A stretch of DNA of 64,000 nt from Lama guanicoe (lineage: Eukaryota). The first letter of the stretch is position 1, and every line of letters begins with the position of its first letter. A model generated the notes under the pieces. The model saw only the letters and a list, made by a program, of their open reading frames with translations, had not been told where the DNA came from and made no database searches. The stretch covers positions 3,640,273 through 3,704,272 of the forward strand of contig MU053873.1 of NCBI GenBank assembly GCA_013239625.1, read 5' to 3'. Position numbers and translations under genes: made by a program. Below, one piece after another: positions 1 to 64,000 of this stretch.

Positions 1-24
1 CAGAAAAAAAAGATACGTGTGTGT

Positions 25-55
<31 letters not shown>

Positions 56-59
56 CACA
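25..59. repeat. (CA)n microsatellite
   Basis: Seen directly, with one CG interruption. Confidence 0.9.
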
Positions 60-387
60 GAGGAATGGCTGGCTGGCTACATCTTCATAAAGCAAATAAA
101 GCAAAACATGAGCAACCACAGAATCCACCTGGTTAGACTATGTGTGTCCTCTGTACAATTCTTCCACATGTTTGAAATGTTTCATAATAAAAGGTTGGGG
201 TGGGAGGGTGTGCCTGCCTTTTGACCTTGGCGTTTCATGACCCAGTTCCACATCCAGCAACCTGTCTGGAAATGAGAAGGATCTATACAAACCTTTTGCT
301 TCAGGGGTGTTTATCACAGTCATATACAATAGTCATCTTTGTGAAAAGTCAGTAAAATCCTTATCGTCCAACAAAGAGAGACTCGGC

Positions 388-627
388 CAGGGCTGGGCCG
401 AGCCATATTGACCTCAGAGGCAAAAGGACAAAAAATATCGGTAATACCGATCCTGCCTGTACGTATAATGTTGACAGTTTGCTCGTCATGGATTTTCGAA
501 TTAATTTTGATTTTAAAAAAAATACTGCATTAAGATATTTATCTTGATGACACTTTTTTTTGGTGCTTCCTTCAATTTTGTGCCCTGGGCGTGTGCTTTA
601 GCCACCTCACCCTGGTCCCAGCCTTGG
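388..627 (-). mobile_element. hAT DNA transposon relic (MER96-like)
   Basis: Terminal inverted repeats CAGGGCTGG...CCAGCCTTG with an AT-rich interior resembling MER96. Confidence 0.55.
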
Positions 628-2229
628 ATATGCTAAATCCATCGAGTATCATAGTTAAGGGTTTGTAGACCTTAAGTGCCTCTAGTACTTGTTGGCTGTG
701 TGGCCCTCAGTAAGTTACTGAACCTCTCTGATTTTCAGAGATGAAATCATCAAAGTCATCATTGTCACTGATGCAGACGGTACTGTTTACTGTGTGCCCG
801 GCATTGTATTACACTGTCTGCTCCTCCCACCAATGAAATGAGGCTTGTATTAGAGTTATTACCCCCACTTTACAGATGGGAAAAGTGAGGCAGGGGGATT
901 CAGTGACCAGCCTAAGGCCACACAGCTATTAAGCGGTGGCATGTGCGAGCCACAGCTTCGCACCTTGGACAAGGCGGAGGAGGACCTGGTCCTTGCCACA
1001 TCAGTCTGGGTGGAAGCGGAGTGTCAGGGAAGGCAGAGGAGACCAGGCAGCAGGCAGGACAGCACAGTCCCGCCTCCTTCCACAACAGGGGAGAGGGGTG
1101 CAGAAGGGAACTGGGAAGCCAGATTGCGTGCCTGCTCCCCACTCCTGGCTCCCTTTAGGTACAATGTGGTCTGAAAGTGTGACTATAAAAAGCGTCACTC
1201 TCTGAAAACTGGGGCAGCCCGAGCACTTTCCCCGCCAGAGGACTTTTTCTGCAAATTCTTCTGTTCTCTCCAGGAAACTCTTGGGATGTTGCTGGGCATC
1301 TAAAAGGAAAGAAAGCCATCTCCTTACATAATTAATCCAAAAAGTGTTGGAGGAGCTACTGAGATCCAGGAAATAGACGGGGATTTTATCCACAGTGGGA
1401 CGGAGAGCCTAGAGGTCACCATTTCTGGGTGAGCGTGTGCAGTTCCAGAAATCAGAATGTCATTCATTCATTCATTCATTCATTCAACAAGCGTTCCCTG
1501 TGCTGTTACTCTGTGTGAGCTCTGTGCTGGCCCTGAGGGGACCTATAGTCCCTGAAGAGCCCAGGGTAGCTTTCTGGTTTCTGCCATTAAGGGGGAAGGG
1601 AGTCCCAGTGGACCACCTCAAACCTGAGGCTATATCATTTTCTCCCCTAAGTCTGATACAAACAAGCACACTCTAGAGAATCCCTTGGGTGGAAGAAAAA
1701 ACCCGAAAAAACCCCGAACATTTGCAATACAAGTACCAAGGCTCAGAGGGACTAGTGAATAACATACTATAATGGAAACTTAAGAGGCGTAGATGAAACC
1801 CAACCAAGAAAGTAGGAAGTTAAGGAATGAAGAGCAAAGGGAAGATGATCATTTACTGAGAATCTGCAATTGGAAGAATGAAATGTGGGTAGGGTTTTGA
1901 AGGGTGAATAGGAGTTCTCCAAGAAGGCTGAAAGAGAATGGCATATGCAAAGGCCATTGGGCATGGCCATATTCAGTCTTGCCTCTGGGCCTCTGCACAG
2001 GCTGTACCCCTGCCTGGAGCTGCCTTCCGCTATTCGCCATCTCTGTTGGACTTCTTCCTACCCCAAGACCACCTTCAGCAAATCTCCCCCAGGAGATCTC
2101 GATTAATTGCACGACCCTCTGCACATTCTGCTTCCCCAAAGACTGGACACTCCAGGAGTATACATCCTGGGCCTGGATCTACTAATGTTATGTTGTGAGG
2201 AAGGTGATGCAACGCAAAAAATGATAACC

Positions 2230-2450
2230 ATTAAGTGAGGATTTACCGTTTGCCGGGAGCTTGTTACCCCATACACTTTACCTCACATAACCCTTGCAAC
2301 AACCGTATAGGGTGAGTCCTGTTTTTAATTATCCCCATTTTGCACAGAAGGGCAGTGAGGTTGAAACAGCTGAAGGAATTTGCTCAAGGTCACTGAGCTG
2401 GAAAGTGGGGTTCTGGGACTTGAACCCAGATCTGTCTGATTCCAAAGCCC
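2230..2450 (-). mobile_element. MIR SINE (one example of many MIR fragments in the window)
   Basis: Core atccccattttgcacagaag...gctcaaggtcac...ggacttgaacccagatctgtctgattccaaagc. Confidence 0.7.
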
Positions 2451-5400
2451 TCCCCCTTCCAGGGTCAAAGCCAGACTCTATCCACACCTCTAAAACCCCT
2501 TACAATGGTCAGTTCTGCCCTAAGCCCCATGCATGAGGGCAGTGACTATTCCACACACTTCTCTGGCTGTCCTCAGACTACCCTGGGTCAGGAAATGCCT
2601 GCAGAAGGACTTGTCTGCTTGTAAATCAAATAGTTTCCTTTCTTGATAACTGGTCTGGATACTAATTCCTGGGACCGTGAGAAGGGCTGACTTGTGGACC
2701 CAGCTTAAACCTGTTTTCTCTCCCCGTGGGATGGAGCAAAGTTTTCGGAGGGCCAGTCGAAGGCCAAACTTCTCATTTCATTGAAGAATCAGGCCCAGGT
2801 AGACAGCTGTCCCAGACCTCATAGTAAATCTGTGATAGGCGCCCTGATTTTCCATAGGAGTCGCCCACAATCTGGACTTTGACAGTCTCTGGGATGTGCC
2901 ACACTGTCTCTTGTTCAGTCCTTGGCACATGCTGTTCCCTCTGGCTAGGACACCATTCCACCTGTTCCTCACCTAGTCAGAATCTCTTGTCCTTCAAACC
3001 TCAGCTTACTCCTTCCTCCAAGAAGCCTCCCCCCAAATCTTCATGCCCATGGAGGCCACCTCTGGGCTCCCACCTCGCCGTATTACCCCCACCGCATCAT
3101 TAAAAGCTGGGCTGTGACTCAATTTACGCATCAGTCTCCCCACCGGACTCCGAGCCCACGGGCAGCAGGTGCGTGTCCCAATCACCCTTGCTTCTTACAC
3201 CCAGCAATCAGCAGGGCCCTCGACGTGCCTACCGTGTGGAATGAAGGACTCACTGAGGCTTGAACCCAAGTCCTACAACTCCCAGCATCCCTCTCCCTAG
3301 GCTGGTTTCCAAGGCAACAGGGAAAAGAATTCTGATATGGGGAAAAACAACAACAACCACCCAGAAATGACTTGATTCGACAAGTCCACCCCAGACTATT
3401 TATAAACCAAGCCCAAGACTCCTTCCTCGTGTTCCTTTATCACATCCTTATTCAAATAGTCATTTTAATGACAGAAGATGCCTTTAATTAATCTTGGGAG
3501 GGGAGAAAAAAGTCATCTGGAACGGAGATCTTTCTAGAAACAGCCAGGAACGCATCTCCCTGCTTTATCAGGCCCCACCCCGAGCTCAAGCAGAAAGTAG
3601 CGTTTTTCACACTGGGGAGAGCCCGCTGTGTGGCCCCGCCCGCCGTGGCGAGGCCAGTCTGTAATCATAGCCCCTCTTTGAAGAGCGGGGCGTCTAATAA
3701 AGCTGCACACCCTGGCCTCCCCTAAAATGGAAATGGGGCGGCCGAGGACCCTGCCTAGTTCCTCCTGCTGGGCTGCCCAGTGGCCCTGGGGGCTAGGGGG
3801 CCACCCTCTCCTCGGGCCTCCTGGGAAGGACAGGGGGACCCCCCTGGAGTCTTCATCTGGTTGCCTTGCCTGGGGCTAGAGGACATGTCTTTCTCCACCA
3901 GAGCAGCTGGAATTTCGCGTTTTTGGATCAGTAAGCGAAAGAGAGCAAGATGTTCTTGAGGAACAACAGATCCAAACTAGGACGAGGGAGTCACAGCGTC
4001 CCCTAGGGAATTCATCCCTGAGCAGCGAGCCTGCTACCCTGCGCTAAGCACCCTGCAAGCAGCACCCCAAGATTTGAAGGCTCTCCCTGAGGATAACAAA
4101 AGGCTGGAAGAATGAGTAGACGCCGTCCTTCCCTGCTCCCTTCCCGCTCCCTTCTGACTTCAATACGTACCTGAATGAGGACCTGCTATATGCCAGGTGC
4201 TGGCGCCCCAATCCCTGGCCCCCAGAGCGGTTTTACTCGGGTTTTGCAGTAAGGATGATAACGAACTGCACTAGTTCTGAGCTGCCGAGGGCCTGCTGTG
4301 TGCCCGGTCACCTCTCCGACCTGCCTAAGCCTAAGGAGCATAAATTCCCCACTGCACAGATGCCAAATGAGGAAGACCCCGGCCCAAGTCACACAGCTGC
4401 CGAGCGCAGATCCATGGCTGGAACCCAGGTCTGGCCGAGCGCACAGCCGGGGCCCTAACCACCAGGCTGCCCTGCCCCTGTGAGAGCCCCGGTTCATGCC
4501 AGAATGGGGCTGGATGGTGGCGTGCAGAAGAGGTGGTCATGGGAGCAGGGACCTTATCCCCGTTCTTCTTTCTTCCTCTCCACCTCCCTTCCTCAGACTC
4601 GGGTCGACCGTGAACCCCAAGTGAAGCCTGACTGTGACAAGCACTGGGTTTCCCGAGATGGCCTCGGGGACCCCCTCCCAGCCTCGGCCACCACAGCAGC
4701 TCCAGGGACCTGCAGGCCTGGGGGCCTCGGAGGGTCCCCTGTGCCCCACCTGTCCCAGCTGAACAGAGGCGAGAGGGCAAGCCGGGGCCCACTGACCAGG
4801 GTTTCAGGGCTGCCGGGCTCTGCCCCAACTTCTGGGGGTCCCCAGGCAGTATCCCTCTCCTCTCTGGGCCTTGAACCCCCACAGAGGCTGCACCAGAAGT
4901 CCAGCTCAAAACTCCAGCTGCCTCCGCTCAAAGGCCACCCTGCCCAGCCTCGAGAGTGCAGCAGAGCTGGGTGCAAACACCGCGTGGCTTCGTGCAAACA
5001 TCCACGTGGTCTCCCTCTGCCTAGGGGGCCTCATCTCACAAATGGACACACACACACACACACACATGGTTAAGGGCAGGGCTCCCAAGACTGACTCTGC
5101 GCTGTGTCACCCTGGGCAAGTGGCTTGCCTTCTCTGAGCCCCTCTTTCCTTGTCTTTAAAACGGGATAAATTTCAGGTGGTGCTGAAGGTTACGTGATGT
5201 GTGTCCTGACCATCTCGTGAGAGCAGAACAACTATCCTCATTACATGGATGAGGACACTGAGGTGACGAGAGCTAAGAGGCGAAGTCTGGCTCAGAGGCC
5301 AGGGCGGCAAACCACGCTCGGCAGCTGCGGCTCAGCGGGCAAGGGGACAATGGGCACTGAGAAGCCGGCACCCCTGGCCCCCCACGTCCACCCCAACCAT

Positions 5401-7504
5401 TCTCATCGCTCAGCTCGCCGGCCCTCGGCCGCCCTCCTCTCGTCTCAGAGTGGCTGTGAACAACAGTCCCCACTTGCCAATGCCTTCACACAGGCGCAGC
5501 TTTCTCCCAACCCGGTTAGAGGTTTATTATCTTGGGCCTTGCTTCCTGGCACGTGGGGAGCCCCTCCTCTGCGCCACCCATGCTGTTCCAGGAGCCATGC
5601 TGCGCCCGGCAGGCGGGGAGGGCGGGGAGCGGGGCGGCCAGGCAGCCTCGACACTCTGACAAAAGTGTGTCACCCCTTGGGTCCCCACGATAGCACACCT
5701 GTAGGCACGAGGTATATTCTGGCAGCCTTGGAGTCCTGGACCTTGGGCTAGCCTGGACTCAGGGCTGTCCGGAGCCGTGTCCCCTCACAGGGCAGTGAAG
5801 GTGAGACCCCGGGCTCCCTCCACCCAGCTGCTTCCTGCCGGGAAAGTTACCTTCCGGCAGCCCCAACCTGACTGCGGCCCCCACACCGTGATGGTTCTTA
5901 TTTCTGAATCTCACCTCCTCAGAGAATCTCCCCCCGACCACCTAGCACAAAGAAGCTGCCAGACCCCCTCTATCTTAGCATCCTTTCCTGTGCATGTTAA
6001 TACCATTATCTGGTATTTTCCTGATTAGTTAGTATGATCTTTCTAACAAAGGCTCGTGAGAGCAGAAAGCTTGTGTCTCATTCTCTGTTACTCGCCCCCA
6101 TGCCTGAACACTGGATGCTCTGAGTGTTGAATGAATGCGTAAATGAAAGAATGAAGTGAAGAAAGGGGCGGGGAGGAGAAGCGAGGAGTGGGGGATAAGT
6201 GGGAGGGAAGGGGAGGGGAGGGAAGAAGCACTATGTCATTTGTACTGCAGTCCCATCCCCTCCTCTTTCCCTGGCCAGTTCCTGCGCACCCTTGAAGACT
6301 TCACAATAATGTCCTCACCTCCAGGAAGCCTTCCCTGCTTCCCTCCCCACTTAGTTTAGTGCCTCCTCGGCGCTTCCCCTCACAGCATTCTCCTCACTGT
6401 CACGACAAGGGCCAACTGCCTCACCCCTGTCTGCCGGCTGTGGACACCGTGAAGGTCAGGCCTGTTTCCATTCCCTCGTGTATTTCCGGGGCCCGTTCTG
6501 AGGCCTGGCGCACAGCAAACGCTTGTTAAGGCCTAACCCCATACCAGGCCCAGGCTGAGTGCTCTGAATCAGGTAATTCACCTTGTAAGGAGGGGTACCA
6601 CCTCAATCCCATTTTACAGGCAAGGAAAGTAAGGCAGAAAGAAGGTGAGCTACTTGGCTAGTGTCGCACGGCAAGGACCCTGGGCGACCATTACACTGCA
6701 CTGTCCTCCAGCGCTGACTGTGTGCAACCCATGAGGCACTTTACATAAACCTCATTCAGTTCTCATCAGCCCTTAAAGGAGACATCATGCTCCCTGAATC
6801 CCAAATAAAGGAACCAAGGCCAGGGACACACAGGGTCCTCATATCCAGTTCAAACTCACTCAAGACAATTGGGCACCTGGAACCTAATTAAAGAACTGGC
6901 CCAGAAAAATACAGCCATGAACAGCATTCTTCCTTCCTGGCCAAGCCTTGAAAATGCTGACTATTCACTCCCCACCCTCTCTTGCAGCAAGAGCACAGAC
7001 ATGGGATCAAATCCTGGCCAATGGGATCTGGGGGGGAAGTCTGCTGGGTGGGCTCAGGGAGAAGTCTTCCTCCCAATGCACCCCTTCTTTCTTGGCTAGA
7101 TGTTGTCAGGTCTCCCAGGAATGGCTGGAACTGTGGCAGCCATTTTGGGACCATGAGGGGACGAGATGCTGAAAGGAGCGTAGGAAGATGGAAAGAACCG
7201 AGCTGATCCACTAATCCAGGACGTGGTATACTTTTTAAAGGGGCAGATAGTAAATACTTCAGGTATCGTCAGCCACATGTGGTTCCTGTCACATATTTTT
7301 TGGTTTTGGATTTTTTTTTTAAATAATCTTTTTAAAATGTAAAACTCATTCTTAGCTCACCGGCCATAGTTTGATGAACCCTGCACTACGTTCCCTCCTA
7401 TCACCAGGTGAATTATCTGAAATAATACGTGTCCTTACGGTTTGACCCAATTTTATGGGGTTTTTTGTTACTTTCAGCATCTTCACTGACAGAACGACAG
7501 AGGT

Positions 7505-8165
7505 GTACCAAGTACTGGTAAGGATGTTGGGGCAACCGAAACTCTCAGGGGATGAGATGCAAAATGGTCCAACCACACTGGAAAACAGTTCGGCAGGTTT
7601 TTTAAAAAAGTTTAACACATGCCTACCGTGTGATCCAGCCACTCCACTTCCAGGTGTTTACCGGAGAGAAATGAAAACATGCAGAGACTTGAACAACAAT
7701 GCTCACGGCCCCATTATTCACAGGAGCCAAAAAGTGGAATCAACCCAAACGTCTGTCAACAGGTGGATGGAGACACAAACTGGTGCCTCCACGCAAAGGA
7801 ACAGTCCTGAGCAACAAAAAGGAATGAGCCATTGATACCTAATCACGCCACGGGTGGATCTCAGGTAATTAGGTGGAGTGAAAGGAGCCAGATGAAGGGA
7901 GCGAATAGTGTCCAGTTCCATTTATATGACAGCCTACAAAATGCAGACAGATCTACAGTGACAGAGAGCAGATCCTGGTTGCTCGGGGGCAGGGATGGAG
8001 GGATGGCTTGCAGAGGGGCATGAGGAACCTCTTGGGGTTGAAGGATGGGTTTATTATTTTAATTACAGTGGCGGTTCCTTGGGAATACACATATGTCAAA
8101 ACTCATCAAATTGTACATTTTAGACGTGTACGCTGATCGTACGTCAACTGTATCTCAACAAAGCT
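7505..8165 (+). mobile_element. Old L1 (L1M-type) 3' fragment
   Basis: Typical L1M 3' motifs (ccacactggaaaacagttcggcag, ccactccacttccaggtgtttac, gtcaaaactcatcaaattgtaca). Confidence 0.7.
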
Positions 8166-11100
8166 GTCATACGCACAAAATAACAGTGGTGGCTCTTATA
8201 ATCAGCAGAGCCCTTAGGTTCTGGGTAAGCGACGGGAGACGGGTAAGTCTTCGTCAAGTGGGTCCAGAAGAAAAGTTGGGGAAGAAGGAAGGTGGGAGCC
8301 TGAGAGTCCAGGGGCTGAGCTGAGGACAAGTGAAACCCAGTCCCTGAAATGTTCCTAATTTGGCAAAGAAGGCCCCAGTGGGAGCCCTTGGGCACAGCTC
8401 GTAGACAAGTGGCTTTAACTTGTCCAGCCTCAAGGACCCACGTGGGCTGTGTTGAGCACCCCCAATTCTTCCTGGAATTCCCAGGGGCCAGAGCACACCC
8501 AGGGCACACACACCAGACAGAATTCTCCGGAAGCCCTAGACTTCAAAAAAAAAAATTTTTTTTTTTCACTCATCCCAGAAAGAACAGGAAGAACTCCCAG
8601 CTCAGTTCTCCAGCTACCATCTGCAACAGGCCGGGAACAAGTCTGGCTCCGCAGCTTCTCATCTGATCCCGGGGACAGTCTGCTTGCCAGCAGGCCCGGC
8701 AGAAAACCGGCCGCCCTCCCTCCGGCACTGCCCCCTCAGCGGGGACTTCTGTCCTGACCGGAGAACAACGGGCCCCGAGACAAGGCAGAGGAAGCCGCAG
8801 GCCAGCCCGGGAGGGCAGGTCAGGCTACGCCATCAAGGGCCAGGGAGGAGACAGACCAGGTGCGCAGCGATGAATCTGGGGAGACTCACAGGTCACCGGT
8901 GTCCCTGTGGCTTTTTACTTTCAGAGACACAAATAAATATTACAATTTTGAATTAAAAAAAAATTTTTTTGCCCCTGGATGTGATTCTGTGCAGAGACTG
9001 GACCACATGGAGCCCCATCTTTTATAAGAACCACACATACCTGTTGCCCTGGACTCCCCCAAAACCACACGATGAGGTGGGCAGTCCCTGTGCCCTTGTG
9101 CAGAGGGGGAAACTGAGGCTCAGAGGCATTCAGTGTCTGGTCCAAGGTCACTTAGCTGGGAAGCTGCAGTGCTAGGCCTGGAACTGGCTCTGTCTGGCTT
9201 GAGGGCAGACATGCTTTCATCCACGTGTTCCGGAGGGAGCCCTGATCAAAGACCCCAGCAACCCTATGCTCACAGCTGTCTGTCTTGTTTATCAAGGTGT
9301 CCCCAGCCCTGAGACCCTTCACAAGCAGCTGCTGAGTGAATGAGGGCCTCCAGCATAGGGCCAGGCACAGAGCTGGTGCTCGGTGAGGACCTGAAGGAGG
9401 ATGGAGGGAGAGACCAGAAGGAAGCACTGGATCCCCAGACCCACCCAGGATGCAGACTCTGGTCATTAAAACACAGGGTCATAACTAGAACCAGGACACG
9501 TCACTGGTCAAGGCGTCTTGAGCGTCTGTTTTCAGTCACCTTGCTCGAGACACATGACATAATTTCTGTCAACACTGTCCTGAGCTTTGAGCCTACATGC
9601 TTGTCCTTCCAAGAGAGGGAAGGAGGTGTGGAGAGGCCGCTGGGGGAAGGTCAAGGGGGTCGCATCGCATCAGCCATCACTGAGACGCACGACCACCAGG
9701 AAGGAGTGTTCTGGTCATTCTCAACCCTCACTCCCCGCCGCTAACCTGCTGTGAGGCCTTGGCTGGGTCCAGGTGCTGCCAGGCCTCCGTCCTCCTAGCA
9801 GACAAGGAGGGGACGCCACTGACCACCTGCGAAAGCCCTCCACGTCTAAACCACTCATTTGTTCCACAAAACCATCCTGAGCGCCTGCACGTGCCAGGCC
9901 GCTCCAGAAAGCTCAGGGCTCGCGACCAGATCGCCTGCCCTGATGTCTCAACAGTGGGCACTTCTGCTCCCGCCTGACCAACTCGGGAACAGGGTTAAAT
10001 GTCCTCGCTGTTTTGATGACACAAATCCTTACTCAAGAAGGTCTGAGTTAACGGTTTGCTTTCCTCAAAAACAGGACCGAGGTTACAACAACATGTTCAG
10101 ATGCAAAAGCCACCCCCCCACACACAGGGGCCCGACGTGAGAACTGCTGGGGGAGAGGCAGGGGTGGACAAGGTGCCCGCCAGCCAGCGTCTCTGTCCAA
10201 AGAGGAAGACGTGGGGACAGTGAGAGGGTGTGTGTTGGGGGCGAACAGAGTGGAAGGAGGAGGGTCAGGCCAGATCCCAGTGCCTCCCCGATCCTCCCAA
10301 ACAAGTTATTTCAGATTTTAATAATAACTGTAGTAACTACCTTCCCTTCCCCCTGCCGAGTGCTCTCATTTCAAAATGGGCTTAATGAGATCCCTTGGCG
10401 GAAAGACTTCTCGAAGCAATTGGAAATGCCGTGCAGTCATGAGATGCCAGCCGCGGGTGATATGTCCTGGACACCGAGTGAACAGAAACAGGTCCAGGGA
10501 GGGAGGCCATCACTCACACACCTACCCTGGGCTGAGCACATGGCGGGGCCCCCATATCTTTTATTTCACTGATGCTCTGCCAACAACCTCATGAGGTCTT
10601 GTCTCCCCTTAAAAGATGAGAAATCTGGGTCTCCGATGTGGTTACAGCCCAGACTGCGTGGGCTCAAAGCCTGGCCCGTCCACCAGGGAGCTGTGTGACT
10701 CTGGGCGAGCCTCTGCACCTCCCTGAGCTTCAGTTTCCTCACCTATCTGCAAACGTGGATAACAATAGTGACCTCTTCAGGGGGATTTTGTGAGGACTGA
10801 GACACTGCCTGGCGGGGGGGGGAGTCATTTAGCACATAGTCAGTGCACAGTGAATATGCTCATCAACTTAGAGGCAGTTGAATGGCTGGATTTGAACTCA
10901 GGAACCTGCTTGCTTACAAAGCTTCATCAACTCCCTCTCTCCACTAATCTGCAAGTCCCCTTCCTTTCTGCCTATCGACACCCTGTAGGAAATCAAAGCT
11001 AATAGAGGAGAGTGCGCCCACCCTCTCCGGGCCCCCGTGGCTAGGAGCCAGTGTGGTGCTGCTTCCCCAAAGCTGGCAGCCAGGGCCAGCCCCTCCTCCT

Positions 11101-11299
11101 AAGCTCCTCTTACCAGCTCCACGGTCTCACCCCTGGCAGCTGGCCGTCCCCCTGTCCCCTGCAGCACCAGTGCCTCCCCCTCCGCTGGGCCGGCCCCATC
11201 AGGAAAGCGTCAGCATCACTCATCTTAAAAAGCCAAACGGAAAGTCCTTCAGTCCCACCCCCCTCTCTGCTTGGAAGTCTAGTGGTGCCTCAGATGTAA

Positions 11300-12135
11300 C
11301 ACCCCAGGACCGAGGTCTCGGTCCCCAGCCCCAGATCTTCTTCCTTCACACTCTTCTCTGTTACAGCAAAAGCTACCACCGCCCACCCCACGGTCCTGGC
11401 CAGAAACCTGGAAACCATCCCCAGTGCCTCTTCGCACCATCCCCCAACCTCTCCAAAAAACTTCAGCCTGAACCAGATCGTTTCTGGTTCGGAAGCCCTG
11501 CCATCCCGCCTCAGCGCCAGATCCCAGCCCCCATCACCTCTGGCCTCCCCACTTTACCTCCCACCTCTCTCGTCCACCCCATCCTGCATCCCATCATGTT
11601 AGTCTCCACCGAGAGCACTCCATCCATTCTCCACTACAATCAGAGTAAACTCCAAATGCTCTGCCTGGCCCTTGAGCCCCCTACCTGCCTCCCCACAACC
11701 CCTCTTACTCAATACCAGGCCGGCCGCTTTGACCTTACTGTTGGCCTCAACCCGTCCACGCTGGTTCCAGCCTCAGGGCCTTTGCATGTGCTGTTCCCAC
11801 TGCCTGAAACACTCTTCCCCTGGGGCCCCACATGGTGGGCTCCTTCTTTCAGATCTTTGCTCATATGCCGGGTCCTCCTAGGGGCCTTTCCAGCCATACC
11901 TCCTCCCAGCCTCTCTCTGCCACATCTCCCTGTTTTACTGTCTTCATGAATTTATCAGTATTTTCCGTTCGTATATCTTATCTGTCTCTCCCACTGGAAA
12001 ACACGCTCTGCTGGGGCAGGGGTCTTGCTTTTCTCGTCCTGCAATGATGCTCGGTGCCTAGACCAGTGTCTGACACAGAGCAGGGACTCAATAAGCACCC
12101 GCTGAGCGGATACACTGTTGAATAAGTGAATAGGT
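11300..12135 (+). mobile_element. L2 LINE 3' fragment
   Basis: cctcagggcctttgcatgtgctgttccc...cagtgtctgacacagagcagggactcaataa...gaataagtgaat (L2 3' end). Confidence 0.7.
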
Positions 12136-12443
12136 AAAGAGCGGATGAACACGCAGATACACCACACAGACTCTGCGGGGCTCTGTGTGCTCATCCCTAA
12201 AGCGGAGGTGTCAGTCCCAGCACCCACAGGATGCTGCGACGATGAACCCTGGCGGACAGGTGCCTGGGAGACGCTCAAAAAAGTACCTGCTGGTTAAAGC
12301 ACTTCGGCCGGCCGAGACCCAGCGGCAGGAATCTCCTCTCAAAGCCTCACTGCATAAAACACACTTAAAAGCCGAAATTCCGTAGCTGAGTTACAGCGGC
12401 TGAAGGTCTAGCGAGGACCATATGTACCAACACGATTCGCTGT

Positions 12444-12465
12444 GTTACCCGGTAGCCATGGCAAC
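12444..12465. promoter_or_regulatory. RFX X-box match (GTAGCCATGGCAAC) overlapped by a second X-box-like sequence
   Basis: Fits GTNRCC-N0-3-RGYAAC, in non-repeat-looking intronic sequence. Confidence 0.4.
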
Positions 12466-15400
12466 TGAAATCTTCAAGTACAGTTCCGTCTCGCTTTAAC
12501 TTTTTAACGCAGAAATTTCTAAAAGGAAATGTTCAGAATCTTTCCCCCGGTGACATTCTACAGAACAGACATCCTCGTTTGGCTCCCAGAGGGGGAAAAC
12601 ACAAAATGTCAGACTCCTAGGAGATAAACTGGTTTGCAAAGAAAGAGGTTTCAATTTTTTTTTTAATGTGAGTCTATTTCTGAGAGTAGGAACCAGATCA
12701 CCACCATCATCATCACCATAAATACTATTGTAAGCAAACAGAAGTGTTGCTTGTAATGGAAGGGACTAGGACTTTAACCTTCACTCACGCACTGGGTCAT
12801 TCAACACTCACTGAATGTTCACTGTGTGCCAGGCCCTATGCTGGACTCCAGTGGATACAGCAGAGGATGAGGCAGGTGAAGATGCCTGCCCTTGTGAAGC
12901 CTGTGGTCCACAGGGAGAGACGTCTGTGGAACAGCGATCAGCACTCCCATGATGGAATTCTCAAGAAATAGCAAGGAGCAACGTGGTTGGTGGAGGAGAA
13001 AGGACTCACCTGTGGGATCAAGTAGATCCATCACTCATTGGCTGTGTGATCTTGGGCAAGTCACTGCACCTCTCTGAGCCCATGATAAAGGGGCGATTAA
13101 AAAAAATACTGCTTAATGGAGGTGCTGTGTGAACCCAATGAGATGACAGAAAAAGTGCCCTGGGTGGTGCCTGGTACACAGCTAGCACTCAGCGACCAGT
13201 GATTCCTTTTCCCTTACAGAGGAAGGAGCCAGCCTGGCTGTTTCTCCCAAAGGGGCTTTGGAAAAGCTCTCTAGATATGTGGTTTTCCCAAAGAAATGCA
13301 GTATTCTAGAGGACCAAAGGAGTCTAGGTGACATCTGAGATTTCAAGTTTCAAAACAAATGTGGGAAAAGACTGGGAGAAGAGGAGACAGAGTTTACTTG
13401 AGACATTAACCAACTCAGCCTCACGGCCAGCTGAGAACCCCACTAGGGCTGGAGTCCTGGGAAGTTTTAGGTTGGGAGCCGGGCTGAACTGGCCCAAGAT
13501 TGAAAGCCTGGGGGATGCTAAGAGAAGGCAACACTGTGGCTTCTCACCAAACTAGCTGTGTGTTTGGGGAGGCTGGGGCCTTAGATGCTAAAAAAAAAAT
13601 CAAGATCTCTCAATGGAGACAGCATTGGAGCTGCAGGCTCCAGAGGTCACCAAGCCCCAGGGCCCGAGAGCGGCAAGAGGTCACTGGGCCAAACCCCTTA
13701 TAAGGAGCCGCCCGCACCCCTGGATTCTCAGAGCTGGAGGGAAACCGTGACTTGCGATGTTGCATTTGAACATCAGGCTGGAACCCAGACCTCAGCTGTG
13801 TCTGAGGCAGGCAACCTGCTCTTGGTTTCCAGCTCCATCCAGACACCTCCTCTCCCCTCACTCCTACCCCCGCCAGCCCCAGCCTATCTGGAAAACCATA
13901 TTCAACCTTCAAATGGCCCAGGAAGTCCACGCGAGGCACTTCCCCTGCAGACGCAGCACACGAGGGCACTAGGACGTCTGCACAAGGATGTTCACCACAG
14001 CGTTGTTTATGGCACACGAAACTGGAGATGATCTAAGTGTCCATCGAGAGGTGACTGGCTCCATAAACAGAGTGGGAGGGAAAATAGAAAGCCATCAGGA
14101 AGGAGCCAGACCCCCTGTGCTGATAGGGAAAGGTCTCACTGTTATGAGACAAAGAAAAATCAGGGTATAGAACACTATGTATGGTCTGATGGGTGTTAAA
14201 TAATGTGTGCGTGTGTGTGTATATCTGGAAAATACAGATATATGCACAGATAGTCTTACATATGCAGAGAATACTTCTGAAAGGAGACGCATGAATCTGT
14301 CACCAATTTCTAGGGAGGGAGAAGACTGCAGGTTGGAGGTGGCAGAGAGACTAATTTTTCTTTAGCGTGCTATGTTGGTTGCATGGTTAGAAACATTTAC
14401 TATGTCCGTGTGTGACTTTTTCAATTAGAAAAAAAACTATTTATTTATGTTCGGACATCAACTATGTTGAATTTCTTCCCGCTAAAAACGGGCCTCACCT
14501 CCCTCCAGTGTGCGGAGACACTCCTGGTATTGCACCATCACCCACATATCCATTTACATGGCGTCACCCCTCCTCGGCGGCACGGATGTGCCCGGCACTG
14601 AGCACTCACTCAGTCCTGCTAGAGGAGTCAGCGGCACCATACATAACCCGTTTATCTACTTCCATTTTCACAAGGGCGCTTCATTTTTTACCAAGTTACT
14701 ATTTATTGAGCACTGATGTCTCCAAGCCAGCCGATTTACACCCAGCACCTCACTGCACTGAGTCAGTAACTCTTGAGGCCGGCTGCCCGCAGTGGATGCT
14801 GTCGGTGCCCTGCCAGACCCCCGGGACTGGCTGGGGTACCTGCCCCCCAGGTTCTGGGGTGCTGGCTGCCACAGCTCACAGCCGCCTCTTCCTCAACAGT
14901 GGGTCCTGGCCTGTGGCGGAAGAGCTGCCCCACATTTCCAAGGTGGGGCTGACTTTGTGGCGCTGTTGGTCCCCAGAACTCCGCCAGGGATCAGGAGGAC
15001 TCAAGTTCTTGGTCACTAAATTGCGGACATATGAATCCTCGTCTCAAGTTCTGTTTCTAGGGGACCCGGCCTGAAACGCTGCCCCTCAGAATCAACCGGG
15101 GCAGACAGTTCTTTAAACACAGTTGCTGGGAATCTACCGAAATCATAACTCCAGGAGCGGGAAGCCTGAACACAGGGAGCAACAGACTTGTGGTCAAGAT
15201 AGAAAACCAGGATCCTGGATGTGTGTGTGTGGGGTGGGGGAGGGAGGCTTATAATATCCATTTCACAGATGAGAAAACTGAGGCTCAACTTAAAAGTCAC
15301 AGAGGTAGATTTGAACCCAGCTCTCCCAGACCCCAAAGCCTTGACTCTGCTCTGTTCCCACTGCTCAGCTGTGAGGGGGTTACAGACCTTGCCCAGTGTC

Positions 15401-18074
15401 AGGACAAGGTGATTTTACGGGCTGGCTTCTGAGTGGAACAGTGTCCCCGGCTTCACTGGCCTCATGCAATAACTGCCTGGAAGCCTCTAAAATAGACCGC
15501 TAACACGGTCAGGAAGCAGGGTCCCTGGGGGGTACTGTCCCTCGGCCAGCCGGTGCTGGGGCCTGGTGTGGCGCCCGGGTCCCACCAAGGCCAGCCCAGG
15601 CTGAAGGAAATACGGGAAGCGGCTCTCAGGCAGGCCTCTGGGATTTCCTGTCCACCTGTGCAGACGGGAACAACAGGAAGTCTGCTGCGGGGATGGGTGA
15701 GGGATGGAGGACGCTCCCACAAAGGTCAGGGCAGCACAGGAAGTATGTGCTGAGCACCTGCTGTATGCCTGGCCCTGTATTAGGACCAGAGAAAGGAAAC
15801 GAACAAGATCCCGAAGTCTCACTTACGTACTCCTTTGCTCATTCGTTCATGAATCCAGTTCAACAGACATTTATTGAGCGCCTACTGTGTGCCAGGCCCT
15901 ATTCTAGGAACTGGAGAAACAAGTAAGACATGTCCCTACCCTCAAGAAGTTTCACTTTTCATTCATTCATTCACATATTCATTCATTCAGTTCAACACTG
16001 AATGAGCACCCACTACAAGACTCTGGGTCAGGAACTGGAGAGACAGCGACGAACAAGGCCAGGTCCCTGATGACGAGCAGTTTCACTGGGTCATTCTTTT
16101 CATTCCCTCTTTCTTTCATTCAGCTCCAGAGACAATACTGAGCACCCACTGTGTGCCCGGCTGCGGGTACAGATGGGAAATAAGATACCTGCCATCCTGG
16201 TGGAGAGTTCACTGATGGAATGAAAGGCCACGAAGCACTGTGTTTACGTGACACGGATACAAACCAAGGCCCAGTCTCACCCCCCATTCCTTCCCTCCTT
16301 CATTTGGTGCAGTGAACATTTATTGAGTGCCTACTGTGTGCCAGGAACCCAGAGGTGCACAGGAGAGAATCTCCGTCCTTGGGGAGCCAGCCTTTCCCCC
16401 CTGCTTCACCAATTATGGGTTCAGTTCACCAGACATCCATCGGGCATCTATTGTACATCAGACCCTGGGGAGGCAGAGGAACGAGCCCCAGACCTGGCCC
16501 TGGAGGGACAGAAAAGCCGGCGAGTACGCAGGGCTGAGCCACGGCTTGGTTCCTGCGTCAGGACCAAGAGTTCCTCAAAAGCCCAGGGAGAGGCGGGCGG
16601 TCAGGGGCTTTGGACGAACCCTTCCCGGGAGCTGCGGAGGGAGAACGGGTGATGGTTTGGGGGGAACTCGGCGCACCTTGGGGAGAGAGAGAGACCACTT
16701 GAAATCAGCGCCAAGGGGAAGAACTGGGAGTGAGGAGGAGATGAATCAGACAGCTAAGTGAGAATTTTCAAGAACTCAAGGATTCTAAGTTTAGAGGAGG
16801 AAGGGAGGAAAAAAACCAAACCGGCCCACAGCTTCCGACTGCGGCATGTTCAACACCAAACTGCCGGCAGCCCCGCTGACTCCCCGGGGTCCCCCGCGCT
16901 CTCAGGCTGCAAGCTGGTGGGGGAAACATCGGGCTGCGGATCCACCACCCCCTGGGGCCGTGGGGAGGCAAACGCGGCAGGAGGAACCCGTTGGCCCAGT
17001 GCCCGGTGCATAGTAAGTGCTCAGTAAAGGTTACCTAGCAACGTCTTCCCTTCCTTCTGGCTGTCGGGGCTTTGGAACAGGGCTGCACATTCTTTGACAC
17101 TCCTCCCATTGAGAGGTGGGGTCCATGTGCTCTCCCCTCGAATCTCGGGGGGCTGGTGACTGCTTCCATCAACAGAGAACAGCAGACGGGAGGCCATGTG
17201 GCTTCTGAGGCTGCGTCCATCGTCAGGGGGGCCTTAGCTCTGGGAGCCCTGAGCCGTCACGCTGTGAGGAGGCCTGGGCTACAGCAGGTGCCTGGACCAC
17301 GGTCCCCGAGAGCCCGGTCATTGCAGGCACCAGACAGGTGCGTGAAGAAGCTCCTGGCTGGTTCCAGCCCCCAGCAGCTCGGGGCTCCCCACTGACACCC
17401 CAAATCTCACAGACCCAGTGAATATCATGGGCACAATAAACAGTGGTTGGCTTACACTGCTCTGTTTTGAAGGGGGTCCTCGTGGTGACTAAAAGCTGCC
17501 TGCCCCCTCTAGGAGGCTCTGCCGACCTGGGAAGTATGGAATAACTTTATAAACTGTAAGGTCTGGTGCACATCCCTCACTCAGGATGCAGGAGGGCTCT
17601 GCCGCCTTCTGGATCCCACTAACTCTGCGGCCCCGTAGCCAAGGCTGCCCCCGCCCCGGCTCAGCCTGGGCTCCTGGGGCTGACCTGAGCTCACGTGGCA
17701 GGTCTCTGCTTTGTCCCCGAGCTGGGACACAGGTCATCTCTCTGGGAGGAAAGGACTGGAGGACAAAGGCTGCTTTCATGGGGCCCAGGCTGCTCTCAGC
17801 AAACACAGGCGGTTGGGGGCGGGGGGGCAGGTACGCCCCTCCTGGGCAGGTGGCCAACAGGCCGGCTAGGGCCCAGGCAAGCCAGGGCAGCCCTGGGGTC
17901 TGGTTAAGTGCATTCCCTCCCCCTCTGGGGCCTTTCCAATCACACCGTAAACAAGAACAGGGCAGAGTACACAGAGGCAGAGAGGAAACACTGGGTACGT
18001 TCAACAGAATGTGAGAGGTTAAAAAAAAAAGCATCCTTAAGGAATCAAACCACATGATAAACAGAAGCTAACAT

Positions 18075-18275
18075 AGTGTGAGCTCCAAGGCCAGGCAGGC
18101 AGCACGGATCGGATCGCAGCCCCTCCGCCGAGCCGCGGTGCGATCTTCCCCAAGGGACTTAACTTCTCCCTGAGCCTCGGTTTCGTCATCTATAAAATGG
18201 GGGTAACAATACCGCCTCCCTCCCAGGGCTGCTGCGAGGATACAATGAAGTAACATAAAGTGCTCTGACTGTGGC
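18075..18275 (+). mobile_element. MIR SINE
   Basis: cttaacttctccctgagcctcggtttcgtcatctataaaatggggg core. Confidence 0.65.
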
Positions 18276-18286
18276 CCGGTGGCCAT

Positions 18287-18645
18287 GGGCCGCTGGGTTT
18301 CTCCACAACGTGTATGTTGAAGCTCTAACCCCAGATCGCAGAAGAGGATTGCATTTGAAGACAGGGCCTTTCAAAGTTGACTGAGTGAAAATGAGGCTGT
18401 GGGGATGGGCCCTAATCCCACCTGACGGGTGTCCTTACAAAAAGAGGAAATCGGGACACAGAGAGATGAGGCCACGTGGAGACAGGCCGGGGGGGGGCCC
18501 TCTGCCGCCAAGGAGAGAGGCCTCGGGACACCGAACCTGCCGACACCTTGGTCTTGGACTTCCAGCCTCCAGAGCTGTGGGAAAACAAATTCCTGTTGTT
18601 TGAGGTGCCCGGTCTGTGGTGGTCTCCAGCAGCTGCACAAACACA
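18287..18645 (+). mobile_element. MLT1-type MaLR solo LTR
   Basis: gggccctaatcc, gtgtccttacaaaaagagg, gacaccttggtcttggacttccagcctccagagctgtg motifs. Confidence 0.75.
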
Positions 18646-19959
18646 CACACCCCAACAAGCGGGAAGAGGTACAGGTATGCAAGGACATCCAGTTACTGTA
18701 TCACCACATTTCTACTGGAACTATGACATCATCTGATGTGAACAGGAATGTGCCTGCAGTTTATGAAGCTGAGCGGGTTTGATACAAAATATCGACGTGA
18801 CATTAAACAGAATACACCTGCAAATAGTTGTCCCTCCCCACCTGAGAGCCGCTACATAAAACATCAAGTTTTCTTAAAAAGAAAGCAAAGAGTTTTCTTA
18901 AGCTAGTAACTGGGGCCAGATTCCTTGGTGGCTTTCTCTCCCAGGCACTACCTCACCCCTGAGGAAGTATTTACAGTGTTCTTCTGCCTCCAAAGACACT
19001 GCAAATCTCCAGGCCTCCACACATGCTGGGCCTGACACCTGACTGTCCCTCTGCACCCCTCCCCCTGACCTGGTCCTACTCAGGCTTTAAGACCCAGCTC
19101 AGGGACCTGCCCCGAGAAGGCACTCAGTATACTTGCACAGCAGGCAACTTTGAGACAAGCCAGTGACTGTATCTCATGTGTGAAGACGCCGGGTTCGGGA
19201 GGGGGCAGCGACCCCCACAAGGTCGCTGTGCCAGGACCAGACCCCAGCATCCTGGCTCCCAGTTCAGAGGTGCCCTCCCGCTCATCCTGGCTGCCTCCCC
19301 ACTCATCCCTTCTGTCTCAGACATGGACATCGCGTGTTCCCCCAGTTTCAGACTCGCAAAGCCAAGCGCCCTCTAAGCTCTGGAAAATCCCTTTGCCCAC
19401 CAGTGACAAAAGCAGGTGGCAGAACGGGCCCTGGCCTGCACCAAGCCGTTCATTCCTCCATTGCTAGTGGACTGCAGCCAGACTTGCTCCCCCTCACCCC
19501 GCAAAGAGGTGCGGCTTCTCTCCAAGGACCGACATCCTAGGATTTAGCGAAATTTAGTAAAATTCATTTATGCTCCGTACCACACCCTGCTGTCCAGACA
19601 CTGGATTTTCCAGCTGAAATACAGCCCACTGAGACCAATTTCGGAGGCGACACAGTTTTCATGACTCCTTAGCCTTCTCTGGCCTTGGAACTCAGGCGGC
19701 AGGAGACCTGAGGCGCAGAGAGACCCCGGGCTCCAGTGTGAAAGCAACTCGGCCCCAGAAACCCAGTTCTGAGGCCTCCCTTCTGTGTGATTTTGGACGA
19801 GCTGGGTATCCCTCAGTGTCCCCATCTGTAAAATGGGGACAATCAGAGCACCTGCCTCTCTGGAGAGGGTTCCACGCGCCCAGGTGTGGAAAGTGGGTGG
19901 GTAGCTCTGCGTCTGCTTTAAAAAGGCAGCTGCTCATCAAGGGATTTGTTAGAACAGGA

Positions 19960-19973
19960 GCGCCCTCTAGTGT
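19960..19973 (-). promoter_or_regulatory. CTCF motif match
   Basis: Reverse complement ACACTAGAGGGCGC, one mismatch to CCASYAGRKGGCRS. Confidence 0.45.
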
Positions 19974-21199
19974 CTTGATCTGGAAATCACTCTGCCAGTG
20001 AGGCCCCCCAGCCCACATCTTGAATCCAGTCATTTTTGATAATACCTTTGAGAAGTGAAAAAAGATTACTGCTCCCATTTATTTAGCATTTATTATGTAC
20101 CAGCTCTCCACAATGAGATGCTGACATAATCAAATTATGCATCCCCAGATGAGAAAACTAAAGCTCAGAGACAGAAAGCCACTTGCTCAAGGTGACACAG
20201 CAGGGAAGGCTGGATTCAAATCCAGGTCTGTCTGATTCCAAAGCTCCATTCCTTACTGGATCCCTAGAAATGGGAGACTGTGCACAGTAAAAATCCTTAA
20301 GGAGAATTCAGCCCAATACTTCATTATATCAATAGAGAAACTGAGGCCCAGAGAAGGCAGGCAATTGCCTCAGGGTCACACAGCAATTACACTCCAGACT
20401 CGTGGCTCCCTGAAATGTTCTGCCCACGTGCCCACCCTCCAGAGCTTCTACCCTGCATTTATCATTCCTTTTGGCAGTCACGGTATTGGCATGTCCCTTC
20501 CAGCGGCTCTAAGCCCTGGAATGTCTGAAACCCAGCCACGGCTCCTTTGGGATGGCAAGGACTGCTAGCCTGAGAGGCCTCCATCTGAGAGCAGGGTTCA
20601 TTTCAGCCTGTCAGCGTGCAGTTCCCAGTGGCACGGGAGGGTGGCCGAGGACCAGGAAGGGGCCTTTCCAGGCCTGGGGAGTCATCAGCATCTGAGAACA
20701 GGGTTCTCTTTTCATTTTACGTCAAGGATCCTGCAAACTAACTAAGGGGTAGGGGCTGGGGGGCAGTGGTCCTGCCGGGAGGGACCGTAACAGGTGGAAA
20801 GAGTCAGAAATTGTCACAATGAGGGAGGCGGCAAGGGGAGCTAGCCTGGGTCCAGGTGAATTCCCATAAACCCCACAGTGGAAGTTAGCAGGGCCTTGTG
20901 CTTAAAAAGCTATGAGTGCCTCTCCCTGGGGGTTCAGAAATGCCGGGAAACATCCAAGGGGCTAAAGAATCTCCTGACATGGGCTTGGCATTTTAATCCT
21001 TATGGGGGGGGGGTCCTTTCAAATTCCCACAGAAGCATCTCAGCAACCTTCAGACACAGGCAGGGCAGGGATTACCTTCCATTGTACAGATGGGGAAAGC
21101 GAGGCTGGGGAAGGTTGGGGAACGTGTGATGGCACAGGGCGTCTACCACACATTTCAGGCGCCACAAGTCCGAAGCCAATCCCGAACGCCAATCTGCCC

Positions 21200-21900
21200 C
21201 ACAAGACCCTCTCCCGCTGCAGCTTTCCTAAAAGACATCAGCTGCAGCTGCATCCTTCCGACGGTCAGGCCCCAAATCCTCAGTGTCTCCATCATTCTCC
21301 TCTTTCTCTCCCGCCCACATCCAGTCCCGTGGCCTGGCCTCCAGGACAGATCCGGAATCTGCCCACTTCTCATCACCTCTTCTGCGTCCCCTGGTCTGAG
21401 CCACCGTCACCTCCCACCTGGACAACCGCGAGGCTCCTTGCTGGTCTCCCCAATTCTACCTTTGTTCAAAACCCAAGTCAGACTGTGTCCCTCTCACTCC
21501 AAGTGACCCCCCTCCCCAGCTCCATCCCCTTCAGAGCACAAAGGCAAAGTTTTTGGACTACTGCGACTGACAGGCTCTGCTTGACCTCAACAACTCCCCT
21601 CCCTACACTAGCTCTGCTGCAGCCACCCTGGCCTCCTTCCGGTTCCACTAACCTGCCTGTACATAGTTGGACCCCAGGGCCTTTGCACTGGCTGCTGCCT
21701 CTTCCCCCAAGCTTCCCTGACCTATTCCCTCCCTTCTTCCAAAGTCTTGGCTCAAACATCACCTTCTCAGGGTGACCCCCCTCTTCCCCCAGCCCCGTTC
21801 ATCCAAACCCTCCTGAGCTTTCTTTCTCGCTTACTTCCTTCCTCCCCAGAGCACCCCATCCCCCGACATACTATACGATGTTCTTGCGTATCAGGCCCAT
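21200..21900 (+). mobile_element. L2 LINE fragment
   Basis: ccagggcctttgcactggctgc, ggctcaaacatcaccttctcag motifs. Confidence 0.6.
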
Positions 21901-23679
21901 TGTTCATGGCCTGAACCCCCCAAATAGAATGTTAGTCCCCAAGGCTAATATTCTTTGACCATCTGGTTCACTTGCCCCAAACACTTACAACAGGGCCCGC
22001 CAGAGGCATTTAACTGAATTGAATTGAGGGCCCATTAGGTGTCTACACAGGTCTCAGCTGATAACGCTTGTTCAGGACCAACGAACCCTGGGCTTGCTGG
22101 CAGCACCTCAGGATGCAGGACCTCCCCTGAGGGCGATGCTATTGCTCCCACTGTACAGATGGCAAGACTGACTTTCTGAGAGGTTAAGAGATTTTCCCTG
22201 AAACCCCCCGCTCCGTAAGTAAGCAGCTAGATGGGCAGCCTGACACCAGGCCCCAGCTCGCTGCTCCGCAACTGGGTTTACAAAGGCACCCTGGGCTCGA
22301 GTTAGGAGCAGACCTCGCATGATGCAAGCTGTCTGTGGTCCAAACCTCAGCGCCGACTCCAAGGGCACAAAAATAGCCAGTTCTTCTATTTCAGCCACAG
22401 GCGTTTTAAAGCCACACCAGACCCTTAGCACAGACTGAGGCCGCCAAGATCTGAGATTCTGGAGCCACGGTGACTACTGATGGGTGTGCACTGAGCACCT
22501 ACTGTGTGCTGGGCACCGTGCAAGGGGCTGGGTGAAGACGGGCATCCTTCCTGCCCGAGGGAAGCTGTGTGCCGAAACCAAGTCCATCAGCTTCGGTGCC
22601 AGACTTCCCAAGTTCAGATCCCAGCTCCGCCCCTTCCCGGCTGTTCCGTACCAGCCGGGCACTCACCCTCCTGCAGCTCCAGCTTTTCCGTCTGTAAAAT
22701 AATAATACCCACCTCTCGGGGCTGCTGTGAGGATTAACCTCGAGGCCACGTGTGAGAGTGAGGGAGGGAGAGAGGGATGGATGTCACTGTCTCGGGACCG
22801 CCTGTCCCTCACGCAGGCCGAGTGAGGGTCAAGGGCTGAGTAAAGAAGCAGCGAGGAGGCCGGGGCGGGGGGAGGAGGGGAGAACGCCAGTCTAGCCACA
22901 CTGAGATGTCTGGACATTTTTCCATCAAAAAAAAAATCTGGTCATGGAGTCGAACGTGGGGGTGATGAAGCTTACCAGCCAACCACCAGGGAAAACAAAG
23001 TGGTTCCCCCAACATTCCATTGGAGACGGAGCCACTGAACCACAGACCCTGGCAAGGGGGCATGTGAAAGGGGCAGGAGAGGGACTCGCCACCCACAGCA
23101 CAGGGGTCCGTCCTTGGGTTCGGTCTCTGCGTCATGTAGCATCTTCCTGAAGAAGCTATCAGAAGTGATAGTCCCTGGCAACTCCCTTGGCGGTGGGCGA
23201 CACGCAGCAGGGGAAGGTGGCCAGCCGCCGGTCAGCTCCTGGGCTCTCCGGGAGGCTGCAGAAGCCCGGGGCAGGGTGTGTCTGCCATTATGTCGAAGCC
23301 CTCCCCTCTCCCCCAAAAAGGACATCTGGACAGTGAGGGCCTCCTGCAAGTCCAGTCCTGTGCCAAGGACACTACTGTCCCTTATCTTAGCTAATCCTCA
23401 GCACAACCACGTGCAGATGGGGACACAGGCTCATAGAGGCGATGTGTGACTTGCCTTTGGTGGAGCTGGGGTGCTCAGCCAGGGCTCTCCCTTCTAGAGC
23501 CCAGGGCAACACCCTTCTTTCACCCTCCACTGCACAAAACATGATACGGACAGAAAGCTTTCCTGTAGGCTGGCAAGTCACCTCAGCCTGCGGGCCTCGG
23601 TTTCCCCATCTGAGAAATGGGAAGACCAGACTCCCGTAATGAAGTGGTTAACATGACGCATGTCTCTATGAGAAGTGGT

Positions 23680-23865
23680 TGAGCAGCAAGGACCTGCTGC
23701 AGAGCACAGGGAACTACATTCAATTTCTTGTAATGAGCCACAATGGGAAAGAAACTGAAAAAAACATACCTGTGTCTCCGTATGTATATGCATAACTGAA
23801 TCGCTTTGCTGTACCCCTGAAACCAACATTGTAAACTGACTACATGTCAATTAGAAAAAAATTTA
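23680..23865 (+). mobile_element. L1 3' end, artiodactyl-type (L1_Art-like)
   Basis: CAAGGACCTGCTGCAGAGCACAGGGAACTAC...ATAACTGAATCGCTTTGCTGTACCCCTGAAAC...A tail, typical of the cetartiodactyl L1 3' UTR. Confidence 0.75.
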
Positions 23866-24932
23866 CAAATTCAAAACTAAGAGATTTAAATAAATAAATA
23901 AATAACTAAAATAACAAAGCTGGAGACCTGTCCTCAGACCCGTACAGGCCCTGACACTTCCTGGCTGGGCGACCTTAACTAAGCAGCTTAACCTCTCTGA
24001 GCCTCAGGTTCCCAATGGCAAAAATGGGGATGATAATGAGACCCCCACATGGGGTTCCGGGGTCTCATGAGGCGACAGTGAGACCCCTGTGGAAGACACC
24101 CGGCCCGGGCCCTGATGCTGTGAGCGCTCAGCAGGAGCGGTGGCGGGGAGGGCGGCCTCTGGTTGTGTTTGTTACAATCATTATTATCGTTGCAATTGAC
24201 AATCGCGAGCAACCAGCTTGGTGCTGAGGCCCCAACAAGGCCACCGGCTTTCGGACTGTCTGGCTGGGTTATCTCGGCAACAGAGGAGATTAAGTAACTC
24301 AAAAGAGCCACGGTAGGCTAGCCGCCAGCTACGGTTACTAATGATTTGAAGCAGAAACTTAATCTCCCTCCCCCATTTCCCAGCTGATGCTGGGGGAGGA
24401 ATGGGGCTTGATGGTGGGGGGGGTGTGGTTTCTGCCCCCAGAACAGAACTGCAGCTACGTGGGGACTCGGGCCGCCAACAGGAAGCCACCGACATCCCAA
24501 AGACAAATGACAAACTTCACAGAAAGCTGCTGCTGCAGCCCACGCTTGGCCCCACTTCTAAGAAACTGACTTGGGAAATAACCCAAAAGGTGAACAAAGG
24601 TTTAAGGCTGAGGATGGTTACCACCAAGTTGCGCATGTAGTTGACACCTGGGAGCAACCTGAGTGTCCAACCGCGGGAGAACGGCTGATAAATCAAGGCT
24701 GGTGACACGCGCAGGTAATTAAGCAGCCATTAAACATCCCGTTTACAGAGGGTTTCTAGGTGATGCAGGCAAGCATTCGTGGTATCAGTGGGCACATCAA
24801 GAGAGACCCTGAACTTGTGTTCACTACGATGCGTGAGAAATTTAGAGGCAAAATACAACATAGGACCCTGGATTGGATCCTGGAACAGAAAAAGGATGTC
24901 AGTGGAAAAGCTGGTGAAATCTGAATCAAGCT

Positions 24933-25150
24933 GGGGTCCTTTCTCAGCCTCACTGGACTGACGTCTGGGGCTGGGTCATTCTTGGTGGCGGTGTCCGGGG
25001 CAGGGGGCTGTCCTGTCCATTGTATGATCTTTAGTAGCATCCCCGACCTCCAGATGCCGGCAGCATGCCCCCGCCCCAGTTATTATCAAAGAAAATCAAC
25101 AGACGGTTGCTGAGTGTCTCCTGAAGGTCGGCCCTGGATGAGAACCACTG
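24933..25150 (-). mobile_element. MER20-like hAT element
   Basis: ggggctgtcctgtccattgtatgatctttagtagcatccc...tgagaaccactg. Confidence 0.65.
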
Positions 25151-26839
25151 GGATCAAGTCTGGAGTTTAGCTAACAGTACTGCACTGTGGGTGCTAACAT
25201 GGGGGGACACTGGATGCAGACTACACAGGGACCCCCCCCCTGCAACTTTTCTATAACCCTACAAGTATTCCAAGGTAAAAAAAGTTATGAAGAAGTGACC
25301 ATGAGCAGAAACCTAAGAGCAGTTAGGGACCCGGGCTGAAGGAGTGACTGGCGAATGCATATTCTTTACCCCGTGAGTCCACGGCGGGGATGGGGAGGGC
25401 CACCCCCATCAGAACCCACGCAGTAGTCCATAGTCAACTGGTCACTCTCTCCTGGGAACGAGGAAGAGCTCACATGGTCGGTGTCCCTGGCAACCATCCC
25501 CCAGCCTTAGGGGCATGCCAAAGGTCATCCCAGTATCAGAGATGCAGATGCGGTTGAAAGGGGTTTGCTGTGAATAACTAGACACCTTTTGTTACTCTTA
25601 TCGCTTAGGAAATTCCAAGGGTTTCAGGAACTCTGTACCAGAACCAGGAACAAAGGCCAAATACATATTTTTCACTATACATCACATCACAGCCTCCTGA
25701 CACGGGGCCCAGAGCCTGACACACAGGCCAGCACATCGAAGTCATCAGGACCCTGACCCTGTGGGCGGCTGAATCCCAAAATGCAAATCATCACAGGCTA
25801 CTACTTTCCAAGTTTTCTACCAACTCCATGTATCATTTTTGTAATTAAAAAATTTTTTAAAATCAATTAATGTTGCCTTACATTTATAATAATATTCAAA
25901 TGTCAAGGATCACAGGAAACAGACTGGGAGGGTCTCCGGTTTTTCAACTGCAGCAGGGGACTTGGGAGGGAGAGCAAAACTGAAGGACAATGTTTCCGAA
26001 AATTATATTTTTAGGAGCTCCGGAAAATTCCCTGGGTGAGAAGGCATCTGAAGTATTTGCAAGCATTCAGCAGGGGAAAAAATAATATTTGCCAAGTTTT
26101 TCTTATTTGGGCATTCTCAACCAGGTTCCAAATGTTCTGGAAAACTCTGGGACCCACCTGTGAGGATTCTTTGCTAAGCCCCTCTGTTTGAGGAGCCCTG
26201 GTGTATGTCACATAGACCACCATCACCTCCTGCTCGTCCCTCTGTTTTACAGATGAGGCAACAGAGGCCCAGAGAGGGGAAGCAACTTGCCCAGGGACAC
26301 ACAGCAGGTCAGTCTCAGAGTCAAAACAAAATTTGAAAAGCACTTTATACCCCACAAAGCACTTCTACGTGGGTTCCCTGCTTTTGGCATTCCACCAAAA
26401 AAGTTTTGTTTTGTTTTTTTTCCTCTGTTCCATAGAGGAGAGGGTTCCAACTTTTTACTTTTGCTCAGTAAGTTCACGGAAAGGAAAACAAAATCTATTC
26501 TTTTCATCTCAGAAAAGACAAGACGTTTTTCCATGTACACAAAGGCAAGGATATAATTTCAGAATAAAGAAGAGTCCTGAAAATCAAAGGAATGTCGTTT
26601 TCTGGAAAACTCACTAACGCGCTCCATGTTTTTCTGGCTTTTCCGAGGACTGGAGAGGGGGCCGCTGTGCCCGCTGGCCCAGGGCAGCCAGGACCCCCTG
26701 CTCTTCTAACCCGCTCTGCCTCCCAAACCAAACCCCCATCCCTCTCCCAACGCCCCCTCCTCCTTGAAACAACCACCGTTTCGCACTGGAAACAGAGACA
26801 CCGCTGGCCAGATGAGCCAGAGAGCAAAGTTGGCAGGAT

Positions 26840-27240
26840 GGGGCGGGGGGAGGGAAGAAAAGTCCCGGCCGGCCCGCCTGCCGGACGGCGCACTCACCCA
26901 GAGGCACCGCAGGAGCTTCAGCAAGCCGGGGCAGTAATAATACTCCATGTCTGGCGCCCGGGGTTATGCCGCCCGCATCGCGCTCGCTTCCAGTCTCCCG
27001 CCGGAGGGGGCGGCCCTTCCCGCCCCGCTTGTCACGCAGGAGTCAAGTTCAAGGCGGCATGAATCATTCAGGGGCCGGCTCGCGGCCAGCGGACCAGCCC
27101 GACGCCCCGCTAATGGCCAAGGCCGCCTTCGGGGCGGGGAAGCCGCTCAGGTCCCGTGAGCACCCCCCTGGAGCATCTCAGCGGGGGCCCACCCAGGGGC
27201 GGCCCCTCCCAAACCCAGCCGAGTGGTCCAGACCCTGGAG
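26840..27240 (-). promoter_or_regulatory. CpG-rich island, putative intronic alternative promoter
   Basis: Dense CpG/GC content with GC boxes (CCGCCC) and a TGAATCA AP-1-like site near 27060, directly upstream (on the minus strand) of the 26948 ATG. Confidence 0.6.
26898..26948 (-). CDS. KIAA1671: Putative alternative first coding exon of a short KIAA1671 isoform (MEYYYCPGLLKLLRCLW)
   Basis: ATG in strong context (GACATGG), 17 codons, then donor TGG|GTGAGT in phase 0, the same phase as the donor at 31118; located at the edge of a CpG-rich island. Confidence 0.75.
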
Positions 27241-30200
27241 GGAGGCAGTTTCAGCTGTGTGGCAGAAAAAGAGAGGATGAAGCCCCTGAACTGAGTGTGT
27301 GTGTATGTGTGTGTGTGTGTCATGTGAGTTGTGAGAACGAGTTCCTCCCCCAAGCCACACACTGAGGGGGGCGCTCCCTGACTCCTTCCATGTAAAGGAA
27401 ATAAATCAACAGGTCCCCACAGCTCCTCCCAGCTTCAGTCAAGTTCCTTCTGCCTCAGCTAAGCTTCTGAGCAGCCCTGGAAGGAGGGCTTACATTTTAG
27501 CCCCATTTTACAGAGGGGAACACGGAGGCCCAGAGAGGGCTAGGGACTTCGTCAGGGTCATACAGCGAGGTGGAACCTGAGCCAAGGCAGGAGGAACCCA
27601 GGCCTCCCACCCAGCCTTGGGTTCTGCCTGCTTCTATGGGCAGCCGCCCAGCACAGGGGAGGAGGATGCTGAGGAAGGGGGAGACCGGCTCCCAGAGTCA
27701 CCATCTGCCAGCAGAGGGGGTAGGGGGCAGGGGGAGCATCCATTTTCAGAAATTAGAAATGCCAATTAGAGCATACCTGAGACTGACCCGAGGCAACCTT
27801 TCCTGGATGTTTCCTTCAAAAGAGTGTGATCTTAGCAAGCCATGCCACGTTCCTGAGCCTCAGTTACCCCTTCTGTAAAATGGCATGGATTACCCCTGTA
27901 GTTCAGGGTTTTGTGCACCGTTTGAGGTAGGATAATACCAAAACATCTTGTTTAGACCCCACAGTGCTTCCCTGGGGGAAACATCATCTCCACCGGCCAG
28001 ATGAGGAAACTGGAGCCCGAGAGCAAAGGGAGTTTGCCGGGTGAACGGTGGGGCAGCCCAGAGCTCCAGCTCAACACCACCTCCGTCGGGTCAGCCCAGG
28101 TTCCACGAGAGCCATATCTGAGGGGAGGAGGGAAAAGCTGGGTGGGGAGGGGCGTCAGGCCCTTGGCAGAGGCGCCGGGCGGGGAGCCGGGCTCCTGCCC
28201 CCCAGGCCCCGCCGACCATATGCACCACATGCATCAGCCCCGCACCCAAGCTGGGGCAGAGCAGCTGACAGGAAAGCCACAGGGACACCAGCAGGGAGAG
28301 CTGAGCTCAGCAGGGGAGGAAACCATGGGGCGAACTTCAAAGCTCTTCAAAAGCAGGCCTGTGGCTCCTCTGTCTCAGCGCCTGACATCCGGCAGGCGAT
28401 GCGCCCCAGATGATGGCACAGCTGGGGCCCCTGCTCACTGACTGACTGACTGACGACACTGCTCACTGAGGGGCTAAGAGAACAGCGGGAAGGTGGCCCT
28501 TGCCGACTCTGACTCACGTACGGAGGAGCTGTCCATCACCACCAGGGGCGTGGAGGCTGCTGACGGCCACTGCTCAGCCTCCCACTAGCTTGACAGAGAC
28601 GGCCCAAGAGAAATGGACTGGGAGGGGCCGAGGCTTGAAATAGGACTGAACGTTCCTCTTCTCAAGCGACCCTGTGTTCAAGCAGAGGATTCAGCATCTC
28701 TGAAAACATATCTGCTTAGGTCAGGAATGTCATTTCTCTATTCACAGGGCTGTCATTATGGGCTACCCATCCCGCAGGCACACACATACCCCTACCAAAC
28801 ACACCTCTTTTAGAAATAAAATAAAAACTTTTTTTCTAACAAAAAAAAAATCATTTCTTCAGAAGAGAAACAGCATCAGAGAAAACAAACCAGGGCAGCC
28901 AGGGCTGTGAGGATGGCAAGTGAACGTCCCAATTCAGCCCCGCAGCTCTGACGGGCTTGCAAAACTGACCTGATGGGACCTGATGGGGAACACAACACGT
29001 GCACCCAAATCAGTGACAAGTGTTAAATAAAAATCTAACTGGCTGCAGAAATTTTGGCTTTTTTTTTTTTTTTAATTTTTTTTTGGTTTAGAATGAAGGC
29101 CCTAATGCAAAACGGGTTAAAAACTAACAAGAAAGCAAAGTGTTCAAACTAGAGCACCCCCTATCCTGCCCTCTGGTGGTCACTTGTGAATATTGCACCC
29201 GGAAGCTGATAACCTTTTCATCAGGCAGGAGGAATGGAGGGTGGGGGGTAGACAGGGAAATTGCAGCAAGAAGCCCCACTTGGGTGATTTCTGATGGAGG
29301 ACATTGAGGTCATTTCTGATGCCCCCAGAAGGTGGAGGCTTCCAAAAGGGTCTAACATCCTTGGACGGAGTCCCGCCAGTGCCACGTGCCCACTGTATGA
29401 ACCTAGACCAAGGCACTCACTTCCCAAGCCTCAGTGTCCCTGAGTTGTGGCAAGGATTCAGCGAGATAATATGTGAGACAGGACTGCCCACACTGCATGT
29501 GTTCATTGAAGGTGGTGAGGTGTGGTTAAGTTAAAAAAATTTTTTTTCCCCAGCGTATAAAAATGGTGAAGTTTCACATTAAGATCGAATCAAGATCTTC
29601 AGTTTTGCTTGAAACATCAGATTGTCCAGCCACTCTGGGCAGGGATGGGCTGGAACGCAGCAGGGTCCCATCCCTCATCCCTGTCTGTCATTAAAATCCC
29701 CCATGCCTGCCTGGCCTGGCTTCTGGGGGTAGCTCCTGATGTGGAATCTCAAGGGACACCCCCTGCAAATCCAGATTCAAAAGCCTGGAGGCAACCTTGG
29801 TGTGTCTGTCTGAGGCTGGCATTTAGGAATCACCAGGTCAGGGGGTTTCTGAGGCAGGAGGAGTGGGGCCTGGTCCTCAGAATGCTGCCCCACCCCGTTT
29901 TACAGAGGAGGAGACTGAAGTTCAGGGAGATGAAGTTTCCTGTCCTGGGCCGTAAAGCTGGAAGGAATGGACCTAGGATTTCAAGACTGCAGGATCCCAC
30001 GTCTTGGAGATGTGAGAACAGGCACAGATACCACTGAGACGCACGGAGCCTCAAAATCAAAATGACCTCAGGAACAGAACTGGTGTTGCCTCATTAAAAA
30101 AGGCTTATCTCAGATGTCCCCACGTAGGGCCTGGGGCCCAGGAGGGACTTCACAAGCCAGTGCTGAACTCAGCAGATCTCTAAGGAACTCAAGTCCAAAA

Positions 30201-30898
30201 ACCCGCACACATACACACACATACAGACAAAGAAAAACTAGGAAAGAAAATCACAGTAAGTCAGAAGTGGGAAAGCCCTGGGATCCAGCCGGGGACATCG
30301 AGGTTCCGGGGGAGGGGCCTCCCCAGGGTCCTGCTGCGTTATTTTACCCACCTTTTTTCCACAAGTGAGGAGACAGGCTGAGAGGGAGGAAGTGCTGGTC
30401 AAATGGAGGCTCAAAAACAATAATGATAATGGTAACCTAACACTTATTCAAGTGTTTGCTGTGCACCCCGGATGGTGTCAAACCCATCTCCAGTTATCTT
30501 ATCTGAGCCCCACATCAGCCCTGTGAAGGAGATACTATTATTAGCCCCATTTTGCAGATGAGGAAACAGAGGCCGGGCGCCAGGTTACACGCAGAGCCAG
30601 GATCTGAAGCCAGGTGATCCAGCTCCGTTACCAGCCAGACACTGCCTTCCTCCTGTCACTACCACAACCACCGGTTACTGTCTGAATTCCTCTGTGCTGG
30701 TTCCTACACGCAGTCTGACTCCATTCTCCCAACAGTGCAGAAGAAATTGGAACCACAGTCCCATTTTCCAGGTGAAGAAACCGAGATGCAGAGAAATTAA
30801 CTAAACTGCTCAAAGAGGCTGAGAGGCAGGGACGGTGCTGGAATTCAAACCCAGGGCTTTCAGACCCCAGCACGTGTTCTCTGAATCGCTCCGTGCTA

Positions 30899-31309
<411 letters not shown>

Positions 31310-31597
31310 TTATGTTGCAGCGAGAGAGTCCATTCTACCTAAAAGAGCAAAGAGAAAAATTAAAGTGCCAGCTGCATCCCTACCTTCCCCATCCCACGGT
31401 GGTCCACCTCCGTGATGGGGGGGGGGCTGGGTTCAGCCCAGCCTCAGCCACTTAATAACTGTGTGACCTCGGGTGAGTGCCTTAACCTCTCTGATCCTTG
31501 ACCATATGGGAAAAGACCCACAATAACAGGCCTTAGCTTCTAGGTTCCCGGATGAACCAAATGAGGAAGAGCACATGGAAAGTGTGTGACTCAGTGC

Positions 31598-31614
31598 TGC
31601 CACCAGGGGGCGGA
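31598..31614 (+). promoter_or_regulatory. CTCF motif match
   Basis: TGCCACCAGGGGGCGG fits CCASYAGRKGGCRS; TGACTCA (AP-1) at 31587-31593. Confidence 0.5.
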
Positions 31615-32239
31615 TGTGCATAAGACCTGGGCGCCTGGCTTGCTTCATCCAGGTCTCAGAAATGTTAGCCAGCCTTGTGACTGCCACTGGCAACTTTTGG
31701 CAACCGCATTTTAGACAGCTTTCCATGCATCCAAACACACATGCACATGATACACAGAGAAATGATACATGAATACGACGGTACTAGGTATGCTAGTGTG
31801 AAACCTTCCATTTCTATACACAGGGGAAACATTCACAAGCCAGTAAATATGGGACTCCAGAATGCGGACTGGATTTACCTCACACTGTCCCCGCACAGAC
31901 AAGGAAAAGAAGGCCCAGAGAGGGAAAGCATCTGCTTAAGGACACACAGCATGAGTGAAGGGCAAGGCTGGATTCCTGATCCCTGGCCTCACAGCCTCTT
32001 TTCTGATGCCTTATGAGACCCTCTGGTTCTCTTCCGACCTCCCTGGCTGTTCCCTCTCAGCCTCCCTGTGTCACAGAGGGACATCGAAAGGTGGGTCCCA
32101 GGCTAGCCACAGACCCTTCCAATCGCTCCTCCCTGCCTTGCCCATCACCAGCTGGGCAGGCCAAGGCCCGTGGCTCACCCTCCATCCCTTCTTTCTGCCC
32201 CATCAACAAAGCTGAGACTCATTTAAAAATGGCCTCAGA

Positions 32240-32830
32240 ATTCTACAACCATCATCACACTCACGTTTAAAATATCTTCATCACCCCCTAGAGAGCCCCG
32301 CACCCATATTCCCCTGATACCTTCCAGTCCTGGGCAACCATACATCTACTTTTTGCCTCTATGGATTGGCCAGAACGTAGGACATTTCACATACATGGAA
32401 TCACACGTGTGGTCCTTTGTGACTGGCCTCTTCCACGTAGCATCATGTTTTCAGGGTTCATCCATACTGGGCATGTATCAGTGCTTCATTCCTTTTCATG
32501 GCCGAATAATATTCTGTTATATGGATACACCCCCATTTTATTTATCCATTCATCAGTGATGGGCACTCGGGGTGTTCCCACTTTTTGGCTATTATGGAGA
32601 TCGCTGCTGGGAACCTTTATGCACAAGTTTTTGTGTGCACATAAGCTTTCATTTCTTTGGATACACACCTGGGATACAGTAACTCCAGGTGTCAGTTTTG
32701 GGGACTGCCAGACTATTTTCCAAAGCAACTGCATCATTTTACATTCCCACCTGCAGAGTATGAGCGTTCTAATTTTTCTGCAATCTAACCGACATTTGTT
32801 GCCACCTGTCTTTTTGGTTCTAGCCAACTA
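32240..32830 (-). mobile_element. Old L1 (L1M-type) fragment
   Basis: Antisense ORF resembles the L1 ORF2 C-terminus (WECKMMQLLWKIVWQ..., DEWINKM). Confidence 0.75.
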
Positions 32831-33078
32831 GTCCAGTGCCCACTGGGGTCCCTCCAGCATCCACTCCTCTCCATGCTGGGGCCTCTTCACTTGCTGCCTC
32901 TGCCTCCTCCCTGCAGATCTTGGTCTGCCTGGGTCTCTTCCATCACTCAAATGGCATCTGTCAAGTCCCTTCCCAGGAGACCAGCCCCTTAGGAAAAGGG
33001 GGTGACAGGGAGGTTACACTGTCTCCCCCGGACTTATGCTCTCTAACCGATCCCACTCACTCAGCTTGCCCACCCAGA

Positions 33079-33260
33079 CCAGTGCTGCCCACTAGAGCCC
33101 TCTGTGGCTGTGGCGATGTTCCCCATCTGGGCTGCCCACTGCCACGGCCGTGGGCCACTGGTGGCTTTTGTGCGCTTGGACGTGTCCAGTGTGACTGAGG
33201 AACTGAATTCTGAATTTCAACGACCACATGCGGCTAGTGACTGCCATACTGGACAGCACG
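33079..33260 (+). mobile_element. MER3-like hAT element
   Basis: cagtgctgcccactagagc...gtgactgaggaactgaatt...ctggacagcac. Confidence 0.65.
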
Positions 33261-34058
33261 GCCTGATGCAAAGGACCTGCAAACAGGGCCTGGCCCCGGG
33301 TTTGCATGTTATTTTGTGACAAATCTCCAGCTAGTCCGTGAGGCAGGCAGGATTCCCATTCCACAGATGAGGACACTGAGGCTCAGAGAGGTCTGGCAAG
33401 GTGCCCGGAGTCACACAGCTGGTAATTCACAAAGCTAGGTCTGCCGAATCCCAGGTCTGCAGCATTTGCAGTCCAGGGCTGTTTCCAGGAAGAAGCCAAA
33501 TTGTGAACGTATAAAGGGCTCATCTTCCTTATAAAGAACTTTTTCTCTAAAAGAAAAGTGGCGGAACTTTCACAGGTGACGGGAAGGAAATGCAAATGGC
33601 CGCACACACAGTGACGAGATGAGGGGCACTCACTTGGAGCGGGGGGCACATGAGCTCCAGAAGCCTGATAACCCAGCCGGCTGGCAAGGCCGAGGGGAGA
33701 CGGGGCCCCGTCACTGCTGGTGAGGATGTGACATGGCACAGCTCCACCACAGGGCGAGCCAGCACAGTCCTGCAGAATCCCAACTCCCGTCCCCCTTGGA
33801 CGGGCAGCCACCATTCTGGACCCAGGGATATTACCCACATGTGTGCGAAATGACATAAGGACCTGGGTCGTCAATAGTAAGAGATGGGAAATAGCACCCA
33901 GCTCCACCACACACAACCAAAAATAATGAGGACGTTCGCTCTCTGTGGGCTGAATCCACAAGCTCTTCAAGATGCATTATATGAAAAAAAAAAAAAGGCA
34001 GGTGGCAGATCTGTGGGTTCAGCAGTGACCCTCCATCCAAGAATCCCCAGGGGTGCTT

Positions 34059-34152
34059 TTCTATTTTGGGGGGTTAGTGAGGTGCTGGGAATTGAACCCA
34101 GGACCTCATGCATGCCCAGCATGCGGTCTACCACTGAGCTGTACCCCACTTC
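34059..34152 (-). mobile_element. tRNA-derived SINE (camelid Vic-1-like)
   Basis: Reverse complement GGGGTACAGCTCAGTGGTAGA...GGTTCAATTCCCAGCACCTC with A/B boxes; 15-bp TSD TCCCCAGGGGTGCTT at 34044-34058 and 34153-34167. Confidence 0.85.
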
Positions 34153-34930
34153 TCCCCAGGGGTGCTTATAAAACTAACAAAGGCAGGCCCCACCCCAGAG
34201 ACTTCAGCCAAATTGGCCCAGAGGGGAGGGCCCTGCACTGCTGTCTTTGAGGATCCCCTGGGCAACCAAAGTTTCAACCACTTGCAGAGAATGTTCTCTT
34301 TTTTGGAAAAGGGAGGCAAAAACAAGACTGTGTATTCACATTTGCTTGTATCTTTGGAAAGGCACTCTGTAAGGATTTGGACAGAATAGAATATGACCCC
34401 TGCATGAGGAATAGGAGGGTGCAGAATGAGAGGTTTGGGGAATCCTCACTTTGTAAGTATTTTGGAAGCCATGTGAAAATATTCTCTCTTGAAACGAAAA
34501 TAAATCATCTGATTAAATGAAATACTATCTTTGGGGCTGGGACAAAGTTTTGATCAATGTTAAGTGAGAAAGAAAGAGAGAGAGCAGGAGGAAGGGAGGA
34601 ATCACTAACTGCCATCACACCCTGTGTGGGGTACATGAGCCGAACTGGCTGTCAATCAAGACATCTTCACCCAAGGCAGCAAAGGTGTATCTCAAGATGC
34701 TCAATGAAGCTCTAGAACTCAAATCAACCCAAATGTCCATCAATAAGACTCTGGATAAAAAAAATTTGGGCTCAGTCCCCATAATAAAAGACTCTGCAAC
34801 CATGAAAAACAATGGGATTAGGTACGCACTGTTTTTGACTGCTACATTTAAGAAAGCAAGTTGTGAGATTTTCAGGAGAACGCAGCAACGTTTCCATAAA
34901 ACAGTATGTATTTATCTCTCTGTGTCAAGC

Positions 34931-35143
34931 CGTGGGTTCTCGGCGTTGGGACTATGCACATTTGGGGCAGGACCATTCTCTGTGGTGGGGCTGTCCTGTG
35001 CATTGCAGAATACGGGCTAGCATCCTTGGTCTCCACTCACCACATGCCAGAAGTAAACTCTTCCCCGGTTGTGAAAACAAACACTGTCTCAAACTTTGCC
35101 AAACGTGCCCAAGAAGTAAAGCTGCCCATGGTTGAGAACCATG
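34931..35143 (-). mobile_element. MER20-like hAT element
   Basis: ggggctgtcctgtgcattgcag...ggttgagaacca. Confidence 0.7.
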
Positions 35144-35283
35144 AACGGGGCCTGGATGTGCTGCAGACTCATTTTGGGGAGCATTTCCTTCTAAACCACG
35201 TGTTTCTATCACATTTTAAATTGTGCTCAAGCATTCATTAGTTTTGCAATAAGAAAAATACAACAGTTATAAATAAATACATA

Positions 35284-35434
35284 GGGAGGGAGGGTATAGC
35301 TCAGTGGTAGAACGCATGCTTAGCATGCAAAAGGTCCTGGGTTCAAACCCCAGCACCTCCATTAAAAAAAAAAAAGAATAAACAGTAATATTGCCTATAA
35401 AATTTAAATAACCAATAAAGGCTTTAAAATTTTC
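35284..35434 (+). mobile_element. tRNA-derived SINE (Vic-1-like)
   Basis: GGGTATAGCTCAGTGGTAGA...GGTTCAAACCCCAGCACCTCC plus A-rich tail; 14-bp TSD TAAATAAATACATA at 35270-35283 and 35435-35448. Confidence 0.85.
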
Positions 35435-37273
35435 TAAATAAATACATATATGATGGTAAGCCACTCTGTAATACAGGAGAATCCCCAAGGATATAAAAAG
35501 CTGTAACTGGATGCATCTGGGGACGGGAAAGGGAAGGGGGTCCAAGGGGACACTTTTCTATATACATTATACACTCTTGTGAGGTTTGAATTTTCAGCAA
35601 CCAACATTTTGTATTTCTGCATTGCTCTTTTATTTTTCAAAGGTCAAGAACCAGAGATCCTGGAGCAGGACAGAAGAGGAACGGGGAGCTGGTCCAAGGA
35701 TTCCCAGTCCCTTGGTGAGAAAACAGACCCCCTGGCAACCAGCACTTGTGGGGCCCCGGCACCCCGGGCAGGCGTCCAAGGCACCCGAGGCCGGGGGCCC
35801 CCTCCACGAGGCCCCGACTCTCCAACTGCCAGCGCGCCCCGGAGTGAGGCGCTGGCACCCAGATGAAGTGTCACATTTCCATGGCCTCTCCCCTGGCCCA
35901 CGTTCTCACAACAACAGCCTGGAGTTGGGGGGGCACCCTTCTCGGAGCCCACCTGCTGGGCCCCCTGTGTGTTTGGCCCGTGCCCGGCATTTATGTCCTC
36001 TCAGCCTGATAGCAGTGCTTTGAGGAAGGAATCCTCGTTAACCCGGAGGTGGGAAACTGAGGCTCGGGGAGTGCCAAGTGCCTGCTTTCCATGCAGCTGA
36101 GCTGCTGAGATTCCAACGCAAGCCTGAACGTGATCATTGGAAGAGACGTGGGTTCAAGGCCCGACTCCACCACTTACCCACTCTTAACCATAGATGAGTT
36201 CTCTTACTGTTTAATTTCCACAGCATCCCTTTCTAGGTTGGATGGCGGGGTGACGGGGAGGGACACTAAGTCAGATTCCACACTGCCCCCAGGGCATGCC
36301 ATGTTTTTTCCCCACCTCTGAGACTCTGCACAGGCTGTGCTCCCACCAAGAATGCCCCCAGCTACCCTCATCAGCTCATCCAAATTCACATCCATCCCTC
36401 AAGGTGGGCTCAAGCCAGCCCCTCCTCTGGGACGCCTTCCTGGGCTTCTCTCCAGTGCCACACTCTGCACCATATCATTTCCTGGCTGGCTATCGATCAC
36501 CATGTCCCATCTCTGCACAGGGATCTGAAGCGCCCTGAGGACAAGGCTCCATGCCTCAGATTTCTTCCCCGTCTTCACGATCCCTCATTCCACCAAACGC
36601 TCAGGTACCAGGCCAGAACTGGGTGCAAACACTAGTTTTGCCACTTGGTGCTGTGTGACCTGGGATAAGTTACTGAACCTCTCTGAGCCTCAGCTTTGTC
36701 CATCTGCACTAGATGATGGTACCTGCAGCAGATGCTGTGGGCACTCTGCCCAACACTCACGGACACACTGATGCTATGGGAGGATTTTTCTCTCCAGCGC
36801 TGAGTGTGGCACCAGCCAGGTTAGAGGAGTCTGAATATTAACAGCCCCCGAGACAGCCTCAAGCAAGGACAGAAGGGGACTGGGAAATAAATACTCCAGG
36901 TTCCCTGCCCCTTGGGCAGGGCCACGCAGAGGTGACCTGCGCTGATTCCCAGCGGTCTCCAGTGCCCACAGTGGCACCTTTATCACCTGCCTTCCCTCAC
37001 CTGCCTGACTTCTCTGCTCCGCCCCCACCCAGCTCCCCTGGGAGTCATCTTCTAAAACAACTTGCAAGGGGCTGCTTTTGTGGAAACCCGAACCACGACA
37101 CTCTCTCTTTTGTGGGACCATCCTGAGGGTCACATAAGATCGCTCATTTGCTCGTTCAACAAACACTTCTTGAATGGTTCACAAAACGTCAGGCAGGATG
37201 CTGAATTCTGGGGATACAATGATGAGCTTGCTGCCACCTACAGGAAGACAGCAGGTGCTCAATAAATGATACC

Positions 37274-37474
37274 GGGTGAGGGGAGGAGGGTATAGCTTGG
37301 AGGTAGTGCGTGCCTAATAGGCACAAGGTACTGGGTTCCATCCCCAGTACCTCCATTTAAAAAACACGAACTACCCCCCACCAAAAAAAGTATACAGCGC
37401 ATGTCAATTTTATCTCAATTTTTTAAAAAAGTGGAAGAAAAAAAAGAATGATTTGAAAAAAAATTTTTTTAATA
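37274..37474 (+). mobile_element. tRNA-derived SINE (Vic-1-like), diverged, extended tail
   Basis: GGGTATAGCTTGGAGGTAG...GGTTCCATCCCCAGTACCTCC; 13-bp TSD AATAAATGATACC at 37261-37273 and 37475-37487. Confidence 0.8.
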
Positions 37475-37891
37475 AATAAATGATACCTGTCATCATTGTT
37501 CTAGGCCAGAAGTTTCAAATCGGTAGCCCACAGGCTGTAGAGAACGGGGACAAAAGCATTGTTTGAACTAAATAGCGTTTTTTTTTTTTGGCTTTTTTTT
37601 TAGTAAGTTGTCCTCCTCATTACATGATGGGGGTGCAGATTACACACAAAAATCTGTTTTGTTTTGTTTTGTTTTCTGATTCTCTCGTTAAGTCAGATCA
37701 GCCTTTCTCACTGGTCAAGGACCAGCGGGGACTGAGCAGTGGTTGTTCCCTGTCACATTAAGGCATGAGCTCTCCATTTGCCACAATCCCCACCTTTCCC
37801 TAGCGTCTCACACCCAGCCGGACTCCACTCACTTCCATACCCACCTGGCCCAGGTAGGTTCTGATTCTGAGGCCCCTGGCCTGCACGTTTA

Positions 37892-40828
<2,937 letters not shown>

Positions 40829-41499
40829 TTAGAGACTGAACACAGCCAGTGTGAGTGAGGATGTGGGGAAACGGACACTCTCAGACACGGCTGCAGAGAA
40901 GATAAGTGGGCATGACTCTTGGGCAATTCAGTGTGTCTGTCATGATTTTAAGATACTCATTGCCTTTTATCTGGCCAGTTTTCACCCAGGATTCCTTCTT
41001 TGCCCATGTGCACAAGTCTATGTGAACAAGAACGTTCATATAACACTGTTGGTGGAACAAAAGAATACAGGAACAACCTAAATGCCGATCTGAAGGGTAC
41101 TGGCTAAATAAATTCTGATGTATCCAAACAACTGAATACCACACAGGCACTTGGACCCATGGCAGGGGCGGGTCCTCATGTTGTGACATCTAAGCACAGA
41201 TAAACTGTTGTTGTGTTGAGGTGGGAGAAAAGCAGACTGTATATTTATAATAAAATACCATTTAAAAAAATGTACATGTGTGTGCATGTGTATCTACAAA
41301 TACACATGTAGATAAACAGTGGAAAAGACATAAATCAAACTGTGAGCGAGGGAGTGAGGGTGGGAAGAAGGAATGAGGATGAAAACATCATCTTTTAAAC
41401 TTACACACTTCAGTCCTGTTTGATTTTTATAATATGCATGCATTTTCACTTAGTCCTTTTCTAATCTTTCTTTTTTTCTGTTAGAGATAAGTCTACTTC

Positions 41500-42010
41500 A
41501 GCAAGTTAAATAAAGACTTAACCAAATGACCCATCAATTCCATTGCTGAGTATACACCCAAAAGAATTGAAAACAGGTGTTCAGACAAAAACTTGTATAC
41601 CAATGTCCACAGCAGCGTTATTCGCAGTAGCCAAAGGCAGAAACTCAAGTGTCCATTGATGGATGAATGGATAAACAAAATATGGTATATCTGTGCAGTG
41701 GAATATTATTCAGCCATAAAAAAGACTATAACACTGATATATGAATGCTCTAATATGGATGAAACTTGAAAACATTATGCAAAGTGAAAGAAGGTAGAGA
41801 CAAAAAGCCACATATTATATGATTCCACTTATATGGAATGTCCAGAACAGGCAAGCCTATAGAGACATAAAGTAGATGCGTGGTGGCCAGGGGTGGGGGG
41901 CGGGAAGTGACTGGGGAAGGTGTTACCATTTTGGGGTGATGAAAAATTCCGGAACTAAAGAGTGGGGGTGATGGTTGCACAACATTGAGAATCTCCTTAA
42001 TGCCACGGAA
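41500..42010 (+). mobile_element. Old L1 (L1MB-like) 3' fragment
   Basis: gatggatgaatggataaacaaaatatggtata...gaatattattcagccataaaaa motifs. Confidence 0.75.
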
Positions 42011-42642
42011 TTGTTTGTTTTAATATCGTTACAAAGCAGGCAGGGCCACAGTTCACTAATCTCTACTTTAGATGATGGAATGCCATTAAAGACTTTTAAA
42101 AACATATTGATTTAAATTTTTTGTTTACATTTTATTACATAAATTTTGAGTGATATATGAATCCATTCTCATTGTATAAGGACCTAAACAACACAGACAA
42201 AGCTCAAGTCCTTTTCTGCCCTCATTCAAATATCAAATACCAGTTCCCTTCCCAGATAACAACTGTTATCAATGGGGAATGGATCTGGGAAGAACTTTCC
42301 AGAACTATCTTCTTGCAAACGTGTGTGTGTATTTTTGTAAGTGTGTGTGTGCATGTGTATACACACATAGCTTGTTTTTTAAATCAAAATATATATATTT
42401 ATTGTTCTTAAAAATAGTTTAAAAGGTATATTTTATGTTATGTGTATTTAACCACAATGGAAAAAAAAAATCACCAAAAGAAAAGGTTATTTATAGAGAT
42501 GAACTCTCATGATAATTAAAGCAAGGGTTTCTTTATTAATTCTTCGTTTTTGGGAAAATTTTTAAACATATATGAAATTACAGATTAGAATAATAAATTT
42601 GCTAGAAAGAAAAAAATAAATATCATTAAAAGAAAAAAAAAT

Positions 42643-42812
42643 GGGGGGGAGGGTGTAGCTCCGTGGTAGAGTGCGTGCTTAGCATGCACGAGGTCCTGGG
42701 TTCAATCCCCAGTACGTCCATTAAAAAATAATAAATAAATAAACAAACCTAATTCCCTTCCCTCCCCCCCGAAAAAAAGAGTGAAAAAATAAATAAAAGA
42801 ATAAAATAATAA
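42643..42812 (+). mobile_element. tRNA-derived SINE (Vic-1-like)
   Basis: GGGTGTAGCTCCGTGGTAGA...GGTTCAATCCCCAGTAC, followed by an A-rich segment, AAACCTAATT-C-rich block and a second A-rich tail. Confidence 0.85.
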
Positions 42813-43129
42813 GATCGGCTCAACCCATCCCCTGGATTCAATGACAATCATTTTGCCCCGCTTGCTTCAGGAAGCTTTTTGTGTTCCTGCAGTTGTTGCC
42901 ACCATGGTATCTTAAGGTGACTATGAGTTTTACTTTAATGGGCCCCTCTCCTGTGCATCTTTAAAGACATGCTTCAGAATGTCCAAGGATAAATACAGGA
43001 CAAACTGCCCAGCCCAGGAGTGGTGGGCCCTGCTGTTCAGAGCCGGCTCACCTTGGTTGGGGATTTATGATGGAAGGGGTTCAGACGGGCTTGCAACCAA
43101 GCCCTCGTGTCTAAAACTCTGCCAAAGTT

Positions 43130-43650
43130 TCTTAAAAAGTGAAACCGTATGATCCAGCCCTTCCACTCCTAAGTGTTTAGCCACGAGAAAAGAGAACAGA
43201 TGGTCACAGAAGCTTTATTTGCAATGGCCCCCAAACTGGAAACATCCCAAATGCCCATCAAAGGGTGAATGGATAAGCAAATGATCGGTAACCCTACAAT
43301 GGGATACCACCCTGCAGGAAAAAGGGGTGGACTGTTGATCATGTGTGACCACACTCATGAAGCTCAAATTATTCCGAGTGAAAGAAGTCAGACCAAAAAA
43401 AACAGCAGTGGCTCCATTTACATAAAAATCTAGAAAATGCAAATGAATCTGTAGTAACTGAAAGCAGGTCAGTTGCTTGAGGGGAGGAGGGGGCAGGCAG
43501 GCGGATCGCCAAGAACAATTTGCCTGTGCTGGAAATGTTCGTTACCTTTATTGAGATGACAGTTTCAACAGGTGTACACACCTTGTCAAAGCTCACCTGC
43601 TTAGACACTTTAAATATGTCCAGTCAATTATACCTCAGTAAAGCCGTTTC
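43130..43650 (+). mobile_element. Old L1 (L1M-type) 3' fragment
   Basis: ccaaactggaaacatcccaaatgcccatc...gtcaattatacctcagtaaagc. Confidence 0.7.
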
Positions 43651-44019
43651 AGAAGAATTAAAACTGCAGAAACCATCAACCACAAACCAATTATATGTAG
43701 ACGTTAGGAGCTTTTTTCTCTCTATTAAACAGACTAAATGAAAATACCTTTTAAGAACTTGAATTGCTGGGGATTTTCGTCCTTTTTCTGCTGCTAGGTG
43801 GACAAATCAGGGCGGAGAAAGAAGCAGGGACCATTATGGGAGAGACTGAGGGGGTTTCTATGAACATTTTTTAACTCTTAGTAATTTCTTAATAAAGCAA
43901 ACAGTCTTACATAGGAAAGCCATATCCCTCCTCCTATGAGCACAGAAAAAAAATAAATTCCTAACCATTATATTTGCAAACCGTATTTAACCCCAAGGAA
44001 CAGGAATCACAGCCCATTA

Positions 44020-44328
<309 letters not shown>

Positions 44329-45140
44329 TCAGGGACATCAAAGAAACACTGTCCAGTTTCCTTTGAGAAGGGGCATGTCTTTACCAGTTGCCAAATCTCT
44401 CGGACCCGGTGGAGACAGCCTACCTTAAACACAGCATCATCCGGGGAGCAGGAGCCCCAGGCTTGGGTGAAGAGACCTGGGTGCTAGTCCCCCAGCTCTG
44501 CTGCCTCCCCACTGAGGGAGCTTGGGTCAGGCTTGTGACCTCACCTGAGCTTCTGTCTCTTCATCTATAAAACGGGGATAATTAACACCTCCCCATAGTC
44601 TGTTGTAGGGCGGATGAGAGGCTACCCAAAGCCCTAATAGCTACATGAGGGTGTTTGGAGAAGAGTGAAGATGACCCGGGATGGATGATGAATGGTTGCA
44701 ATCCCAGGCGCAACAGCCCGACTGCAGATCGACCACGGGACCATGGACTCAGGGGCAGTGGGGAGTCAGGGAATGTGTGGGGGCACGGGTGTGTCTCTGC
44801 CTCTCTGGATGACCTTGGCCCAGTCATTGTCCCTCTATGGGCCTGATTCCCCACTGCAAAGGGGATGAAGGAGAAAGGGGAGTTCTGGAGCTAGAATTTT
44901 TCCATCTCTAAAGAGTTCTCCAGGGTAGATGCCCAAAGATTAGCTCGGGGAGGTGAGAGAAATCAAACCCCTTAAAGCTGACCCACACGTAGCAGTCCAA
45001 GGTCTGCCTTCTGGGAGGCGTGAGCATGAGCTGTTTCTAAACTCCAAGCCTCTGTTTTCCCATCTGTCTTATGGGAATAACCCAGGGCACTAGGGGTGGA
45101 GTAGGGTGTGGGGGAGGCCCCTTTCTTTGTTTTCTGAATT

Positions 45141-45291
45141 CAGGGGTTCTCAAGCCTGACTGCACATGAAAATCACCTGGGAAGCTTTTAAAAAACTACC
45201 AAGATCTGAGCCCCTCCCCAGATCAAGTGAATCAGAACCTCTTGGGGTAGGTCATTTTTCCGGGTCATTCTAAACGCCGGGAACCACTGGT
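45141..45291. mobile_element. MER5-like hAT element
   Basis: caggggttctcaa...aatcacctgggaagct...gaaccactg terminal inverted repeats. Confidence 0.6.
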
Positions 45292-46112
45292 CTAACCCTG
45301 GCTGAGCTGGTTGCCCTGGTTCCCAGGGCCGGGAGGGCAGTCTGCCCAGAGGTCCCGCCCCCTGGAAGCTCCCTCCCAGCCAAAGTATGTCAGCGGCATG
45401 TACACTATTAACGAGTTGGTGGGCACACCTGGTGCAATCTCCCTGTCGTAGCTGGGAAGCCACTTGTGGAAAAACAAAGACAGGGATGTCAGAGGCCAGG
45501 CCAAGCTTAGAAAATCATCATTAACCAACAGGATTAATCGTATCATATTGAAGGCTTCCCTTGGGTCAAGCGATTTCCAGCACTACCTCTTTTGAGTCTT
45601 TGCCTTAATCCTTTAAGGCAGGTCTGAGCATCATCTCCGTCTTGGAGATGAAGAAACTGAGGCTTCAGAGGGGAAGTGACATGCCCAGGTTATCGCCACC
45701 CATCTGATCTTATTTTTTGGGTCACTCATGGAGGTTTCAGCCACATATTCAGTGTCCTCAGACTTTAGGAAAGGAAAGTTTAGCTATAGAGACAGGCTGA
45801 GCTGGAATTACACCGGGCTCCCTACTTCCTGACGACCCTTCACCTTTCCTGTCCACATCTGTGAAATGGGCACGCTACCTTCCCCTGTAAAGTGCAAAGT
45901 GGGGAAGGGACGAATGGAGCTCCCGGCCTGGCTGTGGGCACATACCTCAGCTTCCCCATCTGACAAATGGGAGCGAATGTCACTTCCTCTTGGGACTGTG
46001 GGTAAATCACCAGGTAAGCCTGACACCCTGCAGTTTCCTTTCCCAAGGGGTCTCTAGTAGGGGGGCTGAGGCTCTCCAGGGGTAGGGGAAGCCCGTGGAA
46101 TATTCCCACTTA

Positions 46113-47765
<1,653 letters not shown>

Positions 47766-47794
47766 TTAAAAAATGATGCCCCGGGTGAAAACAA

Positions 47795-47853
47795 NNNNNN
47801 NNNNNNNNNNNNNNNNNNNNNNNNNNNNNNNNNNNNNNNNNNNNNNNNNNNNN
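47795..47853. other. Assembly gap (59 N) flanked by A-rich sequence
   Basis: Run of N in the sequence. Confidence 0.99.
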
Positions 47854-49622
47854 AAAAAAAAAAAAAAAAGTAAATCTAAGATTTAAGATTCAGTTAGTGC
47901 CTGGGTTGAAAGCAGAGATTTGGGGAAATGGGATCAAGAGACCAGAGCCCTGGGTCTGGTCAGTAGCTCCCCACTGACTTCACCGGGCAAGCCTGGGCCA
48001 GTCTCTCTGCCCCTCAGCTCTGGGCAAGGGCAGTGGACTAAATGGCCCGATTTTGAAGTTCACTCCAGCTCAAAGGATACGGAAAAGGTGCCAACATTCT
48101 CCAGGGTTCTCCTGGCTCCCCTAATCCCAAGGCCAGCCTTTAGTGTGAAAAGTGATGATGTCTGCTGTACAGGTATGGAAACCAGCTCAGAGAGGCCAAG
48201 TAACTGGCTCAAAGTCACTCAGAGAGTAAGAGGCAAAGTTGGGATTCGAACCCAGGTCGGACTCCAAACTCACACGATGCAGTCCGGCATGAGCCCCAGC
48301 GAGAGTCCTGCCACCTGCAGTATCTTCCCATTTCAGAGCCTGCCAGAGTCAGGCGTCCTAGCCTTGTCACCATCCACTGGTGAGTGCCAAGCACAGAGAG
48401 GTTATGTGACCAGCCCCAGCTCACACAGCCACTGGAAGCCAGTGTTCCCAAGGTCACAAAGTTGATCACCGTCCCTTATCTCTCCCCTCCCCAGTCCTTC
48501 CAGAAGCCATAAAAAAAAAAAAAGCCCTCCCTCCTTATTTTTCACTCCACCTGCTGTTATTATGTGTTTGCTTTTGGGTTCTTTTCGGTTGAATGCCGAA
48601 AACATGCTGGCTGCCTTCGCAGTCTTAGTACGAAGAGTAACAGCTAACGGGGAGAGCTGACCATGGGCGAGGACTCCGGCAAGCCAAGCGCATTCCACGT
48701 TTTACAAATCACATCCTCCTCACAACCTTGTGGGGGTGGGGCATGTGATTATCAGCCCCAGTTTTGCAGCAGCTCAGGCAGAAGCCCCTGGTTCATCCAG
48801 CCGCGAGCTCTGCTCTCTCAAAGCAGGAGAGCTCTCCTTTCTCATTCATCCTCCCACAACCCCAAGAGGCAGGGATTCTCATGATCTCCGCTATGGAGAT
48901 GAAGGGAAAGGGCCCAGAGAGGTCGCCCGACTTGCCAGCCATCACACAGCCTGAAACTCCATCTCAAGTCCTGGACCCATTCAACTCTGCCTTTTAAAAA
49001 ATCGTGTCTTATTCCTTTCCGGTCTTCCAAAGTGCCAGACAAGTTGCTGTTCGTGATTCCTTCCCTGACCTTGGCTCCAAGCTCACATCAGTGTTCTCTT
49101 TCCCCACAGAACTGCCCCCAGCCTGCACCTGTCTAGATGCACTAAAAGTGGAAGGTATTTTAGTTCCACGCAAGCCTCCCGCTTCCCTTCCGGGGGCCCC
49201 ACCCTGCTGCCCCCGGCTCTGACTCACTCAGCAGCCTGCAGGAAAGAAAGGCAGACAGATTTTTGATATTTTCTCTTCCTTATACGCTCGATGGTGCTAA
49301 ACAGATTCCTTCTCCTCAAAGCGGAGAACACTGTCTAGACAGGGTGACACGCAGAAGAGAGGGAAAGAAATGGAGACTCGGAAAATCAGAATTGGGAGGA
49401 ACCGCCTGCAATGATGGGGCGGAGTTCTAAGGGTCCTGCCCCAAATCACAACTGTTCATCGTTAGAGCCAGTCCCCATGACCTCTGGGAACCCTGCTCTG
49501 GGACATGGATGTAGCCTGAACATGAGACACAGGACAAGAACAGGATGCAAAAGACAGAGAGAAAATTCCCTGGCGGAACCCGCAGGAGCCCTGCACCCCC
49601 TGGACCTTCCAGCCCCACTTAC

Positions 49623-49774
49623 CGGAGCTGGCAGGTCCTGGCTGGGAACGCGTGACCACCGGGGGAAAGCCAGGAGTACCACGTCCCATGGCAAACCGGG
49701 CTGTCCGCACACTCCCGCGGCAGAAGCCGGAGGGGGAGGGGAGGCTCGTCCCAGCAGGCTGAGTTTCGGCAGGT
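49623..49774 (-). other. KIAA1671: Probable KIAA1671 5' UTR exon (152 nt)
   Basis: Acceptor ccctgtgtctccccag|ACC and strong donor CCG|GTAAGT; GC/CpG-rich and not repeat-like; ~1.9 kb upstream of the first coding exon. Confidence 0.7.
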
Positions 49775-52700
49775 CTGGGGAGACACAGGGCGACAGCCTC
49801 GGTTCCGGAGTTTTGGCAGTATGTGCACAGACGGCGCAAAAGCTTTTGAGCTCCAACTGCATCCGCTGGCATCTCCTCCAGCTTGTAAAACTCACGCCTC
49901 TCTTGGCTTTTCAGTACTGCAGCCTTACAGAGACACGTGGGCATCCAGGGTGCGGAGCCACAGTAGGTGCTCAGTAAAAATCTCCCCTGTCTCTCTGATA
50001 CATGATTCTTGAGCACCTGCCAGGTGTACAAGGATGAGTAAGAAATATCCCCTGCATTCAGGGAATCCAGAATCTTGTGTGAGAAACACATGCACAAGTA
50101 ATGACAACCCGGGGCAATAAACATCGTGGTTTATAAAGGGGGACACGGGAGCAGAGGAAAAGGAGGGTTAACTGCCTAGAATTGGGAGTGGTGGTCCCGG
50201 AAGGCTTCCTTGGCTTAGAGGGAGGTAACTCCTGAACACTCAAGGAGCTGGCTAACTTGGGAGCCGTTTCTCCAGCACTACTGGGACACTGCACCTCTTG
50301 GAGGTCCTCAAACACCACCACAGGGCCTTTGCATATGCTGTTCCTGCTCTCTGGGATACCCCTGTCGCTACGCACAGACACAGGTTGACCCCTAAGATCA
50401 CAGTTCAGATACAGCAGCCCCTCTCCAGCCCAGTACAACCTCCCTCTTAAACATCCACGGAGACCCACAGACACTCTACCAGACTCATCACAGCCATACA
50501 GTTACATTTCCTAGTGCACGACCCCTCACTTCTCATCAATGGTAAGCCCCCAGAGGGCACCCTGAATCGCCAGGAACCAGCACAGAGGCCTGGCAGCTGA
50601 CAGCACCAAACACGTAATAATTGAGTGAATAAATAAACGAAGGAAGAAATATTCTCTTGGCCCTTCTAAGATTCTGAATAAGCATAGGGGTCCCGAGTGC
50701 ATGGGACCTAGGACGTAAGATGCGTCAGTTCCTCTGGCTCTGGCCAGTTCTGGCACAGCCGTAGGTCAACGGCTGCTGAATGACAGAACCAAAGAGCTGT
50801 GAAGAGCTCAGCTGGACGCTGGACCTGCGGACCTCACCTGACCACAGGGAGGCGCTCCACCGCCCGGGATACCCACTGTCAGACACCTGCTGGGACCACA
50901 TGAACCCGATTTGGTCACACCAGCTCATCTGCCCAAAGGTGCAAGGAAGGAATGCTTCTCTGTACAGCCACGCCTGGGAGGAACCACCGAGAGCAATGTG
51001 GCTGAATCACGATCGATGGTTCACAAATATCGCCCCACTTCGAGATCCCTGAACCCATCTCAGCGGCTACACTGCAAAGGGAAGGGAAAAGGAGAAAGAA
51101 GGCTCTGGGTCCACACCCCTCTTAATCAGAACGGTGTCTCTGTTATCTGTAATCCCCTTTCTATCTTGGGCTCCCTCTTGAGTTTCCATTTAAAACGTCA
51201 GGCAGATGCCTGGTATAGAAACATGGTTGCGTGAGCGAATCAATGAATGGATGAACGAGCCAATGAACAACGCGGGGGATAAAAAGGGTTAAACCACCAT
51301 CGTGGACGGCTAACTAAATATTTTGCAGTCTTTCCCACACCTAGAAACCCCTGATTCTCACGTTTTCCTTTTAACCTGTTGTAAAATCCAAGGAAACCCG
51401 ATGGAAACCTAAACCTCACTTTAACTGCATCACATACATTACGCTTAATTTGAGAAATGTTAGTCTCTTCCAAAACATTGCAGAAGCCCACTTACGCAGA
51501 GGACAGATGCTGTTTATTCTTGGGGTGGCCTCGCTCGTTCTTTTTAAATATATTAGCACGGTGGCCAAAGCCAGGTAAACAAGAGCTCCCTGAAGAAAGC
51601 AGGCATGTCAAGTGGGCACCGTGTCTGGGTTTATCGACAAATCATCCAGGAGGTCGGCATGGGTGGGGCGGGGAAGGACAGGGAGCAAGGCTGATATGGG
51701 TGGGAGGTCAGGAGGCTGCGGTGGTCCAGGAGGCAGAGGGTGTGGGGGTAGAGGTGGGGGGTGGCAATGGGTGTACCTCTGCTGTCGCTGAACCTGCCAC
51801 GTCTACGGGCTTGATCTCCCCGAATTGATGTGCAAAGTTTGAAATTCCCATTTCCTGCAATTCCCTGCAGAGGAAACCATGTTCCTGGGAACTGAGTCAC
51901 CAAGACCGACAGTTGCTGAAATTAGACAGGATTTCATTCAAGAGCCTTCATTCATCCGTCCTTCTGACCTTCCTTCTACGAGCCAGGCTCCGTGCTGGAT
52001 GCTGGGGGCGCAGCCGTGGAGGCTCGCGGGGAATCCGAGAGGACCTCACCGGGAGAAGGCAGGAGAGGCGCTTCCATTCAGAACCCGTTTGGCAGCCTCT
52101 CTTCCCCCGATTCAGAGGCGTTGATTCATTCTAACAGCTGCTGCTGACATTTCATAATTACACTCCCTAGATCCAATCAGGGGGCCCACCGCCATTCACT
52201 CGGCCGTCTCTAAATGCCGCTTCCTGGGAATGCCACCATCTGGTGAGGGTGTGTGAGCCAGTCCTGACACCTTCCAGCGCCTTCCGGAACGTGACCTGCG
52301 CGCCCGAATCTGCAAATCCACCCCGTGTGGCGCTCGGTGGGAAGGGCCAAGTGCATGCCCAGGCCCCCCCCGGAGAGCAGGGCTGCGGTACACACGCTTG
52401 TGCTTCGTCCACCCACAGGTCCCGGATGGAAAGGGCCCAATGTCTAATGTCACCGGAGTGTGGGCATCCTCCCCCTCCAGCCCCGGGGCTGCGGCCCTAG
52501 CGCATTCATTCGTTCACTCACTCATTCATTCATTCATTCCAACACACAATTATTGAGCACCTACTATATACCAGGCCCAGGGGACATGGCAATGAACAGA
52601 ACACAAAGCAAGCCCTGTTCCCACGGAGCTGACAATCATGAAGGTGGGAACAGATGACAAACAGCATAAACACACAAGAGGCAGAGCACATCAGGTAAGT

Positions 52701-54744
52701 GAGTTTCCTGCTGGAGACTCCTCCAATCTCTTCCAGCAGCAGCCGAGTGATTCTCCCATACGCAGGTGCCACCATGTCACCCCGCCCTTCTCAAAGCCCA
52801 TGAGCATCTCCCCACTGCCCTCTGAATGAAGATCAAACTTCCTCTCCGAGGCCCGGCAAGATCAGCACCCTCTTTGTCTCTCCAGCTTCAGCCTCATGAT
52901 TGACACCTCCGCCTCTTTCTGTCTCTCACATCAGCACGTGAACCCTAGACAGGTCACAAAACTCACTATGCTCTTCCTCATCTTCATGCCTCTACACTGT
53001 CATTTCCTACCTCCTGGCCAATCTCTCTGCATCGCTTGGTTCTCAGCTCCAAGTAGCCACCTCCTCCAGGAAGCCTTCCCTGATGCCCCAGGGCGGGTTC
53101 AGGAGCCTATTCTCTGCTCTGGTACCTAACTCCTGGAGCTTCTAGCCCAGCGTTGATCCCACAGGTGGTGATTGCCTGTTTCCTGCACTAAACTGGGAGC
53201 TTCTTGCCCGGAGAGTCCTGGGTCTGGTTCACAGCTGTATCCCCCGGGTCTGATGCTGTACTGTGACATAAAGTCAGTGTGCAAAAAAATACCTCCAAGG
53301 AGAGGACCCCTGAGAGTAGAAAACAATAATATCCAATGCAGGCGAGGATGTGGGAAAACTGACACGCTCATCTCCTCCCAGGGACAATGCAAGTCATAAA
53401 AGCAATTTGCCAACATTCACTTCCAACTGATACTTTGTGAGACCCATCAAGAGTCAGACACCATACTTACTGTGTGACCCTGCACCTTCTACCTTCTCTC
53501 ATTTAATATTCTCAACAATCTTGTGCTTTTCAAATTATTCCCACCACCTTTCTAGAGATGAGGAAGACAAAGCAGATCACACGCTGGTGAGGGGTAGTGA
53601 GGGGGCTGAAATCTCTTGACTACAAATCAGGTGTTTTTCCCACATATACCTCCCCCCAGAAACATTCATTTTGGACTCAGGAATCCACTTCTAAAAACGC
53701 ATCCTATGGAAGCAATCTACGGGAAGAGAAAGCCAGGTACACAAAGATGTTCACTACAGCGTTATTCATCCATGGGCAGCAATAATGCACCCTGGATTTA
53801 GGGTGATAATCCTTATTTGAAAAAACACAGGACTCACAAGCCATTTGAAATGTCACAAAAGTTGCAAAAAAAAAATGTCAGCAGGTACACCAGAGCTCTG
53901 GTTCCCAGCCTGTCCACAAACGGTACATTAAACGCCTGTGATCAGAAAAGATGGGTTGGTTGCCATGGCTACAACGGCAAAAACCTAGAAATAATCCATA
54001 TTCTCCACAGAAGGGGAGAGCATCTCACCACATGTAAGGGACTATTCTGCATCTCTTGAAAGTGAGGGGTGGGGGGCCTACACAGGAAAGCGGAAAGAAT
54101 TTATGAGAATCGTATTGGAGGGAGGGTGGCAGATGCGATATCTTTTTGTATTCAAGGCTGTGACAATGGCAAGGACTGTTTATACAACTGGTCAAGGTCT
54201 GGAAGAGAAAAGGGACCAAGTAGGGGGAAAAAAGTGTTAAGGGACAATGAGGGGGGAAAAAAGTGCTGGGGACCTAGGGTGGAATTGCTAAATTTTAAGA
54301 TTCCCTTTTATTTTGAGATTCCTTTTTAATGTTGTTTGGGCAAACAGATTTCTTTTTATGTCTTAATACCGAAGTATCCCTGTGAGCTGGGTTCGCCCCA
54401 TCAGTTCAAAATGTAGAGGTACCAAGGCTCTCTCTGGCCCACTTTCTGAGCTTTCAAAAGCGGAGACTAAAGATAACTATGATTTATTAAGCACATGCTC
54501 TATGCCACGGACTGTGTTAAGTGCTTTACAAGGATGCTTTCAGGTAGTCCCCTTAACGATCTGAAGAAGCAGGTCTTATTCTGAAGCCCGTCTTACAGGG
54601 GAGAAAACTGAAACTGAAAGAGTGATGGGACCCGCCTGGGGGCGGTGGGAGTTATGCTGATCCACACCCCTGCCCTGGTAAGGTTTCTTCCAAAGTTCAC
54701 AAGGGCTTCACTACAGCAACTGTTTTTTATAGTATTCAAATGTA

Positions 54745-55445
54745 AAGGACACTTCACACCCATGAGAGTAGCTATCATTAAAAAAAAAAAATCAGCGTTG
54801 TTGAGGATGTGGAAAACTGGAACCTCTTGGTGGGAATGTAAAATGGTGCAACTGCCCAGGAAAACTGTATGGTGGAGCCTTAAAAACTAAATACAGAATG
54901 ACCATGTGACCCAGTGATCCCACTCAGTTACATACCCACAAGTACTGAGAGCAGGGGTCAGACAGATACTTGCCCACCAGTGTTCAAAGCAACATCATTT
55001 AGAGCAGTCAAAAGGGGGAAACAATCCAAATGTCTATTGATGGATGAAGAGATAAACAAAATACAGATAAACAATGGGATATTATTCAAGCCTTACAGAG
55101 GAAGGAAACTGACACATACAAAATGGATGAATCTTGAGGACCTGATGCTAAGTGAAACAGGACAGACACAGAAGGATTCCACTTATATGAAGTACCCAGA
55201 GTAGTCAAATTCATAGAGACAGGAGTAGAACGGTGGTTGCCAAGGGCTGGAGGGTGAAGAGAATGGGGCTTTATTGTTTAATGAGTATGGAGTTTCAGAT
55301 GAGATGATTTAAAAAAAAATTCTGGAGATGGATGGTGGTGATGGTTGAGTAACAGTGTGAATGGACTTCATGCTACTCTAGTGCACACTTAAAAATAGTA
55401 AGGTGATAAATTTTATGCTGTGTGTATTTTACCACAATAAAAAAA
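54745..55445 (+). mobile_element. Old L1 (L1MB-like) 3' fragment
   Basis: ORF2-end-like peptide (HFTPMRVAIIKK...WWECKMVQL) followed by L1 3' UTR and A tail. Confidence 0.75.
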
Positions 55446-56144
55446 GAAGGCAAGAAACTAAAAACAAATATAAAGGAAACCTAATGCTTAAGCTCTAATT
55501 ACCATGTGATTCAGCTCACTGGGACCCATGTCCTTTAGGCAAATCTCCATTAAAAGCCCTCGTGGTCCACACTGGGCTATGCCCCAGTCCGTACCAGAAA
55601 TGCAGTGGGAAGCAAAGGAGACCCTGTTCCTGATCACAACAGGTGACACAGTCTAGTGGAGGGGGAAGAAATGAAACACCATAAAATTTGGGGAGTGCCC
55701 TGATGGGGGCAGAAAGTGAGGCTGTAAAAGCACAAAGGAGGAGTAGTCAGGGATGCCTTCCTGGAAGAAGTGGCATCTCAACTGAGATTAGTAGGAGTCA
55801 GCCAAGCAGAGGAGGAGGTTGGATCCAGCAGGGGGAACAGCATGTGCAAAGGCCCAAAGGTACAGGAGAAACACAGTCTTATACTGTGAGCTTGTTCATC
55901 TATGCTCCTTGAGACAACATGGAGCTATGTTGGTGAAAAGTCTGAGAGGCAGAACTTCCTAAAAATTGGGCACTTTTTTCAATCTGAGTCAGAGTCACAC
56001 TGGAAGGTACAAAACACTGCTCTGAGAATCAGAACTGGATGGTTTTAGTCAAGGTGACCACACATTCTAGTTTACCTGGGACAGAACACATTTGTTCCCA
56101 AAAGTACCCAAGTTTGGACAACAAATTATTCTGTCATCCTATTT

Positions 56145-56385
56145 TTTTTAAATTGTGGTAGAAATCAATAACATGAAATTCATCATTTCAACCATTTCAA
56201 AGCGTGCAGCCAGTGGCATTTAGTAAATTCACAGTGTTTTGCAACCATGGTCACTATCCAGTTCCAAACCATTTTCATCACCCCGAAGGAAATCCTGTAC
56301 CCATTCAGTCACTTCCCTCCCTGCCTCCCCCAGCCTCTGGCAACCAGCACGCTGCTTTCTGTCTCTGTGGATGTGCCATTTCATA
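56145..56385 (-). mobile_element. L1M 3' end fragment
   Basis: aattgtggtagaaat...tagtaaattcacagtgttttgcaaccat motif, the reverse of an L1MB 3' terminus. Confidence 0.65.
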
Positions 56386-57293
56386 GATGTGGACTCACCC
56401 AGTATCTCTCACCCTAGTTTTGGTCTCAGTTCCTCCACCAACTTGCAGTGAGAGCTTGGACAAGTCCCTGCTTTGCTCTGGACCTCAGTTTCACCACTCG
56501 TGAAAGAAGAGGTCGCTAAATCCCCGTGGTTTTAAAGATTCTGTGATTCTGACTTGGCCCAACCCCAGGATGTATCAGGTCTGTATTATGCAACTCATCC
56601 CCGGAGAAGCCCAACTTTCTGGGCGCTGAGACGTATGTCCTATGTCCCCTGGTTTCCCCCCGATTCCTTCCAAACAACTGGCCGTCAATAAAGGATTGTT
56701 GGGGGACTAAATAAAATTCTCATTCCCTGTGGACAGAAGCAGTGACAGCTGAGGTTCCCACCGAGTGTGCGTGATTTCTGTAAGAACCACCTTACAGCGT
56801 AGCCATGACTTCTGTGTCAGTTTCAAGCCGGAATGAATTAAGAGTTCAGCGCATCTGACGTTCCAGACTCTGGAAAACCGAGGAACAGTCTGAGGGGGCT
56901 TTTCCCAAACTGGCTCCAGACCACCAGATGTGGGAGGGTCACATTCACGCCTGTGAAAAAGGTTTTGTAGTTTATAGAAAGGGTTTGGGAAATGCTGGGT
57001 TCAACAGTGTGTCAACTAATGTCCTTCCGGCAAGGCTTTTCGGAGACTTTGGCGTGCTAATTCGCATTTTTGACACTCTAAAGCATAATCCAAACTGCTT
57101 CACCCTAGCACCCCTTGTCCAGGTGCAACTGCTGATCTGGAGAAAGAATGATCTTCTTGCCTTTATTTAAACATCCGCCTTTTCAGTTTTCATTGGCCTG
57201 TTCCTTCCTACTATTTGTGCTATTTCTGGACTGGCTACAGCACTCACTGAAACCATTAATCAAGCAGCTTTTTTTGGTTTGTTTTTGTCTAGA

Positions 57294-57500
57294 TCAAGGA
57301 TGGGCGGACTGCAGTCTGCAGGCCACATCCGGCCCACTGCCTGCTCTTGTAAATAAAGTTTTATTGGTACACAGACCCGCCCACTCATTTACATGTTACC
57401 TGTGGCTTCTTCCCAGGTATGAAGGCAGACCTGAGTGCTTGCCAGAAAGGCCAAAATATTTACTCTTGGGCTCTTTACAGAAAGAATTTGTGACACCCCT
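57294..57500 (+). mobile_element. MER58A-like hAT element
   Basis: ggccacatccggcccactgcctg...gtaaataaagttttattgg...aaaatatttactc...ctttacagaaa; flanked by similar ctagat sites. Confidence 0.7.
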
Positions 57501-60500
57501 GTGCTAGATTGCAGAGACCTCAGTCCCCTGAGAGACTGGACTCCCCCAAGGATGTGACATTTCCCTCTCTACAATATCCAAAGCTCTCGCACTATTCTGG
57601 CGGATTCCCACCCCTTCACTAGATCTCTTCAGGCTCTCCACACAATCATTACAGGAAAATTCAAAAACACAGATGAGCAAAATGTTTTTAAAGAATCCTA
57701 AATCCCACCACCCAGGGTCAACAGCCGTTATGAGCGTTCTGATGCCCATCAATCTGGCCATTGAATATAAATGGGAACTTTTTGTCAAAACTAAAATGGA
57801 ATCAGGTCATGCGCGCTATTTAGGAACTTGCTTTTTTGGTTTGCTTGTTTAATTTCAAAACATGTCATAAACAACTTTCCCATCAATAGCTGTGCAAGCT
57901 CTAAAGCTGTTTCTCAAGCTTCTGTAGTTTCATTATGTGGCTATTACATCATTAGGTAAGCCATTCCCGCACTATTGTATCCTTAGGTTGTTTCCAATCA
58001 CTGACTATTAAAACCAACACTGCAATGAACGCCCACATGCAAATAACGTTCCCAAGATAAATTCTGCCTAAAAGTGGGCTTTTTTTTTTTTTAGAGCTGT
58101 TGAAATATGCAGAATGGACCTTTATACCTAAGGGAAACACATCCCATGCTGACAACTCAAAGCTTAGAGTTCTTAACCTCTGCCCTGGGGCGCAAACCCA
58201 ATAAAGATGTATAATGAGCAATAAACCAGGACTCCCAGCTGGCTGTGTCCTCGCAGGCGCTTCACTGGTTCTCATTTATGGCTGGACCATCACAAACTTG
58301 ACTGTGACGTCTGCAAGGGCAATTAGAACAGCTCATGGGGAGAGGTGAATCTGGGCCCAGCCCAGAGGCTGGGTCCAGCCTGGCGTTGGAAGAGCGAGAA
58401 GGAAGGAAGACACACTCCGGAAATGACATTCACAGCAGAGGAAAGGCAACCTCAGGACTCAATTCCTCAAGACGCCCAGCACAATACGGGGCTCAGAAAA
58501 ATGTGAGCACAGGACTCTCTCCCCTTAGGAAGCCTGAGAGATGCATACAGCATTTCAGAAAAATAAATAATTCTCTCCGAGCACAAGTATATTTCTGGAG
58601 GAATTAGCTTATTTTGGCCCAAGAACTGCCTTATGCTCAAACTCAAACCCTGGGAAGTTCTGATCATGTCACTCCCGGCTCCAAAATAAATGAAGTCCCT
58701 GGGACTGTCTCTGCTTGGTGCCACTATGACTTTAACACCAACACTATCTGCTAATCTTCCAGTTTAAGAAAGAAGAAACAGCCCCAAGCTCAGACCATCA
58801 GCTGCAGCAGCAGATTTTAAAATATAATTTTATGTTCATTATATTTAATTTTACTGTTATTTTCAATTTAAGACAAGTGACACTGGTTTGCTGTTCACAT
58901 CAGAGATTTTCATAAAGGGTTTTTAAAATTTTTATTTAACTTTCAGAAAAAGTGAAGAATTTTTTAATAAAATAATGGTACAAGGGGTTATGTAGAAATG
59001 GCAAAAGCCCATGAGACTGGAATTCACCAGTAAAGTGGAAAGAACGTGGCACTGGAGTCAAAAACAGGCAGTTACAGTTTGTAGTGCTTCCTCCCTATCT
59101 TCCTGCCTGGAACAAAGATGTGATGCCTGGAGCCAAGGCAATCATCGTGGGACCGTGGGATCACAAGCGATACTTTAAGGATAGTGGCGTGGAAAAGGCC
59201 TTGATGACACAGCTAAGCCACTGCACTAACTACACTGTTCTCTGGATTTTCATTGTTATCAATGCTACGTAAAAAATAATGATGTATTGTTTAAGCCATT
59301 GTTAGTTATGGTTTCTGTTACATGGAGACAAAAGTATGGACAGATGTCTTCTGAGGAAACAGTGAATGTCGTGGCTTTGACAAGCCACTTTACCCCTGAA
59401 AGCTCGGCTTCTTCATGGATAAATTAAGTTCCATGATACCTACCTCAGCGGCTTCTGAGAATTAAATGAGATGGTGCATGTAAAACACCATCAGTATACT
59501 TGGCACACAATAGGTTCCTGCAAAGGCATGATGAATAAATGAGCAAATAAACAAAGAGACCATGAAGCTTGGTGCAGGGATTTGTGCATTGGTGGGATTT
59601 TTTTTTTTAAGCTAAATTTAAAGGAATAGCTAGCTCTCTGATGAAGGAATTTGGGAGAGACAGTGATTCAGGGGACTCCAGCCTGCCCACTCTCAAACTG
59701 TACCCTGGTTGCATAGCTGGGGAGAGAGGAAGGAAGGTGATGGTTAAGTTGGTACCGCTCGCAAGGCTGGCCTAAGATCTAGTATCAGTTTGTTGTCTAC
59801 ACAAGTTTCGATTAAAACCAGCGGGAGGTAGCAAAGAATGTAACATCTTCAAACCAGGTGCAGGAGAAAAGCCTCAAAGGGATGGTCAAGATTGAACCCT
59901 GTCCCAGGGACGTAAATAGCATCAGGCCCATCCCTGACTGCTGCACCCACCCCACCCCACCCCACCCAGCCATTCCCGTCCAGGGTGCCACCCATGGCAA
60001 TAAACCTGCCGTGACGGCCGACATGTCCGCTCCTGGTTTTCCCAGGAGGGTAACTGTGCCTCCCACACCCTCCAGGCAGCCAGCTCCTCCTGGATCCGCT
60101 TCCCGGCACCCCTGTAAACCTGTCAGGGCCTGGCACGGCCAGCCTCAGGGCACGACAGACAGGCCCTGCGCCTGGCACGGAACCCAGGCCTCTGTGGAGC
60201 TGGAGAAATATACCTGGCCCGGTTGCCAAAGAGAGAACCCAATGAACCATCCCAGGTTTGTTCAATTGCTTTGTGCTCGGACCTATTAAGTGCTGGACCC
60301 TGGGAAAGCTATGTATTAATCATTACCGTCATCAGGTCACTAACACTAATTGAGCGCTGATTTTTGTGCCAGACGGCGCGTTAAACGAATTTCCCCACTT
60401 AATCCACCCTCAGGATGGGGGGGTCGGTTTGCTTGATCGCGCCCACTTGATGGATGAGGACAACAAGGCCAAAGAGGTTTAGCAGTTTTCCCAGGGGATG

Positions 60501-60974
60501 GAGCCGGGCAGCCTCACTCCCAATGCCACCCTGTTAATCCTGGCAGCGTCAACAGCTGCTGGGTGACGTGCCACCCCTGTGCTGGGCACAGTGCCAAGGG
60601 CTCTACGTGTGCAATTTGCTGTGAACCTCCTCTACGACCTCCTGGGGCTGATGGTGTTTATTGTCCCCAGTCTACAGACAGGTAAACTGAGGTTTCGAAA
60701 GGCCAAGTGATTTGCTGAGGTCAATGTCTTAGTAAGTTAGCAGATCTGGGATTGCACTCAGGCTCTCGGACTCCAGAGGGTATGCACGTTGCCATTTTAT
60801 CATTCACGGGAACTATTCGGCTCAGAGTGGGTTTTCGGGCCAGTTTTGGGGGCAGAACATCCTTGTCTTTGAAGCATAGTCTAGTGGGGGAGGCTGACAG
60901 GGCTGCAGCCATGACCTCGGACAGTGACCACAGCAGTGGGTGAGATGGAGGTGCACGGGAGGAAGAGCTCACAG

Positions 60975-61410
60975 TAGGCAGAGTAACACCCCCCAGGATG
61001 TCCAGGTCCTAACCCCTAAAATCTGTGACTCTGTTCCCTTATCTTTGCTGATGTGACTGAGGGAAGGCTCTTCAGATGTGAAGATTCTCCTGGATTATCT
61101 GGACGGGCCGGATGTCATCACAAGGTTCCTTATGAAAGGACTGGCAAGAGGGTCAGAATCAGAGAGAGAAAATGTGATGAAGGAAACAGAGATTAGGGTG
61201 ATGCGGGGCCACAAGCCAAGGGTATGCAGCAGCCTCTGGAAGCTGAAAAAGGCAAGGAAATGGATTCTCCCCTAGAACCCCCAGGAAGAACACCCCCCAG
61301 CCAGCCTCTATTAGACTTCTGACCTCCAGAACTGTAAGGTAATGAACTCATATTGCTTAAGTCAATAAATTGTGGTGATTCATTACAGTGGCAAAAGGAA
61401 ACTCACACAG
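60975..61410 (+). mobile_element. MLT1-type MaLR solo LTR
   Basis: ggattatctggacgggccggatgtcatcacaagg...gacttctgacctccagaactgtaag...acagtggcaaaaggaaact. Confidence 0.75.
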
Positions 61411-62310
61411 AGCTTAAATTGGCTGGGGAGAAAGGAAGGGAGGGCTGCCTGGAGGAGGCAGCATGGAGTTGAATCGCTGCCTGAATAACCCTAAAGCTCA
61501 GGCCTCTCTGAAGTTCTTTGGGTTAGTCCCCCCAGGGCCACCAAGGAATCTTTAACAGCATTAAATCCTACCGGGTAGGTCCTGGCACTGCATTTTTCCA
61601 GGGAGCTACTAAAACTTAAATGTCAATTGACTAAAATTAAATACAACTTTAAATTCCATGCCTCAGTCACAGCAGCCCCACTTTAAGTGCTCAGGAGACA
61701 GGAGAGGCTGGACGGTGCAGACAGTTCTACCGGACAGCACTGTATAGTCCCAATACACAGATGTGCAAACTGAGGCTCAGAGAGAGGGAGTCATGGGGGC
61801 AGGAAGGGACAAGCTGGTGCCCAACCCTCGGATCTTCTAAATTCATCCTCAACCTTCTCAACACTTAGAAGGCATGGGCCACAGGGCTGGTTGCCCCAGG
61901 TTCAACTTTATTTAACTGAGCCGAGAATCAGTCTCCCATTGTAACGAGTCATGACCGTTAGCACTGCAGAGGATAGTTTATTTTGACTTCTTTGTCCCAC
62001 TGCCTTAAATGCCGGGTGAGTGGTGAGGTCGGTAGAGAAGAGGCTTTAATGAAAGGTTCTGCTTAGCAGAGGCTCCAGCCAGTGCACGGAGCACCTGTGG
62101 TTTAAATTCAGGAGCGCCACCTGTCCAGGTGATCAACCGATGTCCCTCTGACGCCTAAATCCATCATCTTTATTAACTGGCATAAGAAAACCTCCATCCA
62201 TGGGACCAGAATCGCACCCTAACTACACCAGGATATCACAGTTCAATTTCTAAGGCAACCTCTGCCACTTACAAGGATATAAGAGACTCCCTGAGTGATA
62301 CACGAGCGAT

Positions 62311-62342
62311 CATAATCAACTCTTTCATAATCAACTCTTTCA
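62311..62342. repeat. Perfect 15-bp tandem duplication CATAATCAACTCTTT x2
   Basis: Seen directly. Confidence 0.85.
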
Positions 62343-62566
62343 CACTTTTAGCTAGAGGCCGTGACAAAGAGTTTTGGGGGGAAAAATACAAATAGAAGTA
62401 AGTTTCAAATTTATTCCCTGGGGGTGGTGGCCAGGGAAATGGGTACACTGAGGGGCAGAGATGAGAAGGAGATCTCTCACTGTTTACACTTCGGTAACTT
62501 TGCTTTTTGAGACTTGCAAATGACCTGACCAAATAAATTAGTAAAAGTTAAATTTTAAAATGTTAG

Positions 62567-62662
62567 TGGGGAAGGGTACTAGCTCGGTGGTAGACAGCGT
62601 GCTTAGCACACATGAGGTCCTAGGTTCAATCTCCCATACCTCCATCAAAAAAAAAAATCATG
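62567..62662 (+). mobile_element. tRNA-derived SINE (Vic-1-like)
   Basis: A/B-box head plus poly-A; TSD TAAAATGTTAG / TAAAACGTTAG at 62556-62566 and 62663-62673. Confidence 0.8.
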
Positions 62663-63499
62663 TAAAACGTTAGGTACGATATGGACCAGTAAGACCCCAG
62701 TTCTTGTTATAACACAGACGCACATGGACGGGTATATAAATATAAATGGGTGCTTAGAGAAAGCATTAGAAGAAAACGTAAGAAATGTTCAGAAAGGCTA
62801 GTTCTCAGTGCAGGGAGATGAAACTGCAGGGGATTTGAATCTTCTTTTTGCTTACTTATAATCCCAAAATTTCACACAATATTAATAACAACAGGAACAG
62901 TTTCTACTTATTGAACATGTCGCTGGTTTCCACGTGAAACACGTCAGAGGCAAAGACTCATTTCTCCCGGCAACCTCCGAAGGAGGTAGTGTTTTACTCC
63001 CATTTTACAGATGAGAAAACTGAGGCTCAGAGACACGAAGCCCACCCTCTTGGTTTCTCTGCTGGGTTGACTTCTGATAAAATGAATATGCTCATAACAG
63101 AAAAAAAAGTTTTAAAAATGCTAAGTAAGTGAAAGTACGAAGTGAAACAGACTAAATTTCTGAAAATAATACGAATTATTATTTTCAGTGCTGGCCACTG
63201 AAGACGCCTGCGATTCTCGGCTTGGTTTCTGGCCATGGGAGCATTTGGCCAGCATGTAGCACAGGCGGTCAATGCCAGAGGGTCAATGCTGTGTAGCTTG
63301 CCCTCCACTATAGACTGATGACAACTGGTGTATCAATACCTCAGCTCCCTCCCTCTCTGGGGGGAAACTCTGAGGCACACATTCTGCACTGTCTTGATAA
63401 CACACCCTATTATTAGCTCCTGCTTCCCTTTCTCACCTCCACACTCGCCCAACAGAACTTCCTGTAAGTGCTTATAGTGAGGTAAAACCATAAAGCTTC

Positions 63500-64000
63500 C
63501 AGAGAAAAACACGGGATAAACTGATCCTAAATAAAATGAAGTAAAACTTCTGTTCATCAGAAGACACGACTAAGAGAATGAAAAGGCAAGACATGGACTG
63601 GGATAAAATATTGCACATACAAATGAGATAATATACAGTATTTCATCTATATAATTAGAAATATAATTTACATTATATGAAATATATCATATATACATGT
63701 GCACATGTGCATACACACATATATATACTTCACAAAGGATTCTATCTAAAATACATGAAGAACTCTAAACAAATACAAAAAAAGACAATCTGGTTTTTTG
63801 TCTGGTTTTTTTAGGGACAAAAGACTTAAACAGGCACTTCACACACACAGAAAAAAATTCTCCAAATGATTAATAAGGACATGAAAGGATGCTCGACTTC
63901 ACTGGTCATCCGGAAAACACAAATTAAAATCACAGTGAGATACTACCCCACGTCTCCAAGGGCCAAAACGACGGAGAAGGACGTCAGCAAAGGCTGACGA
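63500..64000 (+). mobile_element. Old L1 ORF2-region fragment, runs off the window end
   Basis: aaaacttctgttcatcagaagac, caaaagacttaaacaggcacttcac, aaattaaaatcacagtgagatactac motifs. Confidence 0.65.

What the first reader, a model, noticed from the sequence alone, without database searches (positions are those of the whole stretch)
26840..27240. Intronic promoter and 17-codon alternative first exon: a short KIAA1671 isoform with a different N-terminus
Seen: a CpG-rich island inside the long intron, then on the gene strand GAC-ATG-G (strong Kozak), MEYYYCPGLLKLLRCLW and a TGG|GTGAGT donor in phase 0, matching the phase of the donor at 31118. It could therefore splice in frame to the same downstream exon. 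Knowledge: the KIAA1671 C-terminus carries a tankyrase-binding-protein C-terminal domain shared with TNKS1BP1, and I recall (unverified) a similar N-terminus on a rodent orthologue, so the exon may already be annotated elsewhere. Inference: promoter choice swaps ~1517 mostly disordered residues for a 17-aa leader.
Basis: partly seen in the sequence, partly recalled or inferred. Interest (0 to 1): 0.7.

Follow-up and report, generated by a model that had tools for sequence, protein, structure and literature searches.

The report
Short KIAA1671 amphipathic leader exon
A 17-codon extra start exon inside the KIAA1671 gene is real, already listed in human, mouse and camelid gene databases and kept in birds and turtles; joined to the next exon it is predicted to form a two-faced helix that likely ties this short form of an actin-associated protein to membranes.

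Summary
Confirmed and already annotated. The minus-strand ATG at 26948, 17 codons and phase-0 GTGAGT donor at 26898 lie in the window's CpG-richest tile. The window is a camelid. RefSeq lists this exact 315-aa isoform (17+298) for alpaca, dromedary and Bactrian camel; human (NP_001373864.1) and mouse (NP_766472.1, Q8BRV5) have the orthologue, as do marsupials, turtles and birds. One RNA contig from a related species uses the donor, but splices to a stop-containing site at 25133; the productive junction lies outside the window and rests on database proteins. Beyond the annotation: leader plus next exon make a junction-spanning amphipathic helix (residues 7-25; hydrophobic moment 0.65, above all 1798 windows of the long form; the only confident part of an AlphaFold model) with conserved Cys6 and Cys23. 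Best reading (0.55): an S-acylated membrane anchor for the C-terminal region that resembles the capping-protein-binding part of TNKS1BP1, as in Gab1-beta. Acylation, localisation and start site are untested; no paper on this isoform turned up in ten searches. The scan had not noted this exon elsewhere; it had noted a sister start exon of the same gene.

The parts
26898..26948 (-). Coding part of the alternative first exon: 17 codons, MEYYYCPGLLKLLRCLW, strong Kozak context
   Evidence: 17 of 17 identical to the N-terminus of alpaca XP_072809762.1
26892..26897 (-). Splice donor GTGAGT, phase 0
   Evidence: an RNA contig leaves the genomic sequence here; read-through ORFs of other species continue W-V-S
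26800..27300 (.). CpG island, likely TATA-less promoter and 5' leader; five GGGCGG boxes, no TATA or CCAAT match; four upstream ATGs with 3-11 codon frames (27176, 27067, 27060, 26978)
   Evidence: promoter activity inferred, start site not mapped
31118..31252 (-). Last long-form exon before the shared acceptor; phase-0 donor that the leader donor substitutes for
24921..25133 (-). Side product: 213-base cassette behind an AG acceptor at 25134; three stops in the leader frame, then an in-frame ATG at 25040 matching the 40-aa start of Bactrian camel isoform X3; no GT donor at its end in this genome
37931..47678 (-). Span of the three upstream long-form coding exons (47678-46114, 44254-44167, 40693-37931) that the short form lacks

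Best explanation
This is the conserved alternative first exon of a database-annotated 315-residue KIAA1671 isoform, and its 17 residues together with the first eight of the shared exon are predicted to form an amphipathic helix that is likely S-acylated and would anchor the short protein to a membrane. Shown: exon, frame, donor use, annotation, conservation. Predicted: helix 7-25 with L9, L10, L13, L16, W17, L20, F24 on one face and C6 and C23 at its edges. Inferred: the CpG island is the promoter; C6 and C23 (plus C15 in camelids) take palmitate; the anchor brings the C-terminal region that resembles the capping-protein-binding part of TNKS1BP1 to the membrane, apart from the 1517 residues of the long actin-associated form. 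C23 is also present in the long form but there sits in a non-amphipathic context, so promoter choice would switch on a latent site. The isoform itself is about 0.97 certain; the confidence below is for the membrane-anchor mechanism.
For: Annotation: 315-aa camelid isoforms XP_072809762.1, XP_064337191.1, XP_045369862.1; human NP_001373864.1 and mouse NP_766472.1/Q8BRV5. Of the best 120 of 336 short homologues, 38 carry the leader, 37 joined directly to DQL. Spliced leader proteins also come from assemblies of public runs (P0227 Logan only). Donor used in 1 of 4 runs laid. Hydrophobic moment at the junction: 0.66 (0.55-0.78) in 39 leader proteins against 0.32 (0.17-0.45) in 116 long forms and 0.29 in 58 MDYLGDK forms; 0 of 1798 windows of the alpaca long form reach 0.65. 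AlphaFold2: helix 7-25, pLDDT 89 over residues 11-20, the rest mostly below 60. K11, C23, F24 in 66 of 66 spliced leader proteins, not part of the selection pattern. Precedents: Gab1-beta, intronic promoter plus palmitoylated 15-aa amphipathic N-terminus (PMC6176924, abstract and passages); CBL2 (10.1101/2023.01.17.524453, abstract).
Against: No experiment on acylation or localisation was found. The only RNA junction seen goes to a stop-containing cassette, not to the coding exon; it is one contig at depth 4 from a related species, and 3 of 4 runs showed no exon. An amphipathic helix serves protein binding equally well, and LxxLL is present at 9-13 in 47 of 66. C6, P7 and W17 were part of my selection pattern, so their invariance is partly circular (though no held protein had a 14-20 residue leader without them except one intron read-through). 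No Gly2, so no myristoyl partner signal. Capping-protein binding by KIAA1671 rests on 32% identity and a proteomic hit cited in PMC10092648.
Confidence: 0.55

Rival explanations
1. The junction helix is a protein-binding or sorting helix (LxxLL-like, export-signal-like or self-associating), not a lipid anchor; the cysteines and the Tyr run are contact or phosphorylation residues.
For: LxxLL at 9-13 in 47 of 66; near-invariant Y3-Y5 and invariant K11 on the polar face suggest specific recognition; the helix is confidently predicted without a membrane.
Against: Position 12 is F, I or S in 17 of 66, which breaks LxxLL while the face stays hydrophobic; net charge +2, mean hydrophobicity 0.73 and cysteines at both ends fit a membrane-surface helix; a separate 13-residue leader of birds and tuatara also makes the junction amphipathic (0.53, 4 proteins) with unrelated sequence.
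Confidence: 0.27
2. The leader only supplies a start codon; the point of the isoform is to express the C-terminal 298 residues without the long N-terminus, for example as a soluble competitor for capping protein.
For: Several unrelated N-termini are annotated on the same acceptor; the shared part holds the only Pfam domain.
Against: The leader keeps 12-15 of 17 residues from alpaca to primate, marsupial, turtle and bird, while the last 17 residues of the long-form exon keep 16, 13, 9 and 6 in comparable species; its helical period continues in register into the next exon.
Confidence: 0.13
3. In this camelid the promoter mainly yields non-productive RNA (leader joined to the 25133 cassette, a 32-codon frame and likely decay), and the coding isoform is minor.
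For: The one junction seen goes to 25133; Bactrian isoform X3 uses this cassette; four upstream ATGs.
Against: Leader intact and identical in three annotated camelids; the lay tool drops contigs that resemble human DNA, which could remove the conserved junction; the cassette has no GT donor in this genome.
Confidence: 0.05

Closest known systems
Human KIAA1671 313-aa isoform (NP_001373864.1; UniProt 'Isoform 2') and mouse Kiaa1671 isoform 2 (NP_766472.1; Q8BRV5, 308 aa)
   Same: Same 17-residue leader (15 of 17 identical to human), same phase-0 join to the DQLKQCF exon, same C-terminus.
   Different: Camelids have G8 and an extra cysteine at 15 (human S8, Y15). No functional study of the isoform found; the one KIAA1671 paper used the 1806-aa clone.
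Camelid RefSeq models XP_072809762.1 (alpaca X4), XP_064337191.1 (dromedary X3), XP_045369862.1 (Bactrian X4)
   Same: Leader identical; this exon is their first coding exon.
   Different: Computed models without function; none describes the helix.
Gab1-beta (PMC6176924)
   Same: Intronic promoter gives a short adaptor whose new N-terminus is a short amphipathic helix with cysteines; there palmitoylation and membrane targeting were shown.
   Different: Gab1-beta's new exon is non-coding and unmasks an existing helix; here a coding exon supplies most of the helix. Not homologous; acylation is untested here.
TNKS1BP1 (TAB182), PF15327 family
   Same: Shared C-terminal domain; human KIAA1671 1617-1711, about 124-218 of the short form by arithmetic, aligns with its CAPZA2-binding region (PMC10092648).
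   Different: No hit of the leader profile could be identified as TNKS1BP1 (library unnamed). The short form has no RxxxDG-type tankyrase motif by my pattern.
KIAA1671 391-aa isoform 3 (NP_001373863.1, MDYLGDK start)
   Same: Second alternative start on the same acceptor.
   Different: 95-residue start, exon outside this window, present in a carp, junction not amphipathic.

Membership tests
KIAA1671 short isoform (human NP_001373864.1, mouse Q8BRV5) | N-terminal M[ED]YYYCPxLLKLLRxLW leader | tested here: met
KIAA1671 short isoform (human NP_001373864.1, mouse Q8BRV5) | Exon lies in the intron after the last long-form exon and has a phase-0 donor matching the DQLKQCF exon | tested here: met
KIAA1671 short isoform (human NP_001373864.1, mouse Q8BRV5) | RNA junction from 26898 to the DQLKQCF exon in this species | tested here: inconclusive
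   Donor used in 1 of 4 runs, to another acceptor; acceptor exon outside the window, no genome held; junction present in camelid RefSeq proteins
KIAA1671 short isoform (human NP_001373864.1, mouse Q8BRV5) | PF15327 in the retained C-terminus | tested here: met
   residues 1637-1806 of P0011, E 4.8e-69; PF15327 listed for the short proteins
CpG-island promoter | At least 200 bases, GC above 50%, CpG observed/expected above 0.6 (criteria recalled) | tested here: met
CpG-island promoter | Mapped transcription start | tested here: inconclusive
   Contigs cannot show a start; one runs past 27250
S-acylated N-terminal amphipathic anchor (Gab1-beta, CBL2 type) | N-terminal amphipathic helix | tested here: met
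   Predicted only:
S-acylated N-terminal amphipathic anchor (Gab1-beta, CBL2 type) | Conserved cysteines in or beside the helix | tested here: met
   C23 in 66 of 66 unselected; C6 part of the selection pattern; both about 50 degrees off the hydrophobic axis
S-acylated N-terminal amphipathic anchor (Gab1-beta, CBL2 type) | Acylation and acylation-dependent membrane binding | not testable with these tools
   No report found
Myristoyl-palmitoyl dual anchor | Gly at position 2 | tested here: not met
   E or D in 66 of 66; no Gly2 in alignment A1
LxxLL nuclear-receptor box | Conserved LxxLL | tested here: inconclusive
   47 of 66
Capping-protein-binding adaptor (TNKS1BP1 type) | Direct binding of CAPZA2 by the C-terminus | not tested
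   Only similarity and a proteomic hit as cited in PMC10092648

The most novel reading that the evidence does not exclude
KIAA1671 uses promoter choice as a localisation switch: a 17-codon exon completes, across the splice junction, an S-acylated amphipathic helix that activates a latent cysteine of the shared exon and puts a capping-protein-binding tail on membranes; birds and tuatara built a second, unrelated 13-residue leader that does the same, and the 95-residue leader gives a third address. The mouse Swiss-Prot entry is this unstudied short form, while the one cell-biology paper tested only the long form.
Probability: 0.45. Interest if true: 0.5.

Novelty: already known. Interest (0 to 1): 0.3.

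Why it matters
The exon and isoform are known entries, so the finding itself is ordinary. The useful addition is a cheap, testable function for an isoform conserved across amniotes: a membrane anchor built across a splice junction. It would give a membrane-tethered candidate regulator of actin capping protein at microvilli or junctions. It also warns that mouse proteomic hits to Q8BRV5 (for example in PMC9792844, passages) cannot be assigned to the long or short form without leader-specific peptides.

Tried and rejected
No whole genome is held, so the acceptor exon could not be read as DNA. Motif scan and tblastn found neither the shared exon nor the MDYLGDK exon in the window. Fourteen RNA-labelled runs held about a fifth of the words; I do not count this as support, because X1's piece proved intronic (26718-26840) and X9 and X24 laid nothing; 4 of 24 runs were laid, over 26600-27250 only. 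The direct search with the 42-residue read-through frame found only four unspliced genomic ORFs. Pfam has no family for the leader. A profile of residues 1-48 against 1.84 billion representatives gave 57 hits; the whole leader matched in two spliced and two read-through proteins, fish hits matched only the shared exon, and three multi-stretch repeat proteins are unrelated: no evidence for the leader outside amniotes, but 50% clustering can hide it. Two paper searches were uninformative (one search did not require KIAA1671; one search matched unrelated strings). An N-terminal extension in frame is excluded by a stop just upstream (frame 26706-26963). Acceptor-like sites at 27255 and 27235 could make this an internal exon in some RNAs, but the leader frame has stops upstream, so that would not code through. 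The idea that the 25133 cassette is a MER20-type transposon remnant is recalled; no second copy was found in the window and no repeat library was available. No fold search or complex prediction was run: a single helix would not be informative.

Full report
Observation. The gene runs on the minus strand. At 26948 there is an ATG with G at -3 and +4, then 51 bases reading MEYYYCPGLLKLLRCLW, then GTGAGT; the donor is phase 0. The stretch 26840-27240 has 38 CpG, GC 0.71 and observed/expected 0.75, and 26801-27200 is the CpG-richest 400-base tile of the window. Five GGGCGG boxes and no TATA or CCAAT match lie in 26850-27450. In the 31 kb of intron held, the combination strong-Kozak ATG, 10-30 open codons and phase-0 GT[AG]AG occurs once. 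The four upstream exons give 1517 codons ending in phase 0.

Identity. The large exons match alpaca KIAA1671 isoform X1 at 98-99.6% and Camelus less well (906 against 880-886 of 920), so the window is likely a South American camelid. In full-length homologues the shared part begins at DQLKQCF, residue 1518 in camel, and forms that skip the 31252-31118 exon join it in the same frame. That exon is outside the window and no genome is held.

Annotation and conservation. The camel cluster holds 315-aa proteins, 17 plus 298, named isoform X4 in alpaca (XP_072809762.1), X3 in dromedary (XP_064337191.1) and X4 in Bactrian camel (XP_045369862.1); each starts with the window's peptide. Human NP_001373864.1 (313 aa, UniProt isoform 2) and mouse NP_766472.1/Q8BRV5 (308 aa) start with the orthologous leader. 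Of the best 120 of 336 short homologues, 38 carry the leader, 37 joined directly to the shared exon, and 59 carry a different 95-residue start. The leader occurs in placentals, marsupials, turtles and birds. It keeps 15, 15, 12 and 14 of 17 residues in a monkey, a marsupial, a turtle and a rail, whereas the last 17 residues of the long-form exon keep 16, 13, 9 and 6 in a baboon, the same marsupial, a tortoise and a parrot. A profile search found it in no fish protein, which is weak evidence of absence. A TCGA splicing paper lists a KIAA1671 alternate-promoter event without saying which (PMC6111597, one table passage).

RNA. Four of 24 listed runs were laid on 26600-27250. Two gave nothing and one gave an intronic piece. 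One RNA-seq contig (depth 4; 7 other letters and 17 gap letters, so a related species) covers 27250 to the donor and then leaves the genome. Its 28 loose letters match 25132-25105 at 26 of 28, behind an AG at 25134. So the donor is used, but this junction is not the productive one: the leader frame meets three stops after 15 more codons. An in-frame ATG at 25040 then reads 40 residues, 85% identical to the start of Bactrian isoform X3; in this genome the cassette ends without a GT. The lay tool omits contigs that resemble human DNA, so the conserved junction may have been filtered. The productive junction is supported by database proteins, some from assemblies of public runs (P0227).

Mechanism. 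With the Fauchere-Pliska scale (values recalled), residues 8-25 of the short form have hydrophobic moment 0.65, mean hydrophobicity 0.73 and charge +2. None of 1798 windows of the long form reaches 0.65. In the same register the junction scores 0.66 in 39 leader proteins, 0.32 in 116 long forms, 0.29 in 58 MDYLGDK forms and 0.53 in four 13-residue bird or tuatara leaders. L9, L13, L16 and L20 lie within about 30 degrees of the hydrophobic axis; C6 and C23 lie about 50 degrees off it on either side. AlphaFold2 on a 35-sequence alignment gives a helix at 7-25, pLDDT 89 over 11-20, in an otherwise low-confidence chain (mean 50.4). K11, C23 and F24 are present in 66 of 66 spliced leader proteins held (33 distinct); C6, P7 and W17 were in the selection pattern, but no held protein had a 14-20 residue leader without them apart from one intron read-through. 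The helix thus exists only when this exon is spliced on. I infer an S-acylated membrane anchor. Gab1-beta is the nearest working precedent: an intronic promoter yields a short adaptor whose 15-residue amphipathic N-terminus is palmitoylated and targets membranes (PMC6176924, abstract and passages). Plant CBL2 links a predicted amphipathic helix to S-acylation (10.1101/2023.01.17.524453, abstract). The cargo is the shared part with PF15327. PMC10092648 (abstract, section 8, passages) places long KIAA1671 at the base of microvilli and aligns human 1617-1711 with the CAPZA2-binding region of TNKS1BP1 at 32% identity, citing Ohishi 2017, which I did not read; the short form keeps that region and loses the weak CARMIL-like stretch 1013-1137. 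The main text has no occurrence of 'isoform' and used the long clone. KIAA1671 is also listed near Afadin (PMC11581034, table passages).

Against and rivals. Nothing here shows acylation, membrane binding or capping-protein binding. A protein-binding helix is the main rival (LxxLL in 47 of 66; conserved Tyr run and K11), 0.27. A mere start device is unlikely given the conservation and register, 0.13. Mainly non-productive transcription in this camelid, 0.05.

Novelty. The isoform is in curated human and mouse records and in camelid models: already known. Ten searches of the open library (listings, plus passages of six papers) showed no study of this isoform or its helix; subscription papers and supplements, including palmitoyl-proteome tables, were not seen and may bear on this. 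Interest 0.3: an ordinary annotated exon with a specific, cheap, apparently untested hypothesis.

Noticed in passing
window 25133-24921 (-): Cassette exon joined to the leader in one RNA contig; stops in the leader frame, internal ATG at 25040 matching Bactrian camel isoform X3; no GT donor at its end in this genome, so a possible lineage difference among camelids. Resembles a MER20-type transposon remnant (recalled, not tested).
   Followed up: partly
proteins P0131, P0344, P0310 (exon outside the window): A second alternative start, 95 residues (MDYLGDK), on the same acceptor: 59 of the 120 listed short homologues, human NP_001373863.1, and a carp protein, so likely older than the 17-residue leader.
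   Followed up: partly
proteins P0243, P0245, P0250, P0360, P0229: A third, 13-residue start in birds and tuatara, unrelated in sequence, that also makes the junction helix amphipathic (mean 0.53 for four proteins); swan has both this and the 17-residue leader.
   Followed up: partly
window 27176, 27067, 27060, 26978 (-): Four upstream ATGs with 9, 11, 3 and 4 codon frames; the last stops 15 bases before the main ATG.
   Followed up: no
window 27255 and 27235 (-): Acceptor-like sites with pyrimidine tracts upstream of the island; the RNA contig runs past the end of the stretch laid, so use of an upstream exon is not excluded.
   Followed up: no
window 27060-27070: Near-palindrome TGAATCATTCA inside the island, and GTCACGC at 27031; possible factor sites, untested.
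   Followed up: no
window 24532-24348 (-): Intronic stretch similar (47-65%) to the first 60 residues of a colugo KIAA1671 model (P0146), broken in two frames here; probably a spurious or repeat-derived model exon.
   Followed up: no
window 31252-31118 (-): This 135-base exon is skipped in several annotated long isoforms of other mammals, a frame-keeping cassette.
   Followed up: no
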